A stretch of DNA of 64,000 nucleotides, from positions 64,001-128,000 of the IMG/VR virus record IMGVR_UViG_3300007511_000004. One strand, given 5' to 3'. Within the stretch, counting starts at the first letter, position 1, and each line of letters begins with the position of its first letter. The stretch is from a virus. Both the position numbers and the translations under genes were made by a program. Below the pieces are notes generated by a model, which saw nothing but the letters and a program-made list of their open reading frames with translations, ran no database searches and had not been told where the DNA came from. This document shows positions 1 through 64,000 of this stretch, piece after piece.

Positions 1-776
1 CAGATACCCTTTTAAAACTTCGAGCAAAAGAACCAATTATCCGTAGGCCAGATGGGGCTGTTATTTACACAGAGCCCGAAAAAGGTCATGAATATATTAC
101 TTTAGTGGATGTAGCAAAAGGAAGAGGTCAGGATTATTCTACTTTTAATGTAATCGACGTAACATCTAGACCTTGGAAGCAAGTCGCAGTTTATCGAAAT
201 AATATTATCTCTCCGATCCTCTTCCCCGATATTATTTATAAGTATGCGAAGTCTTACAACGAATCTTTGGTAGTAGTAGAAAATAACGACTCGGGCCAGG
301 TAGTTTGTAATGGATTATATTATGATTTAGAATATGAGAATATGTTCCTGGAATCAAGCGTAAAAGCAAATGGAATCGGAATTCTAATGACCAGAAAAGT
401 AAAAAGACTTGGTTGTTCGGGATTTAAGGATATGATAGAAACGGATAAGCTTGAGATCGTAGATGAAGACACTATTATAGAGATAAGTACGTTCGTTGCG
501 AAAGGACAATCCTATGAAGCAAGTGATGGTAACCACGATGATCTAGTAATGAATTTAGTATTATTTGGCTATTTCGTTGGAACTAATTATTTTGGGGATC
601 TTACGGATATCAATCTAAAACAGATGTTATTTGAACAAAATCTAAGAGAAATTGAAGCAGATATATTACCATTCGGCTATATCGAAAACAATGAAGAATA
701 TATTCAGGAATTAACGGATGAGTCGGATCCGGATGCCCCCGATTGGCGTTTCGATCCATCAATTCATAGCTTTTAA
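1..776 (+). CDS. gp17: Terminase large subunit, C-terminal nuclease domain (5' partial; frame open from window start)
   Basis: EYITLVDVAKGRGQDYS and YEASDGNHDDLVM motifs; upstream of tail sheath. Confidence 0.95.
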   Translation, partial: DTLLKLRAKEPIIRRPDGAVIYTEPEKGHEYITLVDVAKGRGQDYSTFNVIDVTSRPWKQVAVYRNNIISPILFPDIIYKYAKSYNESLVVVENNDSGQVVCNGLYYDLEYENMFLESSVKANGIGILMTRKVKRLGCSGFKDMIETDKLEIVDEDTIIEISTFVAKGQSYEASDGNHDDLVMNLVLFGYFVGTNYFGDLTDINLKQMLFEQNLREIEADILPFGYIENNEEYIQELTDESDPDAPDWRFDPSIHSF

Positions 777-847
777 AAAGCATAAATAATAGTAATTGAT
801 CACATCCGTATTATGATAAAAACCCGTATAATTAAGGAGAAAATCCA

Positions 848-2662
848 ATGGCATTAGGTATACCATCATCTTCTCCTGCAGTAAACTTTAGAGAAATTGA
901 TCAATCGGGATCGATCTCTAGTACTCCAACATCAGTTGGGGTTATTGCAGGCGATTTTAGTTGGGGACCAGTATCTGAAGCTGTTCTAGTCCAGAATGAA
1001 GAAGGACTGGTAGCACAATTCGGTACTCCTACCACAACTAATACTGTGGACTTCCACAGCGCAGCATATTTTCTAAGATATGCAGAAGGGCTTTACGTTA
1101 TTCGTGAGGTTGATGGAGACTCAGCTAGTGCAACTGCAGCACAAAACGCTTACTCGATCACCACACCTACTAGCGCTCCCTTTGTAAAGAATAAAACTCA
1201 TTACGACCAACAGGCCGATACTCTAGATAACTTCTCTGGCGATAGTGCTAGTGATCCTTCTCTAGTCCGCGGTCACGAGGTTATTGCTCGTTACCCAGGC
1301 ACAATTGGTAACGATCTTCTAGTATCCATCTGTCCTGCTTCAGGTTCGGACTCTGCATTTGATGCATGGGGTTACAACGGATCATTCGATGGCGCGCCAA
1401 GTACCTCAGCATATGCTTCAGGTCGGAACGGAACATCGGACGAAGTCCACGTAGTCGTTGTCGATGAAACCGGTGGCATTTCTGGTACTGCTGGAACAGT
1501 TCTAGAAAAATACCCATATCTCTCAGTTGCAACTGATGCAAAAACCCCAGAAGGTCAATCGACCTATGTTAAAACTGTTCTGAATGAACGTTCAGAATAT
1601 GTACATTTTGCATCGTTCGGTTCAAGTCTGGCATTCGACTCGGATGCTTGGGGCTTAGCTTCAAACGTAGGTACTGCAACTACACCAGGATCCAGCAAAA
1701 CCTTCATTTCAGGTCTTGATGCCAAAAATTATACATTAGGTAACGCTGCTAATTCTTCCACTTTGGGAACGGGTGATATGGCAAGAGCTTATGATACGGT
1801 AGAGGATGTTGAGGCTATTGACGTTGATCTGCTTATTGCTCCAAGCTTGAGCAGCTCGGCCGATCAGGATACTGTCGTAGAAGATCTGGTTACTATTGCT
1901 GGTACCACACGTAAAGACGCACTAGTTGTCGCCTCACCGGCACGCAGCGATGTGGTTAATATTGCCGCTCCAACTGCAGTTACCAACACTGTAACTACAG
2001 CTAATAGTCATAGTAACTCGTCCTATCTAACCCTTGCTGGTAACTTCCTAAAGGTATATGATAAGTATAACGACAACTATATCTGGATCCCAGCAGCTTC
2101 GTCAGTAGCAGGTCTTATGGCAGCAACTGATAGAGAACAGGGCGCTTGGTACTCACCTGCAGGTACAAGACGCGGCCAAATCCGCGGAGTTACAGATCTT
2201 GCAATTAACCCTACTAAGTTGCAACGCGATACACTTTATAAAGCAGGTGTTAACCCAATTGCAACCCTGACTGGTCAAGGGACATTACTATACGGCGATA
2301 AGACTAAACTTAATCGACCAAGCGCTTTCGATCGTATTAACGTTCGTCGTCTGTTCTTGAAGATTGAGAAAGAAATCGCTAATTATGCTAGAAACCTCGT
2401 TTTTGAATTCAATGACGAATTCACTCGCGCAGAGTTTGTTGGTGTTGTAGAACCATACCTAAGAGATATCCAAGCCAGAAGAGGCATTACGGATTTCCGC
2501 GTGGTCTGCGATGAGACAAATAATACGCCGACAGTCGTCGATAATAACGAGTTTATTGCTAGCATATATATTAAACCGGCCAGATCGATCAACTACATCA
2601 CTCTAAACTTTGTTGCAGTACGCACCGGCGTTTCGTTTGAAGAAGTCGTAGGTCAGGGATAA
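848..2662 (+). CDS. gp18: Tail sheath protein
   Basis: SPAVNFREID start, WYSPAG, GDKT, FDRINVRRLF, IKPARSINYITLNFVA. Confidence 0.97.
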   Translation: MALGIPSSSPAVNFREIDQSGSISSTPTSVGVIAGDFSWGPVSEAVLVQNEEGLVAQFGTPTTTNTVDFHSAAYFLRYAEGLYVIREVDGDSASATAAQNAYSITTPTSAPFVKNKTHYDQQADTLDNFSGDSASDPSLVRGHEVIARYPGTIGNDLLVSICPASGSDSAFDAWGYNGSFDGAPSTSAYASGRNGTSDEVHVVVVDETGGISGTAGTVLEKYPYLSVATDAKTPEGQSTYVKTVLNERSEYVHFASFGSSLAFDSDAWGLASNVGTATTPGSSKTFISGLDAKNYTLGNAANSSTLGTGDMARAYDTVEDVEAIDVDLLIAPSLSSSADQDTVVEDLVTIAGTTRKDALVVASPARSDVVNIAAPTAVTNTVTTANSHSNSSYLTLAGNFLKVYDKYNDNYIWIPAASSVAGLMAATDREQGAWYSPAGTRRGQIRGVTDLAINPTKLQRDTLYKAGVNPIATLTGQGTLLYGDKTKLNRPSAFDRINVRRLFLKIEKEIANYARNLVFEFNDEFTRAEFVGVVEPYLRDIQARRGITDFRVVCDETNNTPTVVDNNEFIASIYIKPARSINYITLNFVAVRTGVSFEEVVGQG

Positions 2663-2672
2663 GGAGGCTACA

Positions 2673-3206
2673 ATGGTACTTAACGTACAACAGTTTAAAA
2701 CAGAATTGGTTAAAGGTGGGTCTAGAGCCAACCTTTTCGAAGCCGAAATTAATCTCCCTGCTAGCTTGGGGTCTAATGAGATTACTAAGGTCTCTAAGTT
2801 TCTAGTAAAAACTGCAGAGATCCCTGGTTCGACTATTACCCCGATTATCATCCCATTCCGTGGTAGACAACTTAAGATCTCAGGCGATAGAACCTTTGAT
2901 CCATGGACAGTTACCATTATCAATGATGGTGATATGAAGATTCGTAAGGGTATTGAAGAGTGGATGAATTCTATCAATAATCATGAGGATAACCAAGGTG
3001 CGGTAGATAACTATTTTGCCCAACTGAACGTTGCTCAAATTGATAGACAGCTCGGTAAAGAGGTCAAAGGCCAGAAATGGACGTTCGTAGATGCGTGGCC
3101 ATCTGATCTAGGCCCGATTTCGGTATCATTCGATAACGAAAATCAGATCCAAGAATATCAGGTCACGTTCCAGTACCAATACTGGACTTCAGATCGTACC
3201 ACCTAA
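2673..3206 (+). CDS. gp19: Tail tube protein
   Basis: GGSRANLFE, FRGRQLKISGDRTFDPWTVT; synteny. Confidence 0.95.
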   Translation: MVLNVQQFKTELVKGGSRANLFEAEINLPASLGSNEITKVSKFLVKTAEIPGSTITPIIIPFRGRQLKISGDRTFDPWTVTIINDGDMKIRKGIEEWMNSINNHEDNQGAVDNYFAQLNVAQIDRQLGKEVKGQKWTFVDAWPSDLGPISVSFDNENQIQEYQVTFQYQYWTSDRTT

Positions 3207-3216
3207 TACGATCATA

Positions 3217-3224
3217 TATAAATA
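3217..3224 (+). promoter_or_regulatory. T4-type late promoter TATAAATA
   Basis: Exact gp55 consensus upstream of the portal gene, followed by hairpin AAGAAGGGCA-GTTA-TGCCCTTCTT. Confidence 0.8.
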
Positions 3225-3273
3225 ATAAGAAGGGCAGTTATGCCCTTCTTAACTATTGAGTAAGGAAAAGGTA

Positions 3274-4806
3274 ATGGCAGATAACAGTCTTCAGCTATTT
3301 GGATTCGAGATCAAAAGAGCGAAGAAAAAAGAAGCTCAGAAGTCTCCATCCATTGTACCTCCAACAGATACGGACGGAGCTGGCTATGTTACCGCTTCAG
3401 GTGCAGGACATTATGGTCAATATGTAGATATTGATGGCGATAAAGCTAAAGATAATTACCAACTAGTTATGAAGTACCGGGGGTCTTCGATGCACCCCGA
3501 GGTCGATATGGCTATCGAAGAGATTGTCAATGAAGCTATTATGACTTCCGAATTACAGGCTCCGGTCAATGTTAATTTGGATAAAGTCGAAGCTTCTGAT
3601 AAAATTAAAAAAAGTATCCAAGAGGAGTTCGATCGGGTTCTGTCTCTGTTGAACTTTGCAGATAATGGCGTCGATATGTTTAGACGTTGGTATATCGATG
3701 GACGACTAGTACACCACATTATCGTGGATGAAGCGAATCTGAAAAACGGCATTCAAGAAATTCGATTCATGGATGCATCAAAGGTTCGAAAAATTCGAGA
3801 GATCCAATATAAAAGGGATACGACTGGTGGACCACAGGGCGCAAAGGTCGTCGATAAAGTAAAAGAATATTACGTCTATCAGGAAAAGCCAGGCGCACAG
3901 ACGGGTGCAGTTAAATTAACTGAAGATTCTGTCAGTTATGTCTCATCTGGTCTACTTGATGAATCCCGCAGAAAAGTAATTTCATATCTACATAAATCAC
4001 TAAAAGCCGTTAACCAATTACGCATGATGGAGGACTCGCTAGTAATATATCGTCTAGCTAGAGCGCCAGAACGCCGTATCTTTTATGTAGACGTCGGTAA
4101 CTTACCTAAGGGTAAAGCCGAAGAATATATGAAAGGTATCATGACCAAGTATCGTAATAAATTGGTCTACGATTCTAATACCGGTGATATTCGAGATGAT
4201 AGAAAACATATGTCAATGCTCGAAGATATCTGGCTACCTCGCCGCGAGGGCGGTCGTGGGACTGAGATCTCCACTTTACCAGGCGGGGAGAATCTGGGTC
4301 AGATTGACGATATCATTTATTTCCAAAAACGTCTATATAGAGCATTGAACGTCCCTCTTAATAGATTAGAACAAGAATCTCAATTTTCACTGGGGCGATC
4401 TAATGAGATTACCCGAGAAGAAATTAAGTTCCAGAAATTTATTGATAAACTACGTAATAAATTTGGTAAACTGATGATCGAGCTTCTTAAGAAACAGCTT
4501 CTTATGAAGGCGATTATCACTGAGGACGACTGGGAGAATTGGAAAAACGATATCAACATTGATTATCTCCGTGATAACCATTTCACCGAACTGATGGAAA
4601 ATGATATCCTCCGGGAGAAGATTCAGACCCTTGACCAAGTAGGTCAATACGTAGGTGAATACTTTACTAAAGAGTGGGTTCTGAAAAATGTTCTTAGATA
4701 TGATGAGGATGATATCGCGGAGCTTGAAAAAGCCAGTGAGAGTAACGACGATGCTGAAGAAGAAAGTGATGCTAGATTGTCTAAAAACGATGAATTAGAC
4801 AATTAA
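3274..4806 (+). CDS. gp20: Portal protein
   Basis: QLRMMEDSLVIYRLARAPERRIFYVDVGNLPK, WLPRREGGRGTEI; ATG 3274 behind AAGGA. Confidence 0.97.
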   Translation: MADNSLQLFGFEIKRAKKKEAQKSPSIVPPTDTDGAGYVTASGAGHYGQYVDIDGDKAKDNYQLVMKYRGSSMHPEVDMAIEEIVNEAIMTSELQAPVNVNLDKVEASDKIKKSIQEEFDRVLSLLNFADNGVDMFRRWYIDGRLVHHIIVDEANLKNGIQEIRFMDASKVRKIREIQYKRDTTGGPQGAKVVDKVKEYYVYQEKPGAQTGAVKLTEDSVSYVSSGLLDESRRKVISYLHKSLKAVNQLRMMEDSLVIYRLARAPERRIFYVDVGNLPKGKAEEYMKGIMTKYRNKLVYDSNTGDIRDDRKHMSMLEDIWLPRREGGRGTEISTLPGGENLGQIDDIIYFQKRLYRALNVPLNRLEQESQFSLGRSNEITREEIKFQKFIDKLRNKFGKLMIELLKKQLLMKAIITEDDWENWKNDINIDYLRDNHFTELMENDILREKIQTLDQVGQYVGEYFTKEWVLKNVLRYDEDDIAELEKASESNDDAEEESDARLSKNDELDN

Positions 4807-4830
4807 ATTGGATGTCAAGCTTTTCATTCG

Positions 4831-4838
4831 TATAAATA
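4831..4838 (+). promoter_or_regulatory. Late promoter TATAAATA
   Basis: Exact consensus upstream of prohead core genes. Confidence 0.8.
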
Positions 4839-4856
4839 ATATACAAGGAGAATATA

Positions 4857-5171
4857 ATGAATAATATTGAAGATTTGATCCAGAATGTACTGGACGGCGA
4901 TTTTAATAAAGCCAATGACGTTTTTGCCGGGTTGGTGGCTGATAAACAATCAGATGTATTAGCACAAGAAAAAATCGCTATAGCTAACCAAATCTTTAAT
5001 GGGTCAGTTGAAGCTGAAGAGCCAGCTGAGGGGCCTATCTCAAATGAGACCGATCAGGAAGACGAGGTTGCATTAGAGGCAGATGCTGAGGACCCAATTG
5101 AGGATGATATCAATATTGATGATATTAATGTTGATGATATCGATCTAGAAGAATTAGAAAATCAGGAATAA
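4857..5171 (+). CDS. gp67: Prohead core protein (gp67-like, acidic)
   Basis: Small, highly acidic, between portal and protease; AAGGAG RBS. Confidence 0.7.
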   Translation: MNNIEDLIQNVLDGDFNKANDVFAGLVADKQSDVLAQEKIAIANQIFNGSVEAEEPAEGPISNETDQEDEVALEADAEDPIEDDINIDDINVDDIDLEELENQE

Positions 5172-5175
5172 TTAA

Positions 5176-5832
5176 ATGAAACTGATCAGCGAATATACAG
5201 AAAACGATATCCAGTGTATCGTAGAATCCAAAGAAAATGGCGAGAAGAGATACGTGATTGAAGGCGTATTTGCTCAAGCTGATCAGAAAAACCGTAATGG
5301 TCGCGTTTATCCGAAAATGATTATGGAAGGCGCAGTTAATCGTTACGTAACAGAACAAGTTTCCAAAGGTAGGGCAGTAGGTGAACTAAATCACCCTGAT
5401 GGGCCTACCATCAATTTGGACAAGGTATCTCACAAGATCACGGACCTCAGATTCGAGGGAAATGATGTTGTAGGTAAGGCACAAGTATTGGATACTCCAA
5501 TGGGTAAGATTGTAAAAGGTCTACTTGAAGGTGGTGTTCAACTAGGTGTGTCGACTCGTGGTATGGGAAGTCTAGAGCAACGAAATGGTGTTATGTATGT
5601 CAAGGAAGATTTTCACCTTGCTACCGTAGACATTGTTCAGGATCCATCTGCGCCCCAAGCATTTGTTAATGGGATTATGGAAGGCGTAGAATGGGTTTGG
5701 AACAATGGCATCATTGAGGCTAAAGATATTGAAGAAATTGAGACTGAAATTAGAAACGCTCCACGTGCAGCTCTTTATGAGACGCAGGTTCGTGAGTTTA
5801 AGAATTTCCTCTCGTTGATCAAAAATAGATAA
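5176..5832 (+). CDS. gp21: Prohead protease
   Basis: KNRNGRVYP, GELNHP, LGVSTRGMGS, DIVQDPSAP. Confidence 0.96.
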   Translation: MKLISEYTENDIQCIVESKENGEKRYVIEGVFAQADQKNRNGRVYPKMIMEGAVNRYVTEQVSKGRAVGELNHPDGPTINLDKVSHKITDLRFEGNDVVGKAQVLDTPMGKIVKGLLEGGVQLGVSTRGMGSLEQRNGVMYVKEDFHLATVDIVQDPSAPQAFVNGIMEGVEWVWNNGIIEAKDIEEIETEIRNAPRAALYETQVREFKNFLSLIKNR

Positions 5833-5842
5833 GGAGTTAAAC

Positions 5843-6880
5843 ATGGCTGATCAAATTCAGGAACAGGATGTTGAGCTCGATGAAATCGACGAAGAAGTCA
5901 TCGAAGAAGCTCATGATCCTAAAAACGCTGAAGCCCAGTCAGTTGCCTCGGTAGATAAAGCTACTGATGCAGGACCGGGTCAAAGTGCAACCAGAACTGG
6001 TGATAGCAGAAAATCAGAACCAATGCCTAAAACTAAGGCTGGTATGATTAATGCTATGTACGGTAAAATGTCTGGAATGAAGAAAGCTGATCTTCAGGCA
6101 ATGTTCAAAGGTATGCACGAAGACGTAGATTTCGAAGAAGTGGAAGCAATTGCTGAAGCACAAATCGACGTCGATTCAGAACTTAAAGACCTTGTGGATA
6201 ACGAAGCAACACTCTCGGAAGAGTTCAAGGAAAAGACTGCAATCCTATTTGATACTGCAGTACAATCCAAGATCGCTGAAGAAGTTGAGCGTCTCGATGA
6301 ACAATACAAGGAAGAACTAGCTGGTGAAGTTTCAACCATGAAAGAATCAATGGTTGAGAAAATTGACAGCTACCTAAACTACGTAGTCGAAAATTGGATG
6401 GACGAAAATAAAATCGCTGTTCAAAATGGTCTTCGTACTGAAATTGCTGAAGGTTTCATGAGCAATCTTAAAGATCTGTTCACAGAGTCTTATATTGAAG
6501 TACCGGAGTCAAAAGTCGACCTAGTTGACGATCTCGCTGGTCAGGTTGAGGAGCTAGAAGAGCGCCTGAACAAGACTACCAAAGACGCGATCGACCTTTC
6601 GGAAGAAATTGAAAATCTTAAGAGAGATCGTATTGTCGCTGAAGCTGCTAAGGGTCTTGCAGACACTCAAGCAGAAAAACTAGCGGGTCTTCTTGAAAAG
6701 GCAGAATTCGAATCAGAAGAAGCTTTCGTTAAGAAAGTGGAAGTAATTAAAGAATCGTATTTTGCGGAACAAAAAGTAGAAGCTGATCCAATTGAGACGG
6801 AAACAATCACTGAAGAAGATACAGTGGAAGTTTCGGCAGTTATGGAACAGTATCTCACAGCTCTTAGAAAAACCCAATAA
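5843..6880 (+). CDS. gp22: Prohead scaffold/core protein
   Basis: Acidic coiled coil, IDSYLNYVVENWM, GLRTEIAEGFM; synteny. Confidence 0.93.
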   Translation: MADQIQEQDVELDEIDEEVIEEAHDPKNAEAQSVASVDKATDAGPGQSATRTGDSRKSEPMPKTKAGMINAMYGKMSGMKKADLQAMFKGMHEDVDFEEVEAIAEAQIDVDSELKDLVDNEATLSEEFKEKTAILFDTAVQSKIAEEVERLDEQYKEELAGEVSTMKESMVEKIDSYLNYVVENWMDENKIAVQNGLRTEIAEGFMSNLKDLFTESYIEVPESKVDLVDDLAGQVEELEERLNKTTKDAIDLSEEIENLKRDRIVAEAAKGLADTQAEKLAGLLEKAEFESEEAFVKKVEVIKESYFAEQKVEADPIETETITEEDTVEVSAVMEQYLTALRKTQ

Positions 6881-6893
6881 GGAGTATAGACAA

Positions 6894-8240
6894 ATGTCTT
6901 ACGATAAATTAATTGAGAAATGGAACCCAGTTCTCTCGGAAGAAAGCGTTGCACCTATTGCTGATAAGCATAGAAAAGCTGTAACTGCTCAGCTTCTGGA
7001 AAACCAAGAGGTTGCTTTCCGCGAAGAAGGTTCGCAGATGAACTTCCTGGCGGAACACGACCAAAACACAACTAACGTCACTAGCGGTACTACTGCGAAC
7101 TGGAACCCAGTTCTTATCTCGCTTGTACGTCGTGCTATGCCAAACATGATCGCTCACGATATCGCTGGCGTTCAGCCAATGACCGGTCCAACAGGCCTCA
7201 TCTTCGCGATGAAGTCACGTTACCGTTCAACTAAATCTGGCGTTTCTGTTGGTGATGAGGCTCTGTTCGGCGAAGCTGCATTTAACTTCTCGGGTGACTC
7301 GGGCACAACTGCAATGGCAGCTGATGGCTCTGGTCTTTCGGGCGTTAATGATGGCGACGGTGACTCTACAATCGCAGACTCGGTTGCAGATCCTACTACA
7401 GGTCTTGACCTTTACACTACCGCTGAAGCAGAAGCACTTGGTGCATCTGGCGGCGAACAGTTCGCTGAAATGGGTTTCACCATGGAAAAAGCAACTGTTA
7501 CTGCAAAGTCACGTGCTCTGAAAGCCGAGTACACTATGGAATTGGCACAGGATCTTAAGGCTATCCACGGTCTGGATGCTGAAACAGAACTTGCTAATAT
7601 CCTGACAACTGAGATCCTAGCGGAAATCAACCGCGAAGTTATCCGTACAGTTAACTCTCAGGCGAAGCTTGGTGCTACTACTGGTAACACTGCAGTTAAC
7701 GGCATCTTCGATCTTCAGACAGACGCAGACGGTCGTTGGAGCGTTGAAAAGATCAAAGGTCTTATCATCCAGCTCGAGCGTGAAGCTAACCAGATCGCAA
7801 AAGACACTCGTCGCGGTAAGGGTAACTTCCTGGTCGTTTCTTCGGATGTTGCTTCGGCTCTTGCAGCTTCGGGTATGCTTGATTACGCTCCGGCGCTTTC
7901 GGCTAACCTGAACGTCGACGACACAGGTAACACTTTTGCAGGCGTTCTGAACGGTCGCACTAAGGTCTATATCGACCCATATGCAACTGCAGACTATGCA
8001 ACTGTAGGTTATAAAGGTTCTTCGGCATATGACGCAGGTCTATTCTACTGCCCATACGTACCACTAACTATGGTTCGTGCGGTTGGTGAGAACACCTTCC
8101 AGCCAAAAATCGGCTTCAAGACTCGCTACGGTATGGTTTCGAACCCATTCGTTGGCGCTACTCCTGCTAACGGTCTGGCAGCTGCTAAGACCAATCAGTA
8201 CTACAGGATCTTCAGGGTTGATAATATCCTGGGCGCATAA
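6894..8240 (+). CDS. gp23: Major capsid protein
   Basis: GVQPMTGPTGLIFAM, SRALKAEYTMELAQDLKAIHGLDAE, FQPKIGFKTRYG; ATG 6894 behind TAAGGAG. Confidence 0.98.
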   Translation: MSYDKLIEKWNPVLSEESVAPIADKHRKAVTAQLLENQEVAFREEGSQMNFLAEHDQNTTNVTSGTTANWNPVLISLVRRAMPNMIAHDIAGVQPMTGPTGLIFAMKSRYRSTKSGVSVGDEALFGEAAFNFSGDSGTTAMAADGSGLSGVNDGDGDSTIADSVADPTTGLDLYTTAEAEALGASGGEQFAEMGFTMEKATVTAKSRALKAEYTMELAQDLKAIHGLDAETELANILTTEILAEINREVIRTVNSQAKLGATTGNTAVNGIFDLQTDADGRWSVEKIKGLIIQLEREANQIAKDTRRGKGNFLVVSSDVASALAASGMLDYAPALSANLNVDDTGNTFAGVLNGRTKVYIDPYATADYATVGYKGSSAYDAGLFYCPYVPLTMVRAVGENTFQPKIGFKTRYGMVSNPFVGATPANGLAAAKTNQYYRIFRVDNILGA

Positions 8241-8280
8241 GCCTAGCGAAGAGAAGGGTCAACCTTCCAAAATAATAGAT

Positions 8281-8305
8281 GGGGCGGCATTTTGCCGCCC
8301 TTTTT
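8281..8305 (+). terminator. Intrinsic terminator after gp23
   Basis: GGGCGGCA-TTT-TGCCGCCC followed by a T tract. Confidence 0.85.
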
Positions 8306-8345
8306 AGTGGCCGTTCAAATCCTTATATTCTTCCGTTTTTTCTCT

Positions 8346-8353
8346 TATAAATA
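8346..8353 (+). promoter_or_regulatory. Late promoter TATAAATA
   Basis: Exact consensus upstream of gp3. Confidence 0.75.
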
Positions 8354-8378
8354 TAGGTAACAAGATGAGGAATGAAAT

Positions 8379-8864
8379 ATGTCTTTAACCGAAAATCGTA
8401 ATTACTTACAACCCAGTGCATTCAAAGTTCTGATTGACCGAAAAAGGTTTGCCAACGCGAATTTCTTTGCGCAGTCGTTTCAACATCCGGATGTTAGTAC
8501 TACTGCGACCGAAGTTCCATATAGACAGTATAGCAGCTCTCCCGAAATCCCGGATACTTACCAGTATGGGGAATTGACTATTAACTTCATATTAGATGAG
8601 GATATGGAAGTATACACGGAACTCCATACCTGGCTAAAGGATAATGTTGATAAAGAATTTCAGGAAGCTGATTCGGTCAATCCCTCGTATGCAGATATCG
8701 TGATTACCGTTCTATCTAGTAAGAATAATGTTAATAAGAAAATCAAATACAGAAATGCATTTCCAACTAATATTGGGGGTATTTCTTTTGAAGCGAATCT
8801 CGACGGTCTGCAGGTTATGGCTTTTCCGGTTTCGTTCCGTTATACATACTTTGACATTGAATAA
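8379..8864 (+). CDS. gp3: Tail completion/tube terminator protein
   Basis: NYLQPSAF, LTINFILDEDM, NAFPTNIGGISF; position after gp23. Confidence 0.88.
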   Translation: MSLTENRNYLQPSAFKVLIDRKRFANANFFAQSFQHPDVSTTATEVPYRQYSSSPEIPDTYQYGELTINFILDEDMEVYTELHTWLKDNVDKEFQEADSVNPSYADIVITVLSSKNNVNKKIKYRNAFPTNIGGISFEANLDGLQVMAFPVSFRYTYFDIE

Positions 8865-8881
8865 ACTATAGGATTATATTT

Positions 8882-9328
8882 GTGATTGATCTACAGAATG
8901 TACTGAAAGAGTGGGAAACTGATTCCGTAATTGATGATATGAATTTAGATGAAGAGAGCAGAAAAGCTGCTAATCTCCATGCTAAATATCTACAATTATA
9001 TTCCCTTGCAAAACTTCAACTTAAAAAATCAGAAATGTCGCAGAAGTCCCTATTGAAGGATAAGTGGCTATATTATGGTGGGAAAATGACTGCAGAGGAT
9101 ATTGAAGATAGAGGTTGGGAGTATGACCCGTTTGATGGGCTTAAAGTCCTGAAGACTGATATGGATCGCTATTATGATGCAGATCCTGATATACAGAAAT
9201 CGGAAGAGAAAGTAGAATACTGGAAGACCGTGGTTGCAGCTCTAAAAGAAATTCTGGATAATGTCAAATGGCGGCATCAGACTATTAAGAATATTCTAGA
9301 ATGGAAAAAGTTTCAAGCCGGTGCATAA
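8882..9328 (+). CDS. uvsY: Recombination mediator UvsY
   Basis: LHAKYL, KWLYYGGK, RHQTIKNILEWKKF. Confidence 0.9.
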   Translation: MIDLQNVLKEWETDSVIDDMNLDEESRKAANLHAKYLQLYSLAKLQLKKSEMSQKSLLKDKWLYYGGKMTAEDIEDRGWEYDPFDGLKVLKTDMDRYYDADPDIQKSEEKVEYWKTVVAALKEILDNVKWRHQTIKNILEWKKFQAGA

Positions 9329-9980
9329 CGAATTAATCATTTGGACCATACAGCGAACAGGTGCCACAACGCTTAAATCCCGATTGGGTATCCAAGGCGC
9401 TATATTCGGTAATGGTGGGAAGTATGGCTCAACCCCCTCGGAAGAGATGGAGGATATTTTATCCTTTGAGAGAGAATTTAAATCCTCAGTAGGGGGATAT
9501 CATACTAATTGGGGTAAGTTATTCCAAATCGCGAAATATACCCCCGATCGTACCCATATCGTACATTACCGAGATAATTCAGCAGATCGTATACTATCTT
9601 GGTATCTCGCCAACTCGACTGGTGCATTCAGTCCTAAAAAAGTGGACAAATATAAAGATAATGTAGTTAAATTCCTCGGGGATGATACACTAGACCCATC
9701 CCACTTAATTGAACGAGAGATACTTGATCTAAAGCTCCTTCTACAAGCCTCAGTTATCCTTAATAGCCTTGGTCGAGATATAATCGTTACTAAGTATGAG
9801 GATTTCTTTACACCGGAGCAAGGATATGGCACTCGTGATATATACGAACAGTTATCCGGCGTAGATGACTTTAATGAGTTAATAAATAACAATGCAGAGA
9901 TTCGAAACTTAAAAGCTGAAATTGATGGAAAAGATAACAGTACAGAAGAACACCCACGTATCGCTGAACTTAAGTTGTAA
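9321..9980 (+). CDS. Putative Stf0-like sulfotransferase
   Basis: QRTGATTL resembles a 5'-PSB loop; HIVHYRDNSADRILSWYLANSTG resembles the Stf0 3'-PB segment; late YEDF motif. Confidence 0.55.
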   Translation: MHNELIIWTIQRTGATTLKSRLGIQGAIFGNGGKYGSTPSEEMEDILSFEREFKSSVGGYHTNWGKLFQIAKYTPDRTHIVHYRDNSADRILSWYLANSTGAFSPKKVDKYKDNVVKFLGDDTLDPSHLIEREILDLKLLLQASVILNSLGRDIIVTKYEDFFTPEQGYGTRDIYEQLSGVDDFNELINNNAEIRNLKAEIDGKDNSTEEHPRIAELKL

Positions 9981-11439
9981 TAGTGGAATTGCGATGGAGT
10001 TAAACGAGTTCTTTTCGTTTTTCGTTCCTGGCTACAAATTTATGCCAGCGTATAAGAATAAGGTATGGGATGGTAAAGTCCGTTTATTTAATCGAAATAC
10101 CTATGAATTACCCGTAGGCCTATACCATTATCTTAGTCATTTTGCAAAGAAACGGGGTTACGAGATTGATCTGATAGAGGGTACAGTTGGTTATCCTACA
10201 GATAAAAATCAGGTAGATCCGAAGGCGATATTAGAATTCCTGAAGTCTTTGAATCTTTCATCACGCGGTAATCCTATTGATGTAAGAGATTATCAGTTTC
10301 AGGCTATCTGCACGGGCATACAAGATAGAAGATCTATCCTACTTTCACCAACTGGGTCGGGTAAGTCCTTAATTATATACTCATTGCTCCGATGGTATCT
10401 TGATAACCATGATGATAAGATTCTGGTTATTGTTCCAACCACATCTTTGGTTGAGCAAATGCATTCAGACTTCGCCGACTATTCTGCAAAGGATCCTACC
10501 TTTAACGGCAAAGAGATGTGTCACACTATCTTCTCAGGTCGACCTAAAAATAATATAGAGCAGCGAGTTGTTATCAGCACATGGCAATCTGTCTATAAAC
10601 TCCCTGGTACTTGGTTCGATCAATTTGGAGCGGTTTTCGGTGATGAGTGTCATGGTTTCAAATCCAAATCATTGACCTCCATTATGAACAAATCGCGGCG
10701 CGCAGCTTATCGATTTGGAACAACAGGAACACTTGACGGAACACAAACTCATGAACTCGTACTCCAAGGTTTATTCGGAAAGGTATATGATGTAACAACT
10801 ACTAAGAAGCTCCAGGAAAATGACACCCTTGCAGAATTAGATATCTCGATGCTATCCCTTAAACATCCTAAATCTATCGGGAAAGACTGGGGTAAGCGGA
10901 CGTATCAAGAGGAGATAGATTATATTGTAAGGAACGATGAGCGTAATAAATTCATTAAGAATCTGGCATTAGATCAGAAGGGTAATACCCTAGTATTGTT
11001 CCAATTTGTGGAGAAGCATGGTAAACCCCTATATACTATGATAAAGGATGATGCTAAAGAAGGACAAAGGGTTTATTTCGTAAGTGGTGAGGTTGAAACA
11101 GAAGATCGAGAAGCCATTCGAGGAATCGTAGAGCAACAATCTAATTCGGTGATTGTCGCCTCGCTCGGTACCTTTTCCACAGGTATTAACATCAGGAACC
11201 TACACAATATCATCTTCGCCTCTCCTTCTAAATCTCAGATACGGGTACTACAGTCAATTGGCCGTGGGCTTCGTAAGTCTGATAATAACCAAGCTACTCA
11301 TCTGTTTGATATTGTGGATGACATCACAGGCAATAAAGCTAAGAAGAACTTTGCCTTTCAGCATGGAGCAGAACGTCTAAAGATCTATGAGAAGCAGGGA
11401 TTTAACTATAAGATATATAAGATAGATTTAAATGAGTGA
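9925..11439 (+). CDS. uvsW: DNA helicase UvsW
   Basis: SPTGSGKS, GDECHG, GTTGT, LQSIGRGLR. Confidence 0.96.
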   Translation: MEKITVQKNTHVSLNLSCNSGIAMELNEFFSFFVPGYKFMPAYKNKVWDGKVRLFNRNTYELPVGLYHYLSHFAKKRGYEIDLIEGTVGYPTDKNQVDPKAILEFLKSLNLSSRGNPIDVRDYQFQAICTGIQDRRSILLSPTGSGKSLIIYSLLRWYLDNHDDKILVIVPTTSLVEQMHSDFADYSAKDPTFNGKEMCHTIFSGRPKNNIEQRVVISTWQSVYKLPGTWFDQFGAVFGDECHGFKSKSLTSIMNKSRRAAYRFGTTGTLDGTQTHELVLQGLFGKVYDVTTTKKLQENDTLAELDISMLSLKHPKSIGKDWGKRTYQEEIDYIVRNDERNKFIKNLALDQKGNTLVLFQFVEKHGKPLYTMIKDDAKEGQRVYFVSGEVETEDREAIRGIVEQQSNSVIVASLGTFSTGINIRNLHNIIFASPSKSQIRVLQSIGRGLRKSDNNQATHLFDIVDDITGNKAKKNFAFQHGAERLKIYEKQGFNYKIYKIDLNE

Positions 11440-11776
11440 ATACGCAATATTACAATATAAGCTACTAACCGGAGAGGAAGTTATCTCTGAAGTAGTTGCC
11501 TGGCCGGATGATAGTAATGATGTAGGTAAACTCATTTTGAGGAACCCTCTCACTATTAAATTTGATATGGAACAGACTGGTTATTATCTAATGCCATTCA
11601 TGGCCAATCAAATATGCGAAGACTGCGAGATAGGACTAGATCCATATTCAATAATATCAGAGGCACATCCTAGTGACCAAATGATAATGAAATATAAGAA
11701 GATAACAGAATATCTCATGGGAGATGCAGATGATCCAGACTTCTACATTGATGATATACCAGAGTTCTTACACTAG
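11432..11776 (+). CDS. Conserved T4-like hypothetical protein (Sm-like fold likely)
   Basis: KLLTGEEVI...LILRNPL pattern, usual position between uvsW and gp55. Confidence 0.55.
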   Translation: MSEYAILQYKLLTGEEVISEVVAWPDDSNDVGKLILRNPLTIKFDMEQTGYYLMPFMANQICEDCEIGLDPYSIISEAHPSDQMIMKYKKITEYLMGDADDPDFYIDDIPEFLH

Positions 11777-11815
11777 TATTCTATCCCACCCAAAAGGGTC
11801 TTTTATATTATACCG
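11774..11815. repeat. 42-bp exact repeat, copy 1 (copy 2 at 58527-58568)
   Basis: TAGTATTCTATCCCACCCAAAAGGGTCTTTTATATTATACCG at both loci. Confidence 0.95.
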
Positions 11816-11841
11816 AGGTTCGATCGGTTTGTAAACCCCCT
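11807..11841 (-). promoter_or_regulatory. Antisense sigma70-type phage promoter
   Basis: Minus strand GGGGGTTTACA-17 nt-TATAAT. Confidence 0.75.
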
Positions 11842-11889
11842 AAATGAAAAAAAATGATCTTTTTTTAGAAAATATTTTACATAAAACTG

Positions 11890-11918
11890 TTTACACCTAT
11901 GTGTGGATATGATATAAT
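11890..11918 (+). promoter_or_regulatory. Early/middle promoter for gp55 operon
   Basis: TTTACA-17 nt-TATAAT. Confidence 0.8.
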
Positions 11919-11938
11919 ATAGTATGAAAGGAGCGAAA

Positions 11939-12523
11939 ATGGCAAAGAAAAAACAAAGTATTCATTATGTTAATAATGCAGAATTCTCGAACGCTGTAGT
12001 AGAATATGTAAAATCTGTCAACGAGGCAGAGAAGAACAAAGAAACAATCCCAATTGTACCTGATTACATTGCGACCTGCTTTCTTCGTATCGCTGAAGGA
12101 TTATCCCACAAATCAAACTTTATTCGATACACCTATCGCGAAGAGATGGTGATGGATGCAGTAGAGAATTGTCTCAAAGCAGTGCGGAATTATAATATCG
12201 AAGCGGCTACTCGAACAGGTAAACCGAATGCGTTTGCATATTTCACACAGATTAGTTGGTATGCATTCCTTCGGAGGATTGAAAAAGAGAAGAAGCAACA
12301 TGACGTAAAATTACGATATCTTACAGAATCCGGTATAGAAAACTTTATTGCAGATGAGGATATAACTAATCCTAGTATCAATTCCTTTGTGGATCAACTT
12401 AAGGATCGCATTGATAAGATCAAGTGCCAGGATCAGAATATCAAGGAATATAAGAAGAAGATAAAACCCCCTCGCAGACGCCGCGTAGTGGTTGACTCGG
12501 ACTTATCAGGATTTTTAGAATAA
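11939..12523 (+). CDS. gp55: Late-transcription sigma factor
   Basis: HYVNNAEF, YREEMVMDAVENCL, NAFAYFTQISWYAFLRRI. Confidence 0.96.
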   Translation: MAKKKQSIHYVNNAEFSNAVVEYVKSVNEAEKNKETIPIVPDYIATCFLRIAEGLSHKSNFIRYTYREEMVMDAVENCLKAVRNYNIEAATRTGKPNAFAYFTQISWYAFLRRIEKEKKQHDVKLRYLTESGIENFIADEDITNPSINSFVDQLKDRIDKIKCQDQNIKEYKKKIKPPRRRRVVVDSDLSGFLE

Positions 12524-13585
12524 ATGCACGTAGCAATTTTAAACGATACACACTGTGGTATACGTAATTCCTCTGATGTATTTGGGAACAACGCCGAGAA
12601 ATTTTATTCCGAGGTGTTTTTCCCATACCTGATGGAAAATGGCATTAAGCGGATCCTTCACCTGGGTGATGTGTTCGATAATCGTAAATTCATTAACTTT
12701 AAGGCTCTGAATGGATATCGAAAGGCCTTCCTCTCTAAGCTTCGAGAGTATGGGATTCATATGGATGTTATCCCGGGCAATCACGATACCTATTATAAGA
12801 ATACAAATGAGTTGAATTCCCTTAAGGAATTGCTGGGGCATTATATGGGAGAAGTAACTATCCATATGAATCCTACAGTAGTTAATTATGATGGATTAGA
12901 TGTTGCATTATTGCCATGGGTCTGTCAGGATAACTATGATAAATCTTTACGGTTCATTGAATCGTGTAAAGCCCCGTGGTTGGCCGGCCATCTGGAATTG
13001 AATGGATTCGATGTGATGAAGGGAATCCCTCACCATGGGGGAATGAATCCGGGTTTGTTCAATAGATTCGAACAGGTAATTTCGGGCCACTTTCACACAA
13101 AATCCGAAAAAGATAACGTACGATATCTTGGAACCCAATTAGAGTTCACTTGGAGTGACGCACATGACCCTAAACATTTCCACATTCTTGATACGTCTAC
13201 TAGAGAGCTTTTTCCTGTACACAACCCTCACACTCTTTTCCATCGTATACATTACGACGATCGTAAAAGCAATTATGATGATTTTGACCTGAGTCAGATC
13301 CATAATAAATTTGTAAAAGTTGTTGTAATTAATAGATCTGACCTATTTACATTTGACCGATTTATTGATAGAATACAATCACACCCTATCCACGATTTGA
13401 AGATCGCCGAGAACTTTAATGAGTTTGTTGGGGATAATGTTGAGGATGGGGGCATTGAACTGGAAGAAACCGAAACCTTACTTGACTCCTATGTTGATGG
13501 TGTGGATACTGACCTAGATAAGGTCCGCATCAAATTAAGTATGAGAACCCTGTTAACTGAGGCTCAGACGTTTGAAATCGCATGA
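12524..13585 (+). CDS. gp47: Recombination nuclease subunit (Mre11/SbcD-like)
   Basis: DTHCG, LGDVFD, GNHD, SGHFH. Confidence 0.95.
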   Translation: MHVAILNDTHCGIRNSSDVFGNNAEKFYSEVFFPYLMENGIKRILHLGDVFDNRKFINFKALNGYRKAFLSKLREYGIHMDVIPGNHDTYYKNTNELNSLKELLGHYMGEVTIHMNPTVVNYDGLDVALLPWVCQDNYDKSLRFIESCKAPWLAGHLELNGFDVMKGIPHHGGMNPGLFNRFEQVISGHFHTKSEKDNVRYLGTQLEFTWSDAHDPKHFHILDTSTRELFPVHNPHTLFHRIHYDDRKSNYDDFDLSQIHNKFVKVVVINRSDLFTFDRFIDRIQSHPIHDLKIAENFNEFVGDNVEDGGIELEETETLLDSYVDGVDTDLDKVRIKLSMRTLLTEAQTFEIA

Positions 13586-15312
13586 TTATATTTAAATCTC
13601 TAAAATACCGGAATTTCCTATCGACAGGAAACAACTGGACTGAAATTGATCTTACTGCCACTAAGTCTACTCTTATTGTGGGTCATAATGGCGCAGGTAA
13701 GTCGACTATGCTAGATGCTTTGTCATTTGCATTATACGGTAAAGCCCACAGGAATATCAATAAACCTCAACTGGTCAACAGTATCAATAATAAGGACTGT
13801 CAAGTTGAGGTAGAATTTACCATTGGGAAATCAGAATTCAGGATCCACCGAGGACTTAAGCCTCAGATATTCGAGATCTGGAAGAATGGCACCATGATTA
13901 ATCAGGAGGCCCGTGCACTCGAATATCAGAAGGTATTAGAGTTGAATATCTTGAAGATGACTCATAAGTCATTCCATCAGATCGTAGTCTTGGGCAGCTC
14001 TTCGTTCATCCCATTCATGCAGCTTTCAGCTCAACATCGACGGGCAGTTATTGAGGATTTACTTGACATTAACGTATTCTCTAAAATGAATATATTAATT
14101 AAGAGTAAGCAGGGGATACTCCGGGATAAGATAAGAGAATTAGATTACAACCTCGAGCTAAACGAGAACCGTATCGATACTCAGAAAAAGTATATCAGAG
14201 ATATCGACGCAATGAATAACGAGGAGATCCTTGAGAAAAAGTCTCGCATTAAGGAAACCCAGGGCGAAATTCAGCGATTAGAGGATGAAAATTCGATCTC
14301 AAATGAGATAGTAGGTTCGAAACAAGAAGAGGTGACCCGCCAACTTAATGCTGCACATGATCGAAAGCAGTCAATCCTATCCTATAAAAATACCTTTAAT
14401 ACCCAGATTAAAAGTCTAGTCAAGGAAGCTAAATTCTACGAGGATAATACTGCATGTCCAACGTGTACGCAAGAAATTGTAGAGGAAGTACGTGAGGGAA
14501 AACTCCATCAGGTAAAGAAAGAGGCCACTACTCTACAAGAGGCATTAACAAAAGCTGAAGATGAAGCAGGCAAAATTGCGGACGAGATCACTCGGTTTTC
14601 CGAAAAGGTTGATGAGCTTAGAAAAGAGGAATTCAAAATCCGCGGTAATAATCAGGAGATCGGTAGGCTTCAGAAGACCATCGATACTCTTAATAAAGAT
14701 ATCGAGCGGCTATCAGTTCGGGGTGGGGATCTTAATACTGCCAAGTGCGAATTGGAAGAGCTTCAATCTACGCGCGAAGATCTTCGTAATAGTAAATTCC
14801 AGGAGAATGAATCATATAGCTATAATGCATGCATTGCAGAGATGCTAAAGGACACCGGTATCAAAACGAAAGTTATCAAGCAATATCTGCCGGTCATTAA
14901 TAAATTGGTTAACCAGTATCTGCAAACCCTAGATTTTTTCGTGCATTTCGATCTAGACGAGGAGTTCAAGGAAACTATCAGATCTCGCCACCGCGACGCG
15001 TTTTCTTACGATTCGTTTTCAGAAGGTGAAAAACAGCGGGTTGATTTAGCTCTACTATTCACTTGGCGCATGATCGCTAAAATGAAGAACAGTGTATCCA
15101 CCAATCTTCTATTATTGGATGAGACCTTTGACTCCTCTTTGGACCATGAGGGCGTAGATAACTTGATGAAGATTTTGTATACCCTTGAGGATGATACTAA
15201 TACTTTCGTGATTAGCCATAAGGGGGAAATCCTAGATGGTAAATTCAAGCGAAAGATTGAATTTGTGAAAGAGAAAAATTTCTCAAAAATCGCAACTTTG
15301 GGGGTTACATAA
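13582..15312 (+). CDS. gp46: Recombination ATPase subunit (Rad50/SbcC-like)
   Basis: GHNGAGKST, CPTC hook, FSEGEK, LLLLDE. Confidence 0.96.
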   Translation: MIIFKSLKYRNFLSTGNNWTEIDLTATKSTLIVGHNGAGKSTMLDALSFALYGKAHRNINKPQLVNSINNKDCQVEVEFTIGKSEFRIHRGLKPQIFEIWKNGTMINQEARALEYQKVLELNILKMTHKSFHQIVVLGSSSFIPFMQLSAQHRRAVIEDLLDINVFSKMNILIKSKQGILRDKIRELDYNLELNENRIDTQKKYIRDIDAMNNEEILEKKSRIKETQGEIQRLEDENSISNEIVGSKQEEVTRQLNAAHDRKQSILSYKNTFNTQIKSLVKEAKFYEDNTACPTCTQEIVEEVREGKLHQVKKEATTLQEALTKAEDEAGKIADEITRFSEKVDELRKEEFKIRGNNQEIGRLQKTIDTLNKDIERLSVRGGDLNTAKCELEELQSTREDLRNSKFQENESYSYNACIAEMLKDTGIKTKVIKQYLPVINKLVNQYLQTLDFFVHFDLDEEFKETIRSRHRDAFSYDSFSEGEKQRVDLALLFTWRMIAKMKNSVSTNLLLLDETFDSSLDHEGVDNLMKILYTLEDDTNTFVISHKGEILDGKFKRKIEFVKEKNFSKIATLGVT

Positions 15313-15333
15313 TTCCTAATTTTGTGTTATAAT
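15304..15333 (+). promoter_or_regulatory. Early/middle promoter
   Basis: GGGGTTACA-18 nt-TATAAT upstream of gp45. Confidence 0.6.
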
Positions 15334-15355
15334 TATTAAATATCTAATGGAGTTT

Positions 15356-16045
15356 ATGATGCAACTGAATGATAATACGATCCAAGTTCTTAAGAACTTC
15401 GCTCAGATCAATCCTAATATTCTCATCGATAAAGGTAATTCTATCAAGACCATTGCCGAAGCCAAGAATGTGTTCGCAAAGGCTACGCTTAACGATGAAT
15501 TCCCATCTCGATTTGGAATTTACGATCTAAACGAGTTTCTGAGTGTAATTAACCTAGTCGATTCCCCTGATTTTAAACCTGAGGCCGGTTTTGCTACTAT
15601 TAGCGATGGTTCGGGTAGATCTAAGATCAAGTACTACTTTACTGATCCCAATCATCTTACTACCCCAACTCGCGATGTAAAGATGCCGGAAGGTGATGTG
15701 TCATTCCGACTTGACACCGAAACCCTTAACCGACTTAAATCTGCAGCAGGGGCGCTCGGACACGGAAGTGTATCGGTTACCCCATCAGATGGGATACTCG
15801 TCCTTACGGTATTTGATGAGGATAATAACACAGGTAACACCTATTCGATTGAAATTTCCGGTAAATATAACACATCGGCAGATTTTAAATTTGTCTTTAA
15901 TATTGGCAACCTAAAAAAGCTAATTTCGACTACGTATAATGTAGAGATTTCTTCCTCATTGGTTGCTCACTTTAAATCTGAAGAATCAGATCTTTCAATT
16001 GAATATTTTGTAGCGCTAGAAAAAACAAGTAAATATGGAGAATAA
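15356..16045 (+). CDS. gp45: Sliding clamp
   Basis: VLKNFAQINPNIL, FGIYDLNEFL, YFVALE. Confidence 0.95.
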   Translation: MMQLNDNTIQVLKNFAQINPNILIDKGNSIKTIAEAKNVFAKATLNDEFPSRFGIYDLNEFLSVINLVDSPDFKPEAGFATISDGSGRSKIKYYFTDPNHLTTPTRDVKMPEGDVSFRLDTETLNRLKSAAGALGHGSVSVTPSDGILVLTVFDEDNNTGNTYSIEISGKYNTSADFKFVFNIGNLKKLISTTYNVEISSSLVAHFKSEESDLSIEYFVALEKTSKYGE

Positions 16046-16046
16046 T

Positions 16047-16235
16047 ATGTCAGATCTTGCGAACAACGCCAACCAAGTCGCCCGAAGCACCGTAGCGGTG
16101 ATCGATACCATTACTCAACGTGGTGGATTTAAGGGCGAAGAACTTAGCACAATTGGTCGACTTCGTGATCAATGTAGCCTACTACAACAGCTTGCCGAAC
16201 AGGCTTTGGAGGATCAACCAGACGAGAGCGCCTGA
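16047..16235 (+). CDS. Hypothetical protein
   Basis: GGAG RBS; small ORF between gp45 and gp44. Confidence 0.7.
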   Translation: MSDLANNANQVARSTVAVIDTITQRGGFKGEELSTIGRLRDQCSLLQQLAEQALEDQPDESA

Positions 16236-16295
16236 TATATCGGGCCTTAAGCCACTTAACGTCACATACATAATACATAATGCATTGGTGAAAAT

Positions 16296-17234
16296 ATGTC
16301 AGATGATTTCCTTTGGTGTGAAAAATATCGCCCCGATAAAGTGGAGGATACCATCCTCCCTCCCGGTCTAAAAAAGACTTTTAATGAGTTAGTTGTAACG
16401 GGAAAACTTCCCAATATGTTGTTTACAGGTACTGCTGGCTTGGGTAAAACCACGGTAGCAAAGGCCCTGTGTAACGAATTGAATCTCGATTACATTGTTA
16501 TCAACGGGTCGGAGGATGGTAACATTGATACCCTTCGCGGTAAGATTAGACAGTTTGCCTCAACCATCTCTTTGCAGGGTGGATATAAGGTTGTTATCCT
16601 AGATGAGGCGGATTACCTAAATCCTAACTCGACACAGCCGGCTCTTCGTGGATTCATTGAGGAGTTTGCTAATAACTGTCGATTTATTCTGACTGCGAAT
16701 TTCAAGAACCGTATTATCGAACCCCTCCATTCTAGATGTTCGATTTACGAATTTAATACCACTCGTAAGGAGATGGCGGATCTTGCCGCTGGATTCTTTG
16801 AACGGATGAAATATATTCTAGAACAGGAAAATGTCAAATATGATACAAAACCTGTTGCAGAGCTGATTATCAAGTATGCGCCTGATTGGCGTCGAGTGAT
16901 TAACGAATGCCAGCGATACGCAATCTCTGGTGAAATTGACGCAGGTATTCTGGTGAATATCAGTGACGTGTCCTACAATTCCTTATTCATCTCGCTTAAG
17001 AAGAAAGACTTCAAAGCGATGCGAAAATGGGTGGTAGAGAATATCGACACTGAGCCGTCTGCGATCTTCCGAGCAATTTATGATAGGATGAATGATAAAG
17101 TTAAGGCACAGTCAATACCTGCTTTGGTATTAATCCTTGCTGACTATCAACATAAAACTGCATTTGTAGCGGATCATGAATTGAATGTTGTTGCTTGTTT
17201 AACCGAAATTATGAGTAGTGTGGAGTTTATATAA
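16296..17234 (+). CDS. gp44: Clamp loader large subunit
   Basis: WCEKYRP, GTAGLGKTT, ILDEAD, PLHSRC. Confidence 0.97.
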   Translation: MSDDFLWCEKYRPDKVEDTILPPGLKKTFNELVVTGKLPNMLFTGTAGLGKTTVAKALCNELNLDYIVINGSEDGNIDTLRGKIRQFASTISLQGGYKVVILDEADYLNPNSTQPALRGFIEEFANNCRFILTANFKNRIIEPLHSRCSIYEFNTTRKEMADLAAGFFERMKYILEQENVKYDTKPVAELIIKYAPDWRRVINECQRYAISGEIDAGILVNISDVSYNSLFISLKKKDFKAMRKWVVENIDTEPSAIFRAIYDRMNDKVKAQSIPALVLILADYQHKTAFVADHELNVVACLTEIMSSVEFI

Positions 17235-17833
17235 TGGCAATTATTTACGATATTGAGACCCTAAGTCAAGACCAATATAGAGGCGTGATCGTATCCATGG
17301 CTCTCTTGGAGTTTGACTTAAATCGTCTTAAATACGGTAAACCTTATACATGGGAAGGTTTACTAGAGGATGTACAGCTCGTCAAATTTGATGTAGAATC
17401 ACAGGTAAAGAAGCACGGGCGACATATCGCGCCCGATACCCTAAACTGGTGGAAGGATCAACCGCCATCGGCCCAGAAGCAATTAGCCCCCAGTAAGGAT
17501 GATGTGTCATTATCTGAACTATATAGTTGGTTCATTAGTAATGTGACGGGTCCGGTAGATGTGGCGTATACCCGTAGTAACACTTTCGATCCAGTGTTTA
17601 TCCAATTCGCCTGCGAGCAATTTGGAGATACGATGCCTCATCCATGGTGGGTAACTCGAGACACCCGAAGCACTATCGATGGGATGGCATGGGGCGAGGA
17701 TATTAATAATAAATTCATTCCCGAGGGGCTAGAGGAAAAATTCATTGCACATGACCCAGCTCATGATATTGTAATGGATGTCATGCGGATCCAATATCTT
17801 TCGCGGATCCTAGTAGACGAAATCCCATTTTAG
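17234..17833 (+). CDS. dexA: DEDDh 3'-5' exonuclease (DexA-like)
   Basis: YDIETL, SNTFD, RDTRS, AHDPAHD. Confidence 0.75.
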   Translation: MAIIYDIETLSQDQYRGVIVSMALLEFDLNRLKYGKPYTWEGLLEDVQLVKFDVESQVKKHGRHIAPDTLNWWKDQPPSAQKQLAPSKDDVSLSELYSWFISNVTGPVDVAYTRSNTFDPVFIQFACEQFGDTMPHPWWVTRDTRSTIDGMAWGEDINNKFIPEGLEEKFIAHDPAHDIVMDVMRIQYLSRILVDEIPF

Positions 17834-17841
17834 GAAAACGT

Positions 17842-18225
17842 ATGAGTAAAAGCCCGTTCGATTACCTAAACGCTATCAATATGAATAAAAAAGATATCAT
17901 GACAGATGATATCGATGAAAAGGCATATGTGCCATTTGTCGTTAACCGATCCCTTTCATATTTCCCTGATACCGTACTCTTTGCAAATGAAATGAATCAA
18001 AACCACCATTTGGATAATCGGCTTCAGTTCGATTTCTATCTTAATGGGATTCGAAAGAAGAAGCGATTCTCTAAGTGGGCCAAATCGAATCCTCATAAGG
18101 ATATTGATACGGTAAAAGAATCCTACGGTTATAATACTACTAGAGCACTCGAAGTATTGTCCATCCTAACAAAGGAACAAGTTGAGGCTCTAAGGGTAAA
18201 TCTTCGTGGCGGCCGAAATCCATAA
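17842..18225 (+). CDS. gp62: Clamp loader small subunit
   Basis: FVVNRSLSYFPD, LQFDFY, KKRFSKW. Confidence 0.93.
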   Translation: MSKSPFDYLNAINMNKKDIMTDDIDEKAYVPFVVNRSLSYFPDTVLFANEMNQNHHLDNRLQFDFYLNGIRKKKRFSKWAKSNPHKDIDTVKESYGYNTTRALEVLSILTKEQVEALRVNLRGGRNP

Positions 18226-18236
18226 GATCCAATTTA

Positions 18237-18244
18237 TATAAATA
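18237..18244 (+). promoter_or_regulatory. Late promoter TATAAATA
   Basis: Exact consensus upstream of regA/kinase. Confidence 0.65.
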
Positions 18245-18303
18245 ATATAGTCATGAAATATATCATGTAATAAATTATAAAATATAAGAAGCGGAATTCG
18301 ATT

Positions 18304-18726
18304 ATGGAAGAAAGTAAATTATACGAATGGGAGCCTAGAGCAATGCTTGAGGTAACCCTAGCGAACCCAGATGATTTTTTAAAAGTAAAAGAAACCTTGA
18401 CCCGTATCGGGGTGGCTTCTCGTAAGGATCGGAAGCTATATCAATCGTGTCACATCTTACACAAACAGGGACGATATTTCATCGTTCATTTCAAAGAGCT
18501 ATTTCTATTAGATGGTAAAAAGTCAAACCTAGAAGAGAATGATGTTGCTCGTAGGAATACTATTGCAACCCTTTTAAGTGACTGGGGCCTAATTGAAATT
18601 TCAACGGGTAATCCTCAGCTCTTAGCCCCATTACGTCAGATCAAGATCCTTTCATTTAAAGAAAAAGATCAATGGGATCTGTGCCCGAAATATAACATAG
18701 GCTCGACCCGGTCAGTTAATGCATAG
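18304..18726 (+). CDS. regA: Translational repressor RegA
   Basis: DDFLKVKETLTRIG, LYQSCHILHKQGRYFIVHFKELF. Confidence 0.97.
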   Translation: MEESKLYEWEPRAMLEVTLANPDDFLKVKETLTRIGVASRKDRKLYQSCHILHKQGRYFIVHFKELFLLDGKKSNLEENDVARRNTIATLLSDWGLIEISTGNPQLLAPLRQIKILSFKEKDQWDLCPKYNIGSTRSVNA

Positions 18727-18740
18727 GAAACTTACCAAAA

Positions 18741-19406
18741 ATGGACGACTTTAAAACCTTTATCCAAGAGGGGGTTAATGACCCCGCTATCTTTAAAGCA
18801 GTATTTTTGGCGGGTGGACCGGGATCAGGAAAAAGTTTCATTGTTGGTAGAACCGCCCTCAGCGCGCTGGGATTTAAAGTAATTAACTCTGATGATATAT
18901 TTGAAATTGCTCTTAAAAAGGCTAATATGAAGCCCGATCCTGAAACGATCTTCTCTCCGAAGGGCCAAGAGATTCGATCTAAAGCAAAAGCGCTTACTGG
19001 TAAAAAATTAGAATTAGCCCTTGACGGGAGATTGGGATTGGTCATTGACGGGACTGGTAAGAACTATGATAAGATCAGTAAACAGGCTACCGAACTGAGA
19101 AAACTCGGCTATGAAGTCAGTATGATCTTCGTCAATACGACAGAGGAGACCGCAGTCGCTCGCAACCACGAGAGGCCTCGAAGCTTACCGGATGACACCG
19201 TTAAAAGAATGTGGAAAGATGTCCAGAAGAATCTAGGTAAATTCCAAAGCTTCTTTCGTAATAAAATGTACGTAGTCGACAATTCCGAAGACGTAAACTG
19301 GCAGTCCGCCACACTTAAAGCTTATAAAGAAATCTCTAAATGGGCTAAGACGAAACCTGCATCTAAAGCAGCTAAAACCTGGATCGCTCACCAAAAGAAG
19401 AGCTGA
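18741..19406 (+). CDS. P-loop kinase (zeta-toxin/polynucleotide-kinase-like)
   Basis: AGGPGSGKS, INSD, VIDGTG, RNHERPR lid. Confidence 0.75.
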   Translation: MDDFKTFIQEGVNDPAIFKAVFLAGGPGSGKSFIVGRTALSALGFKVINSDDIFEIALKKANMKPDPETIFSPKGQEIRSKAKALTGKKLELALDGRLGLVIDGTGKNYDKISKQATELRKLGYEVSMIFVNTTEETAVARNHERPRSLPDDTVKRMWKDVQKNLGKFQSFFRNKMYVVDNSEDVNWQSATLKAYKEISKWAKTKPASKAAKTWIAHQKKS

Positions 19407-19453
19407 TGAATACCAGGTATTCAAAAAAGTGTTAGCTATACCATCTATAATTG

Positions 19454-19461
19454 TATAAATA
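19454..19461 (+). promoter_or_regulatory. Late promoter TATAAATA
   Basis: Exact consensus upstream of hsp20. Confidence 0.65.
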
Positions 19462-19519
19462 AAATGAGTGCGGAATAATCCGGCTCGAAATAATCTTGCT
19501 TGATCAAAAGGAGATACAC

Positions 19520-19993
19520 ATGACAGGCGTACAATCACTATTCCCACGTTCATCTTTCGTTGGATTTGACCATTTACTCAATGAGTTAGAGTTCACTGCT
19601 AAACACGCTCAAGACCATTATCCCCCACATAATATCATTAAAACGGGTGATCAAGATTACCTAATTGAAATGGCTGTAGCGGGATTCGCAATGGATGAAC
19701 TATCTGTTGAAGTTAAGGATCGCACCTTGACCGTAACAGGGGAACATATTTCTAAGGGTCGGGAATTTATCTATCGTGGTATTTCCACAAAGAAGTTCAA
19801 ACGTACCTTTAGGCTGTCTGAACACGTAAAAGTAAACGGAGCAGATTTCAAAGACGGAGTACTGTCAGTAATTCTGAAGTACGAAGTCCCGGAAAATCAG
19901 CGTCCTCGTAAAATCGAAATCGGTCATTACGAGGAAATCACACATGACGCATCTAGTTCTAACACTAAACAACTACTTAACGAGTCCAGTTGA
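19520..19993 (+). CDS. hsp20: Small heat-shock protein (Hsp20/IbpA-like)
   Basis: YPPHNI, EMAVAGF, YRGIS, DGVLSV; AAGGAG RBS. Confidence 0.93.
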   Translation: MTGVQSLFPRSSFVGFDHLLNELEFTAKHAQDHYPPHNIIKTGDQDYLIEMAVAGFAMDELSVEVKDRTLTVTGEHISKGREFIYRGISTKKFKRTFRLSEHVKVNGADFKDGVLSVILKYEVPENQRPRKIEIGHYEEITHDASSSNTKQLLNESS

Positions 19994-20231
19994 ATACTTT
20001 CTATTAAAAGTAAAATCTATTGCTGGGCGGGTTTACGAAGCATTGATTCAAGCGCAGACTAAAAGAGCGCTTGTAGCTGTTCGCCAAGAATTGGCGAAAC
20101 ATCGAATGTATAAGGAAACCTATGATCAACTATGGAGGCTAAGGGATTCCGAATTGAAAGATATCGGTATCTCTCGTGGGGAAATCCACGAGATTGCCCT
20201 TCAAGCTTTTATAGACGAGAAAAATAGATAA
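19944..20231 (+). CDS. DUF1127 (YjiS-like) protein
   Basis: QLWRLRDSELKDIGISRGEI matches the LxxLxDxxLxDIGxxR signature. Confidence 0.8.
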   Translation: MTHLVLTLNNYLTSPVEYFLLKVKSIAGRVYEALIQAQTKRALVAVRQELAKHRMYKETYDQLWRLRDSELKDIGISRGEIHEIALQAFIDEKNR

Positions 20232-20290
20232 ACTATGGGATGGGGCTCTCAGCCCTATCCTATCACACACACAACACATGGAGAAATACG

Positions 20291-20506
20291 ATGCAGGAAT
20301 ATGCAACAAATTTATGGATCAATGCGATCCAAGATACTAAAAAGACTTGGGTTAATACCTGGATTAAAGAGGAAACCATGAACAAACCTCTTAATGAATT
20401 CATTGTAGCCCAAACAGAGTTTACTAAAGAAGCTTTCAAACAGACTACTAATTTCGCGAACGCGGCGGGTGAGGCTTTCTCAAAAATGGTACAAGCCAAT
20501 GACTAA
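20291..20506 (+). CDS. Hypothetical small helical protein
   Basis: GGAG RBS, amphipathic helical sequence. Confidence 0.7.
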   Translation: MQEYATNLWINAIQDTKKTWVNTWIKEETMNKPLNEFIVAQTEFTKEAFKQTTNFANAAGEAFSKMVQAND

Positions 20507-20717
20507 GAACCCCTTTGAAATCCGAGCTGATATAGTAGCATTAGCCAAGGAATATATGGATGCACAGCAGGACCTAAATCTTCGGCTCATCAATGATCTA
20601 TATGAGCAAGGGCAGAAATCCGCTGAAGAGGTTGCAAAGGCATATAAAATGTATTCCATGGAAGACCTTATGGGCAAAGCGAAAGAAATGTACGATTTCG
20701 TTTCTAAGAAAGACTAA
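20499..20717 (+). CDS. Hypothetical protein
   Basis: Overlaps upstream stop; KNPFEIR...AKEMYDFVS. Confidence 0.7.
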   Translation: MTKNPFEIRADIVALAKEYMDAQQDLNLRLINDLYEQGQKSAEEVAKAYKMYSMEDLMGKAKEMYDFVSKKD

Positions 20718-20770
20718 GCTGGCTGAAACTACCCCATAAGGGGTAAAAACAGCAGACTTATATAATAACG

Positions 20771-20809
20771 AAAAAGGGGGTTTACGCGCCCCCTTTTTTA
20801 GTGTATAAT
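20771..20809 (+). promoter_or_regulatory. Terminator hairpin overlapping the gp43 promoter
   Basis: AAAAAGGGGG-TTTACGCG-CCCCCTTTTT with TTTACG-17 nt-TATAAT. Confidence 0.7.
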
Positions 20810-20834
20810 ACTCTTAATTAAAGGAGATATTATA

Positions 20835-23294
20835 GTGAGCTTTTACACATCAGTCGATGTCTATAATAATCGTGTTGTTTATCGAGGTTATACCGATAAC
20901 GGAACCCCGGTAAGCTACAAATATAAATTTGAACCGACCCTTTTCCTACCATCGACGGAAGAGACCGGGTGGCAATCTCTCGATGGGTATAATGTAAAAC
21001 CTCGACAGTTTACTTCACCGAGCGATATGCGAAATTGGATAAAAGCCAATGGGGATACTGATGGCTTTAAATATTATGGTTCTGACCGGCCGGTTATGCA
21101 GTTTATCCAGGATAAATTTCCAGGAGAGATCAAGTACAAAAAAGAACAGATCAATGTAGTCAATTTTGATATCGAGGTTTACTCAGAAGATGGCTTCCCG
21201 CATGCTGAAGAGGCATTGCATCCCATCACTGCTATCACTGCTAAATCCTCCCGTTCTAGCGTATACCACGTATGGGGTCTAAAAGATTATTCGGTAGAGG
21301 AATCCAAACACAAACAACTTATAATCCAGTATCACAAATGCGAGACCGAGGAGGAATTACTCTATAAATTCCTATCGTGGTGGAAAAAGGATTATCCAGA
21401 TATTGTTACTGGGTGGAATATTCGATTCTTTGATATTCCCTACGTCATTAATCGCATTGCCCGGATCGGATCCGAAAAGGCCGCTGAATCTCTTTCTCCA
21501 TGGGGGGTGGTTCGTCAGAAACAAGTCCAATTTAAAAATCAGAATATGGATTCTTATATGATCGTCGGGGTTAACCAGATGGATTATTATGACCTATTCA
21601 AGAAGTTTGGTTACAGTTACGGTCCTCAAGAATCCTATCGTTTGGATCATATTGCACACGTAGTATTAGGTGAACGCAAATTATCATATGAGGAATATGG
21701 TAACCTTCGCAACCTTTATAATGGAAATCATCAGCTTTATATAGACTATAACATCAAAGATGTGGAGCTTATTGAGCGGATGGATGAGAAGATGGATCTG
21801 ATCGGGCTTGCGTGCACTTTGGCGTATAAAGCTGGCGTGAATTTCACTGATGTCTTTGGTACAACCTCTATCTGGGATTCTATTGTATATAGAGAATTGA
21901 CCCCAAGGCATATCGCAGTACCTGCAATGAAAGCCCGGCACCGCATTGCCAACCAATCCGTGGGATTTGCAGGCGGGTATGTCAAAGATGTTAAACCTGA
22001 TATGTATGAGTGGGTGGTATCATTTGACCTAGCATCTCTGTATCCTAATATCATTGCTCAATGGAATATGTCACCCGAGACCCTTATAGATCATCCTCGA
22101 TCTGGTGATAATGTATCTCGTGCCGCAAACGGATCAAGTTATCTTAATGATTTCGAAGGGGCCTTTCCTCGGATCGTTAAGGCTTACTATGATGAACGCA
22201 AAGTCGTTAAGGAGGAAATGCTTGTTGCAATGAAACGCCAACAAGCAGAAGGTACGACTAAAGAACTTGAACGTGAGATTTCTACCGCCCAGAATAAACA
22301 GATGGCGATTAAGATTCTTATGAACTCGCTTTTCGGAGCAATTGGAAATAAATGGTATCGTTATTTCGATCTTAGGATTGCCGAAGGTATTACTTTAACT
22401 GGGCAGCATGTTATTAAATGGTGCGAACGCACGGTCAACGATGAGATCAATAAGATCTTGGGTACTAATGAAGATTATGTAATAGCAATTGATACCGACT
22501 CAGTCTATGTTAATTTCAAACCATTTATTGAAAAGTTCAAACCCGCTGATCCGGTGAAGTTCTTGGACGAAGTATGCCAAGATCATTTCAATAAGTTATT
22601 TGAACGATCAATGGAAGCCCTTTTCGAAGATAGTAATTGCTTCGAGAATCGAATGGATATGGACCGAGAGGTTATTGCCGATCGAGGGATTTGGCAGGCG
22701 AAGAAACGTTATATCCTGAACGTACACAATTCAGAGGGGGTTCAATATGAAAAGCCTAAGCTTAAGATTATGGGCATCGAAGCTATTAAATCCTCTACCC
22801 CCGAGCATGCCCGGAACTGGATGAAGGAGCTATTCCCGATCCTTATGACGGGTACCGAGAAGGAGACCCAGGATTATATCCGGGCTTGCAAAGAAAAATT
22901 CAAATCCCTTCGACCTGAAGAAGTGGCAGCGCCACGTGGTGTAAGCGATATTAATAAGTGGCAAAGCCGCGCAGAGATCTATGCAAAAGGTTGTCCTATT
23001 CACGTACGTGGTTCTTTACTTTATAATCATATGATATCTGATAAGGGTCTATCGGGGAAATACGACTACATCAAAAACGGGGAGAAGATTAAATATACAT
23101 ATCTTCGTAAGCCAAATCCTCTTAAGGAAAATGTAATAGCTTTCCCTGATTATCTTCCACCGGAGTTGGGCCTAGAGAGATACGTCGATTACGATCTACA
23201 ATTCGACAAGGCGTTTCTTGATCCGGTAAAAGCGATCCTTGATGCGATCGGTTGGAGAGCCGAAGAAACCGCAACCCTTGAAGCATTTTTCTAG
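20835..23294 (+). CDS. gp43: Family B DNA polymerase
   Basis: FDIEV, SFDLASLYP, KILMNSLFG, IDTDS, KKRY; uninterrupted. Confidence 0.98.
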   Translation: MSFYTSVDVYNNRVVYRGYTDNGTPVSYKYKFEPTLFLPSTEETGWQSLDGYNVKPRQFTSPSDMRNWIKANGDTDGFKYYGSDRPVMQFIQDKFPGEIKYKKEQINVVNFDIEVYSEDGFPHAEEALHPITAITAKSSRSSVYHVWGLKDYSVEESKHKQLIIQYHKCETEEELLYKFLSWWKKDYPDIVTGWNIRFFDIPYVINRIARIGSEKAAESLSPWGVVRQKQVQFKNQNMDSYMIVGVNQMDYYDLFKKFGYSYGPQESYRLDHIAHVVLGERKLSYEEYGNLRNLYNGNHQLYIDYNIKDVELIERMDEKMDLIGLACTLAYKAGVNFTDVFGTTSIWDSIVYRELTPRHIAVPAMKARHRIANQSVGFAGGYVKDVKPDMYEWVVSFDLASLYPNIIAQWNMSPETLIDHPRSGDNVSRAANGSSYLNDFEGAFPRIVKAYYDERKVVKEEMLVAMKRQQAEGTTKELEREISTAQNKQMAIKILMNSLFGAIGNKWYRYFDLRIAEGITLTGQHVIKWCERTVNDEINKILGTNEDYVIAIDTDSVYVNFKPFIEKFKPADPVKFLDEVCQDHFNKLFERSMEALFEDSNCFENRMDMDREVIADRGIWQAKKRYILNVHNSEGVQYEKPKLKIMGIEAIKSSTPEHARNWMKELFPILMTGTEKETQDYIRACKEKFKSLRPEEVAAPRGVSDINKWQSRAEIYAKGCPIHVRGSLLYNHMISDKGLSGKYDYIKNGEKIKYTYLRKPNPLKENVIAFPDYLPPELGLERYVDYDLQFDKAFLDPVKAILDAIGWRAEETATLEAFF

Positions 23295-23365
23295 TAGGGG
23301 GGTTTCTTTATCTAAGAAAGTATGATATAATATGAACATTCACAATGGGAAGAACGGAGAATTAT

Positions 23366-23776
23366 ATGTCTGATTGGGCAAATGATATTTATATGATGCA
23401 CAATAAATTTGGGGTGCGAGAATGGTTTGAGAAAAATAAAGACAATGAAGAATTGATGCGAGAATACCTTCAATTTCGAATGTCTATGATTATGGAAGAA
23501 TTTGTTGAAACCCTGGATGCTATTGAGGCTAAAGACCCCGAAGAAATTGTTGACGGTCTGATTGATCTATGTGTCTTTGCAATTGGTACCCTGGACGTAA
23601 TGGGCGTGGATGCGAATATGGCATGGGATCAGATCCATGAAGCCAATATGTCTAAATCGCCGGGCGTGAAGCCTGGCCGTCCGAACCCGTTTGGCATGCC
23701 GGATCTTCTTAAGCCTGAGGGTTGGGTAGGACCAAGTCATGAGGGAAATCATGGCGATCTCGCTCTCGTCGTTTAA
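23366..23776 (+). CDS. MazG/all-alpha dNTP pyrophosphohydrolase
   Basis: EEFVE, EIVDGLID, HEANMSK, KPEGW. Confidence 0.85.
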   Translation: MSDWANDIYMMHNKFGVREWFEKNKDNEELMREYLQFRMSMIMEEFVETLDAIEAKDPEEIVDGLIDLCVFAIGTLDVMGVDANMAWDQIHEANMSKSPGVKPGRPNPFGMPDLLKPEGWVGPSHEGNHGDLALVV

Positions 23777-24677
23777 AAATCAATACGACAATAAACCTAA
23801 ACAAACGGATTTCTCAGATTGGAAACATTTTGAGAGATTCCTCTATGCCCTTGCTGAAAGACCGCTAGGAGGTAAAAGGGATGCAGAACTTATTTCTCCG
23901 GCTGTATATGAGCCTGGAACCAGACGCGCAAATAAAAATGTATTATCTTGGGCAGGCTGGTGTGCTGTTGATGTTGACGATATTGAACTTGGGGATGACA
24001 ATGTAAACGATTACGTTGACACCTTGTCCGATTGGCGTTACGTCTGCTATTCTACGGCTAGCTCTAAAGAAGAACAGCCTAAGTTTAGGATCGTCTTCCA
24101 ATTAGATCGAGACGTAGTAACTCAAGAGATTAAACATTTCTGGTACGCCCTCCAATCGTATTTGGATGAAGCTGGGGATAAACAGTGTAAAGATCTCAGT
24201 CGAATGTACTATGTTCCCGCAACGTATGATAGCGCGTTCAACTTCATTTTCAGTGGTGGTTCGGAGCCATTAGTGGTATCTGATCTACTTAGCAAATATC
24301 CGTATGTGGAAAAGAAAAATAGTAATAACTTTATAGATCGACTACCGGAGAAACTTCAGCGGCAGGTGATCGAACATCGTAAATCGAAGATGGAGGCAAC
24401 CCAATACAATTGGTCTGGATATACCGATTGTCCATTCTGGCCAACTAAACTTGCTAACGAGTATCGAGGGATCACTGGAACTGGTTGGTATCATAAGATG
24501 TATCAAATCATGGTAGCGATATCAGCCCGAGCTATTAGTAAGGGATACCCTATAAGAGCTGATCAGGTTGCAGAATTATGTAAGGAATTCGATCGTGAAA
24601 ATGGCAATTGGTACGAGTCTCGACCCCTAGAAGTTGAAGCCGATCGCGCGCTCGAGTACGCATATAAAAACATATAG
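23751..24677 (+). CDS. Archaeo-eukaryotic-type primase-like protein
   Basis: AVDVDD (DxD), YSTAS, KFRIVF, KDLSRMYYVP, helical C-terminal domain. Confidence 0.7.
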   Translation: MAISLSSFKNQYDNKPKQTDFSDWKHFERFLYALAERPLGGKRDAELISPAVYEPGTRRANKNVLSWAGWCAVDVDDIELGDDNVNDYVDTLSDWRYVCYSTASSKEEQPKFRIVFQLDRDVVTQEIKHFWYALQSYLDEAGDKQCKDLSRMYYVPATYDSAFNFIFSGGSEPLVVSDLLSKYPYVEKKNSNNFIDRLPEKLQRQVIEHRKSKMEATQYNWSGYTDCPFWPTKLANEYRGITGTGWYHKMYQIMVAISARAISKGYPIRADQVAELCKEFDRENGNWYESRPLEVEADRALEYAYKNI

Positions 24678-24681
24678 GGGG

Positions 24682-24710
24682 TTTACATTTAATTCGAACT
24701 ATGATATCAT
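24682..24710 (+). promoter_or_regulatory. Early promoter
   Basis: GGGGGTTTACA-17 nt-TATCAT. Confidence 0.7.
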
Positions 24711-24737
24711 AGTTATATCAAATCAGGAGAATATATA

Positions 24738-25292
24738 ATGTGGACTGTAGATGATACTGTCGCCTGTGACCGCCGGAGTTTTGAAGGTAAATCCGACGAA
24801 GTCAAAGCCTACATTGATGAAGTTGTAGCAAAAGCCGAAGCCATGGGCATGGTTGGAGATGGACGGTTTGACTTTGAAGTAGTGCACTACGTCAACGACG
24901 ATTACGACTTGAATGTAAAGTACGAATTTACTCGCACTGAAACTGAAAAGGAAACCGCTCGTCGTGAAGCTGCTGAAGCAAAAGAAAAGGCTCGTAAGGC
25001 TGCTGAACGTAAGAAAGCTAGTGAAAAGCGTAAACCGAAAAACGAAGCTGAATACGAAGAATTCTTGCGTTTGAAAGCCAAGTTTGAAGGAGCTCACTAT
25101 GGTATGTGGGCAATTGAAGCAAAAAGATTTGGTCACAATCCCGACTTCTTTTATATATCAGGATTGACTCAGGGTGAGTCTCGTAAACTTCATGCTCAGA
25201 TGAGTAACTCTGGTGAATGGGCATGTGTTCGAGAGATCTTGAGAGATGTCGTCAATGGCAAAGTGACGTGGGAGCGAATAACAAATCAATAG
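24738..25292 (+). CDS. Hypothetical protein (possibly two fused small genes)
   Basis: AGGAG RBS; internal AGGAG plus in-frame ATG at 25104. Confidence 0.65.
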   Translation: MWTVDDTVACDRRSFEGKSDEVKAYIDEVVAKAEAMGMVGDGRFDFEVVHYVNDDYDLNVKYEFTRTETEKETARREAAEAKEKARKAAERKKASEKRKPKNEAEYEEFLRLKAKFEGAHYGMWAIEAKRFGHNPDFFYISGLTQGESRKLHAQMSNSGEWACVREILRDVVNGKVTWERITNQ

Positions 25293-25330
25293 CAAAGATC
25301 TGCTGACAAAACTAGTAGAGAAGTAGTAAT

Positions 25331-25834
25331 ATGATTTTTAATACTAACAGCCTTTCAGATGCTGATTGGGTCAAACTGGATAAAGAGATGATCAGTGAAG
25401 CCAATCGCATTTATACGAGTCCGAAAGCCCGCCGTGGCAGATCTCCAGAAGAAGTATGGGCATGTGTCCGAAAGGGTCGCCCAGCAGAATATTTCTTGAG
25501 GAAAACCTTTAACTGGGCTGACGATCCTCGGGGATATCACGATTTACTTAGTCACGTAGGATTAAGCATAGAAGTAAAATGTTGGGATGAGTGGTGGATA
25601 TCTCGGAACATAATCCAGCTATCCGAAACGCGCGCGAAGGGCACCTGGTTTAAATCTGATTGGGTATTCGTATTTACATGTGATGTGAAAAATGAAAAAT
25701 ACACATTATATGATATATACGAATGGAACCCAACACTTGAGACTTTTATTCCCGGCAAATTTGACTGGCCTGCTGAATATGAAGTTCATGAATCCCTAGA
25801 AGCAGACCGCAAATTTTTGGAGGAGATAGAATGA
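25331..25834 (+). CDS. Hypothetical protein, possible PD-(D/E)XK nuclease
   Basis: PAE...YHDLL...IEVK. Confidence 0.45.
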   Translation: MIFNTNSLSDADWVKLDKEMISEANRIYTSPKARRGRSPEEVWACVRKGRPAEYFLRKTFNWADDPRGYHDLLSHVGLSIEVKCWDEWWISRNIIQLSETRAKGTWFKSDWVFVFTCDVKNEKYTLYDIYEWNPTLETFIPGKFDWPAEYEVHESLEADRKFLEEIE

Positions 25835-26013
25835 AATATTATTACGGCAAGGTTGTGGAGGCGGACGACGGTGAGTTAATGATCGAGTTTCCCGACGATC
25901 TAATGGAAAAACTGGCATGGGAAGAGGGCACAAGAATTAACTGGACTGATAATGGCGATGGTACCTGGACAGTCACAGCAGGCCCTGAAGAGGATAAAAA
26001 GAATGAAGAATAG
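25831..26013 (+). CDS. AbrB/MazE-like small DNA-binding protein
   Basis: GELMIEFPDDLMEKLAWEEGTRINW swapped-hairpin pattern. Confidence 0.7.
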   Translation: MKYYYGKVVEADDGELMIEFPDDLMEKLAWEEGTRINWTDNGDGTWTVTAGPEEDKKNEE

Positions 26014-26230
26014 AAGAAAGAGGCCTGGACTGATAACTCGTCTTTTCACAGACCTGTATACCGTAACACTCTACATAGAAGAGGACGGTGTGACAACCCA
26101 GACAATTTATAGACTGAAAGAGCTTAAAAAGATTAACTCCCATTATCTAAAGGGCGTGCTTGAAGATGGAACCGAAATCGAGTTTCGAATGGAGAAATCC
26201 TTTGATTATAAGGTGGTGAAACATTACTAA
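26003..26230 (+). CDS. Hypothetical protein
   Basis: GAGG RBS; TAATG coupling to kdsA. Confidence 0.6.
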   Translation: MKNRRKRPGLITRLFTDLYTVTLYIEEDGVTTQTIYRLKELKKINSHYLKGVLEDGTEIEFRMEKSFDYKVVKHY

Positions 26231-27015
26231 TGCGGATTATTGCAGGACCGTGTCAACACGAGAGTTTAAGTCAAAGTCTAGATATTGCAAAAGAATGTAA
26301 ATGGGTATGTGATCAGTATGGCTTTGAATACATCTTCAAGGCCAGCTATGATAAAGCTAATCGTACACACGTTAACGGCAAACGAGGATTAGGGCTATAT
26401 CAGACTCTCTATGACTTCAAAGATATGAAAGACGAGATCCCTGACCTAAAGATCCTTACTGATGTTCATACAAGTGCTGATGTATATGCAATAGCGGATA
26501 ATATGGAACTGGCGGATGTTGTTGATATTGTACAAATCCCCGCATTCCTATGTCGCCAAACTGATTTAATCCAAGCCGCCGCAAACCGGTTTAAGATCGT
26601 TAATATTAAGAAAGGCCAGTTCCTTGCACCTTGGGATGTACAAGGCATCCTAAGTAAGACTGAAGCCTATGACATTGAAACCTGGATCACAGAAAGGGGT
26701 ACCAGCTTTGGATACAACACTCTCGTTAATGACTTTGCAGGCATGCAATATCTTCATAATTTGTTGGGCGATAACTTCGTTTACGATGTTACTCATTCAG
26801 TCCAGTCACCAGGAGGTAAAGGAGATTCTTCTGGCGGCAACCGTGATTTCGTTGCCGGTCTTAGCCGTGCAGCTGCTGCTATGGGCATTTCTTCTTTCTT
26901 TATAGAAGTTCATCCAGATCCGGACAACGCTCCAAGCGATGGGCCCAATATGATTCAACTAGATAAATTTCAACAGGTGATTGATGACATCGACCGCTAT
27001 TCTTATCCCCGCTAG
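26230..27015 (+). CDS. kdsA: KDO-8-phosphate synthase
   Basis: IAGPC, FKASYDKANRT, QIPAFLCRQTDL, KKGQFLAP, DVTHSVQ, EVHPDP...SDGPN. Confidence 0.95.
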   Translation: MRIIAGPCQHESLSQSLDIAKECKWVCDQYGFEYIFKASYDKANRTHVNGKRGLGLYQTLYDFKDMKDEIPDLKILTDVHTSADVYAIADNMELADVVDIVQIPAFLCRQTDLIQAAANRFKIVNIKKGQFLAPWDVQGILSKTEAYDIETWITERGTSFGYNTLVNDFAGMQYLHNLLGDNFVYDVTHSVQSPGGKGDSSGGNRDFVAGLSRAAAAMGISSFFIEVHPDPDNAPSDGPNMIQLDKFQQVIDDIDRYSYPR

Positions 27016-27673
27016 GATCGGGTCTAAAAGGTTTCCGGGTAAACCTTTAATCCACCTTGATGGTGTACCTATGATTCGAAGGATCTACGATATTTGTAGC
27101 TCTACGGGTCTGCGCACGTATGTTCTTACGGACTCTGAAGAGATCTGTAAGGTTATCCCAAATGGCGATGCACTGATGACCGACGGTTATAGCGATCTTC
27201 CCCCTCGGAATGGTACTGAGCGCTGCTCAATCGCAGCGGCCCATATAAAAGATCTTGCCGAGCACGATTATTTTATCAACGTTCAGGGAGATATGCCAGA
27301 CATAACCCCCGAAATGATCCATAAGGTACGTGCTTTATTGGATCACTATACTGTATCAACGTTATATACGGATCTGCCTGAAAATATGAAGGAGGATCCA
27401 AATACGGTTAAAATGATAACCAACGGCGACATCGCACATTGGTTCGGTCGAGGGTTTAAATACGGGCATCACCACTTGGGAATCTATGGGTACCGTAAAA
27501 CCGCCCTAAAAAGTTACTATCATCGTGCTCCATCTGAATATGAAATTATCGAGGAATTGGAACAGCTAAGATGGTTCGAGGGGGGTTTACGGATAGGCGT
27601 AGATATGGTACAATTCAATGGTATCGAAATTAATACACCAGAAGACGCGGAAAGGTGGAACGCTAATGACTGA
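26984..27673 (+). CDS. kdsB: CMP-KDO synthetase
   Basis: IPARIGSKRFPGKPL, NGTER, NVQGD, HLGIYGYR, LEQLR. Confidence 0.93.
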   Translation: MTSTAILIPARIGSKRFPGKPLIHLDGVPMIRRIYDICSSTGLRTYVLTDSEEICKVIPNGDALMTDGYSDLPPRNGTERCSIAAAHIKDLAEHDYFINVQGDMPDITPEMIHKVRALLDHYTVSTLYTDLPENMKEDPNTVKMITNGDIAHWFGRGFKYGHHHLGIYGYRKTALKSYYHRAPSEYEIIEELEQLRWFEGGLRIGVDMVQFNGIEINTPEDAERWNAND

Positions 27674-27710
27674 TAAAGCACTTTGGATGAATAACTGAGG
27701 GGGATCTTAA

Positions 27711-28058
27711 ATGAAAGCTGGAAAAGTATGGGGTATGACTGAACTCATTGAAGCCAATGGGGCTTTAGAGTTTCACCGTATTGAAATGGATAAGGGCGGG
27801 GTTTGTTCAAAACACCTCCATGAGTTTAAGTGGAATGGATTCTACGTCGAGTCTGGTAAGATGCTTATTCGAGTATGGCAAAAAGATTATGATCTTGTAG
27901 ATGAAACTATTCTATATCCTGGTGATTATACTAAGGTAAAGCCTGGGGTATACCACCAATTCGAATGTCTTGAATCCGGGGTAGCTTATGAGCTGTACTG
28001 GGCGGAGTTTTCTCATTCAGATATCAAACGGGAGACGGTTGGGTTTCAACAACACTAG
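27711..28058 (+). CDS. Cupin (sugar isomerase/epimerase-like)
   Basis: KVWG, CSKHLH, VESG, PGVYHQF. Confidence 0.75.
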   Translation: MKAGKVWGMTELIEANGALEFHRIEMDKGGVCSKHLHEFKWNGFYVESGKMLIRVWQKDYDLVDETILYPGDYTKVKPGVYHQFECLESGVAYELYWAEFSHSDIKRETVGFQQH

Positions 28059-28066
28059 GATCAAAT

Positions 28067-28624
28067 ATGAAAGAGCTAGAACCCGTTGGTATAACCTGTA
28101 GCACCTTTGATCTATTACATGCCGGTCACATACTAATGTTGAGAGAAGCAAAAAATGTCTGCAATTATCTAATTTGTGGTTTACAAGTAGATCCAAGTTA
28201 TGATAGAATATATAAGAACCCACCGGTACAGACGTTAGTAGAACGCTACTCTCAACTGGCTGCAGTGAGGTATGTTGATGAAATTATTCCATACCAAACC
28301 GAGAAGGATTTAATGGATATATTGCAAATGTATCCTATTGATGTACGCATTATCGGCGACGAATATAAGACCCGAGATTTTACTGGTAAAGAAGAATGTC
28401 GTCGTCTAGGCATTGACATTTATTATAATAAAAGGGATCATAGATTTTCATCTTCTGATCTAAGACAAAGGGTACATGAGAATGAACAGAGTAAGCGGGA
28501 GAAATCTCTCCGAGGGGCTCAAAGCGCTAAGGACTTTATTATACAGACAGGGATACGAGATTCAGACGGGGAGCTGGCAGGGTACGACCTCTCCGCCTAC
28601 GTTCCTGGAGATTCTTCACGCTGA
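28067..28624 (+). CDS. tagD: Glycerol-3-phosphate cytidylyltransferase-like
   Basis: STFDLLHAGH, YVDEIIPY, IIGDEY, RFSSS. Confidence 0.85.
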   Translation: MKELEPVGITCSTFDLLHAGHILMLREAKNVCNYLICGLQVDPSYDRIYKNPPVQTLVERYSQLAAVRYVDEIIPYQTEKDLMDILQMYPIDVRIIGDEYKTRDFTGKEECRRLGIDIYYNKRDHRFSSSDLRQRVHENEQSKREKSLRGAQSAKDFIIQTGIRDSDGELAGYDLSAYVPGDSSR

Positions 28625-29264
28625 CCTCGTTGCTCCTATGTATAGTAATGCGAAGAGAGCGTCAGATGAATTAGAAGCAAGTCAACCCTGGGCTGATGTA
28701 CACTTTCGAGAACGGGTCGGCGGCGAACCTCTGAATCCTCCCCCATCACATACTATGTGGCTTAAAGACACTGAGAAATATATGTCGGGTGCTAATGATA
28801 CCGCATTCTCTCACTCCTACCCTGAACGTATGTGGGCACCGAGCGTCGATGGTATCCGCTTTAAAACTGGTAACCTGGGCGATGCAGTAGAGCTACTTAA
28901 AAAAGATAGCACTACCCGCCAGTGCTACGTTCCCATGTGGTTTCCCGAGGATATTGTAGCAGCCAATGCGGGAGAACGAGTACCGTGCTCATTTGGATGG
29001 CACTTTCTGGAACGTGGCGGTCAACTACACTGTTCATATCATATGCGATCTTGTGATGTAGTCCGACACTTACATAATGATCTATACTTCGCCAATCGTC
29101 TTACTATGTGGATGATTGAGCAAAGCGGTATGGATGTTAAGCCTGGGTATCTTCACTTCTCCTCGACCTCGCTCCATTGCTTTGCAAATGATCGTTTCGC
29201 ATTGAGGCGTCTTTCGGGTGTGACCGAATATAACTGGGATAATTTTGAAGGAGCAGCCGTTTAA
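28482..29264 (+). CDS. Thymidylate-synthase-fold dCMP-modifying enzyme (gp42-like)
   Basis: RVPC catalytic Cys, MRSCDVVRHLHND with Asp at the dCMP-specificity position, SLHCF. Confidence 0.75.
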   Translation: MNRVSGRNLSEGLKALRTLLYRQGYEIQTGSWQGTTSPPTFLEILHADLVAPMYSNAKRASDELEASQPWADVHFRERVGGEPLNPPPSHTMWLKDTEKYMSGANDTAFSHSYPERMWAPSVDGIRFKTGNLGDAVELLKKDSTTRQCYVPMWFPEDIVAANAGERVPCSFGWHFLERGGQLHCSYHMRSCDVVRHLHNDLYFANRLTMWMIEQSGMDVKPGYLHFSSTSLHCFANDRFALRRLSGVTEYNWDNFEGAAV

Positions 29265-30559
29265 TGTGTGGACTTATTGCAGCAATTGGTTCCGAAATCG
29301 ATGTAGAGGCGTTACTTGAGACCATCGCCCATCGCGGTTTACCCGGATATAAAGGATATGAACGAAATCGGGACGTTCAGCTAGGCCATTATAGTCTACC
29401 CTTCGTCAATCTCGACCCTAACGTTGCCATTCAACCTCGAATGAATAGTAATTCGCTATTTGTTGGAGAAATCTTTAATTATGAAGAATTGGGGTTTGAG
29501 GATGATATTGAGGCAGCTTGGCAAACCTTTTGGATAAAGGGCATCCGAGAGTTTAATAGATTTGATGGCTTCTGGACATATGTCACAGTTATGGATGGGG
29601 CACTGTTCGGGGTAACCGATCATCTTAGCATTAAACCCCTTTATTATCGTACCGATGTAGATGCCATGGCTTCCGAGCCTGAAGTACTACGGGCATTCGG
29701 TCCAGTTACTCGTAATGAATTATTCCATGCCAATACTATGAAGTGGGGATACGATCCAACCGGTGGCACCCCGTGGAATGAGATTCAACAGGTTCCACCC
29801 GGATGTTTTGTATATAAGGGGCAAGTACACAAGTACTGGGATTGGAGGACTATCTCGCACACTAACTTGCGGGCTGATCTAATCGAATCAGTCGAACGAC
29901 GACTTGGCGGCCAACGCGATCTTTCAATCCTACTATCTGGCGGACTTGATTCAACTATCATCTATAAAATAATTACTGAAATCCTCAATCGTGATGTTAC
30001 TGCGATCCATGTGGATAATCAAGAAGAAGACTACGCCCGATTGGTTTCAAATGAGATGATCGAAGTTCGACTTGATGGTATCAGTGATGCAGACAGCGTA
30101 TCGGTTCACCAATCACCCGTGGATCTGGGGAGTACTAAGCCCCAGATCGCCATGGCCCGGAAGTTGAAAGAATTAGCCTTTCATGCAGTATTGACCGGCG
30201 ATGGTGCAGATGAACTTTTCGGGGGTTATCGACGCGCTAAAGAGTATGATAGTCAAGCTTCCGACATTTGGTGCGAGCTACCGTACTATCACCTACCTAA
30301 ATTAGATCGTACAATGATGAAGAGTACTATTGAACTTCGCGCACCATTCCTATCTCCTAAGGTAATCGTCCATGCTCTTAATACCCCCTATGAACAACGT
30401 AATGGTGAAAAGAAAGTACTAAAGGAAGCGTTCAAAGATCTTGTGCCACAGGAAATCTTAGATCGAGATAAACACCCTCTTAAGACCGATCAAATTCGTA
30501 CTGATCCAATGAAACAACGAATTATTAATGAAAAAATCTGGAGAGAATTTAATGGATAA
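29264..30559 (+). CDS. Asparagine-synthetase-B-like glutamine amidotransferase
   Basis: N-terminal MCG, HRG, GEIFNY, LLSGGLDS, LTGDGADELFGGY, ELRAPFL. Confidence 0.9.
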   Translation: MCGLIAAIGSEIDVEALLETIAHRGLPGYKGYERNRDVQLGHYSLPFVNLDPNVAIQPRMNSNSLFVGEIFNYEELGFEDDIEAAWQTFWIKGIREFNRFDGFWTYVTVMDGALFGVTDHLSIKPLYYRTDVDAMASEPEVLRAFGPVTRNELFHANTMKWGYDPTGGTPWNEIQQVPPGCFVYKGQVHKYWDWRTISHTNLRADLIESVERRLGGQRDLSILLSGGLDSTIIYKIITEILNRDVTAIHVDNQEEDYARLVSNEMIEVRLDGISDADSVSVHQSPVDLGSTKPQIAMARKLKELAFHAVLTGDGADELFGGYRRAKEYDSQASDIWCELPYYHLPKLDRTMMKSTIELRAPFLSPKVIVHALNTPYEQRNGEKKVLKEAFKDLVPQEILDRDKHPLKTDQIRTDPMKQRIINEKIWREFNG

Positions 30560-30989
30560 GTGGGATACTCGTTATTTGAAATTGGCGAAGGAAGTCTCTA
30601 CCTGGTCTAAAGATCCTTCGACCCAGATTGGAGCAGTAGCCGTCGGGAATAAGGGCGAAATATTATCGACCGGATATAACGGCTTCCCTCGCCACATTGC
30701 CGATCTTGATGAAAGATATGAAGATAGAGATATCAAATATAAATACATCGTCCATGCAGAGGCTAATTGCATATATAATGCTACATATAATGGGGTATCT
30801 CTAAGAGACAGCACCATGTACGTCTACGGTCTCCCCTGCTGTTCCGAATGTGGAAAGGCCATTATCCAAGTCGGGGTTAAACGAGTGGTCATGCACGGGG
30901 ATCCTAATAATGATAGGTGGCGGGAATCTACGGAACGCACGCTAGGAATGTTTAAAGAAGCACTGATTGAATGGGAGTTTGATAATTGA
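30552..30989 (+). CDS. cd: dCMP deaminase
   Basis: SKDPSTQIGA, TGYNG, HAEAN, PCCSEC. Confidence 0.92.
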   Translation: MDKWDTRYLKLAKEVSTWSKDPSTQIGAVAVGNKGEILSTGYNGFPRHIADLDERYEDRDIKYKYIVHAEANCIYNATYNGVSLRDSTMYVYGLPCCSECGKAIIQVGVKRVVMHGDPNNDRWRESTERTLGMFKEALIEWEFDN

Positions 30990-31828
30990 AACGGATTATT
31001 ATTGTCGGTCACGGCTTTGTTGGGAAGGCAGTAGATTACGGGTTTACGAATCCACAGGTAGAGAAGATCATAATTGATCCGAAATATGGTACAGATCTTT
31101 CCGACCTAAGCAATCTTATTGAAACAGACGCAATATTTGTCTGCTTACCTACCCCCATGGATAAGGATGGATCGATCGATAGCGAAATCCTTGAATCGAC
31201 ATTGACCCGTCTTAAGGGTCGGATCACTGGTCTTGATAGACCTAAGGTAATTGTTAAATCAACCGTGACTCCCGACGTGCTCAAGCGGGTCTACTTCCGA
31301 GGCTTAGTTTATAATCCGGAATTCCTGACGGAGCGATCTGCAAATGAACAATTCATCAATCCTACTATGCACATTTTAGGTGGCAGACGCGAAGATACTG
31401 AAGTGGTAGAGAAGCTAATTAATGAATATTCTCTTTGTAGCCCCGCACCCGTTTACCATATGTCTATGTCAGAGGCGTCATTTGTTAAATATGGCATCAA
31501 CGCCTTCCTTGCACTTAAGGTCCTTTTCTTCAATCAGTTGTATGATGTCGTGAATGACGATGATGATAGTAATTTCGCACGCGTCATAAAAGCCATAGGT
31601 TCTGATCCGCGGATCGGCCACAGTCACACAAAGGTGCCGGGTTTTGATGGTAAACAAGGATTCGGTGGTGCATGTTTTCCCAAGGACATTTCTGCATTAA
31701 ATACCTTCTCAGAGAGGTTTACAATCCTCGAAGAATGTGTTACAATAAACAATAACTATCGTAAGAACTATGTATTAGACGATAGAGAGAAATCACAAAA
31801 TATTTCATACAGGGAAACCAATAAATGA
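30986..31828 (+). CDS. ugd: UDP-glucose 6-dehydrogenase-like
   Basis: GHGFVG, CLPTP, KSTV, NPEFL, GFGGACFPKD. Confidence 0.9.
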   Translation: MKRIIIVGHGFVGKAVDYGFTNPQVEKIIIDPKYGTDLSDLSNLIETDAIFVCLPTPMDKDGSIDSEILESTLTRLKGRITGLDRPKVIVKSTVTPDVLKRVYFRGLVYNPEFLTERSANEQFINPTMHILGGRREDTEVVEKLINEYSLCSPAPVYHMSMSEASFVKYGINAFLALKVLFFNQLYDVVNDDDDSNFARVIKAIGSDPRIGHSHTKVPGFDGKQGFGGACFPKDISALNTFSERFTILEECVTINNNYRKNYVLDDREKSQNISYRETNK

Positions 31829-32736
31829 GTATTATGCAAAAGTTAAAGAAGAATAGTAGAGTTAAGTCCACCTCTATTCTATCCGAATCCAAATTCTTTA
31901 ATGAAAAGGACATGATTACAACTGATGTTCCGATGATCAACGTCGCGTTATCAGGTGCAGTTGATGGTGGCCTATCATCAGGTCTTACGGTCCTTGCTGG
32001 TCCATCTAAGCACTTTAAAACTTCATTTGCTTTGTTAATGGCATCTGCATACCTGAAAAAATACGATGATGCGGTTATCCTATTCTACGATTCAGAATTC
32101 GGTTCGCCCCAATCTTACTTTGAACAGTTTGATATTGATACATCCCGAGTACTCCATACGCCAATTACTAACGTCGAGGAACTCAAATTTGATATGATCC
32201 ATCAGCTCGAAAGTCTCGAGCGAGGGGATAAGGTTGTTGTTGTCATTGACTCGATAGGCAACCTCGCATCTAAGAAGGAACTAGATGATGCTCTGAGTGA
32301 GAAATCAGTAGCAGATATGAGCCGCGCAAAAGCTCTTAAGGGGCTATTCCGAATGGCAACCCCTTATCTAACCATGAAGAACATTCCGATGCTTGCGATT
32401 AACCACACGTATCAAACCCTAGAATTATTTAGCAAAGCGGTAGTATCCGGTGGTTGTGTTGTCGAAGGAACTAAGATTCAAACGCAACGTGGTCTAATTG
32501 AAATTCAAGATGTGCGTGAAGATGACATTATCATTACCCAATACGGCGATAAAGAAGTCAAAGCGTTATGGAATCCAGATACACTTGAAGAAGGCAATCC
32601 TGAGTGTTATGAGATTGAATTTGAAGATGGGTACAAGGTAACCTGTTCAGATAAACACAAGTTCATCGTAAATGGGGAATGGGTTGCTGCTAAAGACTTG
32701 GTAGAAGATATGGATTGTGAAACCTTGAAATCTTAA
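31825..32736 (+). CDS. uvsX: UvsX recombinase N-extein (aa 1-210) fused to the N-half of a split intein (93 aa)
   Basis: AGPSKHFKT, YDSEFG, IDSIGNLAS, ADMSRAK, NHTY, VVSGG then CVVEGTKI (intein block A) and TCSDKHKF (block B), then stop. Confidence 0.93.
   Translation: MSIMQKLKKNSRVKSTSILSESKFFNEKDMITTDVPMINVALSGAVDGGLSSGLTVLAGPSKHFKTSFALLMASAYLKKYDDAVILFYDSEFGSPQSYFEQFDIDTSRVLHTPITNVEELKFDMIHQLESLERGDKVVVVIDSIGNLASKKELDDALSEKSVADMSRAKALKGLFRMATPYLTMKNIPMLAINHTYQTLELFSKAVVSGGCVVEGTKIQTQRGLIEIQDVREDDIIITQYGDKEVKALWNPDTLEEGNPECYEIEFEDGYKVTCSDKHKFIVNGEWVAAKDLVEDMDCETLKS
32455..32736 (+). mobile_element. Split intein, N-fragment (IntN)
   Basis: Starts with Cys right after SGG; block A and block B motifs; ends at a stop codon with no HN terminus. 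Confidence 0.9.
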
Positions 32737-32740
32737 TTTG

Positions 32741-32748
32741 TATAAATA
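32741..32748 (+). promoter_or_regulatory. Late promoter for the homing endonuclease
   Basis: TATAAATA immediately after the IntN stop. Confidence 0.75.
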
Positions 32749-32784
32749 TTATCAGCAGTATAATACATAACCTGAGAGGCTGAT

Positions 32785-33615
32785 ATGAATTACAAATTAC
32801 ATTACGATAGATTAATAAGCAATGCAAGGTTGCGATTAAACGTGGACCAGTATACGGAAAAGCACCATATTATACCTAAGTGTATGGGTGGTGGTGATAC
32901 CCCTGATAATCTGGTTAGATTAACAGCCAAGGAGCATTTCGTTGCACATCACCTACTATGGAAAGAATACCGAACACCTGAATTGGCTCATGCCTGGTTT
33001 ATGATGCTTCGGTGTGACCCTAACCAGAAAAGAGAATTTACAGCCAAACAGCATGAGGCTGCAACAATCGCGCATGTTGAAGTTCTGAGAAAAACTATGG
33101 TTGGTTCGGGTAATCATTTTTATGGAAGAAAGCATACTGAAGCGGCTAAGGCTAAAATCAGTAGAGCCAATACAGGTAAGGCTCATACCCAAGAGTTTAG
33201 AGATGCATACTCCAAGAGATTCAAAGGTATACCTAAGACCCCAGAACATCGAGCTAAGATAGGTCGTACCGGACTTTCTATGTATCAGAACATAGAAACT
33301 GGTGAAATTGTAAGAGTAGCTAAAGGGACCTTAGACGAAACCTTGTGGGTTAACCCTAGGAAATTGAAGCCAGAAGCCCGACGCAAATGCACTTACTGTG
33401 ATTTTATATCCACAGAATCCAATCTAAAGATGTGGCATGATGGTAATTGTCGGTGGAAAGATACTGGAATATATGTTAAGCCATCAAGTATAAGAACCAC
33501 TAATAGGAAACGAATACCAGTTACAATAGACGGAGTACAATACAAATCGATTAACGCGGCCGCGAAGGCATTAGGAGTGAGTAAATATGAAATCAAAAAA
33601 CTGGCTGCCATTTGA
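32785..33615 (+). CDS. HNH homing endonuclease with NUMOD3/NUMOD1-like DNA-binding modules
   Basis: EKHHIIPKCMGG...NLVRLTAKEHFVAH; GNHFYGRKHTEAAKAKIS; IDGVQYKSINAAAKALG. Confidence 0.92.
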   Translation: MNYKLHYDRLISNARLRLNVDQYTEKHHIIPKCMGGGDTPDNLVRLTAKEHFVAHHLLWKEYRTPELAHAWFMMLRCDPNQKREFTAKQHEAATIAHVEVLRKTMVGSGNHFYGRKHTEAAKAKISRANTGKAHTQEFRDAYSKRFKGIPKTPEHRAKIGRTGLSMYQNIETGEIVRVAKGTLDETLWVNPRKLKPEARRKCTYCDFISTESNLKMWHDGNCRWKDTGIYVKPSSIRTTNRKRIPVTIDGVQYKSINAAAKALGVSKYEIKKLAAI

Positions 33616-33763
33616 GTCATTGGATAATGAACAATATATCCGTTACTTAGAACGGGCTGAAATGTTTCATGAAAAAGATTTACATACCGATAAAACTGTG
33701 ATACAATTAGCTAATGTATTATATGAAAAGGAGATGGCTAAAAATGAAAGTAAAATCAATTAA
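33587..33763 (+). CDS. 58-aa hypothetical protein between HNH gene and IntC
   Basis: AGGAG RBS at 33573; MKSKNWLPFESLDNEQYIRYLERAEMFHEKDLHTDKTVIQLANVLYEKEMAKNESKIN*; overlaps both neighbours. Confidence 0.6.
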   Translation: MKSKNWLPFESLDNEQYIRYLERAEMFHEKDLHTDKTVIQLANVLYEKEMAKNESKIN

Positions 33764-33866
33764 TAATGTAGGTCGTAAACCTGTTTACGATCTTTCTGTT
33801 AATAGTAATAATTACGATGAACAGCAATACGTGCTTGAAAATGGTGTAGTAACACATAACACGGGT
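33744..33866 (+). CDS. uvsX: Split intein C-fragment (39 aa) plus the first two C-extein residues TG; exon 1 of uvsX-C
   Basis: AAGGAG RBS; MKVKSINNVGRKPVYDLSVNSNNYDEQQYVLENGVVTHN/TG contains block F (VYDLSV) and block G (THN) with +1 Thr. Confidence 0.92.
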
Positions 33867-34110
33867 AAATAAGTGCCCCTTAATATGGTAACATATTTCG
33901 AAAACTCCTCTAATTGCTGGGAACTCCTACGGGACAATCAGCAGCCAAGACCGAAAGGTAAGGTTCAACGACTAGTCGAAAGACGTACACTCAAGTGAGT
34001 GGAAATGGGGAGCAACCTAATTAGGTTGAAGATATAGTCTGATCTATATGGTAACATATAGCTGGGTAGAGTCCCGGGGTAAGATTAACGACCTTATCTG
34101 AACATAAATG
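33867..34110 (+). mobile_element. Group I intron (IA2-like, ORF-less, 244 nt) in uvsX-C
   Basis: 5' exon ends in U; P1 GGGU/GCCC; P AAUUGCUGGGAA; Q AAUCAGCAGC; R GUUCAACGACUA; S AAGAUAUAGUC; P3 CUCCUC/GGGGAG; P7.1 and P7.2 hairpins; terminal G; removal restores TG-IYYSASNIW. Confidence 0.93.
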
Positions 34111-34524
34111 ATTTACTACTCGGCCTCCAATATCTGGATCCTGGGACGACAGCAAGATAAACAAGGTACTGAAATAAAAGGATATCATTTTGTCATTAAT
34201 GTCGAAAAATCACGATACGTCAAAGAGAAATCAAAGATACCGATCTCAGTTAGTTGGGAAGGTGGGGTTCAGCGTTGGTCTGGTCTCCTTGAAGTTGCTC
34301 TTGCGGGTAATTATGTTGCAAAGCCGTCTAATGGATGGTACCAATATGTTGACCAAGAAACTGGGGAGCTTGTTGGAACAAAATGTCGAGAAAAGGAAAC
34401 GCTCAATGAAAGCTTCTGGACGCCAATCCTAGAAAAGACTGATTTTAAAGAATTCATTCGAAAGCAATATCAGATTGGTCATACAGCAATCGTTGAAATG
34501 GATAAGATTGTGGTAGAGGGATGA
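34111..34524 (+). CDS. uvsX: UvsX C-extein, exon 2 (137 aa)
   Basis: IYYSASNIWILGRQQDK, VEKSRYVKEKSKIP, KPSNGWY. Confidence 0.92.
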   Translation: MYYSASNIWILGRQQDKQGTEIKGYHFVINVEKSRYVKEKSKIPISVSWEGGVQRWSGLLEVALAGNYVAKPSNGWYQYVDQETGELVGTKCREKETLNESFWTPILEKTDFKEFIRKQYQIGHTAIVEMDKIVVEG

Positions 34525-34787
34525 TAGAGAATACCGACTATAGATTAATCCCGGATCAGGGTGATGGAGATGACACTTGGCAGGTCCGAATCATATCTGG
34601 GGATTTTGTAGAGACCGTAATTAAGTATGGGAAATTAGCTCTAAAGGATGACGGTCTTATGACCTTTGACTTTGATGTCGTTGTGTCACCCATCGAGGGA
34701 CTAAATTCTGAAGACGGGGGTTTACAAACGGCGGCAAAAGAGATACTATTATCGATAATGGAAAGAGTATTTGAAGAAAAAGGGTAA
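34521..34787 (+). CDS. gp40: Head vertex assembly chaperone-like
   Basis: Position between uvsX and gp41; ETVIKYGKL...TFDFDV. Confidence 0.6.
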   Translation: MIENTDYRLIPDQGDGDDTWQVRIISGDFVETVIKYGKLALKDDGLMTFDFDVVVSPIEGLNSEDGGLQTAAKEILLSIMERVFEEKG

Positions 34788-34789
34788 CT

Positions 34790-36154
34790 ATGAACATTAA
34801 TCTTGAGCAGACAATCCTCCGGAATTTGCTAGTAAACGAGAAATATACACGTAAGGTTCTCCCTTATATTAGTCCCGAATATTTTGAGGGCACATATAAA
34901 ACACTATATCATGAGGTAGGTAAATTTGTAGCGAAATATAATAAATTACCTACTTTAGAATCATTTAAAATCCAGGTCGACGATGCAAGCATGAGCGATG
35001 AACAATATCGCCATGCGGTAGAGATCCTACCAGCTTTATTTGATAAAGAGGAAGTAGACCAAGAATGGCTTTTAGACACTACTGAAAAATGGTGTCAGGA
35101 TCGCGCGGTATTCAATGCTGTAATGGAGTCAATTACGATCATTGACGGTAAGCACCAAACTCTTACTAAAAATGCTCTTCCAGAAATCCTCAGTAAGGCA
35201 CTGGGCGTATCATTCGACTCTAATGTGGGTCACGATTACCTAGAGAATTGGCTAACTCGATACGATTTCTATCACACCCAAGAATCCCGTATCCCATTTG
35301 ATCTGGATATGTTAAATAAGATTACTAAGGGCGGTTTACCAAATAAAACCCTTAATATAATACTTGCGGGCACTGGAACAGGTAAATCCCTATTCATGTG
35401 TCACCAGGCAGCGGCAGCTCTTTCCGAAGGTTATAACGTACTCTATATTACTATGGAGATGGCAGAAGAACGCATCGCTGAACGCATTGATGCTAATCTA
35501 ATGGATATCCCGATCGATCAGCTTGAAAATATGTCTAAGAATATGTTCTCCGAAAAAGTTGCACATATCTCTAAAAAGACCACGGGTAAATTAATTGTAA
35601 AAGAGTATCCGACTGGACAAGCTAATAGCTCACACTTCCGGGCACTGATAAACGAACTTAAGTTGAAGAAGACGTTTAAACCTAATATCATCTTTATTGA
35701 CTATCTAAATATCTGTGCTTCATCGAGGATGAAGACTATGGGAGGATCCATCAATTCCTATACATACATTAAGGCAATTGCGGAAGAACTACGAGGGTTG
35801 GCGGTTGAATTTGACGTTCCGATCGTATCTGCAACTCAAACGACGCGTTCGGGTTATTCGAATCAGGATATTGGGCTTGAGGATACCTCGGAGTCTTTTG
35901 GACTACCCGCTACAGCAGACCTCATGTTCGCACTCGTCTCAACCGAAGAACTTGAAGCCCAAGGTCAAATAGCGGTCAAACAACTAAAGAATCGATATAA
36001 TGATCCCACTAAGTTCAAACGATTTGTGCTTGGGGTAGATCGGAGTAAGATGAGATTGTATGATGTAGATGTAGATGATCAGGGGTTAGTGGACGATACG
36101 CCAGCCTTCGATAAAAGTGAAATGAATAATCGATTCAAAGATTTTAAACTATAG
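34790..36154 (+). CDS. gp41: Replicative DNA helicase
   Basis: AGTGTGKS, ITMEM, IDYLNIC, SATQTTR, SESFGLPATAD, KNRY. Confidence 0.97.
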   Translation: MNINLEQTILRNLLVNEKYTRKVLPYISPEYFEGTYKTLYHEVGKFVAKYNKLPTLESFKIQVDDASMSDEQYRHAVEILPALFDKEEVDQEWLLDTTEKWCQDRAVFNAVMESITIIDGKHQTLTKNALPEILSKALGVSFDSNVGHDYLENWLTRYDFYHTQESRIPFDLDMLNKITKGGLPNKTLNIILAGTGTGKSLFMCHQAAAALSEGYNVLYITMEMAEERIAERIDANLMDIPIDQLENMSKNMFSEKVAHISKKTTGKLIVKEYPTGQANSSHFRALINELKLKKTFKPNIIFIDYLNICASSRMKTMGGSINSYTYIKAIAEELRGLAVEFDVPIVSATQTTRSGYSNQDIGLEDTSESFGLPATADLMFALVSTEELEAQGQIAVKQLKNRYNDPTKFKRFVLGVDRSKMRLYDVDVDDQGLVDDTPAFDKSEMNNRFKDFKL

Positions 36155-36163
36155 GAGTAAATA

Positions 36164-36394
36164 ATGCAAAATACTAGTAACGCAATCCGTAAACTGGTTC
36201 GACAGGAATATCTGAAATCCCCGGATCGTATCATCAACCAGTTAAAGGCTTCTAGGAAAGGTAAGCGGACCATGGTGACTATTGAGAACCCGAATAAAGA
36301 GGAAACCAACCGCCCCTTTATCCGGATTGAGGGTAAGGCCTGGTTTAAGTCCCAGAAGAAGACCAATCAAATTACTGTAAAGGAGGCAGAATGA
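36164..36394 (+). CDS. Hypothetical protein
   Basis: AGGAG RBS; NPNKEETNRPFIR. Confidence 0.7.
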   Translation: MQNTSNAIRKLVRQEYLKSPDRIINQLKASRKGKRTMVTIENPNKEETNRPFIRIEGKAWFKSQKKTNQITVKEAE

Positions 36395-37062
36395 AAGCGC
36401 GTCTAGTCGGGTATACCCAACCCACCCTAGAATTCGAGAATGAATTTCGGAACGTCCAGGATCTGATCGCTTTCTGTGCACGGGTCTCAAATCCTGCCAA
36501 TCAGTTTAATAATGAGACCGGCAAGAAGCTTATTGAGTATCTGATTAAGCATAAACATTGGTCACCCCTTGAAATGGCGAGTGCAACCCTGGAAGTTGAA
36601 ACCACTCGGGATATTGCTCGACAGCTTATCCGACATAGATCATTTTCGTTTCAGGAGTTCTCACAGCGCTATGCTGATCCGAATGACCTAGAGGAATCAT
36701 TTGTATTGAGGGAAGCGCGACTCCAGGATCCTAAGAATCGTCAAAACTCTATAGATAATGATGATGAGAAATTGCAGAAAGGCTGGCACTTTAAACAACA
36801 GCAGATTATCCATGAATGCAAGTTAGCATACAAATGGGCAATCGAAAATGGTATCGCAAAGGAACAGGCGCGAGCAGTACTTCCGGAAGGCAATACAGTA
36901 TCTAAATTGTATGTCAATGGTACACTCAGATCCTGGGTGCATTATATCGAATTACGGACGGGTAACGGAACGCAAAAAGAGCACATTGAGCTAGCTAGAG
37001 AGTGCGCAATTGCAATCGCCCGCTGTTTCCCTATGGTAGAAGGATTTACAGAGAATGGGTAA
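36391..37062 (+). CDS. thyX: Flavin-dependent thymidylate synthase
   Basis: HWSPLE, RHRSFSFQEFSQRY, EQARAVLP, GTQKEH. Confidence 0.96.
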   Translation: MKARLVGYTQPTLEFENEFRNVQDLIAFCARVSNPANQFNNETGKKLIEYLIKHKHWSPLEMASATLEVETTRDIARQLIRHRSFSFQEFSQRYADPNDLEESFVLREARLQDPKNRQNSIDNDDEKLQKGWHFKQQQIIHECKLAYKWAIENGIAKEQARAVLPEGNTVSKLYVNGTLRSWVHYIELRTGNGTQKEHIELARECAIAIARCFPMVEGFTENG

Positions 37063-37270
37063 AAAACTTTCAACTTACTACGCCGAACCAAACCCTCCAG
37101 ATAATGGTTGTGCGGAGGTTCATGTTGATTTCCGACATGAGAGCCTTTATATTAAATATTATGATGATCAGGGGAAGCTATTTTTCACTGAAGAATTCCC
37201 GGGTAAATCTCTTAGGTATGTAGAAGATGCAGCAGAAAATTGGGCATTAGGGATAAAAAAGTTGGATTAG
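37055..37270 (+). CDS. Hypothetical protein
   Basis: Overlaps thyX stop; KSLRYVEDAAENWALG. Confidence 0.7.
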   Translation: MGKKLSTYYAEPNPPDNGCAEVHVDFRHESLYIKYYDDQGKLFFTEEFPGKSLRYVEDAAENWALGIKKLD

Positions 37271-37274
37271 GGGG

Positions 37275-37303
37275 TTTACAAACAATTCGTAAGATGGTAT
37301 AGT
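37275..37303 (+). promoter_or_regulatory. Early promoter
   Basis: GGGGGTTTACA-17 nt-TATAGT. Confidence 0.7.
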
Positions 37304-37335
37304 AATTCATAATCAATAATCAATGAGGCAGGATT

Positions 37336-37818
37336 ATGAAGATAGATTTACGGAACGTGGTATCCTTTGCTCTTACTGGTACAGTAGTAGCTCTAGGATC
37401 CCTTGCCGCCCAAGATAGAATGGCTTCGGCCGCCACTGAAAGAAATTGTTTGGCTATGAACGTCTATCACGAAGCACGTGGTGAAAGCGTGATTGGTCAG
37501 ATTGCCGTAGCCCAAGTGGTTATGAATCGGGTGGATCACAATTATTTTCCTGATACAGTATGTGATGTAGTTTATCAAGATCATCAATTCTCTTGGACTC
37601 AGGATAATATTAGCGATACTACTAGTGATACTTTTGCTTGGAATCTTGCCAAGGATATTGCTATTACCGTATACGCGCGAGAAGAGGATGATCCTACATC
37701 CGGCGCCCTTTTCTACCATGCGGATTATATTGATACCCCACACTGGGCTAAACAAATGGAAACCACACTCCGTGAAGAGACTCATATCTTCTATTCATGG
37801 GATGGGGTTTGGGATTAA
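37336..37818 (+). CDS. SleB-like cell wall hydrolase (Hydrolase_2)
   Basis: N-terminal hydrophobic segment, CLAMNVYHEARGE, VVMNRV, QFSW, GALFYH, HIFY. Confidence 0.9.
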   Translation: MKIDLRNVVSFALTGTVVALGSLAAQDRMASAATERNCLAMNVYHEARGESVIGQIAVAQVVMNRVDHNYFPDTVCDVVYQDHQFSWTQDNISDTTSDTFAWNLAKDIAITVYAREEDDPTSGALFYHADYIDTPHWAKQMETTLREETHIFYSWDGVWD

Positions 37819-37836
37819 AATTAATAAGGACATAAA

Positions 37837-38421
37837 ATGAAAATGCTTCCGAAGATTCTAGTAGTTGGTCATGGCCGACATGGTAAAGATAGCGTGGCTG
37901 AGATCCTCCAAATGTTCTATGGGATGACCTTTAGAGGATCAAGTGAGTTTTGTGCTGAGACTGTATGCTTTCCCGCAATGAAGGCCGAATATGGTTATAA
38001 AGATTATATGGAGTGTTTTGATGATCGCCATAATCATCGATCGGAGTGGTATGATCTTATCTCGCAATATTGTGCTGAAGATCCAACCCGGCTAGGTCGT
38101 GAAATCTTTAAGGTATCGGATGTCTACTGCGGACTTCGGAATAAAAGAGAATTCCATGCACTGAAAAATGCAGGAGTATTTGATATTGCGCTATGGGTAG
38201 ATCGATCCGATCATCTACCACCAGAAGATAGGGCGAGTAATACTATTGAACCTTGGATGGCAGATTTTGTCATTGATAATAATGGCTCCAGGGATGATCT
38301 AACCCTTGCAGTGAAACAACTTATGGATAACCTATTGGGTCGAAATAGTCCCGAAGTATCTAATATGTCACATCACCAAGAATTTGCAACTGAAAATATC
38401 ATTAACTTGGATAATATCTAA
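37837..38421 (+). CDS. Deoxynucleoside monophosphate kinase-like
   Basis: VGHGRHGKD P-loop, GLRNKRE, DFVIDNNG. Confidence 0.65.
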   Translation: MKMLPKILVVGHGRHGKDSVAEILQMFYGMTFRGSSEFCAETVCFPAMKAEYGYKDYMECFDDRHNHRSEWYDLISQYCAEDPTRLGREIFKVSDVYCGLRNKREFHALKNAGVFDIALWVDRSDHLPPEDRASNTIEPWMADFVIDNNGSRDDLTLAVKQLMDNLLGRNSPEVSNMSHHQEFATENIINLDNI

Positions 38422-38428
38422 ATCCGTC

Positions 38429-38436
38429 TATAAATA
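38429..38436 (+). promoter_or_regulatory. Late promoter upstream of the tmRNA
   Basis: TATAAATA. Confidence 0.7.
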
Positions 38437-38441
38437 TTTCG

Positions 38442-38760
38442 TAAACGTTGAAGCAACGTAGACACATACTGGACCTCGGGGCAGTGCCGAGCGACTCCAC
38501 CATAAGCGCCCAGTTGGTTCCGGGTCTTAATCTCTATGAAGCACGTAAGGAAGTAGCTACCGGATCGTGTGGAGGGAACTGGCCGTTTTTGATGGGGTCG
38601 AAATTTAGGATCGACAGGTGTGAAAGTGAAGTGGAGTTTACCGGCTGAGTCGCGTAATAGACTTACTAAACTAAATGCAAACGTAAATGCAAAACCAGAG
38701 ATCCGCCTAGCGGCTTAATCTCTTGCGGTATGGGCTCCACCGTATCATCAAACGGACCCA
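38442..38760 (+). ncRNA. ssrA: Circularly permuted two-piece tmRNA, alphaproteobacterial type; tag ANVNAKPEIRLAA
   Basis: Acceptor piece with T-arm CTCGG-GGCAGTG-CCGAG and CGACTCCACCA (CCA 38500-38502); coding piece starts GGGGTCG (38594), giving a G3-U pair; tag frame 38677-38718 ending LAA*; outer ends approximate. Confidence 0.92.
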
Positions 38761-38803
38761 CTAAAATCTTAGAAAGCTTTTCATTAATCAAAGGATATAC
38801 AAA

Positions 38804-39169
38804 ATGAAAACCCTCGCTCTTGCAACCGCGCTTTCCGGCGCGCTCCTTGCGTCTTCGGCTAATGCCGGTGAAATTGGTAATACTGGCATCTCGCTGGGCG
38901 GTACTCTCGATACTAACTACACTACTGGTGAAAATGTCTTTGCAGTAGATTTCATCCCTCGTGCTCAGTTTTCAAACTGGGGCATCCTATTCGGCGCTCA
39001 AACTACTCTTGACGTAATGGGGCTAAACGATGGTGATATCTTTAAGGGTATTGACCTTGATGCATCTTATGATATTGGTACTACAGGTCTGAAGGCCTAT
39101 GGTAAAATCGGTACGGATTCAGATTTCGTATTCGGTAATGCTAAGATCGGTGTATCATTCGCATTCTAA
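38804..39169 (+). CDS. Small outer-membrane beta-barrel/porin-like protein
   Basis: Signal peptide ending ANA, alternating beta strands, C-terminal IGVSFAF. Confidence 0.7.
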   Translation: MKTLALATALSGALLASSANAGEIGNTGISLGGTLDTNYTTGENVFAVDFIPRAQFSNWGILFGAQTTLDVMGLNDGDIFKGIDLDASYDIGTTGLKAYGKIGTDSDFVFGNAKIGVSFAF

Positions 39170-39191
39170 TCATGTGAATATAATATGTTGA

Positions 39192-39228
39192 GAAAGAGGG
39201 CGTCGTGACAACATGACGCTCTCTTTTT
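39192..39228 (+). terminator. Intrinsic terminator
   Basis: AAAGAGGGCGTCGTG-ACAA-CATGACGCTCTCTTTTT. Confidence 0.8.
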
Positions 39229-39230
39229 CG

Positions 39231-39238
39231 TATAAATA
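39231..39238 (+). promoter_or_regulatory. Late promoter for the exported-protein operon
   Basis: TATAAATA right after the terminator. Confidence 0.75.
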
Positions 39239-39265
39239 CCCTAGAACCACATATGAGATATATCA

Positions 39266-39817
39266 ATGCTTAATAGAATTATATTGGCGATACCGGCGAT
39301 CTTTATTGCAATGAGTTTATCGGCTGAGCCTATTGTGACTGAATCAACCACCACTAGTACGGTGACGTCTAATACGAATTCCAATACTACGGTTAATGCC
39401 CCGCCGCCCTCTGCAATTTCCCCTTCGATTAATACTTCTAATTCGGACTTATGCACAGTCGGGGTGGCTGGTGCGGTACAGACACAAATCCTTGGTATTT
39501 CGATGGGAACTACCTTCACCGAGGATAACTGTATACGGCTAAAGAATGCCAAGACATTATTTGATATGGGTATGAAGGTAGCCGCTGTTGCAGTAATGTG
39601 TGAAAACCCACAAGTATTCGATGCTATGATGAACGCAGGAACTCCGTGTCCATATGATGGATTGATTGGCGATGCGGCGAAAGCTGCTTGGAAGGCAGAT
39701 GCTGCTGCACAGCCAGAGGAAACATTTTTTGAAAAAGGTTTGAATATTGATGACAAATCTACGCTTATGGGCGCTGGTGGTGTCGGCAGTCTGTTACTCC
39801 TCTTATTGTTCCTCTGA
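39266..39817 (+). CDS. Exported Cys-containing protein with C-terminal membrane anchor
   Basis: Signal peptide, Thr/Ser-rich linker, 4 Cys, terminal GAGGVGSLLLLLLFL. Confidence 0.75.
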   Translation: MLNRIILAIPAIFIAMSLSAEPIVTESTTTSTVTSNTNSNTTVNAPPPSAISPSINTSNSDLCTVGVAGAVQTQILGISMGTTFTEDNCIRLKNAKTLFDMGMKVAAVAVMCENPQVFDAMMNAGTPCPYDGLIGDAAKAAWKADAAAQPEETFFEKGLNIDDKSTLMGAGGVGSLLLLLLFL

Positions 39818-40634
39818 AACAGTAACTGGTTCAACGAATAATGCCGCCAATGGTACCATGATTTGGCAGATGCCGAATATCCTACCTGATGCTACTGGAT
39901 TAACCGTCGAGGGAGTTTATTTTCGTTATACTACTGTAAAAGATCCCGATTCCGATCTAATAGTGGTGATTAAGAATGAGCACGCTGAGGAAACCGGATA
40001 TATCTATTATCATGAGGATGATTGGTCAGGTGTTCCCGGTAACACTATAGTAGGATATGATTCGCTTACTCCAACTTTAGGCACGAACTGGGGTGAAGGC
40101 AGTATTACTACAGAAGGCGAGGGCAACGTAACCGATCCTACGGTCAGATACACATACAGGTACGACACGTGTAATAACCCATTGGACGATCCAACCTGCC
40201 CAGGATTTGAAGATGCGCTTTATAATTACATTTTAGAGAACGTCCTTGCAAAGAAAGAATTGAGCGTTGATGATCCATACTATGACGAGTGGGTCCAAAT
40301 GCAACTGGAATCTAAAGCAGAAGTTACAGAAGAATCCGAAACTGAACCTGAAGAAGATGAAAAGGAAGAAGATTTGGAACAGAAGTTCGAACCCACTACG
40401 AATATTGCGGAGCTTGGTGGGGTCGCAGGAACACAAGCTGAAATAATAGCACAGATAGCCTATGTCCCACAATTTGGTGTATATTACACTGCCGCTATTA
40501 ATGGAGGGGTATATAATGATGTGATAACCCTTCAAGATACAGAATTACCTGACAATGGGAGAGCGTTGAGAAGCTTGGCATCTGATGCCGTTCATCGAAA
40601 TATGGTTCGTTCTCAATACGAAAACGATAACTAG
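39747..40634 (+). CDS. Exported acidic protein
   Basis: Signal-peptide-like N-terminus, CNNPLDDPTCPG, Glu-rich linker. Confidence 0.7.
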   Translation: MMTNLRLWALVVSAVCYSSYCSSETVTGSTNNAANGTMIWQMPNILPDATGLTVEGVYFRYTTVKDPDSDLIVVIKNEHAEETGYIYYHEDDWSGVPGNTIVGYDSLTPTLGTNWGEGSITTEGEGNVTDPTVRYTYRYDTCNNPLDDPTCPGFEDALYNYILENVLAKKELSVDDPYYDEWVQMQLESKAEVTEESETEPEEDEKEEDLEQKFEPTTNIAELGGVAGTQAEIIAQIAYVPQFGVYYTAAINGGVYNDVITLQDTELPDNGRALRSLASDAVHRNMVRSQYENDN

Positions 40635-40644
40635 GAGAACTAAT

Positions 40645-41148
40645 ATGTTCCGGAAATTATTAACCATTGCCACATTCCTGCCATTGTCTACCACTGCAGT
40701 ATTTGCAGAGGATAGCCCGATTTATGGATCGGTTGAATCTAAGTGTACTATCTTCACGGATGTACCTGGTGTATACGGCCAGCCAACGCCCGGCGAATTA
40801 AGTACTGCACCGACAGCGGGTGGGGTTCAACCTAAAATCCGTTATGATGTAGTCCAGGCAGGATACTATGTTGCTAAAATCTCGTGGCCGGTGAGCTTTC
40901 TATCGTCCCCAAGTCTAACCGATACGGTTGTTTGGGACGGTGAAGTAGAGGCCACTGAAGTTACAGATCCAGCAATGTCAGCCTATGAAACGGATAAGAT
41001 AGAATATAATAACACAACAGAATTCGATTTATCTGTTGCAGGTACGGTTTGGTTCGAAGTAACCTCTACCGCCAATTATGGATACGATAAAGCATTTCCG
41101 GCCGGTTCTTACCAAGCCGCGGTGACTGCGGAGTGCATTGCTCAATAA
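40645..41148 (+). CDS. Exported pilin/fimbrial-subunit-like protein
   Basis: AGGAG RBS, signal peptide ending VFA, IYGSVESKCTI N-terminal strand, C-terminal FPAGSYQAAVTAEC. Confidence 0.55.
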   Translation: MFRKLLTIATFLPLSTTAVFAEDSPIYGSVESKCTIFTDVPGVYGQPTPGELSTAPTAGGVQPKIRYDVVQAGYYVAKISWPVSFLSSPSLTDTVVWDGEVEATEVTDPAMSAYETDKIEYNNTTEFDLSVAGTVWFEVTSTANYGYDKAFPAGSYQAAVTAECIAQ

Positions 41149-41157
41149 GGATTATTA

Positions 41158-41541
41158 ATGTTACGATATGTACTTGCTATGGCGCTGGGGCTGGCTGCTC
41201 CGGTCGCCAAAGCGCATGAATTGACCCCAACTTATTTCGAATTAAGTCCCGCTTTAGTAGATAATGTACTAACTACTCGGATGAATGTATTCAACCGACG
41301 CGAGGACATTGTGGACTACCGATTCGAGGTGTATACAGCAGATTGGGAGCCGGTGGCCTTTGCCTCGTTTGATAGAGTGTTTACTTTAGACTACCAAACT
41401 GGTACGCAAATCCCTCTTTATTTTAGATCTAGGGATCGGTCTAAAGTAGTTTATATTTGTACTCGATCAGTTCCAGAGGCCGATGAATCTGATGGGGCAG
41501 TGAATTCATTGATCTGCTCCAAGATAAGGAGTGACGAATGA
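41158..41541 (+). CDS. Exported Ig-fold, pilus-chaperone-like protein
   Basis: Signal peptide ending AKA, ELTPTY...MNVFNRR...YRFEV, two Cys. Confidence 0.5.
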   Translation: MLRYVLAMALGLAAPVAKAHELTPTYFELSPALVDNVLTTRMNVFNRREDIVDYRFEVYTADWEPVAFASFDRVFTLDYQTGTQIPLYFRSRDRSKVVYICTRSVPEADESDGAVNSLICSKIRSDE

Positions 41542-41963
41542 GAATACTTTCCATAATCATTTTTTCAATGTTTGCAACTGTAGCGTATGGACAATCCCTG
41601 CCCGACGCCTCAGGTGCTCTTACATTGGGTATGCCGTCAGCTCCGGGTAACTATCAATCGGACAAATTCAAGGCAAATAATCTCGATTGCTCGAATGCGA
41701 TCGGGTCTGCCACTAATCTCGAATTCGGTGTAATGGGGTTAATTAACCAGGGCGATTACTATGATGCTCTTAATAACTATATCAATACCCCCTTCCGTGA
41801 CGTAGGGGTTTATGCTCGGATTGTGATACCATTAGGACAAAAACCTAGGGCAAGAATTGACTGTAATAGACTATTTGAACTTGAACTTCAGGCTCGAGAG
41901 CTCGAAGTCATTAAACTCCAAAGAGAACTGGATGCTCTAAAATCGTTAGAATTCGGAGAATAA
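41538..41963 (+). CDS. Exported hypothetical protein
   Basis: Signal peptide, two Cys, C-terminal coiled coil. Confidence 0.7.
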   Translation: MRILSIIIFSMFATVAYGQSLPDASGALTLGMPSAPGNYQSDKFKANNLDCSNAIGSATNLEFGVMGLINQGDYYDALNNYINTPFRDVGVYARIVIPLGQKPRARIDCNRLFELELQARELEVIKLQRELDALKSLEFGE

Positions 41964-41966
41964 AAT

Positions 41967-42716
41967 ATGGCAGAATTAGAATTTGGTGGGATGACCTTTC
42001 GAGGCGGAAAGATATTTGCGATACTGACTGCTTTAAGTACTTTGGGCGGTGGTGCATGGGCTGGGTTTGAGTTTTATGCTGATTATATGGATATGAAAGA
42101 GATAGTCCAGAATATCGACATTGACGAAATCGCTGCGGCTAATGAGCTACAGGTTCAGAAGCTGGATGATGCTATCCAATATACCCAAGATATCAAAAAC
42201 GATCTCAGGGCTGATATCATTAGAATAGAGGGGCTGGTATCCGGTTTAGAGGACCGAATTAATGAGTCCGAGTCCACTATACGAGCCTTTCGAAACGAGA
42301 TTTATGATAAGCTAGATGCCTTTGAAGCTAGATTCAGATCCGTTTTAAAGGATAATCAGGATGCTATGGCGGCATCAGAAGAGCGGCTTAGGATCGAATT
42401 GAAGAGTAATCAGGATACCATGGCTGCTATGCGAGATACGATTGCAACTCGCTTAGAAGAATCTGAATCAAGGATTAAGGCCACACAGGGTAGTATAGAA
42501 ACAACCCTTGAAGGCGTCCGGAACGAAATGAATCAAGTGCAGAAGGATGTCACTGCATCTATCCGAGAAGTTGAAGGCACTATACGAGTTTCTGAAAAGG
42601 ATGTTCGTAATACAATGCGAGAGACCGAGTCCCGGATTGATAATGAGATGGGAACCCTCGAAAGGGATCTAAAAGAAATTATCCAAGAATCGTTGGATAA
42701 CCCATTGGCAAATTGA
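41967..42716 (+). CDS. Membrane-anchored coiled-coil protein
   Basis: N-terminal TM (IFAILTALSTLGGGAWAGF), long heptad region. Confidence 0.75.
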   Translation: MAELEFGGMTFRGGKIFAILTALSTLGGGAWAGFEFYADYMDMKEIVQNIDIDEIAAANELQVQKLDDAIQYTQDIKNDLRADIIRIEGLVSGLEDRINESESTIRAFRNEIYDKLDAFEARFRSVLKDNQDAMAASEERLRIELKSNQDTMAAMRDTIATRLEESESRIKATQGSIETTLEGVRNEMNQVQKDVTASIREVEGTIRVSEKDVRNTMRETESRIDNEMGTLERDLKEIIQESLDNPLAN

Positions 42717-42723
42717 TCATGAT

Positions 42724-43110
42724 ATGATATACGAAATAGACGAAACTATATCAGAACATCAGGCCCGAGACATAGATGATACTATGTCTCGGGTTATTAG
42801 TATGCTCGATCTAAAAGAATCAGTGTTCGTAACGTTTGTCAGATCCGAAAATACCTCGGGCGGATGTATAGAACTCGAGGGTGATGAATATCTTGTAGAA
42901 ATCCCGGTCACAGATGATACCGAGCTATTTGTGTTACACGAGATGAAACACGTCGAACAATATAATACTGGCCGATTAAAACAAGGTGAAATATGGTTGG
43001 GAAAATCATATAGGGGAGTACCGTATTATTCTAAACCTTGGGAAAAAGAAGCATATAAATTCGAAAAAAATGTAAAAAGGGATTTACTATTGATCCCGGA
43101 TTTGGTATAA
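42724..43110 (+). CDS. HEXXH zinc metallopeptidase-like protein
   Basis: VLHEMKHVEQY...PWEKEAY. Confidence 0.7.
   Translation: MIYEIDETISEHQARDIDDTMSRVISMLDLKESVFVTFVRSENTSGGCIELEGDEYLVEIPVTDDTELFVLHEMKHVEQYNTGRLKQGEIWLGKSYRGVPYYSKPWEKEAYKFEKNVKRDLLLIPDLV
43025..43076. repeat. 52-bp exact direct repeat, left island boundary (copy at 48387-48438)
   Basis: ATTATTCTAAACCTTGGGAAAAAGAAGCATATAAATTCGAAAAAAATGTAAA at both loci. Confidence 0.95.
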
Positions 43111-43125
43111 TAAACTATGATTAAA
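43079..43125 (+). repeat. 47-bp exact promoter repeat (copy at 61653-61699)
   Basis: GGGATTTACTATTGATCCCGGATTTGGTATAATAAACTATGATTAAA; contains TTTACT-17 nt-TATAAT. Confidence 0.93.
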
Positions 43126-43144
43126 CGATATATACATTGTAGTT

Positions 43145-43197
43145 CGGGTGATGCCGTAACACATCCGCGGGGAGCCACGGTTAGTCCCCATTTTTTT
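43145..43197 (+). ncRNA. Candidate structured small RNA/attenuator (two hairpins plus U tract)
   Basis: CGGGTG/CATCCG and GGGGA/TCCCC stems, loops GCCGT and ACGGT complementary, followed by T7. Confidence 0.45.
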
Positions 43198-43210
43198 ATA
43201 AGAGGGACTA

Positions 43211-44146
43211 ATGAACTATTTTGAGATTGAACCAGAACAAAATACCTTCTCTAATATAGTAGTAGATCTCACCCATCGCTGCAATATGGAATGTGCTAAC
43301 TGCTATATTCCTAACCGTGATATCCCTGACCTAGATAAAGATAAGCTGTTCCAATTCTTATCCAAACTCCCCAGTAGAACATACATTCGTTTAATTGGTG
43401 CAGAACCAACTATGCGAGGAGATCTCCCCGAAATTATTGCAATGGTCAAAAAGCTTGGACATAGACCCAGCTTAACCACTAATGGTCTAAAGCTTGCAAA
43501 TCTTTCCTACGTTAAAACATTAAAAGAATCCGGACTTCGCTTGCTACTCCATAGTATGAATGGTGCGGACGATGATATGGTCTATAAAGCACTAGATAAT
43601 GGCAAATGGGCAACTGTAAAGGTCCGAGCTCTAAACAATATATTTGCCGAAAGACTTCCAATCAATACCGGTACTATTATTGCTCGTGGCGTAAATGAAT
43701 ACGTTATGAATAGACAGGTAGAAGTATTTGCTGAAAGAGCAATCGCAAATGGAATCAATTTTAATACAACACCTCCATACAATAAAATAACTCCGGTTCT
43801 CAGAATGAAATCGGTTGGTATGATCGGAAGATATATGGAAGGTGTATCTTATACAATTGATGAGTTATCAGATATGGCAGTTTATAGATTAGGTATAGAT
43901 AAATCTGATATCATAAAAACATCAGCAGGTGTAGTAAAAGCCGGACCTCAATCCGGTGAAGCTTTGACCTCTTATATGTTCCCATATCAAACCAAAGCGG
44001 GTAAAGTCTTAATTAGACTTATCGATTGGCAGACGGATGACGAAGGAGTCATTGATCATGACAATCCCAATCGTGGTAGATTAACCCAGAACTTTAAAAT
44101 CGCACCATTTTTTGAGCATGTGAAAAAGAATGAAAACGGCTATTAG
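43211..44146 (+). CDS. Radical SAM protein
   Basis: CNMECANC (CxxxCxxC), GAEPT, LTTNG. Confidence 0.9.
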   Translation: MNYFEIEPEQNTFSNIVVDLTHRCNMECANCYIPNRDIPDLDKDKLFQFLSKLPSRTYIRLIGAEPTMRGDLPEIIAMVKKLGHRPSLTTNGLKLANLSYVKTLKESGLRLLLHSMNGADDDMVYKALDNGKWATVKVRALNNIFAERLPINTGTIIARGVNEYVMNRQVEVFAERAIANGINFNTTPPYNKITPVLRMKSVGMIGRYMEGVSYTIDELSDMAVYRLGIDKSDIIKTSAGVVKAGPQSGEALTSYMFPYQTKAGKVLIRLIDWQTDDEGVIDHDNPNRGRLTQNFKIAPFFEHVKKNENGY

Positions 44147-44624
44147 ATATACCCCACAGTTTGACCAATTCGTCGGTACAATTAAAGAAATGGTAAGTGG
44201 TTTACCTGACGATAAACTAAAAGGCAATTACTCACTTGAAAATCTGATAGTCGACGAATGGATAGCCGTATCGGTTTTCGAAGGGGGATTTTCTTCTGTA
44301 GCTTGGCGGCCTTGGTGGGGTAATAATTGCAGAATCTTAAATAGGTTTTATAAAAAGCCTGGATATAGGTTCGAAAATGATAAGCGTAAGGTATCACAAG
44401 AAACCCTAGATATGATTGAACAGCAATTAAGAGCTGCTTTTCATTTAGGATATGATTGTGCTTTTATGAGTCGAGAAACCAAAACTCAATCATTCAATCA
44501 CTATAAGAAACATCTACAACAACCTTGGTATTCTTCAGATGAAAAGTATAGGATGACTGAAAATTCTTATCAAAACATTATGTGGACACCGCTAAATAGC
44601 AATGAATTAATCATGGAGAAATAA
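44130..44624 (+). CDS. Hypothetical protein, possible GNAT fold
   Basis: RILNRFYKKPGYR...QQLRAAFHLGYDCAFMSR pattern. Confidence 0.45.
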   Translation: MKTAIRYTPQFDQFVGTIKEMVSGLPDDKLKGNYSLENLIVDEWIAVSVFEGGFSSVAWRPWWGNNCRILNRFYKKPGYRFENDKRKVSQETLDMIEQQLRAAFHLGYDCAFMSRETKTQSFNHYKKHLQQPWYSSDEKYRMTENSYQNIMWTPLNSNELIMEK

Positions 44625-45527
44625 ATGCATTATGTGATAGAAGATTTCGACTATAGTTCGGGTGCTGAAGAAGTACGCGATCTTATCGGTGAATATCGAA
44701 CTGTAGTTATTCGAAATAAATCTGCTAGAACCCCGGAACAATTAATTGAATTTTATAAAAAGATCGGTAATGTAGTAGCCCAGAATAATAAGGTTACTGG
44801 TACTATTGCAACTGGTGAACTTGTCAAAGTTAGACAGGATGGACTATTTTCCGGTAAAGACGATGGTGAATTAGAATGGCACAGCGCCGGCATGAACAGA
44901 ATTGGCCATGATGATATTGTAGCAATGTATATGCACCAGGTTGCAGAATCCGGCGGCGTAACGTATTTTACTGATCATCAACAAGCTTTTGCGGATTTAG
45001 ATGAAGATACCCAAAAGGTTCTTAGACAATTAAAGTCTAAAATCGTTACGTACAATGCTAAAATGAAACTTCAAAAAATGCATTATAAAAATGTATTTAA
45101 TGATGAACAGACTATGATGGAATTCAAAGATATTGACGGAAAGACCTCATTTGAAAAGCAAACCCCTAGGAAAGATTTAGTAACAAGACACCCAATTAAT
45201 GGTAAAGAAGGTTTATATTTTCCATGGAGTGTCATACGAGGTTTCTCCGGATTATCCCATGATGAATCGCAAATATCTTTCCGCCCCGATCAGCACGATA
45301 TTTACTATATGTTGAAACATCATACACTACAAGACAAATACGTGTACGCGCACGAGTGGCATCCGTACGATATTATTTTAAGTGATCAACATCACAGTTT
45401 ACATAAGAGGGACGCATATGTTGGAGACCGTGAGCTATGGAGAGCTGGAATCTGGATACGATCTGAAGACAAGCTCACTGAACAATGGACTTGTGAAAGT
45501 CTCGTGCCCGAAGCCTCTGACTCTTGA
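44625..45527 (+). CDS. TauD-fold Fe(II)/2-oxoglutarate enzyme with HxA motif
   Basis: LEWHSAG, GGVTYFTD, LVTRHPINGKEGLY, HEWHPYDIILSDQHHSLHKR, RELWR. Confidence 0.8.
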   Translation: MHYVIEDFDYSSGAEEVRDLIGEYRTVVIRNKSARTPEQLIEFYKKIGNVVAQNNKVTGTIATGELVKVRQDGLFSGKDDGELEWHSAGMNRIGHDDIVAMYMHQVAESGGVTYFTDHQQAFADLDEDTQKVLRQLKSKIVTYNAKMKLQKMHYKNVFNDEQTMMEFKDIDGKTSFEKQTPRKDLVTRHPINGKEGLYFPWSVIRGFSGLSHDESQISFRPDQHDIYYMLKHHTLQDKYVYAHEWHPYDIILSDQHHSLHKRDAYVGDRELWRAGIWIRSEDKLTEQWTCESLVPEASDS

Positions 45528-46116
45528 AGAATTCGAAGCTGTAGCACATTCGCTAGGCAAACCTCTGGTTACTTCTAAACACGTTTTAAACGAATCTCGG
45601 ACAGTCCAGGAGCTTAGCAACAATGGTCTATTCGGTGATGGAGAAGTAGATTGGCACCACGACTGGTCATACGGTCGTGGCAACTATTTCGGCACAATTT
45701 TATATAACGTAAAAAATGCTCATCTATCGCCAACCTGGTTTTGTGATATGAGCAAAGCACCAGAATCTTTAAAGGATCTATATCGAGAAGCAGTTGGTGA
45801 ATACTATCCGCCACAGCATCTTCATGATACGTGTTTTACCAGTAAACAGTTACGGCTACTAGAAAAACAAAAAGTTACTAGACCTTATCTGATTAACCAC
45901 CACGTAACAGGTGAAGAAATTTTATATTGCAGTTGGAGCACCTTACGTAATCCTACCGTTGATATTACCCCAATTAAAGAATGGGTAGAAGCAAATGCTT
46001 ATAAGCACGAATGGGAAGAAAATGATATCCTAGTTTGGGATAACCTAAAAATGAATCATAAAAGAGTTGCATTTGAAGGAAAAAGATTGTTATGGAGAAC
46101 CCAGTTTATAATATAG
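45418..46116 (+). CDS. TauD/TfdA-family dioxygenase (start uncertain)
   Basis: DWHHDWSY, TWFCDM, HEWEENDILVWDNLKMNHKR, RLLWR. Confidence 0.82.
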   Translation: MLETVSYGELESGYDLKTSSLNNGLVKVSCPKPLTLEEFEAVAHSLGKPLVTSKHVLNESRTVQELSNNGLFGDGEVDWHHDWSYGRGNYFGTILYNVKNAHLSPTWFCDMSKAPESLKDLYREAVGEYYPPQHLHDTCFTSKQLRLLEKQKVTRPYLINHHVTGEEILYCSWSTLRNPTVDITPIKEWVEANAYKHEWEENDILVWDNLKMNHKRVAFEGKRLLWRTQFII

Positions 46117-46538
46117 CAGTTATTAGTTTCCCTAGAACTGCTTCTAAGTCTTTAGCGGAATGGTATGGTAAAAAGTACAATAAACCGGTGGCACTAGGAA
46201 GCTTACATCAGCCGGAATATCTTGGGAAGAATTTTTGGAATACAAAAGACCTCGTCTTTTCTAAAACCCACATATTGCATGGACACTGGCACAGTTTAGA
46301 TAAATTGGATGAAGAGACATTAGAATGTCTTCGATCAGATTATAAAATAGTAACCAGTTATAGAGAAGCCAACTTGGTATACGACTCTTTATTACGGATA
46401 ACTCAAAAGCCAGATTTGTTTAGTAGTACGATGATTAAATCGTTAGAGGAAAAAGAAAAATGGGATATATGGAAACATCACGTATTGAATGGAGACCACG
46501 TTGAAACTGTTCAAGGTACACCCAAAGGTTTCTGTTGA
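46092..46538 (+). CDS. Sulfotransferase-like protein
   Basis: ISFPRTASKSL resembles a PAPS-binding loop. Confidence 0.45.
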   Translation: MENPVYNIAVISFPRTASKSLAEWYGKKYNKPVALGSLHQPEYLGKNFWNTKDLVFSKTHILHGHWHSLDKLDEETLECLRSDYKIVTSYREANLVYDSLLRITQKPDLFSSTMIKSLEEKEKWDIWKHHVLNGDHVETVQGTPKGFC

Positions 46539-47142
46539 TGACTATGTGATTCCTTTAAGTTACCCTGAATGGGATCAGGAAAAACTTATTCAAGGATTTA
46601 AAAGAGATTATTCTGAACGAAATAGATTAACGTTCTATCCGTATTGGGCAGCTAATGAAGAACTGAAGCAAGTTGTTCCACCTAATGTTGTAGAGCATAT
46701 GCGGCCTAATCCCTTAATCGTTCATTATCATAGAGAACGACCGACTAAAATGTTCGTTCCTATTCATATAGATGGGAAAGATAGCGATCCTGAAGCTAAT
46801 TTTAACGCTGCTATTAATATCCCGGTTATCGGATGCGATCATAAGTGCTTAACAAATTTTTGGTATGCTCCAGACGGATATCAATATGAAGAAAAGGCTC
46901 AAGCTAGAATATACCAATCAGGATTTCTAGAAAATGCAGTCGAATATTGTATGACAGATCAACCAATTCTATTCAACACAAAAGAGCTGCACTCAACTGC
47001 TAATTATAATACGTGGGAAAGAGAACGTTGTATTATATCTTGGAGATTTAATCGGTATGTCTCTTGGAACGATGCGAAAGATATGCTTCGTGAATTTCTT
47101 CAACCGGTTCCACAAATGACAGACTTAGCACAACTCGATTAG
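46489..47142 (+). CDS. Cupin/2OG-Fe(II) oxygenase-like protein
   Basis: PIHIDG, AAINIP, LFNTKELHS, RCIISWRF. Confidence 0.65.
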   Translation: METTLKLFKVHPKVSVDDYVIPLSYPEWDQEKLIQGFKRDYSERNRLTFYPYWAANEELKQVVPPNVVEHMRPNPLIVHYHRERPTKMFVPIHIDGKDSDPEANFNAAINIPVIGCDHKCLTNFWYAPDGYQYEEKAQARIYQSGFLENAVEYCMTDQPILFNTKELHSTANYNTWERERCIISWRFNRYVSWNDAKDMLREFLQPVPQMTDLAQLD

Positions 47143-47551
47143 TATCACATAAGATATGATCTACCCGATGGGGGATATCAACTCTCCAACATTTAGGCGA
47201 GTTCAAGTCTAAAGATTCTACTGGTACTTCATCTTCCATATATTGGAATTTAGAATCGGGATGTACTTGGATTGGGATATTGATTGCTGAAATGCGCTGC
47301 TTAATACCATTTTTTTCTGCAACATCATCGATATGGGTTTTACAAGCCGTATTAGCCGGTACCATAATAATTGCAGCATAACTGGGCTTGACACCTATCT
47401 GATCAGTTAAATAAGAGATTCTTTCCATCTCTTCGTCATTTAACTTGTATGGTCTTATGGTCCAATTTGGTTCGGTTATATTGTTGCCGATATTAAAAGC
47501 CCATTCAATATCTTCGAGTCTAAGATTCACATCTACATCAAACCATTTCAT
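47048..47551 (-). CDS. Cupin/2OG-Fe(II) oxygenase-like protein
   Basis: KTHIDD, AINIPI, VDIPHRV, RVVLSLSF. Confidence 0.65.
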   Translation of the reverse strand: MKWFDVDVNLRLEDIEWAFNIGNNITEPNWTIRPYKLNDEEMERISYLTDQIGVKPSYAAIIMVPANTACKTHIDDVAEKNGIKQRISAINIPIQVHPDSKFQYMEDEVPVESLDLNSPKCWRVDIPHRVDHILCDTNRVVLSLSFVEPVEEIHEAYLSHRSKRHTD

Positions 47552-47942
47552 CTGTTATCCCCACAATATGATATCTCAAAAAATCGGATCTGTTACCGTT
47601 CAAAGCTGTATGTTTTTTTCTCGTATCAACATAATAGGCATTACCAGCCGGCAGCTGATAAACTTCATCTTCTAATACGAATAAACAACTTGAGTTGGTT
47701 ATAAGAGGAAAATGTATTCTTGGCGTAGTATCATGATGCCATGAATAACATTCTTTAGGCTTTAGACGCATAATCCTTGCCATACTTATATTATACTTTT
47801 TCAATAAAGAATTGGTATATGGCAAATCATATAAACAGAATGTGCCCTTTTGAATTAATACGTGTCCATCCTGGCCCATTAAATGTGAAACTTCACTTAG
47901 TATAAGGTCAGTGTCGATTGAATCAAGCGTCTGAAAATCCAT
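47538..47942 (-). CDS. Aspartyl/asparaginyl beta-hydroxylase-like oxygenase
   Basis: ARIMRL, YSWHHD, RIHFPL, DTRKKHTALN, RYHIV. Confidence 0.7.
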   Translation of the reverse strand: MDFQTLDSIDTDLILSEVSHLMGQDGHVLIQKGTFCLYDLPYTNSLLKKYNISMARIMRLKPKECYSWHHDTTPRIHFPLITNSSCLFVLEDEVYQLPAGNAYYVDTRKKHTALNGNRSDFLRYHIVGITDEMV

Positions 47943-48231
47943 AAGTCACCGAGCTAACATGATCTAGACTTTCTATCAGAGATTTAATTTCAGATTCCGA
48001 TGAGATATCAAGCAATTTTTGAAAGCGAGAGTCTGACCATAATCTAGAAACGTATAAAGTTAATCCGTCTTCAGAAAGAGTAGCGGTTTCTTCTGTAATA
48101 TCTCCAATAAGAATCCCCGCCACAGTTATCTCTCGAAGTTCACCGAAAGTGTGACCAATCGAATACATTGCTGAAAGCGGATCCTCTTGCTTGTGCACGA
48201 AAATGATTTCATATTGTTGTAATTTAGGCAT
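47923..48231 (-). CDS. Hypothetical protein
   Basis: GAGGT RBS on the minus strand; head of the minus-strand operon. Confidence 0.6.
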   Translation of the reverse strand: MPKLQQYEIIFVHKQEDPLSAMYSIGHTFGELREITVAGILIGDITEETATLSEDGLTLYVSRLWSDSRFQKLLDISSESEIKSLIESLDHVSSVTYGFSDA

Positions 48232-48306
48232 TTTTTACCTCTGGTGTTACAGTAAGTTCTTTTACTATATATGTTATTATATATGGTTGTTTTAATACCA
48301 CTCTAT

Positions 48307-48387
48307 TCACTCTATAACTAAAAATGGAATAGGAATTTTAGGCCGTTCTGCATAAACCTTTTTACCAACAATACCATTCGCTGCCAA
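48307..48387 (-). pseudogene. Probable 3' remnant of a gene cut at the island boundary
   Basis: LAANGIVGKKVYAERPKIPIPFLVIE* begins exactly at the 52-bp repeat edge, with no RBS. Confidence 0.35.
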
Positions 48388-48438
48388 TTATTCTAAACCT
48401 TGGGAAAAAGAAGCATATAAATTCGAAAAAAATGTAAA
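48387..48438. repeat. 52-bp exact direct repeat, right island boundary
   Basis: Identical to 43025-43076. Confidence 0.95.
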
Positions 48439-48440
48439 TA

Positions 48441-48474
48441 GGGGGTTTACAAATGAGTCGAAAAGGTTTATATT
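48441..48474 (+). promoter_or_regulatory. Early promoter (near-identical to 50749-50782)
   Basis: A-tract UP element, GGGGGTTTACA-17 nt-TATATT. Confidence 0.8.
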
Positions 48475-48499
48475 AGTAGGGTAACCGAGGAGATATACG

Positions 48500-48886
48500 A
48501 TGTTCGATATTATCAGTGATCTACATAAAGACGCTCGCGGGTTTCGGCCTACCAATGATTGGATGGAAATGTTCGATAAGGTTTCCTCCTCCGAGCAAGA
48601 GAAGATCTTCGATGATCTTATCGAAGAGTTAAAAGAAGCCGAAGAAGATGCCCGCAGAGCCGAGCAACAAGCGATTTACGATTTCGATGATCATCTTGCT
48701 GCAGTTCGTCGCGAAGGCGCGCCAGACCGCGCTACTGCTCTTCGTTGGATGACTCAGCTCTATACGTTCTGTCATGAACAAGACGTAGAACACTTTGTTT
48801 GGGAATGGGGGTTCTTATTCACCGATGAAGGCCGTGCTCTAGTGAAAGAGCTTATGGATATCGTAGAAATGGAGGATATACAATGA
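48500..48886 (+). CDS. Hypothetical early protein
   Basis: GAGGAG RBS; ISDLHKDARGFRP. Confidence 0.75.
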   Translation: MFDIISDLHKDARGFRPTNDWMEMFDKVSSSEQEKIFDDLIEELKEAEEDARRAEQQAIYDFDDHLAAVRREGAPDRATALRWMTQLYTFCHEQDVEHFVWEWGFLFTDEGRALVKELMDIVEMEDIQ

Positions 48887-49179
48887 ATATCATGAAAGGC
48901 GATTCCGACCTAATTGAAGATGATGGCTTTATAACCATTTACCCTAAAGAATTCCAACGGGGTATAATCCCACTTAGTTCTTCAGAAATACCCGAACACG
49001 GGTCACCACAAGATCGCGGTAGTGCTGATGCATACTATAGTCGGCGTTTCGACCCACACTATTATCCACGAGGAACTGGTGTTGGAGAAAGAATCCCGAT
49101 GACTAAGATGACTGCAGATGAAATTGCCCAGTATAGCTATGGGTTCAGAAACGAGGACAATCGAAAAGATTGGAATTAA
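48883..49179 (+). CDS. Hypothetical early protein
   Basis: GGAGG RBS; HGSPQDRGSADAYYSR. Confidence 0.7.
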   Translation: MNIMKGDSDLIEDDGFITIYPKEFQRGIIPLSSSEIPEHGSPQDRGSADAYYSRRFDPHYYPRGTGVGERIPMTKMTADEIAQYSYGFRNEDNRKDWN

Positions 49180-49198
49180 TTCGAAAAAAATGTAAAAA

Positions 49199-49232
49199 GG
49201 GGGTTTACAAACGATTCGTAATAGCTTATATT
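49199..49232 (+). promoter_or_regulatory. Early promoter
   Basis: A-tract, GGGGGTTTACA-17 nt-TATATT. Confidence 0.8.
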
Positions 49233-49258
49233 AGTAGTATCAACAAAGGAGATACCCA

Positions 49259-49396
49259 ATGGTTAAAGAATTCCTCGTTTTCACCACTTCCGGCGACATG
49301 ATCGTTACTGCTGCAAAAACCAAAGAGGCAGCTATCGCACAGGTTCAGAAAGAGCTTCGTGCTGGTGAATCCATCGAATCTGTTGACCGTCTCTAA
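49259..49396 (+). CDS. 45-aa hypothetical early protein
   Basis: AAGGAG RBS; MVKEFLVFTTSGDMIVTAAKTKEAAIAQVQKELRAGESIESVDRL*. Confidence 0.7.
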   Translation: MVKEFLVFTTSGDMIVTAAKTKEAAIAQVQKELRAGESIESVDRL

Positions 49397-49419
49397 TCTA
49401 AATCCCAGGAGAATATATT

Positions 49420-49730
49420 ATGGCGCTTACAACTGATCAAATGGCTCAAGTACAACTTCTTTTTGCTGATGCCGATAGCAATGATCTTGACAAAATCGCT
49501 AATATGTTCAATGCCGCTCGCCGATCGGCTGAAAACTCAATTAAAAATGAGTTTTCTGTAGGTCAAAAGGTTACTTGGGTTTCCACCCGAATCCAGCGTC
49601 CAATGGCTGGTACAATTACTAAAATTAATCGTAGGCAATGGGCGAGGGGATCGCGCGCGAAAATATTGTCGTAAATACTGGTGATGCTGGTACGTGGAAC
49701 GTTCCTCCATCACTTTTACAAACTGCTTAA
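49420..49730 (+). pseudogene. Small SH3-like early gene apparently frameshifted by a 26-nt insertion
   Basis: Removing 49634-49659 gives GTITKINRKNIVVNTGDAGTWNVPPSLLQTA*, ending at the next RBS. Confidence 0.6.
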
Positions 49731-49742
49731 GGAGAATATATT

Positions 49743-50699
49743 ATGGCCCATATGGTTGAAACTATGGCATACGCTGGCGAAACACCTTGGCATGGTCTCG
49801 GTGAAGAGGTCTCCAATGAACTTACGCCGGTCCAAATGATGAAAAAAGCCGGAGTGGATTGGCGCGTCAACGCAGTCGAATCATTTGTAGAATACGATGG
49901 CGAAAAGATTCCGACGGGACAAAAGTCGCTTATTCGTTCCACTGATGGTCGTATCCTCACAAACATCGGGGAAAATTGGAACCCAGTTCAAAACGAAACT
50001 GCCTTCGAATTCTTTTCAGAATTTGTAATGGCGGGTGACATGGAGATGCACACCGCTGGATCACTTCGCGATGGTGAATACGTTTGGGCGTTGGCGAAGG
50101 TGAATGATTGGTTTGACGTATTCGGCGGTGACCGAGTCGATTCTTATCTACTTTTTTCTAACCCCCACAAATATGGGAAGTCGATCGACGTTCGCTTTAC
50201 ACCAATTCGGGTCGTTTGCAACAACACTCTTACGTTCTCTTTGAGCCAAGGGACCAAGAACGGGGTACGTCTATCACACCGGACAGAGTTCGATCCGGAT
50301 ATGGTAAAAGAAACCTTGGGCCTCGCTCACGAGAAATTTGCTATGTATAAGGAAATGGCAGAATTCATTGGATCGCGTCCGGTTACTGCCGAAGCGCTTA
50401 TTCAATACTATAACGAAGTGTTTCCTAATACATCTCGTACCGAACAACCTAAGGACGTTAAAAGTTACGGCGATCTTTCTCGAAACGCAAAGCTTTGCTA
50501 TGATGCACTAGAGGTTCAACCCGGTGCGGAATATGCGGCTGGCACTTGGTGGAGCGCATTCAATAGCGTAACCTATGTTACGGACCACGTACAAGGTCGC
50601 AATAAAGATAACCGATTGCAATCGCAGTGGTTTGGTCAAAACGCGGCTCGGAAGGTCACAGCGGCAGAAAAGGCAGTGCAATACGCTACTCTCGCTTAA
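49743..50699 (+). CDS. DUF932 family protein
   Basis: MAYAGETPWHGLG, TAGSLRDG, TPIRVVCNNTL, GTWWSAFNSVT. Confidence 0.88.
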   Translation: MAHMVETMAYAGETPWHGLGEEVSNELTPVQMMKKAGVDWRVNAVESFVEYDGEKIPTGQKSLIRSTDGRILTNIGENWNPVQNETAFEFFSEFVMAGDMEMHTAGSLRDGEYVWALAKVNDWFDVFGGDRVDSYLLFSNPHKYGKSIDVRFTPIRVVCNNTLTFSLSQGTKNGVRLSHRTEFDPDMVKETLGLAHEKFAMYKEMAEFIGSRPVTAEALIQYYNEVFPNTSRTEQPKDVKSYGDLSRNAKLCYDALEVQPGAEYAAGTWWSAFNSVTYVTDHVQGRNKDNRLQSQWFGQNAARKVTAAEKAVQYATLA

Positions 50700-50748
50700 T
50701 TACCAATCACGTAAACCCCCACGAAAAAAATCGAAAAAAGTTGATTTA

Positions 50749-50782
50749 GGGGGTTTACAAATGAGTCGAAAAGGCTTATATT
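50749..50782 (+). promoter_or_regulatory. Early promoter preceded by an inverted -35 copy (50711-50720)
   Basis: GTAAACCCCC...GGGGGTTTACA-17 nt-TATATT. Confidence 0.8.
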
Positions 50783-50808
50783 AGTAGTGTAACCAAGGAG
50801 ATACTGAT

Positions 50809-51060
50809 ATGATCATCAACGAAAACCGTACTGATTCTTATATGGGCACCGTGGACCTTTCGAACGCTGATGATATGAACATGGTGACTATTGCTCGTAA
50901 ACTGGTTAAGGAAGCAAATGTTAAGCTCCGTGAATCCGGTAAACGTCAGATGTATGTCAAACTTCAAGGTCGTGGTCACCGTCAAGGCGTACGGCGCTAT
51001 AATCAATCTCTGCCGCTGAAATACGCTACATCAGCAGACGTTTACATTTATAACCGTTAA
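50809..51060 (+). CDS. Hypothetical early protein
   Basis: AAGGAG RBS; YVKLQGRG...ADVYIY. Confidence 0.7.
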   Translation: MIINENRTDSYMGTVDLSNADDMNMVTIARKLVKEANVKLRESGKRQMYVKLQGRGHRQGVRRYNQSLPLKYATSADVYIYNR

Positions 51061-51065
51061 TCTTT

Positions 51066-51097
51066 AACCCGGGGGTTTACAAACTCTCGGGTTTTTT
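51066..51097 (+). terminator. Intrinsic terminator containing a GGGGGTTTACA element
   Basis: AACCCGGGGGTTT-AC-AAACTCTCGGGTT followed by a T tract. Confidence 0.75.
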
Positions 51098-51151
51098 GTA
51101 TCCTAAAAATATCATAAATAAAGGAGAACAGTTATAGTTATGGATGGAACT

Positions 51152-52504
51152 ATGCCAGTAGCAATGACCCCCGCCCAATGGAATAAGCCGAACTCTCAAA
51201 CCAAGGAGCATCGGTTAGATATTTTGGTAAAGGCCATTAAAGCCGGCACCAAGTTGGTTACGGTTGATAATAAAGAGATAGTTGTTAAAAATGATAAGAA
51301 CAACCTCCGAGCAATTGAGATGTTCAAAAAAGATAATAAACCATTTGATCTGCTCCTAAAATCTGGCCGGAAAATTAGTTCTTCCCAGATTGGTAAGTCG
51401 GCGGTTTTCGGTGGAGGAGGAGCTGGTAAAGGTGGTGGAACCCTTCAAACCGCCCTCGCTGAAAGTTTACAATGTTTATATTGTGCTGCAGTAATGGGTG
51501 AACCAGTAAATAAGCCAATTTCGCACTTTACCCCATCGATACTTAAAAAACATGCAGGAAAAGCCAATTTGGGTGGTACTACTTTTAATGCAGCGATAGA
51601 ATTGGATGAGACCTGGCATCTATCGGCATATTGGACTGCGGCATTAACACGTAGGGAGGGTTATATTAAATCGAATCACACGTATCACCGGGATGATGCC
51701 CAGATGAAGAAGATATATAAAGCGAAATCAGCCGCCTTTAAAAATTCTGGTATGCTAGTGCTTTCGGACGATAAATGGAATCCGGGGGATATTTGGGCAA
51801 TAGATAGATCAGCCGTTCTTGATAAGGTCCTTGACGATACTACCATTACGAATTTAAATACTAAATTGAAAGAAGAGTTTGATAAACGAAAAATCGTTGG
51901 CATCTCACTCAAGAAAGTGGTGGATGAAAAGCGGATACGCTCCTCGGTGTTAAACGACGGTAAAAGGCCGCTTGATAAACATAAGTTGACGTCTGCATCT
52001 TTAATGGCAGATAACATCAGCACCGCTACTTTTTTTCGGTCAAAAGGTGCTACCCTGCTCGTTGACCAAAATATTAAGATCGGCTTCAGAACTCCGAGCT
52101 ACCTGGGACCATTAAACGCAGAAATTGAGCTTGCCACTGCTCGCGGCGGGCGGGCTGGATTCACGCAAATCATCGATGCCGCAAATCGTTATATGCGATA
52201 TTCTATCCCGGACAATAATGCTTTGAAACAGGAAGCTAAAAAGATTATGGACGGTGATGAAGATACCATTAAGGCGTTCTCTAAAATGGCGACCTTCTGT
52301 GCTAACGTAACTGATATCGATTTTCGAACTGAATTAAAAGCCCAGGATATAGATCGAATTCATAGCAAGCTGGGGTCTACCTATGTAGTTTACGGCCTTA
52401 AGAAGGCAAATAAAAATAAGGCGGATGAGTTTGTGTCATATATTATGAATTACGCAGGATCCAAATTAGAAGAATCATCCGTATACGTAAAAGTTTATCA
52501 ATAG
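51152..52504 (+). CDS. Hypothetical protein, PD-(D/E)XK nuclease-like
   Basis: TALAES, DKWNPGDIW, IVGISLKK; CATAAATA late-like promoter upstream. Confidence 0.55.
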   Translation: MPVAMTPAQWNKPNSQTKEHRLDILVKAIKAGTKLVTVDNKEIVVKNDKNNLRAIEMFKKDNKPFDLLLKSGRKISSSQIGKSAVFGGGGAGKGGGTLQTALAESLQCLYCAAVMGEPVNKPISHFTPSILKKHAGKANLGGTTFNAAIELDETWHLSAYWTAALTRREGYIKSNHTYHRDDAQMKKIYKAKSAAFKNSGMLVLSDDKWNPGDIWAIDRSAVLDKVLDDTTITNLNTKLKEEFDKRKIVGISLKKVVDEKRIRSSVLNDGKRPLDKHKLTSASLMADNISTATFFRSKGATLLVDQNIKIGFRTPSYLGPLNAEIELATARGGRAGFTQIIDAANRYMRYSIPDNNALKQEAKKIMDGDEDTIKAFSKMATFCANVTDIDFRTELKAQDIDRIHSKLGSTYVVYGLKKANKNKADEFVSYIMNYAGSKLEESSVYVKVYQ

Positions 52505-52553
52505 GAGAAATTAATGTCTCAGTATAGTATACAGAATACAGATGGAACCGATT

Positions 52554-53792
52554 ATGCAAGACTTTAATGCGTTTTTAACAGAACAAAAAAATACCCATAT
52601 GCGGCATATTGAAGATTCTGTCATCTACGGTGGGGTTAAGGGTACCCGGCAAGCCATCTTTGCCCTTAGAGATTTAAGAGATATGCTAGCCGGGCACGAT
52701 GGTAAGGTTTCGGTTAAATGGGATGGCGCGCCCGCGATATTTGCGGGGACAGATCCTCGCGATGGAAAATTCTTCGTTGCGAAGAAGGGGATTTTTAATA
52801 AAGAACCCAAAGTATATAAGACCCCCGCAGACGTTGATGCTGATACCTCGGGAGATCTTTCTATAAAATTAAAACAGGCACTTCAATACCTACCAGAATT
52901 AGGTATTAAAGGCATTATACAGGGGGACTTTTTATTCGGTCCCGGCGATATTTCCAATGAGCTTATCCATGGGCAGAAATATATTACTTTCCATCCTAAT
53001 ACTATCATTTATGCTATTCCTAGTAGTTCGGCTACCGCAAAAACGATACGAAGATCCAAAATCGGGATCGTATGGCATACTACCTATGCCTTCTCCGGTG
53101 GAAGTAACGATTTTGCCTCCCTACGAGCCAGTTACGGAGTAAACGTATCTAAGTTCAAGAAGTCAGCCAACGTCTGGTCTCAGGATGCAATGCTAAGGGA
53201 TCTGACTAAATACTCCATGTCGAAAAGAGATACTCAGGAGGTAAATAATTACCTCACACAAGCGGGTAAGATATTCAATCAGATTGCCGGCACTACTCTT
53301 CGGGAATTGGAGAATAATCAACAGCTTGCTCAACACATTGAGACTTTTAATAACTCGTTTGTTCGTGAAGGTCAAGTTATCACTAATACTACTGCTCACG
53401 TTAATAAGCTTATTAAGTGGATCAAAGCTCGTTATCAAAAAGAAATAGATAAGCGTAAGACTGAAAAGGGCAAATCCGTTCAGATCCAGAAACTCAATGA
53501 TCTATTGAAATTTTTCTCTGAATCTAATAAAAAATCGCTAAAAAGCATATTCGATTTACAGAAAGTAATCGTTTTAGCGAAATTAAAACTTATAAATACT
53601 TTGAATAAATTGAATAACGTGGATACCTTCGTTAAGACTAAGGATGGCTATAAAGTTACTGGACATGAGGGCTTTGTAGCAATCGATAAATTAGGTGGTG
53701 ATGCTGTTAAGATTGTTGATAGATTAGAATTCTCATACAACAACTTCAGCAAAGATGTACTAAAAGGATGGGATAAACCGGGAAGAAAATAA
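52554..53792 (+). CDS. Conserved T4-like protein with ligase/nucleotidyltransferase motifs
   Basis: SVKWDG (motif I KxDG), IQGDFLF, HEGFV, AVKIV. Confidence 0.6.
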   Translation: MQDFNAFLTEQKNTHMRHIEDSVIYGGVKGTRQAIFALRDLRDMLAGHDGKVSVKWDGAPAIFAGTDPRDGKFFVAKKGIFNKEPKVYKTPADVDADTSGDLSIKLKQALQYLPELGIKGIIQGDFLFGPGDISNELIHGQKYITFHPNTIIYAIPSSSATAKTIRRSKIGIVWHTTYAFSGGSNDFASLRASYGVNVSKFKKSANVWSQDAMLRDLTKYSMSKRDTQEVNNYLTQAGKIFNQIAGTTLRELENNQQLAQHIETFNNSFVREGQVITNTTAHVNKLIKWIKARYQKEIDKRKTEKGKSVQIQKLNDLLKFFSESNKKSLKSIFDLQKVIVLAKLKLINTLNKLNNVDTFVKTKDGYKVTGHEGFVAIDKLGGDAVKIVDRLEFSYNNFSKDVLKGWDKPGRK

Positions 53793-54161
53793 ATGGATAA
53801 ATCTTTTAAAAATTTTCTAGAGAATTACGACGAGTGCATGGACGAGGCATTAAACCTTGGCCAGCGTCGGCGAAAAGCTATTCAGATGCGGAAGATGAAG
53901 GGTAAAATCGCTATCGGGCAACGTCGAGCCAAAATGAGGGTAGCCGATTCATCACGTCTTCAAAAGCGAGCAAGAAAACATGCTCGTACCTTCTTACTTA
54001 AAAAACTGACTAAGGGTAAGGGTAAAAAGGATCTCGATTACGCTCGGAGAGAGGCAATTGAGAAAAGACTAGATAAGATGAAGGGTAAGGTTGATCAGTT
54101 AGCCAAAAAGCTGCTACCCAAACTCCGTAGAGCTGAAATGACTAAAAGACAGAAAAAATGA
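53793..54161 (+). CDS. Basic hypothetical protein (probable head internal protein)
   Basis: SFKNFLE N-terminus, very Lys/Arg-rich. Confidence 0.65.
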   Translation: MDKSFKNFLENYDECMDEALNLGQRRRKAIQMRKMKGKIAIGQRRAKMRVADSSRLQKRARKHARTFLLKKLTKGKGKKDLDYARREAIEKRLDKMKGKVDQLAKKLLPKLRRAEMTKRQKK

Positions 54162-54997
54162 TCAATTCATTTAAAAATTTCCTGGTCGAGGAAGAAAAGA
54201 CCGTTTACTTCACGTTTGGGAGAATGAATCCCCCTACGATCGGACACGGTAAGCTGATGGATACATTATCCTCTAAGTCGGGTAATAACCCATATAGGAT
54301 CTTTTTATCCCAGTCTAGTGATCCTAAGAAAAATCCTTTGACCTATGTAGATAAGGTCAAATTCGTTAGAAAAATGTTCCCAAAACACGCTCGATCCGTT
54401 ATTTTGAATCGTAAAGTAAAGAACGTATTTGATATTGCGGTAATCCTCTACAATGAAGGCTATAAGAACGTAGTCATGGTCGTGGGTTCAGATCGTGTAA
54501 CTGAATTTAAAACCCTCCTTCAAAAATATAATGGTAAAGACGCTCGTCATGGCCATTATAACTTCAAAAAAATTATGGTAATATCTGCAGGCGATCGTGA
54601 CCCAGATGCCGAGGGCGTTTCAGGTATGTCAGCTTCTAAAATGCGCAACTTTGCGGCAGATAATGATTTTACCCAATTTGCCCAGGGGCTTCCTAAAAGA
54701 GTGTCTAATGCTGATGCCAAGACCTTATTTAATACTGTCCGGAAGGGGCTGGGACTCAAAGAAGAAACTAGTTTTAAGAAGCATGTTCAGTTATTCCCTG
54801 TATCAGAAACCCGCGAGGAATATGTATTGGGAAATATGTTTAATGTTGGCGACCAGGTCGTTATAAAAGAGTCTAGTGAGATCGTTGTTATTGCAAGCCG
54901 AGGTCCGAACTTCCTAGTATTGGAAACGACTGATGGTAAGAAATTGCGTAAGTGGTTAAATGATGTAGAATTACTAAACGGAGATAAAGATGACTGA
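54158..54997 (+). CDS. Cytidyltransferase-like (HIGH-family nucleotidyltransferase)
   Basis: FGRMNPPTIGH, KNPL, VVGSDR, GMSASKMR. Confidence 0.85.
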   Translation: MINSFKNFLVEEEKTVYFTFGRMNPPTIGHGKLMDTLSSKSGNNPYRIFLSQSSDPKKNPLTYVDKVKFVRKMFPKHARSVILNRKVKNVFDIAVILYNEGYKNVVMVVGSDRVTEFKTLLQKYNGKDARHGHYNFKKIMVISAGDRDPDAEGVSGMSASKMRNFAADNDFTQFAQGLPKRVSNADAKTLFNTVRKGLGLKEETSFKKHVQLFPVSETREEYVLGNMFNVGDQVVIKESSEIVVIASRGPNFLVLETTDGKKLRKWLNDVELLNGDKDD

Positions 54998-55367
54998 TGT
55001 AAAATCGGCCGATAAAAAAGCCCAGCTCTACACCGATCCCACAGGGAAAAGACGGATTCGCATGGTTCCCAGCGATTCGAAGGTTGTAGATCCAGCTAAA
55101 AAATCCAAACCCGCGGTGTCAGAATGCAACGAATCAGTAGATGTTAACCGAGTTAAGCAGCTCGGCGCTATCGGTCTGGTCAATAAAAAAGACGTCCAAC
55201 GGCTTATGATTATCATGAAAAAGTTAGACTCTGATAAAGAACTTAATATTCGGGAGAAGAACTTGGTCGTTAAGATGTTCCAACAACTCATTTCGGTAGT
55301 CACCGGTGACGTGTCAGTCTTTGCTAAAACTAAAAAAGCCGTCACTGGCTCGAAAGAGGAATCATAA
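54990..55367 (+). CDS. Hypothetical protein
   Basis: GGAG RBS, operonic overlap. Confidence 0.65.
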   Translation: MTDVKSADKKAQLYTDPTGKRRIRMVPSDSKVVDPAKKSKPAVSECNESVDVNRVKQLGAIGLVNKKDVQRLMIIMKKLDSDKELNIREKNLVVKMFQQLISVVTGDVSVFAKTKKAVTGSKEES

Positions 55368-55368
55368 T

Positions 55369-55650
55369 ATGACTTCGGAAGCACAGACCCGACTAGATCG
55401 GATTGAAGAGAAGATTGATCGTCTTTCAGAAGCATTGGTGGCTATTGCTAGAACTGAAGAAAAACTGGTCAGCATTGAACAAAAATATAGTTCTCAATAT
55501 GATCGTATGAACCGACTTTCGGAAAAGATCGATCAACTTGAGCAGACGGTAATTTTAAATTCTGAGACCGTATCGAATATCACAAAAATAAGTTGGGTAG
55601 TGGTTGTCGCTATTGTCGGTGCAATTATAACCCAGTTCTACAATTTTTAG
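55369..55650 (+). CDS. Coiled-coil protein with C-terminal TM helix (holin/XhlA-like candidate)
   Basis: RLDRIEEKIDRL...WVVVVAIVGAII. Confidence 0.5.
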   Translation: MTSEAQTRLDRIEEKIDRLSEALVAIARTEEKLVSIEQKYSSQYDRMNRLSEKIDQLEQTVILNSETVSNITKISWVVVVAIVGAIITQFYNF

Positions 55651-55659
55651 GAGTAAAAA

Positions 55660-56274
55660 ATGGACAGAGAAGAAATAGAAAAGATGCGGATCGCCTACCA
55701 AGAAGTTCAGGAAGGCAAAAAGAAAAAACTAGATCCCGTCGATAAAGATGAACTTAAAGGTGATCATGAGGATCGCGACGATAAAGATATCGATAATGAT
55801 GGTGACACCGATGATGCGGATGAATATCTGCACAATCGGCGTAAGGCCATTAAGAAAGCTATAAAAAAAGAAGAAGTAGAGCTTGATGAAAAGATGTCTG
55901 AAGCCCAAAAGGAAAAGCGTGAAGAGATTGTAAAATCCCTAAAAGATAAAGAAGCCGAGTTCAAAGAAAAATACGGAGAGCGGTGGAAAGAAGTTATGTA
56001 TGCTACCGCTACAAAAATGGCAATGAAGGAAGAGGTTATGGAAGAATCTAATCAGAACCCAAATGCAGCGGATGCGGAAAAAATGGACGATCGTCTTACT
56101 GCATGTGATAAGAAATTCGCTGATGTCCATGGCGGAATTGATCCAAAAGTTCCGGCAGTAGATGGCTACAAGGCTGCAGAGGATACTGCAGACAATATCA
56201 AGAAGTCCAAGCCAAGCAAAGTGGCAGAAGCGAAAACGTTCCCTGAATTGATGAGAGCATTGATGGAGAAATAA
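55660..56274 (+). CDS. Charged hypothetical protein (likely head-associated)
   Basis: DKDIDNDGDTDDADEYLHNRR, VMYATATK. Confidence 0.65.
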   Translation: MDREEIEKMRIAYQEVQEGKKKKLDPVDKDELKGDHEDRDDKDIDNDGDTDDADEYLHNRRKAIKKAIKKEEVELDEKMSEAQKEKREEIVKSLKDKEAEFKEKYGERWKEVMYATATKMAMKEEVMEESNQNPNAADAEKMDDRLTACDKKFADVHGGIDPKVPAVDGYKAAEDTADNIKKSKPSKVAEAKTFPELMRALMEK

Positions 56275-56275
56275 T

Positions 56276-56539
56276 ATGATTGTGAGACCTAGTTGGGCCG
56301 CAGGAGCTGTTCCAACCGCTCGAGGTTGGATGAAGGGTAATGAACTACTTAAGGCAATTAAGTTTACCCAAGCTCAGATTGATGAGTGGCATGCTGCACA
56401 AAATCCAGTTAAGCCTGTAGAAGCTCTGACCAAGAAAGAGCTAGATGAATACGCGCTTACAAAGGGGGTTGTTCTGGATCGCCGTCAAGGCAAACAGAAG
56501 ATGGTGAAAAGTTTCCTTAGTAAGCTTTCAGCAAGATAA
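56276..56539 (+). CDS. Hypothetical protein
   Basis: GGAG RBS; LTKKELDEYA...LDRR. Confidence 0.65.
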   Translation: MIVRPSWAAGAVPTARGWMKGNELLKAIKFTQAQIDEWHAAQNPVKPVEALTKKELDEYALTKGVVLDRRQGKQKMVKSFLSKLSAR

Positions 56540-56546
56540 AACTGAA

Positions 56547-56912
56547 ATGAAATTTGAAGAGCTTAATGATGAGAACTTTCTGTTATTTGCCGCGGCTCAT
56601 TTTTACGATCCCCGATGTAGTGAGGTAGAAGATTTTTACGAAGATCTTCATAGAATCAAATACATCAAAAGATTGATCAATAGATACTATGAGAACGGCA
56701 GAATATCTGAGAGGCTCCTATTAAACCATATTATCATTTTTACAAATTCGTTTACGGTTCCGGCTACCCTACGAATTTTCGAATATAAGATCGAAAAAGA
56801 TTTTTGGCCTGTTTTAAAACCATTTTTAATATACCTTAAACATATCCATGAGGATGATTATCCTGATATAGAATCGGAGATCCTTGTGATGGAAGCATTG
56901 GAAAGAATATAA
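56547..56912 (+). CDS. Conserved T4-like hypothetical protein
   Basis: FYEDLHRIKYIKRL, ERLLLNHII, LKPFL. Confidence 0.75.
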   Translation: MKFEELNDENFLLFAAAHFYDPRCSEVEDFYEDLHRIKYIKRLINRYYENGRISERLLLNHIIIFTNSFTVPATLRIFEYKIEKDFWPVLKPFLIYLKHIHEDDYPDIESEILVMEALERI

Positions 56913-57499
56913 TGAGTATTGGAACGAGAGCGGCAGATCTAGCCTATACCTTTAGATTCCTTAAGATCCTCACTACTCCGTGGGAAGAAACTAGTGCGTA
57001 TAAGCTAGGTATTATCGATGATAAGGGTAAAAGGAATAAATCCCAGAAATTGGATACAAGTAAACATAAGAGTGCGTATACGACGTTCTTACGGCTTGTA
57101 TATAATATCAAACGATTGATTCAGAAAGTTCCGGGCGCAGGGGGCAAGCTCGGTAATCTAGCTGCAGGTCTATGGCTAATTAAAGAAAACTTCAATATGA
57201 GTGATAAAGCTTTAGAGAAGATGTTGAGTGAAATGGGCGTAGACCCCTTGGATCTTTTGCAGGAAGAATCTCAGTGGTTCCTCCTGGAAGATAAAAGAAT
57301 CTCGCCGGGCGTATATAGGGTTTCCTCGGATAAGATTGTTAATAGTACTTATGAGGAAGTTGTCAGAGCTAAAGACCCTATCCGGATCAGCGAAAAGTGC
57401 TACCCAATCGGCGAAGTCCTTGGATTGGATATCTATAAGGCAACACATATCCGCTCTAATCAGGAGATATATATTACTGCATCGGAGTTAATTAAATGA
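56912..57499 (+). CDS. Conserved T4-like hypothetical protein
   Basis: YTFRFLKILTTPW, AYKLGIIDDKG, LWLIKE. Confidence 0.75.
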   Translation: MSIGTRAADLAYTFRFLKILTTPWEETSAYKLGIIDDKGKRNKSQKLDTSKHKSAYTTFLRLVYNIKRLIQKVPGAGGKLGNLAAGLWLIKENFNMSDKALEKMLSEMGVDPLDLLQEESQWFLLEDKRISPGVYRVSSDKIVNSTYEEVVRAKDPIRISEKCYPIGEVLGLDIYKATHIRSNQEIYITASELIK

Positions 57500-57750
57500 A
57501 AAAGAAGAAGAAAATCCCAGAATGGGGAACGCCCGAAGCAACTAAGAAAGCTCGAGATATGGTACCGGGACAGGAAGATATGGATATTGTTGAAGATGGT
57601 ATGACTTCTGCAGATGCCGGTATACCCCATGATACTAAAGACATGGGACCGAGGTTGAAATTAATTAATGTAACCGATCGTAGAAGGAAGAAGGATAAGC
57701 CTCCGGTTCTTCTAAAAAGGTTTAGGAAATTCGTGGATTCAGATGCTTAG
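57496..57750 (+). CDS. Hypothetical protein
   Basis: ATGA overlap, GGAG RBS. Confidence 0.6.
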   Translation: MKKKKKIPEWGTPEATKKARDMVPGQEDMDIVEDGMTSADAGIPHDTKDMGPRLKLINVTDRRRKKDKPPVLLKRFRKFVDSDA

Positions 57751-58252
57751 ATTATATCTTTTAGTATTCATAATTATGACCGTGGGTGGGGTAGGATTTA
57801 CTGCGTATTCTTATTACCAGAATACTCAAGAGACTATCCGCATTCTAAGAGAAAATGAAGTAAAATTAAAAGCTGCAGTAGAGACCCAAGAGGAAGCAAT
57901 TGCGTCACTGCAGTCTGATTATCAATCCATTATGGAAGAGAATAATCGGATCAATGAGGCGTACGCTGATATTCGAAGACAGAATAGTAGATTATCAAGT
58001 AAGCTAGCCGGAATGGACTTAGGACTGATTGCTGCAGAAAAGCCTGATAGTATCGAACGTGCAGTTAATCGAGGAACAGTTAATGCTGGAAGATGCTTTG
58101 AACTGTTATCAGGTGCAGAATTAAGCGAGGAAGAAATTAATGCAACAAGTGATACCGACTTTAACAAAGAGTGCCCTTGGTTGTGGCCTGGTCCTCCTAC
58201 TGACGGCGTGCGGGATGACGAATCAACCCCCACAGGAGATAACAGTCAGTAG
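57743..58252 (+). CDS. Inner-membrane spanin (Rz-like)
   Basis: N-terminal TM, coiled coil, overlaps lipoprotein gene. Confidence 0.75.
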   Translation: MLRLYLLVFIIMTVGGVGFTAYSYYQNTQETIRILRENEVKLKAAVETQEEAIASLQSDYQSIMEENNRINEAYADIRRQNSRLSSKLAGMDLGLIAAEKPDSIERAVNRGTVNAGRCFELLSGAELSEEEINATSDTDFNKECPWLWPGPPTDGVRDDESTPTGDNSQ

Positions 58253-58529
58253 TGCACCTATTGACCGACCTGAATTAGTTCTCCCACCCGTAGATGAGTT
58301 GAATATGAGATTGGTCGAGTGGGTTATCGTCAATGAGGAGAATCTGGAAGAGAAGGTTGCCGAACTGACCTCTGCAGGCCAACCTCTTGCTATGTTTGTT
58401 CTTACTGGTGATGGGTATTCTAATCTAGGTTTAAACTTCAGTGATATACGTGCATTAGTGCAGCAACAGCAGGAAATCATTCTGGCCTATGAAAGATACT
58501 ACAAAGAGACCGAAGAGGACCTTGAGTAG
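58140..58529 (+). CDS. Outer-membrane spanin lipoprotein (Rz1-like)
   Basis: Lipobox LLLTAC, Pro-rich, overlapping i-spanin. Confidence 0.78.
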   Translation: MQQVIPTLTKSALGCGLVLLLTACGMTNQPPQEITVSSAPIDRPELVLPPVDELNMRLVEWVIVNEENLEEKVAELTSAGQPLAMFVLTGDGYSNLGLNFSDIRALVQQQQEIILAYERYYKETEEDLE

Positions 58530-58568
58530 TATTCTATCCCACCCAAAAGGGTCTTTTATATTATACCG
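58527..58568. repeat. 42-bp exact repeat, copy 2
   Basis: Identical to 11774-11815. Confidence 0.95.
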
Positions 58569-58594
58569 GGATTTGCAAGATTTGTAAACCCCCT
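58560..58594 (-). promoter_or_regulatory. Antisense sigma70-type phage promoter
   Basis: Minus strand GGGGGTTTACA-17 nt-TATAAT. Confidence 0.75.
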
Positions 58595-58642
58595 GTGACG
58601 AAAAGTTAAGAGATATTTTTTGAAATCTTCCCCAATATGATG

Positions 58643-58671
58643 TTTACAAGCTCTGAAATTTTATATATAAT
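58643..58671 (+). promoter_or_regulatory. Promoter for nrdJ
   Basis: TTTACA-17 nt-TATAAT. Confidence 0.8.
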
Positions 58672-58766
58672 ATCACTAATTAAAATTCAAACCACACAGT
58701 TCAATTGTCCGTAAACCCGTATCCTACGGCGTGAACCTATTTGTCCGTTAAGAAAGGTACTCCTCC

Positions 58767-61004
58767 ATGCTCAAAGCCCTCCCCTACTCCCAAGATAAGA
58801 ATGCACGAAAGTTAATGTCAGAGACTAAATTTTACGAGGGGTACAGTAGGTGGAACGAAGACGAAGATAGGTACGAGACTTGGGAGGAGGCTGTTGCTCG
58901 AGTAATGGATATGCACCGTGCTTTCTATGCTGATAAAATGAGTCCGGAACTAACTCGTTTAATAGATGAAGCAGAAGCTCTTTATAAACTACAGTACGCT
59001 TTAGGCGCACAGCGCGCGTTACAGTTTGGTGGTGAGCAACTTATTAAACATCAGATGCGCATGTACAATTGTACGTCTTCGTATGCCGACCGAGCAAGGT
59101 TCTTTTCAGAAGTATTCTATATCCTCCTTTGTGGGGCAGGCGCAGGTTTTTCTGTGCAGAAACACCATGTAGCTAAAGTGCCGCAGATTGCAGAGCGTAA
59201 AAAGCAAGCTAAGGTTTGGGTAGTTGAAGACTCCATCGAAGGATGGGCTGATGCACTGGGCGCATTAATGTCTTCCTATTTCGTTGGCGGTGGTCAATTC
59301 CCAGAAATGGAGGGACGAAAGGTTTATTTCGATCTTCAGAGCATTAGACCAAAAGGTGCTAAGATCTCAGGCGGATATAAGGCACCGGGACCAGATCCCC
59401 TTCGTCGAGCATTAGATAAGATTGAACATCTAATTCAAGGAATCGTACTAACCGGCCGGAATTATCTAAAGGCGATCGATGTTTATGATATTGTTATGTT
59501 TGCTGCAGATGCTGTTCTTTCTGGTGGGGTTCGTCGCAGTGCCACCATTTGTCTATTCTCCCCCGATGATAAAGAAATGATTAATGCCAAGACCGGAAAT
59601 TGGTTTGCTGACAATCCACAGCGGGGTAGATCTAATAACTCTGCAGTTATTGTTCGTGATGAAATCTCACGTGACCAATTTAAAGATATTATGAAGTCTG
59701 TTAAGGAATTTGGTGAGCCTGGCTTCTATTTCGTAGAGGATAAAGATTTCACTACTAATCCCTGTGTTGAAATCGGCATGTACCCTCAGATCAAGGGGAA
59801 ATCTGGATGGCAAGGCTGTAATCTAACTGAAATTAACGGGGGTAAGTGTACTACTAAAGAGGAATTCTACAAAGCATGCCGTGCTGGGGCAATCATGGGC
59901 ACACTGCAGGCAGGTTATACAGACTTTAAATATCTGGATAAGACCACTAAAGATATTTTCGATCGAGAAGCACTACTTGGGGTATCAGTTACTGGTTGGA
60001 TGAATAATCCAGACGTATTGTTAGATGGAGATACCCAACAAGAAGGCGCCAAGATTGTAAAAGAGGTTAACGCTGAAGTAGCAGATCTAATTGGCATTAA
60101 CCCGGCAGCTCGTACAACTTGTGTGAAGCCCTCAGGAAATGCATCTGTACTCTTACAGACCTCATCGGGTATCCATGCAGAGCATTCCCCTCGATACCTT
60201 CGCCACGTCCAATTGAATAAAGAAACCGAAGTGGCACAATTGATCGCAAAGTCAAATCCCTATATGATTGAAGAAGCCGTGGGCTCGTCGGGTAATACGG
60301 ACTATGCTATTGCATTCCCAATTGTTGCCCAACCAGACTCAATCTATAAAGAGGAACTATTCGGAACTAATCTTCTAGAAAAGGTACGTCTCGTTCAGCA
60401 AAATTGGGTAGAAGGTGGTACTAACCCTGAACTCTGTGCCGATAGTAGGATCCGCCACAATGTGTCGAATACGGTTACTGTTCAAGAACATATGTGGCCA
60501 CAAGTTGAAGATTACGTCTACGATAACCGCCATGATTTTGCCGGTATCAGTTTCCTATCCGGCACCGGTGATAAAGACTATCCACAGGCGCCATTTACCT
60601 CTATTCCAACTGCATCAGAGATTGTTGAGACGTATGGCCGCGCAGCTCTATTTGCTTCGGGCTTGATTGTAGATTCCCCTAAATCTGGATTCAGAGATAT
60701 TTGGGAAGCTTGTACAATTGCCAAACAGGATGAGGAGGATGAACAGCATATTGGAGAGATCTCCGATATCCATAAAGAGTGGATCCGCCGATATCGGAAG
60801 TTCGCAGATAATTACTTTAATGGTGATATTAAGCAGGCCGAATACTGTCTTAAAGATGTATATCTACTCCATAAATGGACGAAGATCCAACAGAACTATA
60901 CCCCCGTGGATTTCGTGACGCAGCTGACCGAAAAGAAATATACTGAGATTGATACCATGGGCGCAATTGCGTGTCAGGGTGGTAGTTGTGAGATACAATT
61001 CTAA
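58767..61004 (+). CDS. nrdJ: Class II (B12-dependent, monomeric type) ribonucleotide reductase
   Basis: MYNC, GGVRRSA, TNPCVEI, GCNLTE, CVKPSGN, terminal CQGGSC; no nrdB adjacent. Confidence 0.88.
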   Translation: MLKALPYSQDKNARKLMSETKFYEGYSRWNEDEDRYETWEEAVARVMDMHRAFYADKMSPELTRLIDEAEALYKLQYALGAQRALQFGGEQLIKHQMRMYNCTSSYADRARFFSEVFYILLCGAGAGFSVQKHHVAKVPQIAERKKQAKVWVVEDSIEGWADALGALMSSYFVGGGQFPEMEGRKVYFDLQSIRPKGAKISGGYKAPGPDPLRRALDKIEHLIQGIVLTGRNYLKAIDVYDIVMFAADAVLSGGVRRSATICLFSPDDKEMINAKTGNWFADNPQRGRSNNSAVIVRDEISRDQFKDIMKSVKEFGEPGFYFVEDKDFTTNPCVEIGMYPQIKGKSGWQGCNLTEINGGKCTTKEEFYKACRAGAIMGTLQAGYTDFKYLDKTTKDIFDREALLGVSVTGWMNNPDVLLDGDTQQEGAKIVKEVNAEVADLIGINPAARTTCVKPSGNASVLLQTSSGIHAEHSPRYLRHVQLNKETEVAQLIAKSNPYMIEEAVGSSGNTDYAIAFPIVAQPDSIYKEELFGTNLLEKVRLVQQNWVEGGTNPELCADSRIRHNVSNTVTVQEHMWPQVEDYVYDNRHDFAGISFLSGTGDKDYPQAPFTSIPTASEIVETYGRAALFASGLIVDSPKSGFRDIWEACTIAKQDEEDEQHIGEISDIHKEWIRRYRKFADNYFNGDIKQAEYCLKDVYLLHKWTKIQQNYTPVDFVTQLTEKKYTEIDTMGAIACQGGSCEIQF

Positions 61005-61051
61005 TCGCATAAATAACCTTCAAATCATCATAGTAAATTAAGGTCTCTACC

Positions 61052-61189
61052 ATGAATAAAGAAGATATCCTATGCCCCCATTGCGAAGCAGAATTTTATA
61101 TAGAAAGCGAGGAATCCGCGATTTACTGTATATGTTGTGGGGACGAGATTGGGGATGATGAGGACGAGGATGTCTATTGGGAGGAATAG
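61052..61189 (+). CDS. 45-aa zinc-ribbon protein
   Basis: CPHC...CICCG, acidic tail. Confidence 0.7.
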   Translation: MNKEDILCPHCEAEFYIESEESAIYCICCGDEIGDDEDEDVYWEE

Positions 61190-61633
61190 ATGTGGTATTA
61201 TAATGATGAAGAGTATCATCCATCAGCCGAAGAATTAGATGGATGGATAGGATTCGTTTATGTTATTACCGATAAGAGCAATAACAAAAAGTATGTGGGA
61301 AAGAAACTATTCTGGTCGAAGAAGACCCTTCCACCACTCAAAGGTAAAACACGAAAAAGACGAAAAATCATTGAATCCGATTGGCAGAAATATTATGGAT
61401 CGAGTGACCTTGTCAAACAACTCCTTGTCGAGCACGGGGAGTCTAACTTCCATCGAGAAATATTATACTTCTGCAAATCGAAAGGTGAGATGGGATACCT
61501 CGAATTAAGAGAACAAGTATTACGTAACGTTCTTTTGGATGACGATTATTATAATGGTATCGTTAACGCTAGAGTGCACCGGAACCACGTTAAAAGGGTG
61601 AAGGAGCTTTGGGAAGATGGAAAACTGGATTAA
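61190..61633 (+). CDS. GIY-YIG endonuclease (DenA/EndoII-like)
   Basis: GFVY...KKYVGKK, WQKYYGS, YYNG. Confidence 0.75.
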   Translation: MWYYNDEEYHPSAEELDGWIGFVYVITDKSNNKKYVGKKLFWSKKTLPPLKGKTRKRRKIIESDWQKYYGSSDLVKQLLVEHGESNFHREILYFCKSKGEMGYLELREQVLRNVLLDDDYYNGIVNARVHRNHVKRVKELWEDGKLD

Positions 61634-61652
61634 TCAAAATATTTTGAAATGG

Positions 61653-61699
61653 GGGATTTACTATTGATCCCGGATTTGGTATAATAAACTATGATTAAA
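61653..61699 (+). repeat. 47-bp promoter repeat, copy 2 (RNase H promoter)
   Basis: Identical to 43079-43125. Confidence 0.93.
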
Positions 61700-61718
61700 A
61701 ATGGAAAGCGAGTTTATA

Positions 61719-62576
61719 ATGTTGTTGCTTGATTTTAGTGGTATCTCTATTGCACCTGTTGCAATGGGGCACGTACATTCCGGCGATGAGAATCTGATCC
61801 GTCATATGATCCTCAATTCAATCCGCATGTATCGTCAGAAGTTTAAGGATAAGTATGGGGAAATCGTCATTGTTGCTGATGGTGGCGGTAACTGGAGAAA
61901 AGAGGTTTACCCCGAATATAAGGGTAAACGGAGGTCTACCCGTGAGGCTTCTAAGATTGATTGGGCGGAAGCTTTCCGCATTATCAATATGGTTATCCAA
62001 GAACTCAAGGATGAGTTTCCGTATAAGGTTATTCACCAGTGGGGATGTGAGGCAGATGATTCTATTGCAGAATTGGTTCATTATACCCAGGAGTTTGGCA
62101 ATTGGGAAGATGTGATGATCATCTCTGCTGATAAAGATTTCCGCCAATTGCAAGTCTTCGATAATGTTGACCAGTTTACCCCAATGTTTAAGAAGCTGAT
62201 CAAAGAGGATAATCCTCGAGGATATCTTGCTGAACACATCCTCAAAGGCGACGACGGCGACGGCGTACCTAATGCCCTATCTGACGATGATACCTTTATG
62301 GTCGAAGGTAAGCGTCAAAATATCCTATCCAAGAAAAAGAAAGAAGCGCTCCTAGCCGATCCTAAGGCTTTAGGAGAACAGGTCTATCGCAATTACCAAC
62401 GCAATAGGCAAATGATTGATCTAATTAATCCTTCTACCCCCGATCGTATCCGCAAAGAAATTATAAATAGCTTCGAGAGCCAAGATGAAGGAGATAAAAA
62501 GGGTAAGGTATTCCCGTATCTCATTAAAAATAATTGCCGGCTCTTGCTAGAGAATGTAAAGGAGTTCATTGATTAA
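61719..62576 (+). CDS. rnh: T4-type RNase H (5'-3' exonuclease)
   Basis: NWRKEVYPEYKGKR, CEADD, ISADKDF, KGDDGDGVPN. Confidence 0.94.
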   Translation: MLLLDFSGISIAPVAMGHVHSGDENLIRHMILNSIRMYRQKFKDKYGEIVIVADGGGNWRKEVYPEYKGKRRSTREASKIDWAEAFRIINMVIQELKDEFPYKVIHQWGCEADDSIAELVHYTQEFGNWEDVMIISADKDFRQLQVFDNVDQFTPMFKKLIKEDNPRGYLAEHILKGDDGDGVPNALSDDDTFMVEGKRQNILSKKKKEALLADPKALGEQVYRNYQRNRQMIDLINPSTPDRIRKEIINSFESQDEGDKKGKVFPYLIKNNCRLLLENVKEFID

Positions 62577-62994
62577 GATGAAATATGTATTTGAAGTGCT
62601 GGAAGATGTAGTAAAAGCGAAGACCCGACAGGATAAGATTCAGATTCTGAAAAAGAATGAATCCTGGGCATTAAAAGATATCCTAAAGGGAACGCTTGAT
62701 CCTAAGATTGAATGGGATCTTCCGGCGGGCACCCCGCCTTATACCGCATCCGACCCTCACAATGCCCCCTCGAATCTTCTCAAACGAAATAAGCAATTTA
62801 AGTACTTTGTTAAGGGGGGTCCAGCGCGTGATCTACCCAAATACAAACGTGAATCGATATTCATCGGTCTTTTGGAAGCAATTCATCCAAAGGATGCTGA
62901 ATTGGTAGTGTCTATGATTAATAAGCAGAAGCCCGGTAAAGGTATTACCGCTAAACTTGTTAACGAGGCATTTCCTAACCTAGTGAGTTCTTGA
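62569..62994 (+). CDS. Conserved T4-like hypothetical protein
   Basis: WDLPAGTPPY, KRESIFIGLLEAIHPKDAEL. Confidence 0.75.
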   Translation: MIKMKYVFEVLEDVVKAKTRQDKIQILKKNESWALKDILKGTLDPKIEWDLPAGTPPYTASDPHNAPSNLLKRNKQFKYFVKGGPARDLPKYKRESIFIGLLEAIHPKDAELVVSMINKQKPGKGITAKLVNEAFPNLVSS

Positions 62995-63030
62995 TTATGG
63001 AGTAAACCGAAACTAAAAAGGAGAATGCAC

Positions 63031-63186
63031 ATGGTAGCAGCTCAAATCGAAAGACTGGAATCCGACCTTAGAGAAATTAGGGACTTTGAAAAGGAACTTA
63101 AATCTGAAGGCAATTCTAATCTATCAGCAAAGGTCTCTTCGAAGAGGCAATACCTACAGCAATATCTGGAAGAAGTTACAGCATAG
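63031..63186 (+). CDS. 51-aa hypothetical protein
   Basis: AAGGAG RBS; MVAAQIERLESDLREI. Confidence 0.6.
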   Translation: MVAAQIERLESDLREIRDFEKELKSEGNSNLSAKVSSKRQYLQQYLEEVTA

Positions 63187-63189
63187 GGG

Positions 63190-63218
63190 TTTACATGTTT
63201 TTGCCATTATGGTAAAAT
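63190..63218 (+). promoter_or_regulatory. Early promoter
   Basis: GGGGTTTACA-17 nt-TAAAAT followed by a hairpin at 63224-63253. Confidence 0.6.
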
Positions 63219-63253
63219 AATAAGGGTAGGGGAAGAGATTCTCCTACCCTTTT

Positions 63254-63664
63254 ATGCGGGAAATTATATTGGCTGGAAAGAAAAAGAGGGCAACCGCCCA
63301 GGAGCAAGAAACCTTATTCGAAGTAGTAGAACTAAAGGTTCTCGAGGAAATAGCATATGGTGACACTAAAAAAAGATTAGTGTCCTCCCCTTCCGGGAAA
63401 TCATCATATATACAATTATGGTCAAGTCTGTCGAAGGAATGGAGAACCACCTCTCGGCACAATATAGAAGAAAACTGGTTAAAATGGAAAAAACATGCCG
63501 CAATATACCATGAAGAACAAAGAGACCGGGGAGACCCAAAACATGATTCTCAAAATAAGCGAAAGAGAAGAGTGGCTAAAAAACAACCCGGGATGGATGC
63601 AAATCATAACAACCGCTCCAAGAATAGTAAGCGGACAAGGAAGTCTCCTGTCAAAAACAAGTGA
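63254..63664 (+). CDS. Hypothetical protein
   Basis: ORF after promoter; C-terminus overlaps next gene. Confidence 0.5.
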   Translation: MREIILAGKKKRATAQEQETLFEVVELKVLEEIAYGDTKKRLVSSPSGKSSYIQLWSSLSKEWRTTSRHNIEENWLKWKKHAAIYHEEQRDRGDPKHDSQNKRKRRVAKKQPGMDANHNNRSKNSKRTRKSPVKNK

Positions 63665-63731
63665 TGGCTGGAAAGAAGTATTAGGCCGGGTGAAATCCGG
63701 GGCATCTAAAGAACATACAATTAAAGATTGA
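63495..63731 (+). CDS. FmdB-like small protein
   Basis: MPQYTMKNKETGE, EWLKNNP, DGWKEVL; precedes phoH. Confidence 0.7.
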   Translation: MPQYTMKNKETGETQNMILKISEREEWLKNNPGWMQIITTAPRIVSGQGSLLSKTSDGWKEVLGRVKSGASKEHTIKD

Positions 63732-63741
63732 TATACCTCGG

Positions 63742-64000
63742 ATGAAAAAAAGTAATGCGGCGCACATTGTGCCCTGGGAAATTGATGAATTTACGCCAGT
63801 TACGGAGAACCAGGAGTTAGCTGTCAAAGGCTGGGAGAATGGTCATAACCTGGCTTTAGTTGGGAGTGCCGGTACGGGTAAAACCTATATGGCCTTAAAT
63901 CTTGCGCTCAAAGAGCTTTTCGACAATCTCGATGTCTATAGAAGCATAATGATAGTTAGATCTGTTGTTCCGACTCGTGATGCAGGACACCTCCCCGGAG
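63742..64000 (+). CDS. phoH: PhoH-like ATPase (3' partial)
   Basis: PVTENQ, LVGSAGTGKTY, IVRSVVPTRDAGHLPG. Confidence 0.9.
   Translation, partial: MKKSNAAHIVPWEIDEFTPVTENQELAVKGWENGHNLALVGSAGTGKTYMALNLALKELFDNLDVYRSIMIVRSVVPTRDAGHLPG

Follow-up and report, generated by a model that had tools for sequence, protein, structure and literature searches.

The window analysed here, a stretch of 64,000 nucleotides (positions 64,001 to 128,000 of IMG/VR record IMGVR_UViG_3300007511_000004), belongs to a complete marine T4-like phage genome of 146,556 bp. Three adjoining genes on its plus strand encode a thymidylate synthase (TS)-fold enzyme of a distinct clade (28482..29264; Pfam TS 31.3 bits against a cut-off of 24.3; phrog_160 3e-29), an AsnB-fold, PP-loop, AMP-forming amidotransferase with an N-terminal Cys domain (29264..30559; Pfam Asn_synthase 2e-31), and a dCMP deaminase whose zinc motif HAE...PCxxC is intact (30528..30989; Pfam dCMP_cyt_deam_1 7e-21; phrog_174 2e-44). 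The TS-like and AsnB-like frames meet in GTT TAATG TGT, with the TS stop codon at 29262-29264 and the AsnB-like ATG at 29264, and the start of the deaminase gene overlaps the end of the AsnB-like gene by 32 nt. This confirms the TAATG coupling of the TS homologue to a complete amidotransferase gene, followed by the deaminase, that an earlier note on this DNA had described. A comparison of relatives showed that their TS-like proteins begin MNRVSGR, so the start codon in the window is likely 28482 and not 28476. The pair sits between gp43 (DNA polymerase) and uvsX, the position of gene 42 and beta-gt in T4, and is flanked in the window by KdsA, KdsB, a cupin, a cytidylyltransferase and an NDP-sugar dehydrogenase.

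The accessory nucleotide genes named in the earlier note are likewise present on the plus strand. A PRA-PH/MazG-type all-alpha NTP pyrophosphatase (23345..23776; Pfam PRA-PH 8e-12; phrog_671 5e-26) is a candidate dCTPase/dUTPase that would feed dCMP and remove dCTP. The ThyX flavin-dependent thymidylate synthase (36391..37062), identified through Pfam Thy1 on homologues in related contigs and conserved in relatives, supplies dTMP, and the TS-like gene is therefore not needed for thymidylate. A dNMP-kinase-like protein (37837..38421; phrog_139 dNMP kinase 5e-13; phrog_38514 7e-58), with no Pfam or NCBIfam match, is a candidate kinase for modified dCMP; the phrog_38514 family also matches the MazG reading frame. 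The gene at 61190, which had been taken for a DenA-like nuclease, instead encodes a SegE-type GIY-YIG homing endonuclease (PF19835, 6e-36). The reading frame after the pyrophosphatase gene (23739, 312 aa) was considered as a counterpart of mycobacteriophage Muddy gp47 and proved unrelated and primase-like.

HMMER alignment of the TS-like protein to solved TS structures placed RSCDVVRHLHND of the window opposite RSADVFLGVPFN, which puts Asp at the position of E. coli ThyA Asn177, as previously claimed, and aligned VPCSFGWHF with the catalytic PPCH of TS. A MAFFT alignment with E. coli ThyA, T4 gp42 and the Xp12 TS agreed with HMMER on Asp177. This residue is invariant in the family alignment (as D200), and the catalytic Cys (ThyA Cys146) is invariant in 20 relatives. 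Fold and Cys146 place the protein in the TS superfamily (PF00303), and Asp177 places it with the dCMP-acting homologues (the class of T4 gp42, Xp12 TS and MilA). In ThyA numbering it retains C146, R126, R166, S167 and D169 and carries the substitutions N177D, L143R, H147S, R127Q, L172R, G173H, F176N and Y209F. Deoxy-substrates are marked by Ser167 and Arg126, where the CMP-specific MilA and BcmA have Ala/Lys (PMC5175136); by alignment the window's enzyme has both deoxy-type residues (motifs RSCD and TTRQ), next to Gln in place of Arg127. The signature of T4-type dCMP hydroxymethylases is an acidic residue (Asp or Glu) at ThyA Leu143 (PMC13326640). The window's protein has a clade-invariant Arg at 143 (ERVPC) and Glu at 142, and the residue at this position correlates with the product but does not prove it. 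Judged from these residues, the cofactor loop is rewired, and we predict that the protein is a dCMP C5-modifying enzyme.

The AsnB-like reading frame is complete, begins with MCG and carries the PP loop SGGLDS. Its AlphaFold model (pLDDT 87) matched E. coli AsnB 1ct9 with a TM score of 0.78, and hhalign to E. coli AsnB gave 99.7%. Like E. coli AsnB and human ASNS, the protein has a two-domain fold, the PP loop, the catalytic Lys449 and the N-terminal Cys nucleophile that define the AsnB family, and it also retains Cys1, Gly75, Glu76, Asp98, Asp351, Glu352, Tyr357 and Lys429; SGGLDS, K403 and MCG are all invariant. Unlike these enzymes, it is about 120 residues shorter than AsnB and scores below the asparagine synthetase cut-off (TIGR01536, NCBIfam asn_synth_AEB; 165.9 bits against 267.1). 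E348D and D384H are invariant throughout the viral AsnB-like family, and K376 is replaced by a hydrophobic residue (K376I). D384 corresponds to human Asp-400, in the ASNS pocket that binds the amino group (PMC6748925). In the window's subfamily, Ser replaces the glutamine-binding Arg49 (R49S) and Val the oxyanion Asn74 (N74V), so that glutaminase activity may differ. Most of the acidic cluster with which ASNS binds the aspartate amino group is retained (D/D/E), so that the residues alone would be compatible with genuine asparagine synthesis. We predict that the AsnB-like enzyme performs a second step in which an amide or amine is formed.

We compared gene neighbourhoods among close relatives, defined as non-redundant AsnB-like genes of 56-86% identity with enough flank (n=62), and distant relatives of 34-47% identity with 4.5 kb or more of flank on each side (n=15). 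A TS-like gene and a deaminase gene, the latter downstream, lay beside the AsnB-like gene in 62 of 62 close relatives. All 15 distant relatives had a TS-like gene of the same clade (hhalign 99.95% for one such match, at locus L109), in other gene orders that were not T4-like and had no UvsX nearby. The two genes thus co-occur in 77/77 non-redundant loci whose flanks were long enough, even though the distant phages among them differ in gene order, and this supports a functional link between the two predicted enzymes. The neighbourhood analysis that had been proposed as a check on the earlier note thereby came out in favour of this link. As counter-cases, one contig has lost the TS-like gene by deletion (L019) and another has two stop codons in it (L020), both with the AsnB-like gene intact.

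PRA-PH homologues lie near the pair in 35 of 62 close loci and 13 of 27 distant loci, and the distant modules also carry PRA-PH or dUTPase, a P-loop kinase and dCMP deaminase. The recurrence of pyrophosphatase, kinase and deaminase in the same modules, as in T4 gp56/gp42/gp1/cd and the MetaGPA network of modified cytosine, is thus supported. PRA-PH, TS(Asp177) and dCMP deaminase are known to co-occur on modified-cytosine contigs (PMC8670742). Asn_synthase is absent from the MetaGPA supplementary tables, in which GATase_7 appears as 'depleted' at low counts. In this genome, tblastn gave no match to the kinase, C5-MTase-like and MTase-like proteins encoded by the distant modules. A small reading frame upstream of the TS-like gene of locus L073 showed a weak DUF1599/Nmad1 match (E 0.06), and DUF1599/Nmad1 was not found in the window's genome.

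The sugar genes around the pair raise the question of whether the AsnB-like enzyme amidates Kdo, or a uronate from the adjacent dehydrogenase, for host-surface or virion glycans. WbpS-type amidotransferases amidate sugar acids, and KdsA, KdsB, the cupin, the cytidylyltransferase and the NDP-sugar dehydrogenase would be suitable neighbours. These genes are variable among relatives, however, with KdsA/B in few loci and UGDH often absent; most relatives that keep the TS/AsnB/deaminase triad lack them, and none occur in the distant loci. Because they vary while the triad is invariant, we do not count them as part of the unit and consider glycan amidation, which the earlier note had listed as an alternative, extremely unlikely. 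The complete genome also contains no GT1 or GT2 glycosyltransferase.

The same sugar genes bear on the possibility that the TS-like protein works as a flavin-dependent 5-hydroxy-dCMP synthase (RB69/HY126 AfhB type). The 5-hydroxyl would then be decorated, for instance by a sugar acid, itself amidated by the AsnB-like enzyme. The model of the TS-like protein (pLDDT 73.5) has as its top matches the phage dCMP hydroxylase AfhB (9iqu and 9iqc, VIA Z 17.0 and 16.9; Foldseek rank 1), followed by human TS (15.9) and MilA (15.0), and nucleotide-sugar genes adjoin the pair in this phage. The advantage of AfhB in Z is only about 1, however, and the D169N signature of all tested 5hodCMP synthases (RB69 gp48, HY126 AfhB) is absent, Asp169 being kept and family-invariant. 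With the sugar genes variable and a glycosyltransferase not found, we regard this explanation as quite improbable.

Another explanation dispenses with a joint pathway: the TS-like protein would be a dCMP methylase making 5-methyl-dCMP, as in Xp12, the deaminase would turn 5-methyl-dC nucleotides into dT nucleotides, and the AsnB-like protein would be an ordinary asparagine synthetase, the product of an auxiliary metabolic gene. TS(Asp177)-linked 5mdCTP/5hmdCTP deaminases and 5mdCMP-making TS homologues are documented (bioRxiv 10.1101/2024.12.05.627091), and a pelagimyophage survey lists 'two thymidylate synthases and a dCMP deaminase' (PMC7029224). The Xp12 TS homologue, which also has Asp177, adjoins a dCMP-family deaminase, as here, and most AsnB catalytic residues are retained together with the acidic cluster. 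On the other hand, Xp12 has no amidotransferase and its TS is only 35% identical over 109 residues, and ThyX is already in the genome. The AsnB-like gene also accompanies the TS clade in distant phages whose gene order differs (15/15), a pattern that an unrelated metabolic gene would not be expected to show, and the AsnB-like protein departs from AsnB in length, profile score and the residues at 348, 384 and 376. We therefore hold this combination to be improbable.

The layout of the module resembles that of T4, where gp56, gp42, gp1 and cd likewise comprise a pyrophosphatase, an Asp177 TS homologue acting on dCMP, a dNMP kinase and a dCMP deaminase; the second-step gene here also occupies the T4 beta-gt position. 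The TS homologue is nevertheless not an orthologue of gp42 (no gp42 match by BLAST), has Arg rather than Asp/Glu at 143, and is followed by an amidotransferase instead of alpha- or beta-glucosyltransferases. Closer in sequence are Muddy gp46 and Zuko gp76 (Mycobacterium and Streptomyces phages) and the TS of Serratia and Yersinia siphophages, which belong to the same clade (31-42% identity) and share the active-site residues D177, R143, Q127, H173 and F209. Their modules likewise include dTMP kinase, dUTPase or MazG, and dCMP deaminase. These phages have no AsnB-like gene; their conserved partner is instead an unrelated phrog_13667 protein of about 290 aa (range about 270-350 aa). Muddy gp47 and Zuko gp75, tried as AsnB relatives, showed no relationship to the AsnB-like profile or to PDB sequences.

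The nearest chemical parallel is the CmoA/CmoX/CmoY pathway, whose products are 5-carboxymethylcytosine and its glycine amide (Yang et al. 2025, PMC12783734). CmoY, an AsnB homologue of Synechococcus phage S-B43, amidates the C5-carboxymethyl group on phage DNA cytosine, and for one cluster of CmoY ligases, which retains the glutaminase domain, the paper predicts the use of ammonia (PMC12783734). In both cases an AsnB-family, AMP-forming phage enzyme would end a C5-cytosine modification by amide formation, whereas the enzyme here is paired with a TS-fold protein. SpCmoY, a synthetase-only protein of 271 aa, is too distant for detection by tblastn. The complete genome has no match to CmoA (TIGR00740) or C5-methyltransferase (PF00145) at E<=1, and tblastn found no CmoA in about 190 related loci. 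A C5-MTase-like protein encoded by distant relatives of the module has HPECG as its motif, where CmoX has SPPC. As the genome lacks CmoA, CmoX and GT1/GT2, the pathway is neither the published CmoA/X/Y route nor T4-type glycosylation. A literature search on phage asparagine synthetase, thymidylate synthase and cytosine found no paper describing the pair.

On balance, the evidence leans towards a two-step pathway, with the TS-like and AsnB-like enzymes at its core, by which cytosine in the phage DNA is replaced or decorated, and the pair probably makes an undescribed amide- or amine-bearing cytosine. The earlier proposal that dCMP is modified at C5 and then aminated or amidated is thus upheld in part, by the dCMP-type signature (Asp177, Ser167, Arg126 and Cys) and by the link to the AsnB-like gene. 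In the proposed scheme, the MazG-type pyrophosphatase would supply dCMP, and the conserved Cys of the TS-fold enzyme would attack C6, a step suggested by its residues, so that a substituent is set at C5. Because the cofactor pocket appears rewired, this substituent need not be methyl or hydroxymethyl. The AsnB-like enzyme would then use ATP to adenylate an oxygen function, which family chemistry suggests is most likely a carboxylate, and AMP would be replaced by ammonia from the N-terminal Cys domain to give a carboxamide- or amine-bearing cytosine. To our knowledge, all characterised AsnB-family enzymes, the phage DNA amide ligase CmoY included, adenylate carboxylates. This second step may act on the nucleotide or on DNA after replication. 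The dNMP kinase and the host NDP kinase would provide the triphosphate for the phage polymerase, and dCMP deaminase and ThyX would keep dTTP supplied. Against this scheme, folate-type one-carbon transfer alone gives no carboxylate, which leaves the substrate of the second step unexplained.

A carboxylate-forming step is indeed not evident in the window, which would suit a different role, in which the AsnB-like enzyme aminates a pyrimidine carbonyl in the manner of GMP synthetase, turning O4 of dUMP, dTMP or a 5-substituted dUMP into a dCMP derivative that would feed or balance the cytosine-type pool used by the TS-like enzyme. The PP-loop enzymes GMP synthetase and TilS adenylate nucleobase carbonyls, and the adjoining deaminase works in the opposite direction. 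That same deaminase would, however, create a futile cycle, and we know of no member of the AsnB family proper that aminates a nucleobase carbonyl; we judge this role very unlikely. Within the two-step pathway, a more specific version has the TS-fold enzyme, with Arg143, Arg172-His173 and Asn176, set a carboxyl-bearing group on dCMP, in place of making methyl- or hydroxymethyl-dCMP, and the AsnB-like enzyme make this group into a carboxamide. The group could arise by carboxylation to 5-carboxy-dCMP or by trapping of an exocyclic methylene with an amino acid. We offer this version tentatively and think it rather unlikely in its details.

If the pair does make a new cytosine derivative, the DNA of a large group of ocean phages would resist restriction and CRISPR nucleases, sequencing libraries would be biased and virome abundance estimates distorted. 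The TS superfamily would gain a fourth or fifth product class, and the CmoY chemistry of an amide on C5 of cytosine would extend to a Cx-SAM-independent pathway. Such enzymes are sought as tools for DNA labelling and modified-base sequencing. Should the carboxyl version hold, abundant marine T4-like phages and hundreds of other uncultured phage lineages would have in their DNA an undescribed base such as 5-carbamoyl-dC, synthesised as a nucleotide through a reaction class new to the TS superfamily.

When the locus was compared with cultured phages by megablast, no match appeared. A tblastn search of 50,697 phage records with the AsnB-like protein returned only two weak matches, in unannotated 4-kb records, and found the gene in no cultured phage. 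The AsnB-like family comprises about 670 clusters at 50% identity (E<=1e-30) and is common in marine metagenomes, on contigs of phage size (130-157 kb).

The TS-fold ORF at 28482-29264 (TS-like; residues in E. coli ThyA numbering), whose start at 28482 is favored by the relatives' consensus MNRVSGR, scored above the Pfam cut-off, and its predicted model (pLDDT 73.5) gave VIA Z values of 17.0 with AfhB, the phage flavin-dependent dCMP hydroxylase, 15.9 with TS and 15.0 with MilA, the CMP-specific TS homologue. On these grounds, its product is a genuine TS-fold protein. In the HMMER alignment to solved TS structures, RSCDVVRHLHND of TS-like lies opposite RSADVFLGVPFN, and VPCSF opposite PPCH. 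MAFFT alignment with E. coli ThyA, T4 gp42 and Xp12 TS showed that C146, R126, R166, S167 and D169 are kept and that TS-like carries N177D, L143R, H147S, R127Q, G173H and Y209F; the D169-N177 loop reads DVVRHLHND instead of DVFLGLPFN (L172R, G173H, P175H, F176N). These kept and changed residues are invariant across 20 relatives. Both alignments bear out the Asp at ThyA Asn177 described in the earlier note.

Asp177 marks a cytosine substrate (PMC13326640, PMC8670742), and Ser167 with Arg126, both present in TS-like, mark a deoxyribonucleotide substrate and not CMP (PMC5175136). The substrate of the first step would thus be dCMP. Hydroxymethylating enzymes tend to have an acidic residue at 143 (PMC13326640), where TS-like has Arg; D169N marks flavin-dependent 5-hydroxy-dCMP synthases, but TS-like keeps Asp. 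A cytidylyltransferase-like ORF (28067-28624) shares about 145 nt (28476-28624) with the TS-like ORF, read in a different frame, and relatives L001 and L007 retain this overlap. Since the Pfam domain of the cytidylyltransferase-like protein ends near residue 135-138, its tail may have arisen as a side effect of the overlap.

The TS-like stop overlaps the start of the amidotransferase ORF at 29264-30559 (AsnB-like) as TAATG, so the translational coupling reported previously holds. So does the completeness claimed for the amidotransferase, which has the full two-domain AsnB fold (predicted model pLDDT 86.9, TM 0.78 to 1ct9; hhalign probability to AsnB 99.7%). Some 120 aa shorter than AsnB, it scores far under the cut-off of the NCBIfam equivalog. 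Mapped on AsnB, it keeps Cys1, Arg30, Gly75, Glu76, Asn79, Asp98, the PP loop, Asp351, Glu352, Tyr357, Lys429 and Lys449. E348D, S350A, a hydrophobic residue at K376, D384H and N389D occur throughout the viral family; R49S and N74V are confined to the window's subfamily, many distant members retaining Arg and Asn at these sites. Residues equivalent to E348, D351 and D384 make up the human ASNS pocket that receives the aspartyl intermediate's amino group (PMC6748925). Because this pocket is only partly altered, aspartate remains compatible with the residues as a substrate. In the proposed second step, AsnB-like would adenylate an oxygen function on the first-step product, which ammonia would then replace.

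The AsnB-like family comprises >120 clusters at ≥57% identity, on contigs of up to 157 kb, and about 670 clusters at 50% identity with E≤1e-30. Linkage was analyzed in about 190 loci, yielding 105 non-redundant full-length AsnB-like genes. TS-like lies directly upstream and the deaminase downstream of AsnB-like in all close relatives with enough flank (62/62). Among distant relatives (34-47% identity), each of the 15 flanked by at least 4.5 kb on either side also has a same-clade TS-like gene, as do 24 of all 27 distant loci, the three exceptions being truncated. Gene order differs in the distant loci: TS-like lies 2-5 kb from AsnB-like, upstream or downstream, and no UvsX was found near the module. 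A small P-loop kinase sits just upstream of AsnB-like, accompanied by PRA-PH or dUTPase, dCMP deaminase and an N6/N4-MTase-like protein, and a divergent C5-methyltransferase-like protein occurs in 18 of the 27. That the AsnB-like enzyme instead belongs with the neighboring sugar genes is very improbable: KdsA/B, cupin, cytidylyltransferase and dehydrogenase vary in presence even between close relatives while TS-like stays with AsnB-like, and the complete genome contains no GT1 or GT2 glycosyltransferase. Because of this strict co-occurrence, we tie AsnB-like to TS-like and the nucleotide-pool enzymes. We conclude that the module is real and widespread among phages.

Two contigs provide counter-evidence to the model: in them TS-like is disrupted while the adjacent AsnB-like gene is intact. 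Both come from one Tara lineage (AsnB-like cluster P0110): TS-like is mostly deleted in L019 (7746-7868), whereas in L020 (7276-8001) it is interrupted by two in-frame stops separated by four codons, and the deaminase is intact in both. Either natural decay or assembly error may account for this.

The virus is a marine T4-like myovirus with a complete genome of 146,556 bp (window, bases 64001-128000) and direct terminal repeats; genes for HSP20, Cpn10 and ribosomal protein S21 occur in its relatives. DNA polymerase (20835-23294; 49% identity to Phage C48C1, ~45% to Synechococcus myophages) is followed by a MazG/PRA-PH pyrophosphatase (23345), a 312-aa primase-like ORF (23739-24677; phrog_9765, 2e-37; weak BT4734-like N-terminal domain) that adjoins MazG in relatives too, and two unknown ORFs. 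The stretch 26230-28624 holds KdsA (26230) and KdsB (26981) for CMP-Kdo synthesis, a cupin (27711) and a second cytidylyltransferase (28067); KdsC and KdsD were found nowhere in the complete genome. After TS-like (28482) and AsnB-like (29264) come dCMP deaminase (30528), a short NDP-sugar dehydrogenase (30986-31828; 280 aa, N-terminal and central domains, no C-terminal UDP-binding domain match) missing in many relatives, intein-containing uvsX, a gp41-like helicase, ThyX (36391) and a dNMP-kinase-like ORF (37837). Compared with the T4 order, 43 - imm - 42 (dCMP hydroxymethylase) - beta-gt - segA - uvsX - 40 - 41, the TS-like/AsnB-like pair occupies the place of gene 42 and beta-gt. The GIY-YIG ORF at 61190-61633, previously called DenA-like, is instead a SegE-type homing endonuclease (PF19835, 6e-36). 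Elsewhere in the genome, beyond the window, a gene run on the minus strand (G000:C1:45152-57456; L105:1152-13035) codes for a flavoenzyme of tryptophan-halogenase-like type (Pfam 1e-62), four radical SAM proteins and two or three 2OG-Fe(II) oxygenases; it resembles another modification or natural-product-like cluster, unrelated to this one.

The module matches the general T4 logic of pyrophosphatase, Asp177 TS homologue, dNMP kinase and deaminase, and in MetaGPA exactly TS(Asp177), PRA-PH and dCMP deaminase were enriched on modified-cytosine contigs (PMC8670742). The nearest precedent for AsnB-like comes from Synechococcus phage S-B43, whose AsnB homologue CmoY joins glycine to 5-carboxymethylcytosine in DNA; for ligases with a glutaminase domain, ammonia use has been predicted (PMC12783734). 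The module is not a Cmo system, since the complete genome has neither CmoA nor PF00145 proteins and the C5-MTase-like proteins of distant modules show HPECG where CmoX is defined by an SPPC motif; CmoA is also absent from every related locus examined. This C5-MTase-like family (L109:3212-4588; homologues in L112, L120-L126, L137, L139, L154, L156 and L161) has HPECG as motif IV, DD/DN instead of ENV and a C-terminal CxxCW...C, with essentially no homologue among cultured phages. Judged from sequence, the module probably joins a TS-type first step to an AsnB-type second step, a combination for which we found no paper. The earlier observation is thus confirmed and its interpretation, C5 modification of dCMP followed by amination or amidation, partly supported: Asp177, Ser167, Arg126 and the TS/AsnB linkage favor it, whereas the acidic residue 143 for hydroxymethylation is lacking. 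The module is best classed among cytosine-hypermodification pathways, as a variant with predicted chemistry.

TS-like falls in a distinct clade, on which we found no paper, with 31-42% identity to its cultured members, the "thymidylate synthases" of Muddy, Zuko, Gordonia and Microbacterium phages, Serratia Opt-155 and Yersinia P744. All share its active-site pattern. Some clade members work with a different partner, which also counts against the model. The cultured-clade module reads dTMP kinase - dUTPase or MazG - a ~270-350-aa protein (phrog_13667) - TS-like - dCMP deaminase - DNA polymerase I. This partner, conserved in actinophages and enterobacterial siphophages (phrog_13667 in the actinophage proteins), lies directly upstream of TS (L023:3030-3923, Muddy gp47; L029:3907-4968, Zuko gp75; L025:4177-4986; L024:4208-5041). 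With the TS clade and its conserved partner set within a dTMP kinase/dUTPase/deaminase module, Muddy, a therapy phage, may likewise modify its cytosine pool.

Follow-up and report, generated by a model that had tools for sequence, protein, structure and literature searches.

Split-intein fractured genes with a free-standing endonuclease gene between their halves have been described for gp41-1 to -9, NrdJ-1, IMPDH-1 and NrdA (Dassa et al. 2009, PMC2677866), in a paper where uvsX appears solely as a neighbour of gp41. Collaborative homing, which pairs a free-standing endonuclease with an ORF-less intron, is known from S-PM2 psbA/F-CphI, T3/T7-like phages and the ICP1 terminase (PMC6083498, PMC10448857, PMC2988022), and there are phage and prophage ribonucleotide reductase genes with both introns and inteins (PMC3653736). 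Here we describe a uvsX locus in a 64,000-nt stretch of DNA (the window) from an uncultured phage that is known solely from metagenome assemblies; the source genome of 146.5 kb is complete, with terminal repeats and 100% estimated completeness. An initial annotation had read the locus as a uvsX gene assembled by a split intein and an adjacent group I intron, and all parts were found where it had placed them, with open reading frames, Rfam, Pfam and homologue alignments in agreement (Table 1). The layout is that of the loci of Dassa et al. (2009), namely an N-part with IntN, a free-standing endonuclease gene on the same strand, and IntC with the C-part; these loci and the window also share marine T4-like phage DNA as their source and a hairpin that precedes the endonuclease start. 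In the window, however, the host gene is uvsX, the endonuclease is of the HNH/NUMOD type and the intein site is followed 6 nt downstream by a group I intron, so that the C-part is interrupted and the C-half open reading frame is absent from the DNA.

As in the ribonucleotide reductase genes, a single gene would here need both RNA and protein splicing. In SPbeta bnrdE, another gene with both introns and inteins, the inteins are presumably contiguous and distant from the introns, whereas the window intein is split and the two insertion sites are 6 nt apart. VidaL-type split inteins, which have a very short IntN and are not known to contain a cysteine, presumably also reside in uvsX of uncultured phages; the split in the window is instead canonical (93/39 aa), and Cys1 is present. 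The sequence relation between the VidaL-type, atypically split intein (PDB 6VGV) and the window intein family is weak (E 0.003). In openly accessible full-text literature we found no account of a split intein combined with an adjacent group I intron at one site, with its two steps, and none of this canonical uvsX split intein; the initial annotation had likewise been aware of no described gene that needs both steps at virtually the same site.

Table 1. Features of the split uvsX locus (window coordinates).
Feature	Position	Strand	Supporting match
uvsX N-extein, aa 1-210, ending AVVSGG	31825..32454	+	T4 UvsX 3IO5 E 7e-72; phrog_97, phrog_8337
IntN, 93 aa from Cys1 (CVVEGTKI..TCSDKH..), block B CSDKH, plus stop	32455..32736	+	gp41-1 split intein 6QAZ E 1.1e-5
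TATAAATA late-promoter-like box and 7-bp hairpin (UAUCAGC/GCUGAUA) ending at endonuclease start codon	32741..32787	+	
HNH/NUMOD homing endonuclease gene, free-standing, 276 aa	32785..33615	+	phrog_655 homing endonuclease E 3e-50; Pfam
58-aa ORF, function unassigned, overlapping endonuclease 3' end and IntC start	33587..33763	+	small-ORF homologues elsewhere
IntC, 39 aa, MKVKSI..VYDLSV..VVTHN, own ATG at 33744	33744..33860	+	Pfam Intein_splicing positions 122-155, E 0.0015
Thr+1 and Gly+2 codons (ACG GGT), exon 1 end and 5' strand of intron P1	33861..33866	+	
Group I intron, 244 nt, ORF-less, T4 nrdB-like	33867..34110	+	RF00028 103.8 bits; exact indel vs L002
uvsX exon 2 (C-extein remainder), 137 aa (IYYSASNIW..) plus stop 34522-34524	34111..34524	+	PF21134 T4_UVSX_C 49 bits; 3IO5 E 1e-32

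Pfam matches to RecA, Intein_splicing/Hint, HNH with NUMOD and T4_UVSX_C each fell on the expected piece, those to the intein and HNH families with scores under the curated cut-offs. A single open reading frame (31825-32736) encodes UvsX residues 1-210, IntN and a stop, and an AAGGAG Shine-Dalgarno sequence (33728-33733) lies 10 nt upstream of the IntC ATG at 33744. Joining the pieces gives the SGG-TG-IYYSA segment and a 349-aa recombinase, as the initial annotation had proposed, and T4 UvsX as well as more than 60 uninterrupted homologues align collinearly with the joined protein. In the alignment to T4 UvsX (3IO5) the N-extein extends to chain residue 186, and the exon 2 match (E 1e-32) begins at residue 191, to which its Tyr3 aligns, while the uninterrupted homologues have exactly Gly-Thr-Gly between the window's N and C parts; Phage C48C1, with the same synteny, has an uninterrupted uvsX of 350 aa. 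An intact uvsX elsewhere in the genome had been named as evidence against the proposal. The complete 146.5-kb genome contains no second uvsX or recA-like gene, with genome-wide counts of one each for the uvsX N-part, the C-domain and the group I intron, and the locus thus holds the sole uvsX.

The two intein halves carry the residues expected of a splicing intein. Cys1, the block A nucleophile, directly follows the N-extein (SGG|C at 32455), and block B contains the (T/S)-x-x-H motif as CSDKH, the counterpart of which in gp41-1 is CSEEH. Cys1 and Ser-x-x-His were invariant in a comparison of 15 intein alleles, as were D16, H38, N39, T40 and G41 in 15 IntC alleles (VYDLSV..VVTHN|T), which represent blocks F and G and the +1 residue. 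Searching solved structures, we obtained the gp41-1 split intein (6QAZ) as the best relative of the window IntN (E 1.1e-5) and a weak match for IntC alone (E 1.8); a contiguous homologue, L008, aligned end to end with 6QAZ (residues 6-130, E 1.3e-11), and the break in the window intein coincides with the gp41-1 split point. With all catalytic residues present, the halves are predicted to associate and to trans-splice. Phage genes in fragments that are assembled without splicing are on record, Aeh1 NrdA being an example (PMC3045599), and the intein halves might likewise serve as a non-covalent clasp, the UvsX pieces acting as a heterodimer after RNA splicing with no peptide ligation. We regard this as very improbable, given that none of 15 divergent alleles departs from Cys1, Ser-x-x-His, the block F Asp, His-Asn or Thr+1, that the ATPase core is broken within its conserved SGG-TG-IYYSA segment, and that the contiguous form of the same intein (L008) must splice to yield any UvsX. 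The idea that this short intein with a Thr nucleophile offers a new orthogonal tool had to be scaled down to a modest tool value: it is gp41-1-like with the same split point and so not a new type, Thr+1 inteins are already known, and the allele occurs in about 25 cultured phages.

In these cultured T4-like phages the same intein allele splits uvsX without the intron, as in Proteus phage Pm5461 (KP890823), PspYZU05, HY03, ELT1, pSe_SNUABM_01, TG1 and Thanatos-1. They share with the window the insertion site (..GG|C.. and ..THN|TG..) and an endonuclease gene between the halves, and their IntN is 53-56% identical to that of the window, whereas their endonuclease belongs to another family (phrog_7504 N-domain). 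Their records label the uvsX halves merely as two RecA-like proteins. Together, the related loci form a series for one intein, ranging from a contiguous form, via split forms that first lack and then have an endonuclease gene, to a split form with both endonuclease gene and intron.

The intron matched Rfam RF00028 at 33857-34061 with 103.8 bits (gathering score 50; E 6e-27), covering model positions 1-253 of 253 without truncation. In P1 the exon bases GGGU (33863-33866) pair with GCCC, placing a U.G pair at the 5' splice site that is kept in three of four related introns; the helix comprises four contiguous pairs and one A-U pair past a C/C mismatch, and its loop holds an in-frame stop (33870-33872) two codons into the intron. 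P7 reads GACUA/UAGUC, the intron ends on a G at 34110, and P10 is formed by exon 2 AUUUA and the guide UAAGU (five pairs including one G.U). A consensus fold of four related introns, a small sample, contains 65 pairs, 30 of which show compensatory double changes. The core is complete, and the intron would be expected to self-splice in a GTP-dependent manner. ORF-less introns of the T4 type (IA2-like), such as T-even nrdB and td, resemble it in core, compact size and early in-frame stop after the 5' splice site, and identity to the T-even nrdB introns reaches 76% over about 70% of the length; the window intron differs from them in host gene and site, and in having a 123-nt 5' exon that consists of the C-intein and two extein residues. 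Exact-pattern scans of IMG/VR with the intron 5' junction and with a segment from its 3' part gave no match, and a scan for the P9 hairpin pattern returned 33 contigs with related introns, none in uvsX.

The intron boundaries are fixed by a near-identical contig, L002, which is 99.7% identical to the window over 7.1 kb and carries the same split intein and endonuclease without the intron, the sole indel being exactly the 244 nt. Since the window was assembled from a metagenome, the intron could in principle be an assembly chimera that is truly absent from the uvsX of this phage. This is extremely unlikely: the insertion is base-exact and in frame with P1- and P10-compatible exon flanks, and the IntC-TG|intron|exon 2 junction is shared by two more contigs, L085 and L086, which derive from two metagenome datasets other than that of the window. 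These contigs represent a divergent lineage with IntN, an endonuclease, a homologue of the 58-aa ORF and IntC-TG|intron|IYYSADNIW, in which UvsX-C is about 60-63% identical to the window in amino acids and the intron 86.5% identical in nucleotides. Five of the 23 differences between the window and L002 lie within the last 19 nt of exon 1, where about 0.05 would be expected (Poisson P ~2e-9), and all five are synonymous. L002 has GGA in place of the P1 exon bases, and the exon 1 end ACGGGT is found in 0 of 80 intron-less alleles. From this 19-nt tract through intron nt 62, the window is identical to L085/L086. The search for an intron donor yielded none, the perfect match to L085/L086 stopping after intron nt 62 and the 3' half of the L085 intron diverging from that of the window. 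The composite in L085/L086 and the identical exon 1 end fit homing of an intron into an allele already occupied by the intein.

A further objection is that uvsX is decaying, in that splicing by the intron or the intein has been lost and the phage uses a host recombinase or dispenses with UvsX. Only indirect points favour it: P1 is short, and the 99.7% identical intron-less contig indicates a recent entry of the intron that may have left little time for selection. We nevertheless judge decay to be quite improbable. All reading frames are intact, the catalytic residues are all present, the intron core is complete, no other uvsX exists in the complete genome, and the differences next to the intron are all synonymous and P1-compatible. 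Moreover, the same composite is retained in the L085/L086 lineage despite the divergence of UvsX-C, and with dN/dS values of 0.10 for UvsX-C and 0.24 for IntC in this comparison, uvsX is, judged from these ratios, under purifying selection.

We therefore favour, with a probability of roughly 85%, a working fractured uvsX that requires two sequential self-splicing reactions, first of RNA and then of protein, and that represents layered selfish DNA at one site. The N-half would be translated as a UvsX(1-210)-IntN fusion. On the other side, the 244-nt intron would excise itself from the RNA in a guanosine-initiated reaction, with P1 using the Thr+1 and Gly+2 codons and P10 using AUUUA of exon 2, and only then would a C-half open reading frame arise; ligation (RNA junction ACGGGT|ATTTAC) would join IntC-Thr-Gly to IYYSA in a 178-aa precursor. 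IntN and IntC would then associate as in gp41-1 and trans-splice through the Cys1 and Thr+1 nucleophiles, giving the 349-aa recombinase, in which the ligated product would carry the peptide AVVSGGTGIYYSASNIW. That RNA self-splicing precedes trans-splicing, as first suggested, finds sequence and comparative support in the intron core, the intein residues, the single gene copy, purifying selection and the second lineage. The description as two nested steps needs qualification: there are two steps, but 'nested' is loose, because the C-extein, and not the intein, harbours the intron, 6 nt downstream of the C-terminal intein junction. The older, widespread layer is probably a mini-intein into which a homing-endonuclease cassette later inserted, splitting it, while the ORF-less intron probably entered an intein-bearing allele more recently, by recombination with or homing from an intron-bearing intein allele, carrying along about 19-30 nt of donor exon 1. 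Anatomy, homology, exact boundaries, the presence/absence polymorphism and the co-conversion-like tract are seen directly, and RNA splicing, protein splicing and the nuclease behind the transfer are inferred.

Within the cassette, Pfam reported NUMOD3 above cut-off for the endonuclease and HNH, NUMOD1 and I-TevI_DNA-bd below. The box TATAAATA is mildly enriched within the window; as signals, it and the hairpin before the endonuclease are suggestive only, the fold z-score of the hairpin being just -1.4 and not significant. The 58-aa ORF had no family match in Pfam and PHROG searches, and in L003, L004, L010 and L085 the endonuclease gene is likewise followed by a small ORF homologous to it. The endonuclease of L002 is 100% identical to that of the window in amino acids, yet L002 has no intron, and this speaks against self-targeting of that junction. 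The window HNH enzyme has in common with its phrog_7504-type counterpart in the L085 lineage a C-terminal module of about 150 aa (54% identity), which is presumably DNA-binding. We also considered an endonuclease family tied to the related introns, comparing the enzymes beside the Acinetobacter phage terL and Vibrio phage D181 introns as HNH homologues; this was rejected, as only NUMOD-like DNA-binding stretches are common to them.

The common endonuclease module, together with a tract that reaches no further than about 19-30 nt 5' of the intron site, raises the possibility, which we consider tentative and on balance doubtful, of an interaction between two mobile elements, the intein-endonuclease cassette and the ORF-less intron, at one target site by collaborative homing. 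I-TevI cuts 23-25 bp upstream (PMC3239194), a distance for a modular enzyme that is comparable to the co-converted tract. As in collaborative-homing systems, the endonuclease gene lies just upstream of an ORF-less intron in the same host gene, and the pairing recurs at relatives of the intron in Acinetobacter phage YMC13/03/R2096 terL, Vibrio phage D181 and contig L093; unlike in those systems, the window endonuclease gene is enclosed by the halves of a split intein, and in L002 and many other loci it is present where the intron is missing. Were the elements to interact, the endonucleases would bind C-extein DNA spanning the intron site and still cut intein-bearing alleles, the intron would spread by that cut and shield its carrier from it, and it would ride along when the 1.66-kb cassette homes into a naive uvsX.

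If true, an intein-associated endonuclease and a group I intron would collaborate in homing, and neighbouring selfish elements would shape each other's spread. The locus suggests that a single essential phage gene can accommodate two independent self-splicing parasites with insertion sites two codons apart, the RNA element drawing its guide helix from the codons that specify the +1 nucleophile of the protein element. The near-isogenic pair of window and L002, with and without the intron, and the second composite lineage record, as they occur in nature, how the intron entered an intein-occupied site, with a short co-conversion-like tract. While the value as a trans-splicing tool is modest, the intein being gp41-1-like, the series from contiguous to composite intein allows tests of the gene-breaking model, and the two lineages, with swapped nuclease domains on a common C-terminal module, offer a direct test of how modular homing endonucleases, inteins and introns compete or cooperate at a hot spot.

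Direct reading of the sequence bore out the plus-strand layout that the initial annotation had proposed for 31825-34524, a fractured uvsX in which two intein halves, IntN and IntC, and a group I intron separate the coding parts. The source IMG/VR virus record, of which the window is bases 64001-128000, comprises 146,556 bp with direct terminal repeats and an estimated completeness of 100%; the intact second uvsX that had been named beforehand as speaking against this arrangement was looked for across the whole genome, and no second N-part or C-domain was found elsewhere. In the endonuclease gene, Pfam NUMOD3 scored above and HNH below the cut-off. In several diverged lineages, small ORFs of 52-60 aa comparable to the 58-aa ORF (orf58) lie 3' of the endonuclease gene, overlap the start of IntC and have the conserved pattern W..[FI].SL.....[YW]L.[RQ]AE...[ED]KG....[KQ]LA..LY.K. 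Protein-family searches gave no family match for this ORF, which appears to be a genuine though unnamed part of the endonuclease cassette. The same genome also carries a permuted tmRNA gene (Rfam tmRNA_permuted 84.3 bits, alpha_tmRNA 66.6 bits), for which ARAGORN predicted the tag peptide AKPEIRLAA, and a TATAAATA box is located within this region at 38429. The permuted tmRNA may point to an alphaproteobacterial host.

Features of the uvsX locus, the tmRNA gene and copies of the small ORF (window positions unless a related contig is named)
Feature	Position	Strand	Support
UvsX residues 1-210 (end AVVSGG), 93-aa IntN (CVVEGTKI...TCSDKH...) and stop; 303-aa ORF	31825-32736	+	
HNH/NUMOD homing endonuclease gene, 276 aa	32785-33615	+	phrog_655, E 3e-50
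58-aa ORF, overlapping both adjoining genes	33587-33763	+	
IntC, 39 aa, end VVTHN	start ATG 33744	+	AAGGAG upstream of ATG
Thr-Gly codons directly after IntC	33861-33866	+	
Group I intron, 244 nt, no ORF	33867-34110	+	Rfam match
UvsX C-part after intron, IYYSASNIW...	end of locus at 34524	+	T4_UVSX_C, PF21134, 49 bits
Permuted (two-piece, alphaproteobacterial-type) tmRNA gene	38403-38809		Rfam, ARAGORN
Small-ORF copy, L085	1036-1194		
Small-ORF copy, L010	~2282-2416		
Small-ORF copy, L003	~6697-6810		
Small-ORF copy, L004	~6610-6760		

When compared with the structure of T4 UvsX (3IO5), the N-extein aligned to chain residue 186 (..GGG), and the alignment of exon 2, downstream of the intron, began with its third residue at chain residue 191, which leaves 187-190 to Thr-Gly-Ile-Tyr without a gap. 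Alignment to uninterrupted homologues, which the initial annotation had suggested, gave the same fit, the N and C query parts being separated in 62 uninterrupted relatives by exactly nine bases (Gly-Thr-Gly). The claimed 349-aa recombinase is close in predicted length to the uninterrupted 350-aa uvsX product of Phage C48C1 (Kyanoviridae), the closest named record, which has the gene order ugd, uvsX, small ORF, gp41 helicase in common with the window.

The best solved relative of IntN was the gp41-1 split intein (6QAZ, E 1.1e-5), and the same intein occupies the same uvsX site in 18 of the 80 related IMG/VR loci. At this site the loci L008 (3357-4773) and L009 carry a contiguous 130-aa mini-intein within an unbroken uvsX ORF; its alignment with gp41-1 extends from residue 6 as far as the last His-Asn (E 1.3e-11), and it is likely a cis-splicing relative of the split forms. 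The break in the window intein coincides with the gp41-1 split point. Fifteen alleles share Cys1, the Ser-x-x-His of block B, the Asp of block F, the terminal His-Asn and Thr+1/Gly+2 without exception. The alleles form a series from contiguous (L008/L009), through halves set apart by no more than a few bases or a short intervening stretch and lacking an endonuclease gene (L016-L019), to split forms that have such a gene (L002-L007, L010-L015, L057). In one endonuclease-less split allele (L016:5610-5942) the IntN ORF ends ..NRWHNENCKHKME, which is similar to MWHDGNCRWKD, a zinc-finger-like stretch at the C-terminus of the window endonuclease, and this tail looks like a scar left by the C-terminus of a deleted endonuclease gene. 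Series and putative remnant together match the gene-breaking model for fractured genes (Dassa et al., PMC2677866). About 25 cultured T4-like phages, among them Proteus phage Pm5461, Pseudomonas phage PspYZU05 and Escherichia phage HY03, have uvsX split by the same intein allele (IntN 53-56% identical to that of the window); in their records a homing endonuclease lies between the halves, which are annotated only as two RecA-like proteins.

For the intron, the Rfam group I model matched 33857-34061 over its full length (103.8 bits, E 6e-27; gathering score 50), the sole Rfam group I match in the genome. By direct reading, GCCC in the guide sequence forms pairs with GGGU at the end of exon 1, the splice site falling at a U.G wobble. 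Immediately upstream, UAAGU of the guide pairs with AUUUA at the start of exon 2 to form P10, P7 is GACUA/UAGUC and the last intron base is G (34110). An in-frame stop lies two codons into the intron (AAA UAA), within the P1 loop; such early stops are usual in phage introns and exclude ribosomes from the ribozyme core. The consensus fold of four introns, namely those of the window and L085 and two from cultured phages, Acinetobacter phage YMC13/03/R2096 terL (76% identical to the window intron) and Vibrio phage D181 (85% across 64% of the length), contains 65 pairs, 30 of which are preserved by changes on both sides. Over ~70% of its length the window intron shares 76% identity with T-even nrdB introns; it has no ORF, and we therefore assign it to the T4 (IA2-like) type. 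An identical 14-nt sequence, ATATGGTAACATAT, occurs in its P2 (33885-33898) and P9 (34050-34063) hairpins, and the P9 copy with its flanks is present in 33 other IMG/VR contigs with related introns.

Judged from the sequence, expression of uvsX most likely takes two steps. On the locus transcript the IntC ORF would end after Thr-Gly-Lys, and RNA left unspliced would yield a 42-aa IntC-TGK peptide; self-splicing would excise the 244 nt and create a 178-aa IntC-UvsX(211-349) ORF. The resulting protein would pair with the 303-aa UvsX(1-210)-IntN, and trans-splicing would produce the 349-aa UvsX, with AVVSGGTGIYYSASNIW as a predicted peptide of the ligated product.

A scan of metagenomes with the junction sequence retrieved L085 and L086, contigs that come from two further datasets. 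Their lineage has diverged from the window (UvsX-C, encoded by exon 2, ~60-63%, IntC 77% and orf58 38% identical) and shows the same order of IntN, endonuclease, small ORF and IntC-TG/intron/IYYSADNIW. In both lineages the gene has stayed under purifying selection, with a dN/dS of 0.10 in UvsX-C and 0.24 in IntC at a saturated dS. Three other explanations are that uvsX is decaying, that the intein halves act as a non-splicing clasp, and that the intron or junction is an assembly artefact. Intact frames and catalytic residues, conservation of the arrangement in a second lineage and presence of the junction on three independent contigs contradict them.

How the intron may have arrived is indicated by L002, a contig from another metagenome that shares 99.7% identity with the window across 7.1 kb and has the same split intein, endonuclease (100% at the amino acid level) and orf58. 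The sole indel between the two is the 244 nt, the junction reading GTT GTG ACA CAT AAT ACA GGA/ATT TAC in L002 and GTA GTA ACA CAT AAC ACG GGT/intron/ATT TAC in the window. Five differences, all synonymous, fall within 19 nt at the end of exon 1, where ~0.05 are expected (the other 18 being spread over ~7.1 kb; Poisson P ~2e-9). ACGGGT, the Thr-Gly codons giving the best P1, was found in 0 of 80 intron-less alleles. In DNA comparisons with L085/L086 the intron is 86.5% identical but exon 2 just 64.5%. Nucleotide alignment showed that the last 19-30 nt of exon 1 and the first 62 nt of the intron in the window equal L085/L086, and that farther upstream, and from the sixth exon-2 base onward, the window equals L002. 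Most simply read, an L002-like allele that already bore the intein acquired the intron through recombination with an allele carrying both elements, and the short stretch of donor exon brought in alongside the intron is a signature of homing. The donor itself was not found among the contigs compared, L085 diverging from the window towards the 3' end of the intron. A second cluster of L002 differences (9 changes in 28 nt, window 37401-37428, in ORF 37336-37818) suggests another short gene-conversion patch; two further differences lie at 37110 and 37113.

Since intron-less L002 has a protein-identical endonuclease, this enzyme presumably does not cleave the intron-less IntC/extein junction. The enzyme of the L085 lineage (L085:189-1064) is 54% identical to the window HNH enzyme over the C-terminal 150 aa (E 6e-53), whereas the N-terminal 140 aa fall into another family, phrog_7504, which also provides the N-domain of the endonuclease within the split uvsX of Proteus phage Pm5461. 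Nuclease domains have thus been exchanged among the enzymes that occupied this one intein site, the shared C-terminal module being taken to be the DNA-binding part. In other genes, relatives of the intron lie directly downstream of free-standing endonuclease genes, an arrangement named collaborative homing (PMC10448857, PMC2988022); on comparison, these endonucleases were rejected as homologues of the window enzyme. Another endonuclease-plus-intron composite in a replication gene occurs on contig L093 (10150-13361, minus strand), where a 537-aa N-part of a family-B DNA polymerase is followed by a 387-aa HNH endonuclease gene, a 58-aa ORF that terminates in ..KKINLNS, an intron without an ORF (88% identity with the window intron over 180 nt) and a 344-aa polymerase C-part.

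Split-intein fractured genes (PMC2677866), genes with both introns and inteins (PMC3653736) and ORF-less phage group I introns are already known. Full-text searches of the literature yielded neither an account of uvsX carrying a canonical split intein nor one of a split intein that has a group I intron two codons from it, in keeping with the earlier statement that no described gene was known to need both steps at virtually one site. The comparative record of intron entry into an intein-bearing uvsX adds to the interest of this locus.

Follow-up and report, generated by a model that had tools for sequence, protein, structure and literature searches.

A group I intron without an endonuclease two codons from a split-intein junction in uvsX of an uncultured marine T4-like phage

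Some genes, bnrdE and bnrdF of SPbeta being an example, carry both introns and inteins. The occurrence of both kinds of element at conserved sites of a gene is a general pattern (Swithers et al. 2009, PMC2814812), and convergence of introns, inteins and endonucleases on conserved sites is held to be a general rule (PMC2814812, PMC2988022). In T4, the free-standing HNH endonuclease MobE, encoded nearby, mobilises the nrdB group I intron in trans (Wilson and Edgell 2009, PMC2790892). In collaborative homing, an ORF-less intron is paired with a free-standing endonuclease that targets its site, as with psbA and F-CphI in cyanophage S-PM2 (PMC2988022, PMC3984707). Fractured genes, in which a free-standing endonuclease gene lies between the halves of a split intein, have also been described (Dassa et al. 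2009, PMC2677866). Finally, group I introns are known from recA genes, as cited in PMC2677866 for Bacillus anthracis recA and for recA of phage 0305phi8-36, the latter with a Vsr-like endonuclease. Here we describe a phage uvsX gene in which a split intein, a homing endonuclease gene and a group I intron adjoin one another.

The uvsX locus and its split intein

The DNA analysed here (the window, 64,000 nt) covers bases 64001-128000 of an IMG/VR virus record that is complete, 146.6 kb long and has terminal repeats; its source is an uncultured marine T4-like phage. Phage C48C1 (Kyanoviridae), with an uninterrupted uvsX, is the closest cultured relative at the locus. All features described below lie on the plus strand. 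The N-extein of UvsX (31825-32454; amino acids 1-210, ending ...VVSGG) was identified by a Pfam RecA match and by alignment to C48C1 UvsX, and is 77-85% identical in amino acid sequence to the N-terminal part of UvsX in 79 uninterrupted relatives. Fused to it is an N-intein (IntN) of 93 amino acids plus a stop codon (32455-32736), with weak Pfam Hint and Intein_splicing matches. A free-standing HNH/NUMOD homing endonuclease gene (32785-33615) occupies the space between the intein halves; its product matches the homing endonuclease family phrog_655 (E 3e-50) and Pfam NUMOD3 above the cut-off, with HNH, NUMOD1 and I-TevI DNA-binding domain matches below their cut-offs. The C-intein (IntC; 33744-33860), 39 amino acids reading ...VYDLSV...VVTHN, has its own ATG, preceded by GGAG about 10 nt upstream, and matches the C-terminal block of Pfam Intein_splicing below the cut-off.

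The two halves bear the marks of a split intein, namely CVVEG... (Cys1), SDKH (block B), VYDLSV (block F) and VVTHN|T (His-Asn with a +1 Thr), and the site at which they are inserted is continuous in uninterrupted UvsX homologs. On these marks, the uvsX halves are predicted to be trans-spliced at the protein level. The intein is also widespread at this position: homologous N-inteins occur at the identical uvsX site in 43 IMG/VR loci and 25 GenBank phage records, and IntC homologs lie directly 5' of the C-extein in 43 IMG/VR loci. Approximately 18 cultured T4-like phages combine the uvsX split intein with an endonuclease gene (Pm5461, PM2, HY03, TG1, PspYZU05, Thanatos-1, and others); in Proteus phage Pm5461 (KP890823) the intein occupies the identical uvsX site as in the window. 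GenBank annotation of these loci gives two RecA-like proteins and a homing endonuclease only, and no description of a uvsX split intein was found in the literature searched. In nine of the loci the gap between IntN and IntC is shorter than about 130 nt and is free of an endonuclease gene; such loci have either a contiguous mini-intein or a split form of the same uvsX intein that lacks the endonuclease.

A further ORF of 58 codons, taken from the ORF list (orf58, 33587-33763), overlaps the end of the HNH gene and the start of IntC. It has no Pfam or PHROGs family match, though it is kept in a divergent uvsX lineage described below (L188; 38% amino acid identity, E 8e-10) and partly in two other loci (L087 and L099), and may be a part of the mobile cassette or be translationally coupled to IntC.

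Several other features were observed in and around the locus. Two promoter-like sites of nearly the same sequence (TTTACA and TACAAT spaced by 17 nt, with an upstream TG), at 31718-31746 and 33679-33707, precede the uvsX N-part and the IntC/C-part gene, respectively, as if the cassette supplied a second promoter for the downstream half of uvsX; a scan of the locus for sigma-70 promoters and terminators was overall not above chance. A T4 late-promoter-like TATAAATA lies at 32741-32748, after the IntN stop and directly 5' of the HNH gene, an arrangement of control elements known from fractured genes and from endonuclease genes of T4. Farther downstream, at 38403-38762, the phage encodes a permuted (two-piece) tmRNA (Rfam tmRNA_permuted 84.3 bits, alpha_tmRNA 66.6 bits).

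A group I intron beside the intein junction

A complete, ORF-less group I intron of 244 nt lies at 33867-34110. The sequence-only reading of this DNA had proposed an ORF-less intron of IA2 type with a full core and a terminal G, and a covariance-model search, one of the checks that it had named, bears this out: Rfam RF00028 matches at 33857-34061 over the full model (1-253) with 103.8 bits (E 7.7e-26) against a gathering score of 50 bits, and this is the sole RF00028 match in the 146.6-kb genome. The bounds first given, 33861-34116, contained the intron together with 6 nt of exon on either side, the 5' portion being a Thr-Gly micro-exon and the 3' portion the start of exon 2. Ligation of 33866 to 34111 brings the exons back into frame and yields VVSGG-TG-IYYSASNIW, which aligns without gaps to the uninterrupted UvsX of C48C1 (IVSGGTGIYYSADNIW). 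Exon 2, which encodes the remaining C-extein from IYYSAS... to the stop codon (34111-34524), is supported by the same alignment and by Pfam T4_UVSX_C (E 6.5e-13).

The intron begins 251 nt downstream of the end of the HNH gene and, as had been noted from the sequence, only 6 nt 3' of the split-intein insertion site. The two junctions are separated by the micro-exon ACGGGT (33861-33866), the codons for Thr+1 and Gly+2 of the C-extein, of which GGGU forms the 5' strand of P1. That helix has 4 bp (GGGU/GCCC) with a U.G pair at the splice site (U33866.G33875), and the terminal G of the intron is 34110. In addition to P1 and P7 (GACUA/UAGUC), the helices P2, P3, P4, P5, P6, P6a, P7.1 (33975-33984), P7.2 (33988-34001), P8, P9, P9.1 and P9.2 could be read from the sequence, with P7.1 and P7.2 both conserved or covarying. 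P10 is likewise present, as 4 bp inside the intron (AAAU/AUUU) rather than the 5 bp originally counted, since a fifth pair would use U33866 of exon 1. The sequence common to P2 and P9 was confirmed, with ATATGGTAACATAT occurring at 33883-33896 in P2 and again at 34046-34059 in P9, as was the lack of an internal gene; the largest ORF inside the intron is 41 amino acids and leaves no room for an endonuclease.

The helices, those of the conserved core P3-P8 with its P3/P7 pseudoknot included, hold up in an alignment of the window intron with ten relatives (11 members, 72 pairs). Because the relatives are located in other genes, this covariation test applies to helices other than P1 and P10. Cells were paired in 91.7% of cases, compared with 34-44% when the partners were slid, both-sided changes affected 35 of the 72 pairs, and the observed values were reached by none of 500 shuffles. 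Covariation was found in P2, P3, P5, P6a, P8, P9 and P9.2, while P4 and P7 were invariant. Plain minimum-free-energy folding was weakly better than shuffles (z = -2.5) and missed the pseudoknot, and is not counted as evidence. By blastn, the intron core is approximately 76% identical to the introns of T-even nrdB, which we take to belong to subgroup IA2. This relatedness and the presence of P7.1 and P7.2 fit an assignment to that subgroup, such that the intron is best called IA2-like, and it is presumably self-splicing.

Relatives of the intron were found well beyond uvsX. A 23-mer spanning P7-P7.1-P7.2 retrieved 58 viral stretches, the best of them approximately 80-82% identical; none lies in uvsX, and the immediate donor of the intron was not found among them. 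An exact 17-mer over the 5' junction matched no other IMG/VR record. The closest relatives in cultured phages are unannotated, ORF-less introns in Acinetobacter phage YMC13/03/R2096 and Vibrio phage D181, each just downstream of a free-standing HNH or homing endonuclease gene; the former precedes the large terminase gene.

Exchange of the intron among intein-bearing alleles

We surveyed uvsX in the best 80 of at least 595 IMG/VR loci, those closest in the C-extein, and supplemented this with exact-word scans. The gene is continuous in 79 of these 80 nearest loci. The exception is L004, which matches the window at 99.7% identity over 8.6 kb, with approximately 0.3% of sites differing outside the tract described next, and has IntN, a 100% identical HNH gene, orf58 and IntC, with the intron absent. 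At the junction, the two alleles differ by a precise 244-nt indel and by five synonymous changes at 33848, 33851, 33860, 33863 and 33866 (-19, -16, -7, -4 and -1 from the insertion site). All five fall within the last 19 nt of the 5' flank, that is, the C-intein end and the Thr-Gly codons, and define a co-conversion tract (33848-33866); across the 309 nt 3' of the insertion site there are zero differences. The changes at 33863 and 33866 create the GGGU required for P1.

As an alternative origin of the tract we considered patchy conversion by a donor without the intein, given that the N-extein of such an allele ends in GTAGTATCCGGTGGT, similar to the end of IntC. This was rejected on three grounds: the 33860 T>C change is at odds with it, the bases between the changes show no conversion, and an exact match that bears IntC is available in L188. 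Elsewhere in the two genomes, further tight clusters of differences between the window and L004, at 37401-37428 and 38880-38997, suggest frequent short recombination patches between co-circulating relatives.

Contigs from four marine metagenome runs could be placed on the locus. In three runs of one study, a contig exactly matching the intron-plus form coexists with an intron-less joint, at depths of 11.9 and 9.1, respectively, in one of them; a fourth run, from a second study, contains the intron-plus form. The intron-less joint bears the L004-type letters TACAGGA, and it therefore represents a DNA allele rather than spliced RNA of the window allele. Furthermore, in one intron-less contig of 2 kb, orf58 and IntC are joined directly to exon 2. 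The wild population is thus polymorphic for the presence and absence of the intron. Among RNA runs, none was found to contain the locus, and next to none of its words occurred in two runs of one study that are labelled as metatranscriptomes.

A metagenome scan with an intron-only 22-mer revealed a second intron-bearing lineage, L188/L189, with a divergent uvsX (63% amino acid identity to the window in the C-extein, 72% in IntN, and 78% in IntC). The order of elements is the same as in the window: IntN, endonuclease, orf58, IntC, Thr-Gly, intron, and exon 2. The L188 intron lies at the same site and is 86% identical to that of the window, compared with 68% for exon-2 DNA; in P3, P7.2 and P8 the substitutions compensate one another. 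The two sequences are 100% identical over a stretch that starts 30 nt before the intron and extends 38 nt into it, and L188 has the window variant at all five tract positions. This identity could stem partly from selection for P1 and its upstream context rather than from recent transfer. The L188 endonuclease (L188:189-1064) shares with that of the window a C-terminal region of 149 amino acids, the DNA-binding part, at 54% identity, while its N-terminal nuclease module is a different one, assigned to phrog_7504, another homing-endonuclease family, rather than HNH. No Pfam family matched the L188 endonuclease; by eye its N-terminus may be GIY-YIG-like. In sequence, the pair looks like a swap of nuclease heads on a common binding module.

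One metagenome yielded two other intein-bearing alleles in which homologous group I introns, approximately 360 nt long, lie upstream of the intein site, at -6 nt in L114 (3639-3994) and at -29 nt in L110 (1077-1437). Both score 77-80 bits with Rfam and give joined products in frame. Their 5' exons both end in AUGGG(G)U, a hint that introns may have moved between similar sites close to each other. The region of uvsX that encodes SGG-TG is, in short, a hot spot for selfish elements, in line with the rule on conserved sites mentioned above.

We consider it likely that the intron in the window is an endonuclease-less passenger of the nrdB type and of IA2 kind, a selfish element that is exchanged together with its 5' flank among intein-bearing uvsX alleles. 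The L188 5' flank has exactly the five variants that separate the window from L004, and this, together with the polymorphism for the intron itself, argues that intron and flank have been exchanged by recombination. The exchange would proceed by homologous recombination or gene conversion and involve the intron with some 19-30 nt of 5' flank, which codes for the C-intein. In the simplest reading, the window allele would be an L004-like backbone that received the intron and 5' flank from an IntC-bearing donor; we judge such a gain in the window lineage to be about twice as probable as a loss in L004. In the reverse direction, conversion by an intron-less IntC allele may have removed the intron from L004. 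In either direction, intron presence is exchanged by recombination among intein-bearing alleles. Expression of UvsX from the window allele would then take two steps, with RNA self-splicing joining the IntC-Thr-Gly exon to exon 2 and protein trans-splicing subsequently uniting both UvsX halves.

The passage of the intron into an empty uvsX allele would be a different matter. The 6 nt between the two elements offer too little homology for a crossover, so the repair of a break in an empty allele would have to copy the whole cassette. Such a transfer would rely on N-extein homology upstream and on exon-2 homology downstream, and the block copied would consist of the intein, the HNH gene and the intron, which would thus home in trans by hitchhiking on a break made by the endonuclease. 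Co-mobility driven by the endonuclease is plausible in this setting. Within intein-bearing alleles, on the other hand, L004 encodes the identical HNH protein, and the enzyme is therefore not an obvious driver of intron entry; general phage recombination during co-infection may be enough for the intron to spread.

Alternative readings of the intron and its neighbours

The sequence-only reading had gone further and proposed strict collaborative homing, in which one HNH target spans the intein and intron sites, both insertions protect their carrier, and the enzyme drives the spread of the intron. We regard this as unlikely. What stands is the forced joint transfer into empty alleles that the 6-nt spacing implies, and the finding that all +6 introns in our survey are in uvsX alleles with the intein, which belong to two divergent lineages (the window and L188/L189). 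The relatedness of the endonucleases of these lineages, with unlike heads on a common C-terminal region, is also in keeping with the proposal, as are the position of the closest intron relatives beside free-standing endonuclease genes and the additional introns at -6 and -29. The conversion tract lies entirely on the 5' side (-1 to -19 or beyond) and would fit a cut upstream of the insertion site, which is where I-TevI-type enzymes cut (PMC2988022); such a one-sided tract is compatible with an HNH cut near the intron site and is not diagnostic of one. Other observations speak against the proposal. L004 and the metagenome haplotypes have an identical HNH gene beside an uninterrupted intron site, in the case of L004 within a 99.7% identical genome, and intron-plus and intron-less forms with 100% identical HNH coexist in the same water samples. 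The intron thus appears not to be needed for HNH self-immunity, and the evidence leans away from its being a protection of the HNH target, unless the enzyme tolerates or ignores its own allele. Moreover, most alleles with intein and endonuclease are free of the intron, including about 40 other IMG/VR loci and about 18 cultured phages; an intron after IntC was not found in the 43 IMG/VR or the 25 GenBank intein loci. A distribution of the intron independent of the intein had been named as grounds against joint movement, and such independence was found in part: the intron segregates independently among intein-bearing alleles.

A more integrated arrangement can also be envisaged, in which intron, intein and endonuclease form a three-layer unit under assembly. 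The C-terminal module of the endonuclease would read C-extein DNA across +6, breaks would have seeded the introns at -29, -6 and +6, and the unspliced IntC-TGK product would couple RNA splicing to recombinase yield. We hold this picture as a whole to be distinctly improbable.

Coupling of this last kind had been suggested from the sequence in the form of a switch, whereby IntC-TGK from unspliced mRNA would trans-splice with UvsX-N-IntN into a dead 213-aa product and splicing of the intron would gate the supply of active UvsX. The predicted reading is real, as the unspliced message runs ...VVTHN-T-G-K-stop (ACG GGT AAA TAA), identically in L188; IntC retains His-Asn and the +1 Thr, and splicing of IntC-TGK is possible on chemical grounds. 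In T4, intron splicing depends on translation and on the growth state of the host, according to the account of Sandegren and Sjoberg (2007) given in PMC3984707. Early in-frame stops are, however, a general trait of phage group I introns, with a presumed role in aiding folding (PMC3984707). The L114 intron, whose first codon is TAA, and the L110 intron have one as well, and both lie upstream of the intein, where no decoy product is possible. The conserved K-stop itself sits in a tract that is identical for other reasons. Furthermore, phages with and without the intron coexist at similar depth and about 40 intein lineages lack it; given this natural polymorphism, the intron appears dispensable in nature. 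The switch thus finds no support in these comparisons and is, in our assessment, highly improbable.

It is barely credible that the intron is a decaying, non-splicing relic in a phage that does without full-length UvsX or uses separate fragments: the last bases of the intron are an ATG in frame with exon 2 (ORF 34108-34524), which makes a stand-alone C-fragment formally possible, but no Shine-Dalgarno sequence precedes this ATG, the introns of this family end in a conserved ...AUAAAUG, the core is complete with compensatory differences in L188, the intron allele stands at about half frequency in wild populations, and uvsX is a core gene of T4-like phages.

Relation to known homing and splicing systems

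Each ingredient of the locus is already known: the IA2 intron from phages, the split intein from fractured genes, and the HNH gene as a free-standing element. Their combination is unusual. One essential recombinase would need both RNA splicing and protein trans-splicing at positions two codons apart, and a phage recombination protein would play host to three selfish elements whose spread depends on recombination. The metagenomes, in addition, catch a live polymorphism for intron presence and absence, whose conversion tract could be mapped and extends into the intein; for the movement of an endonuclease-less intron, natural evidence as direct as this is rare. With four allele states available in nature (empty, intein only, intein plus intron, and introns at other offsets), the locus is suited to the study of trans and collaborative homing and of how close together two splicing elements can sit.

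The nearest parallel is T4 nrdB with MobE. In both cases a T4-like genome has an IA2-type phage intron without a working endonuclease close to a free-standing HNH gene, the intron sequences are related, and mobility via co-conversion is to be expected. Unlike in nrdB, the endonuclease gene of the window lies inside the split intein of the same gene, uvsX, with the intron 6 nt from the intein junction. Homing in trans has been demonstrated for T4 nrdB and is proposed for uvsX. The locus further resembles psbA and F-CphI of S-PM2 in pairing an ORF-less intron with a separate endonuclease gene at one locus in a cyanophage-like relative of T4. In the collaborative-homing model, however, the intron interrupts the target of the enzyme and so protects its carrier, whereas here a sister genome has the enzyme and no intron; any protection from HNH that the window requires would probably come from the intein insertion or from something else.

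In its layout, the locus matches the fractured genes of marine T4-like phages, with N-extein-IntN, a late-promoter-like box, an endonuclease gene, and IntC-C-extein in succession. The set described in 2009 does not count uvsX among the fractured genes, mentioning it only as a neighbour of gp41 loci, and none of its loci is described with a group I intron beside the intein junction (PMC2677866). The recA introns share with the window the interruption of a RecA-family recombinase gene by a group I intron, and differ in lying at another site, in having an endonuclease ORF of their own now or once, and in lacking an intein. More generally, the locus follows the pattern described by Swithers et al., in that both kinds of selfish splicing element come together at the codons that are best conserved in genes for replication and repair. 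It departs from that pattern in the extreme spacing of two codons, in the split nature of the intein, and in a live polymorphism with a conversion tract.
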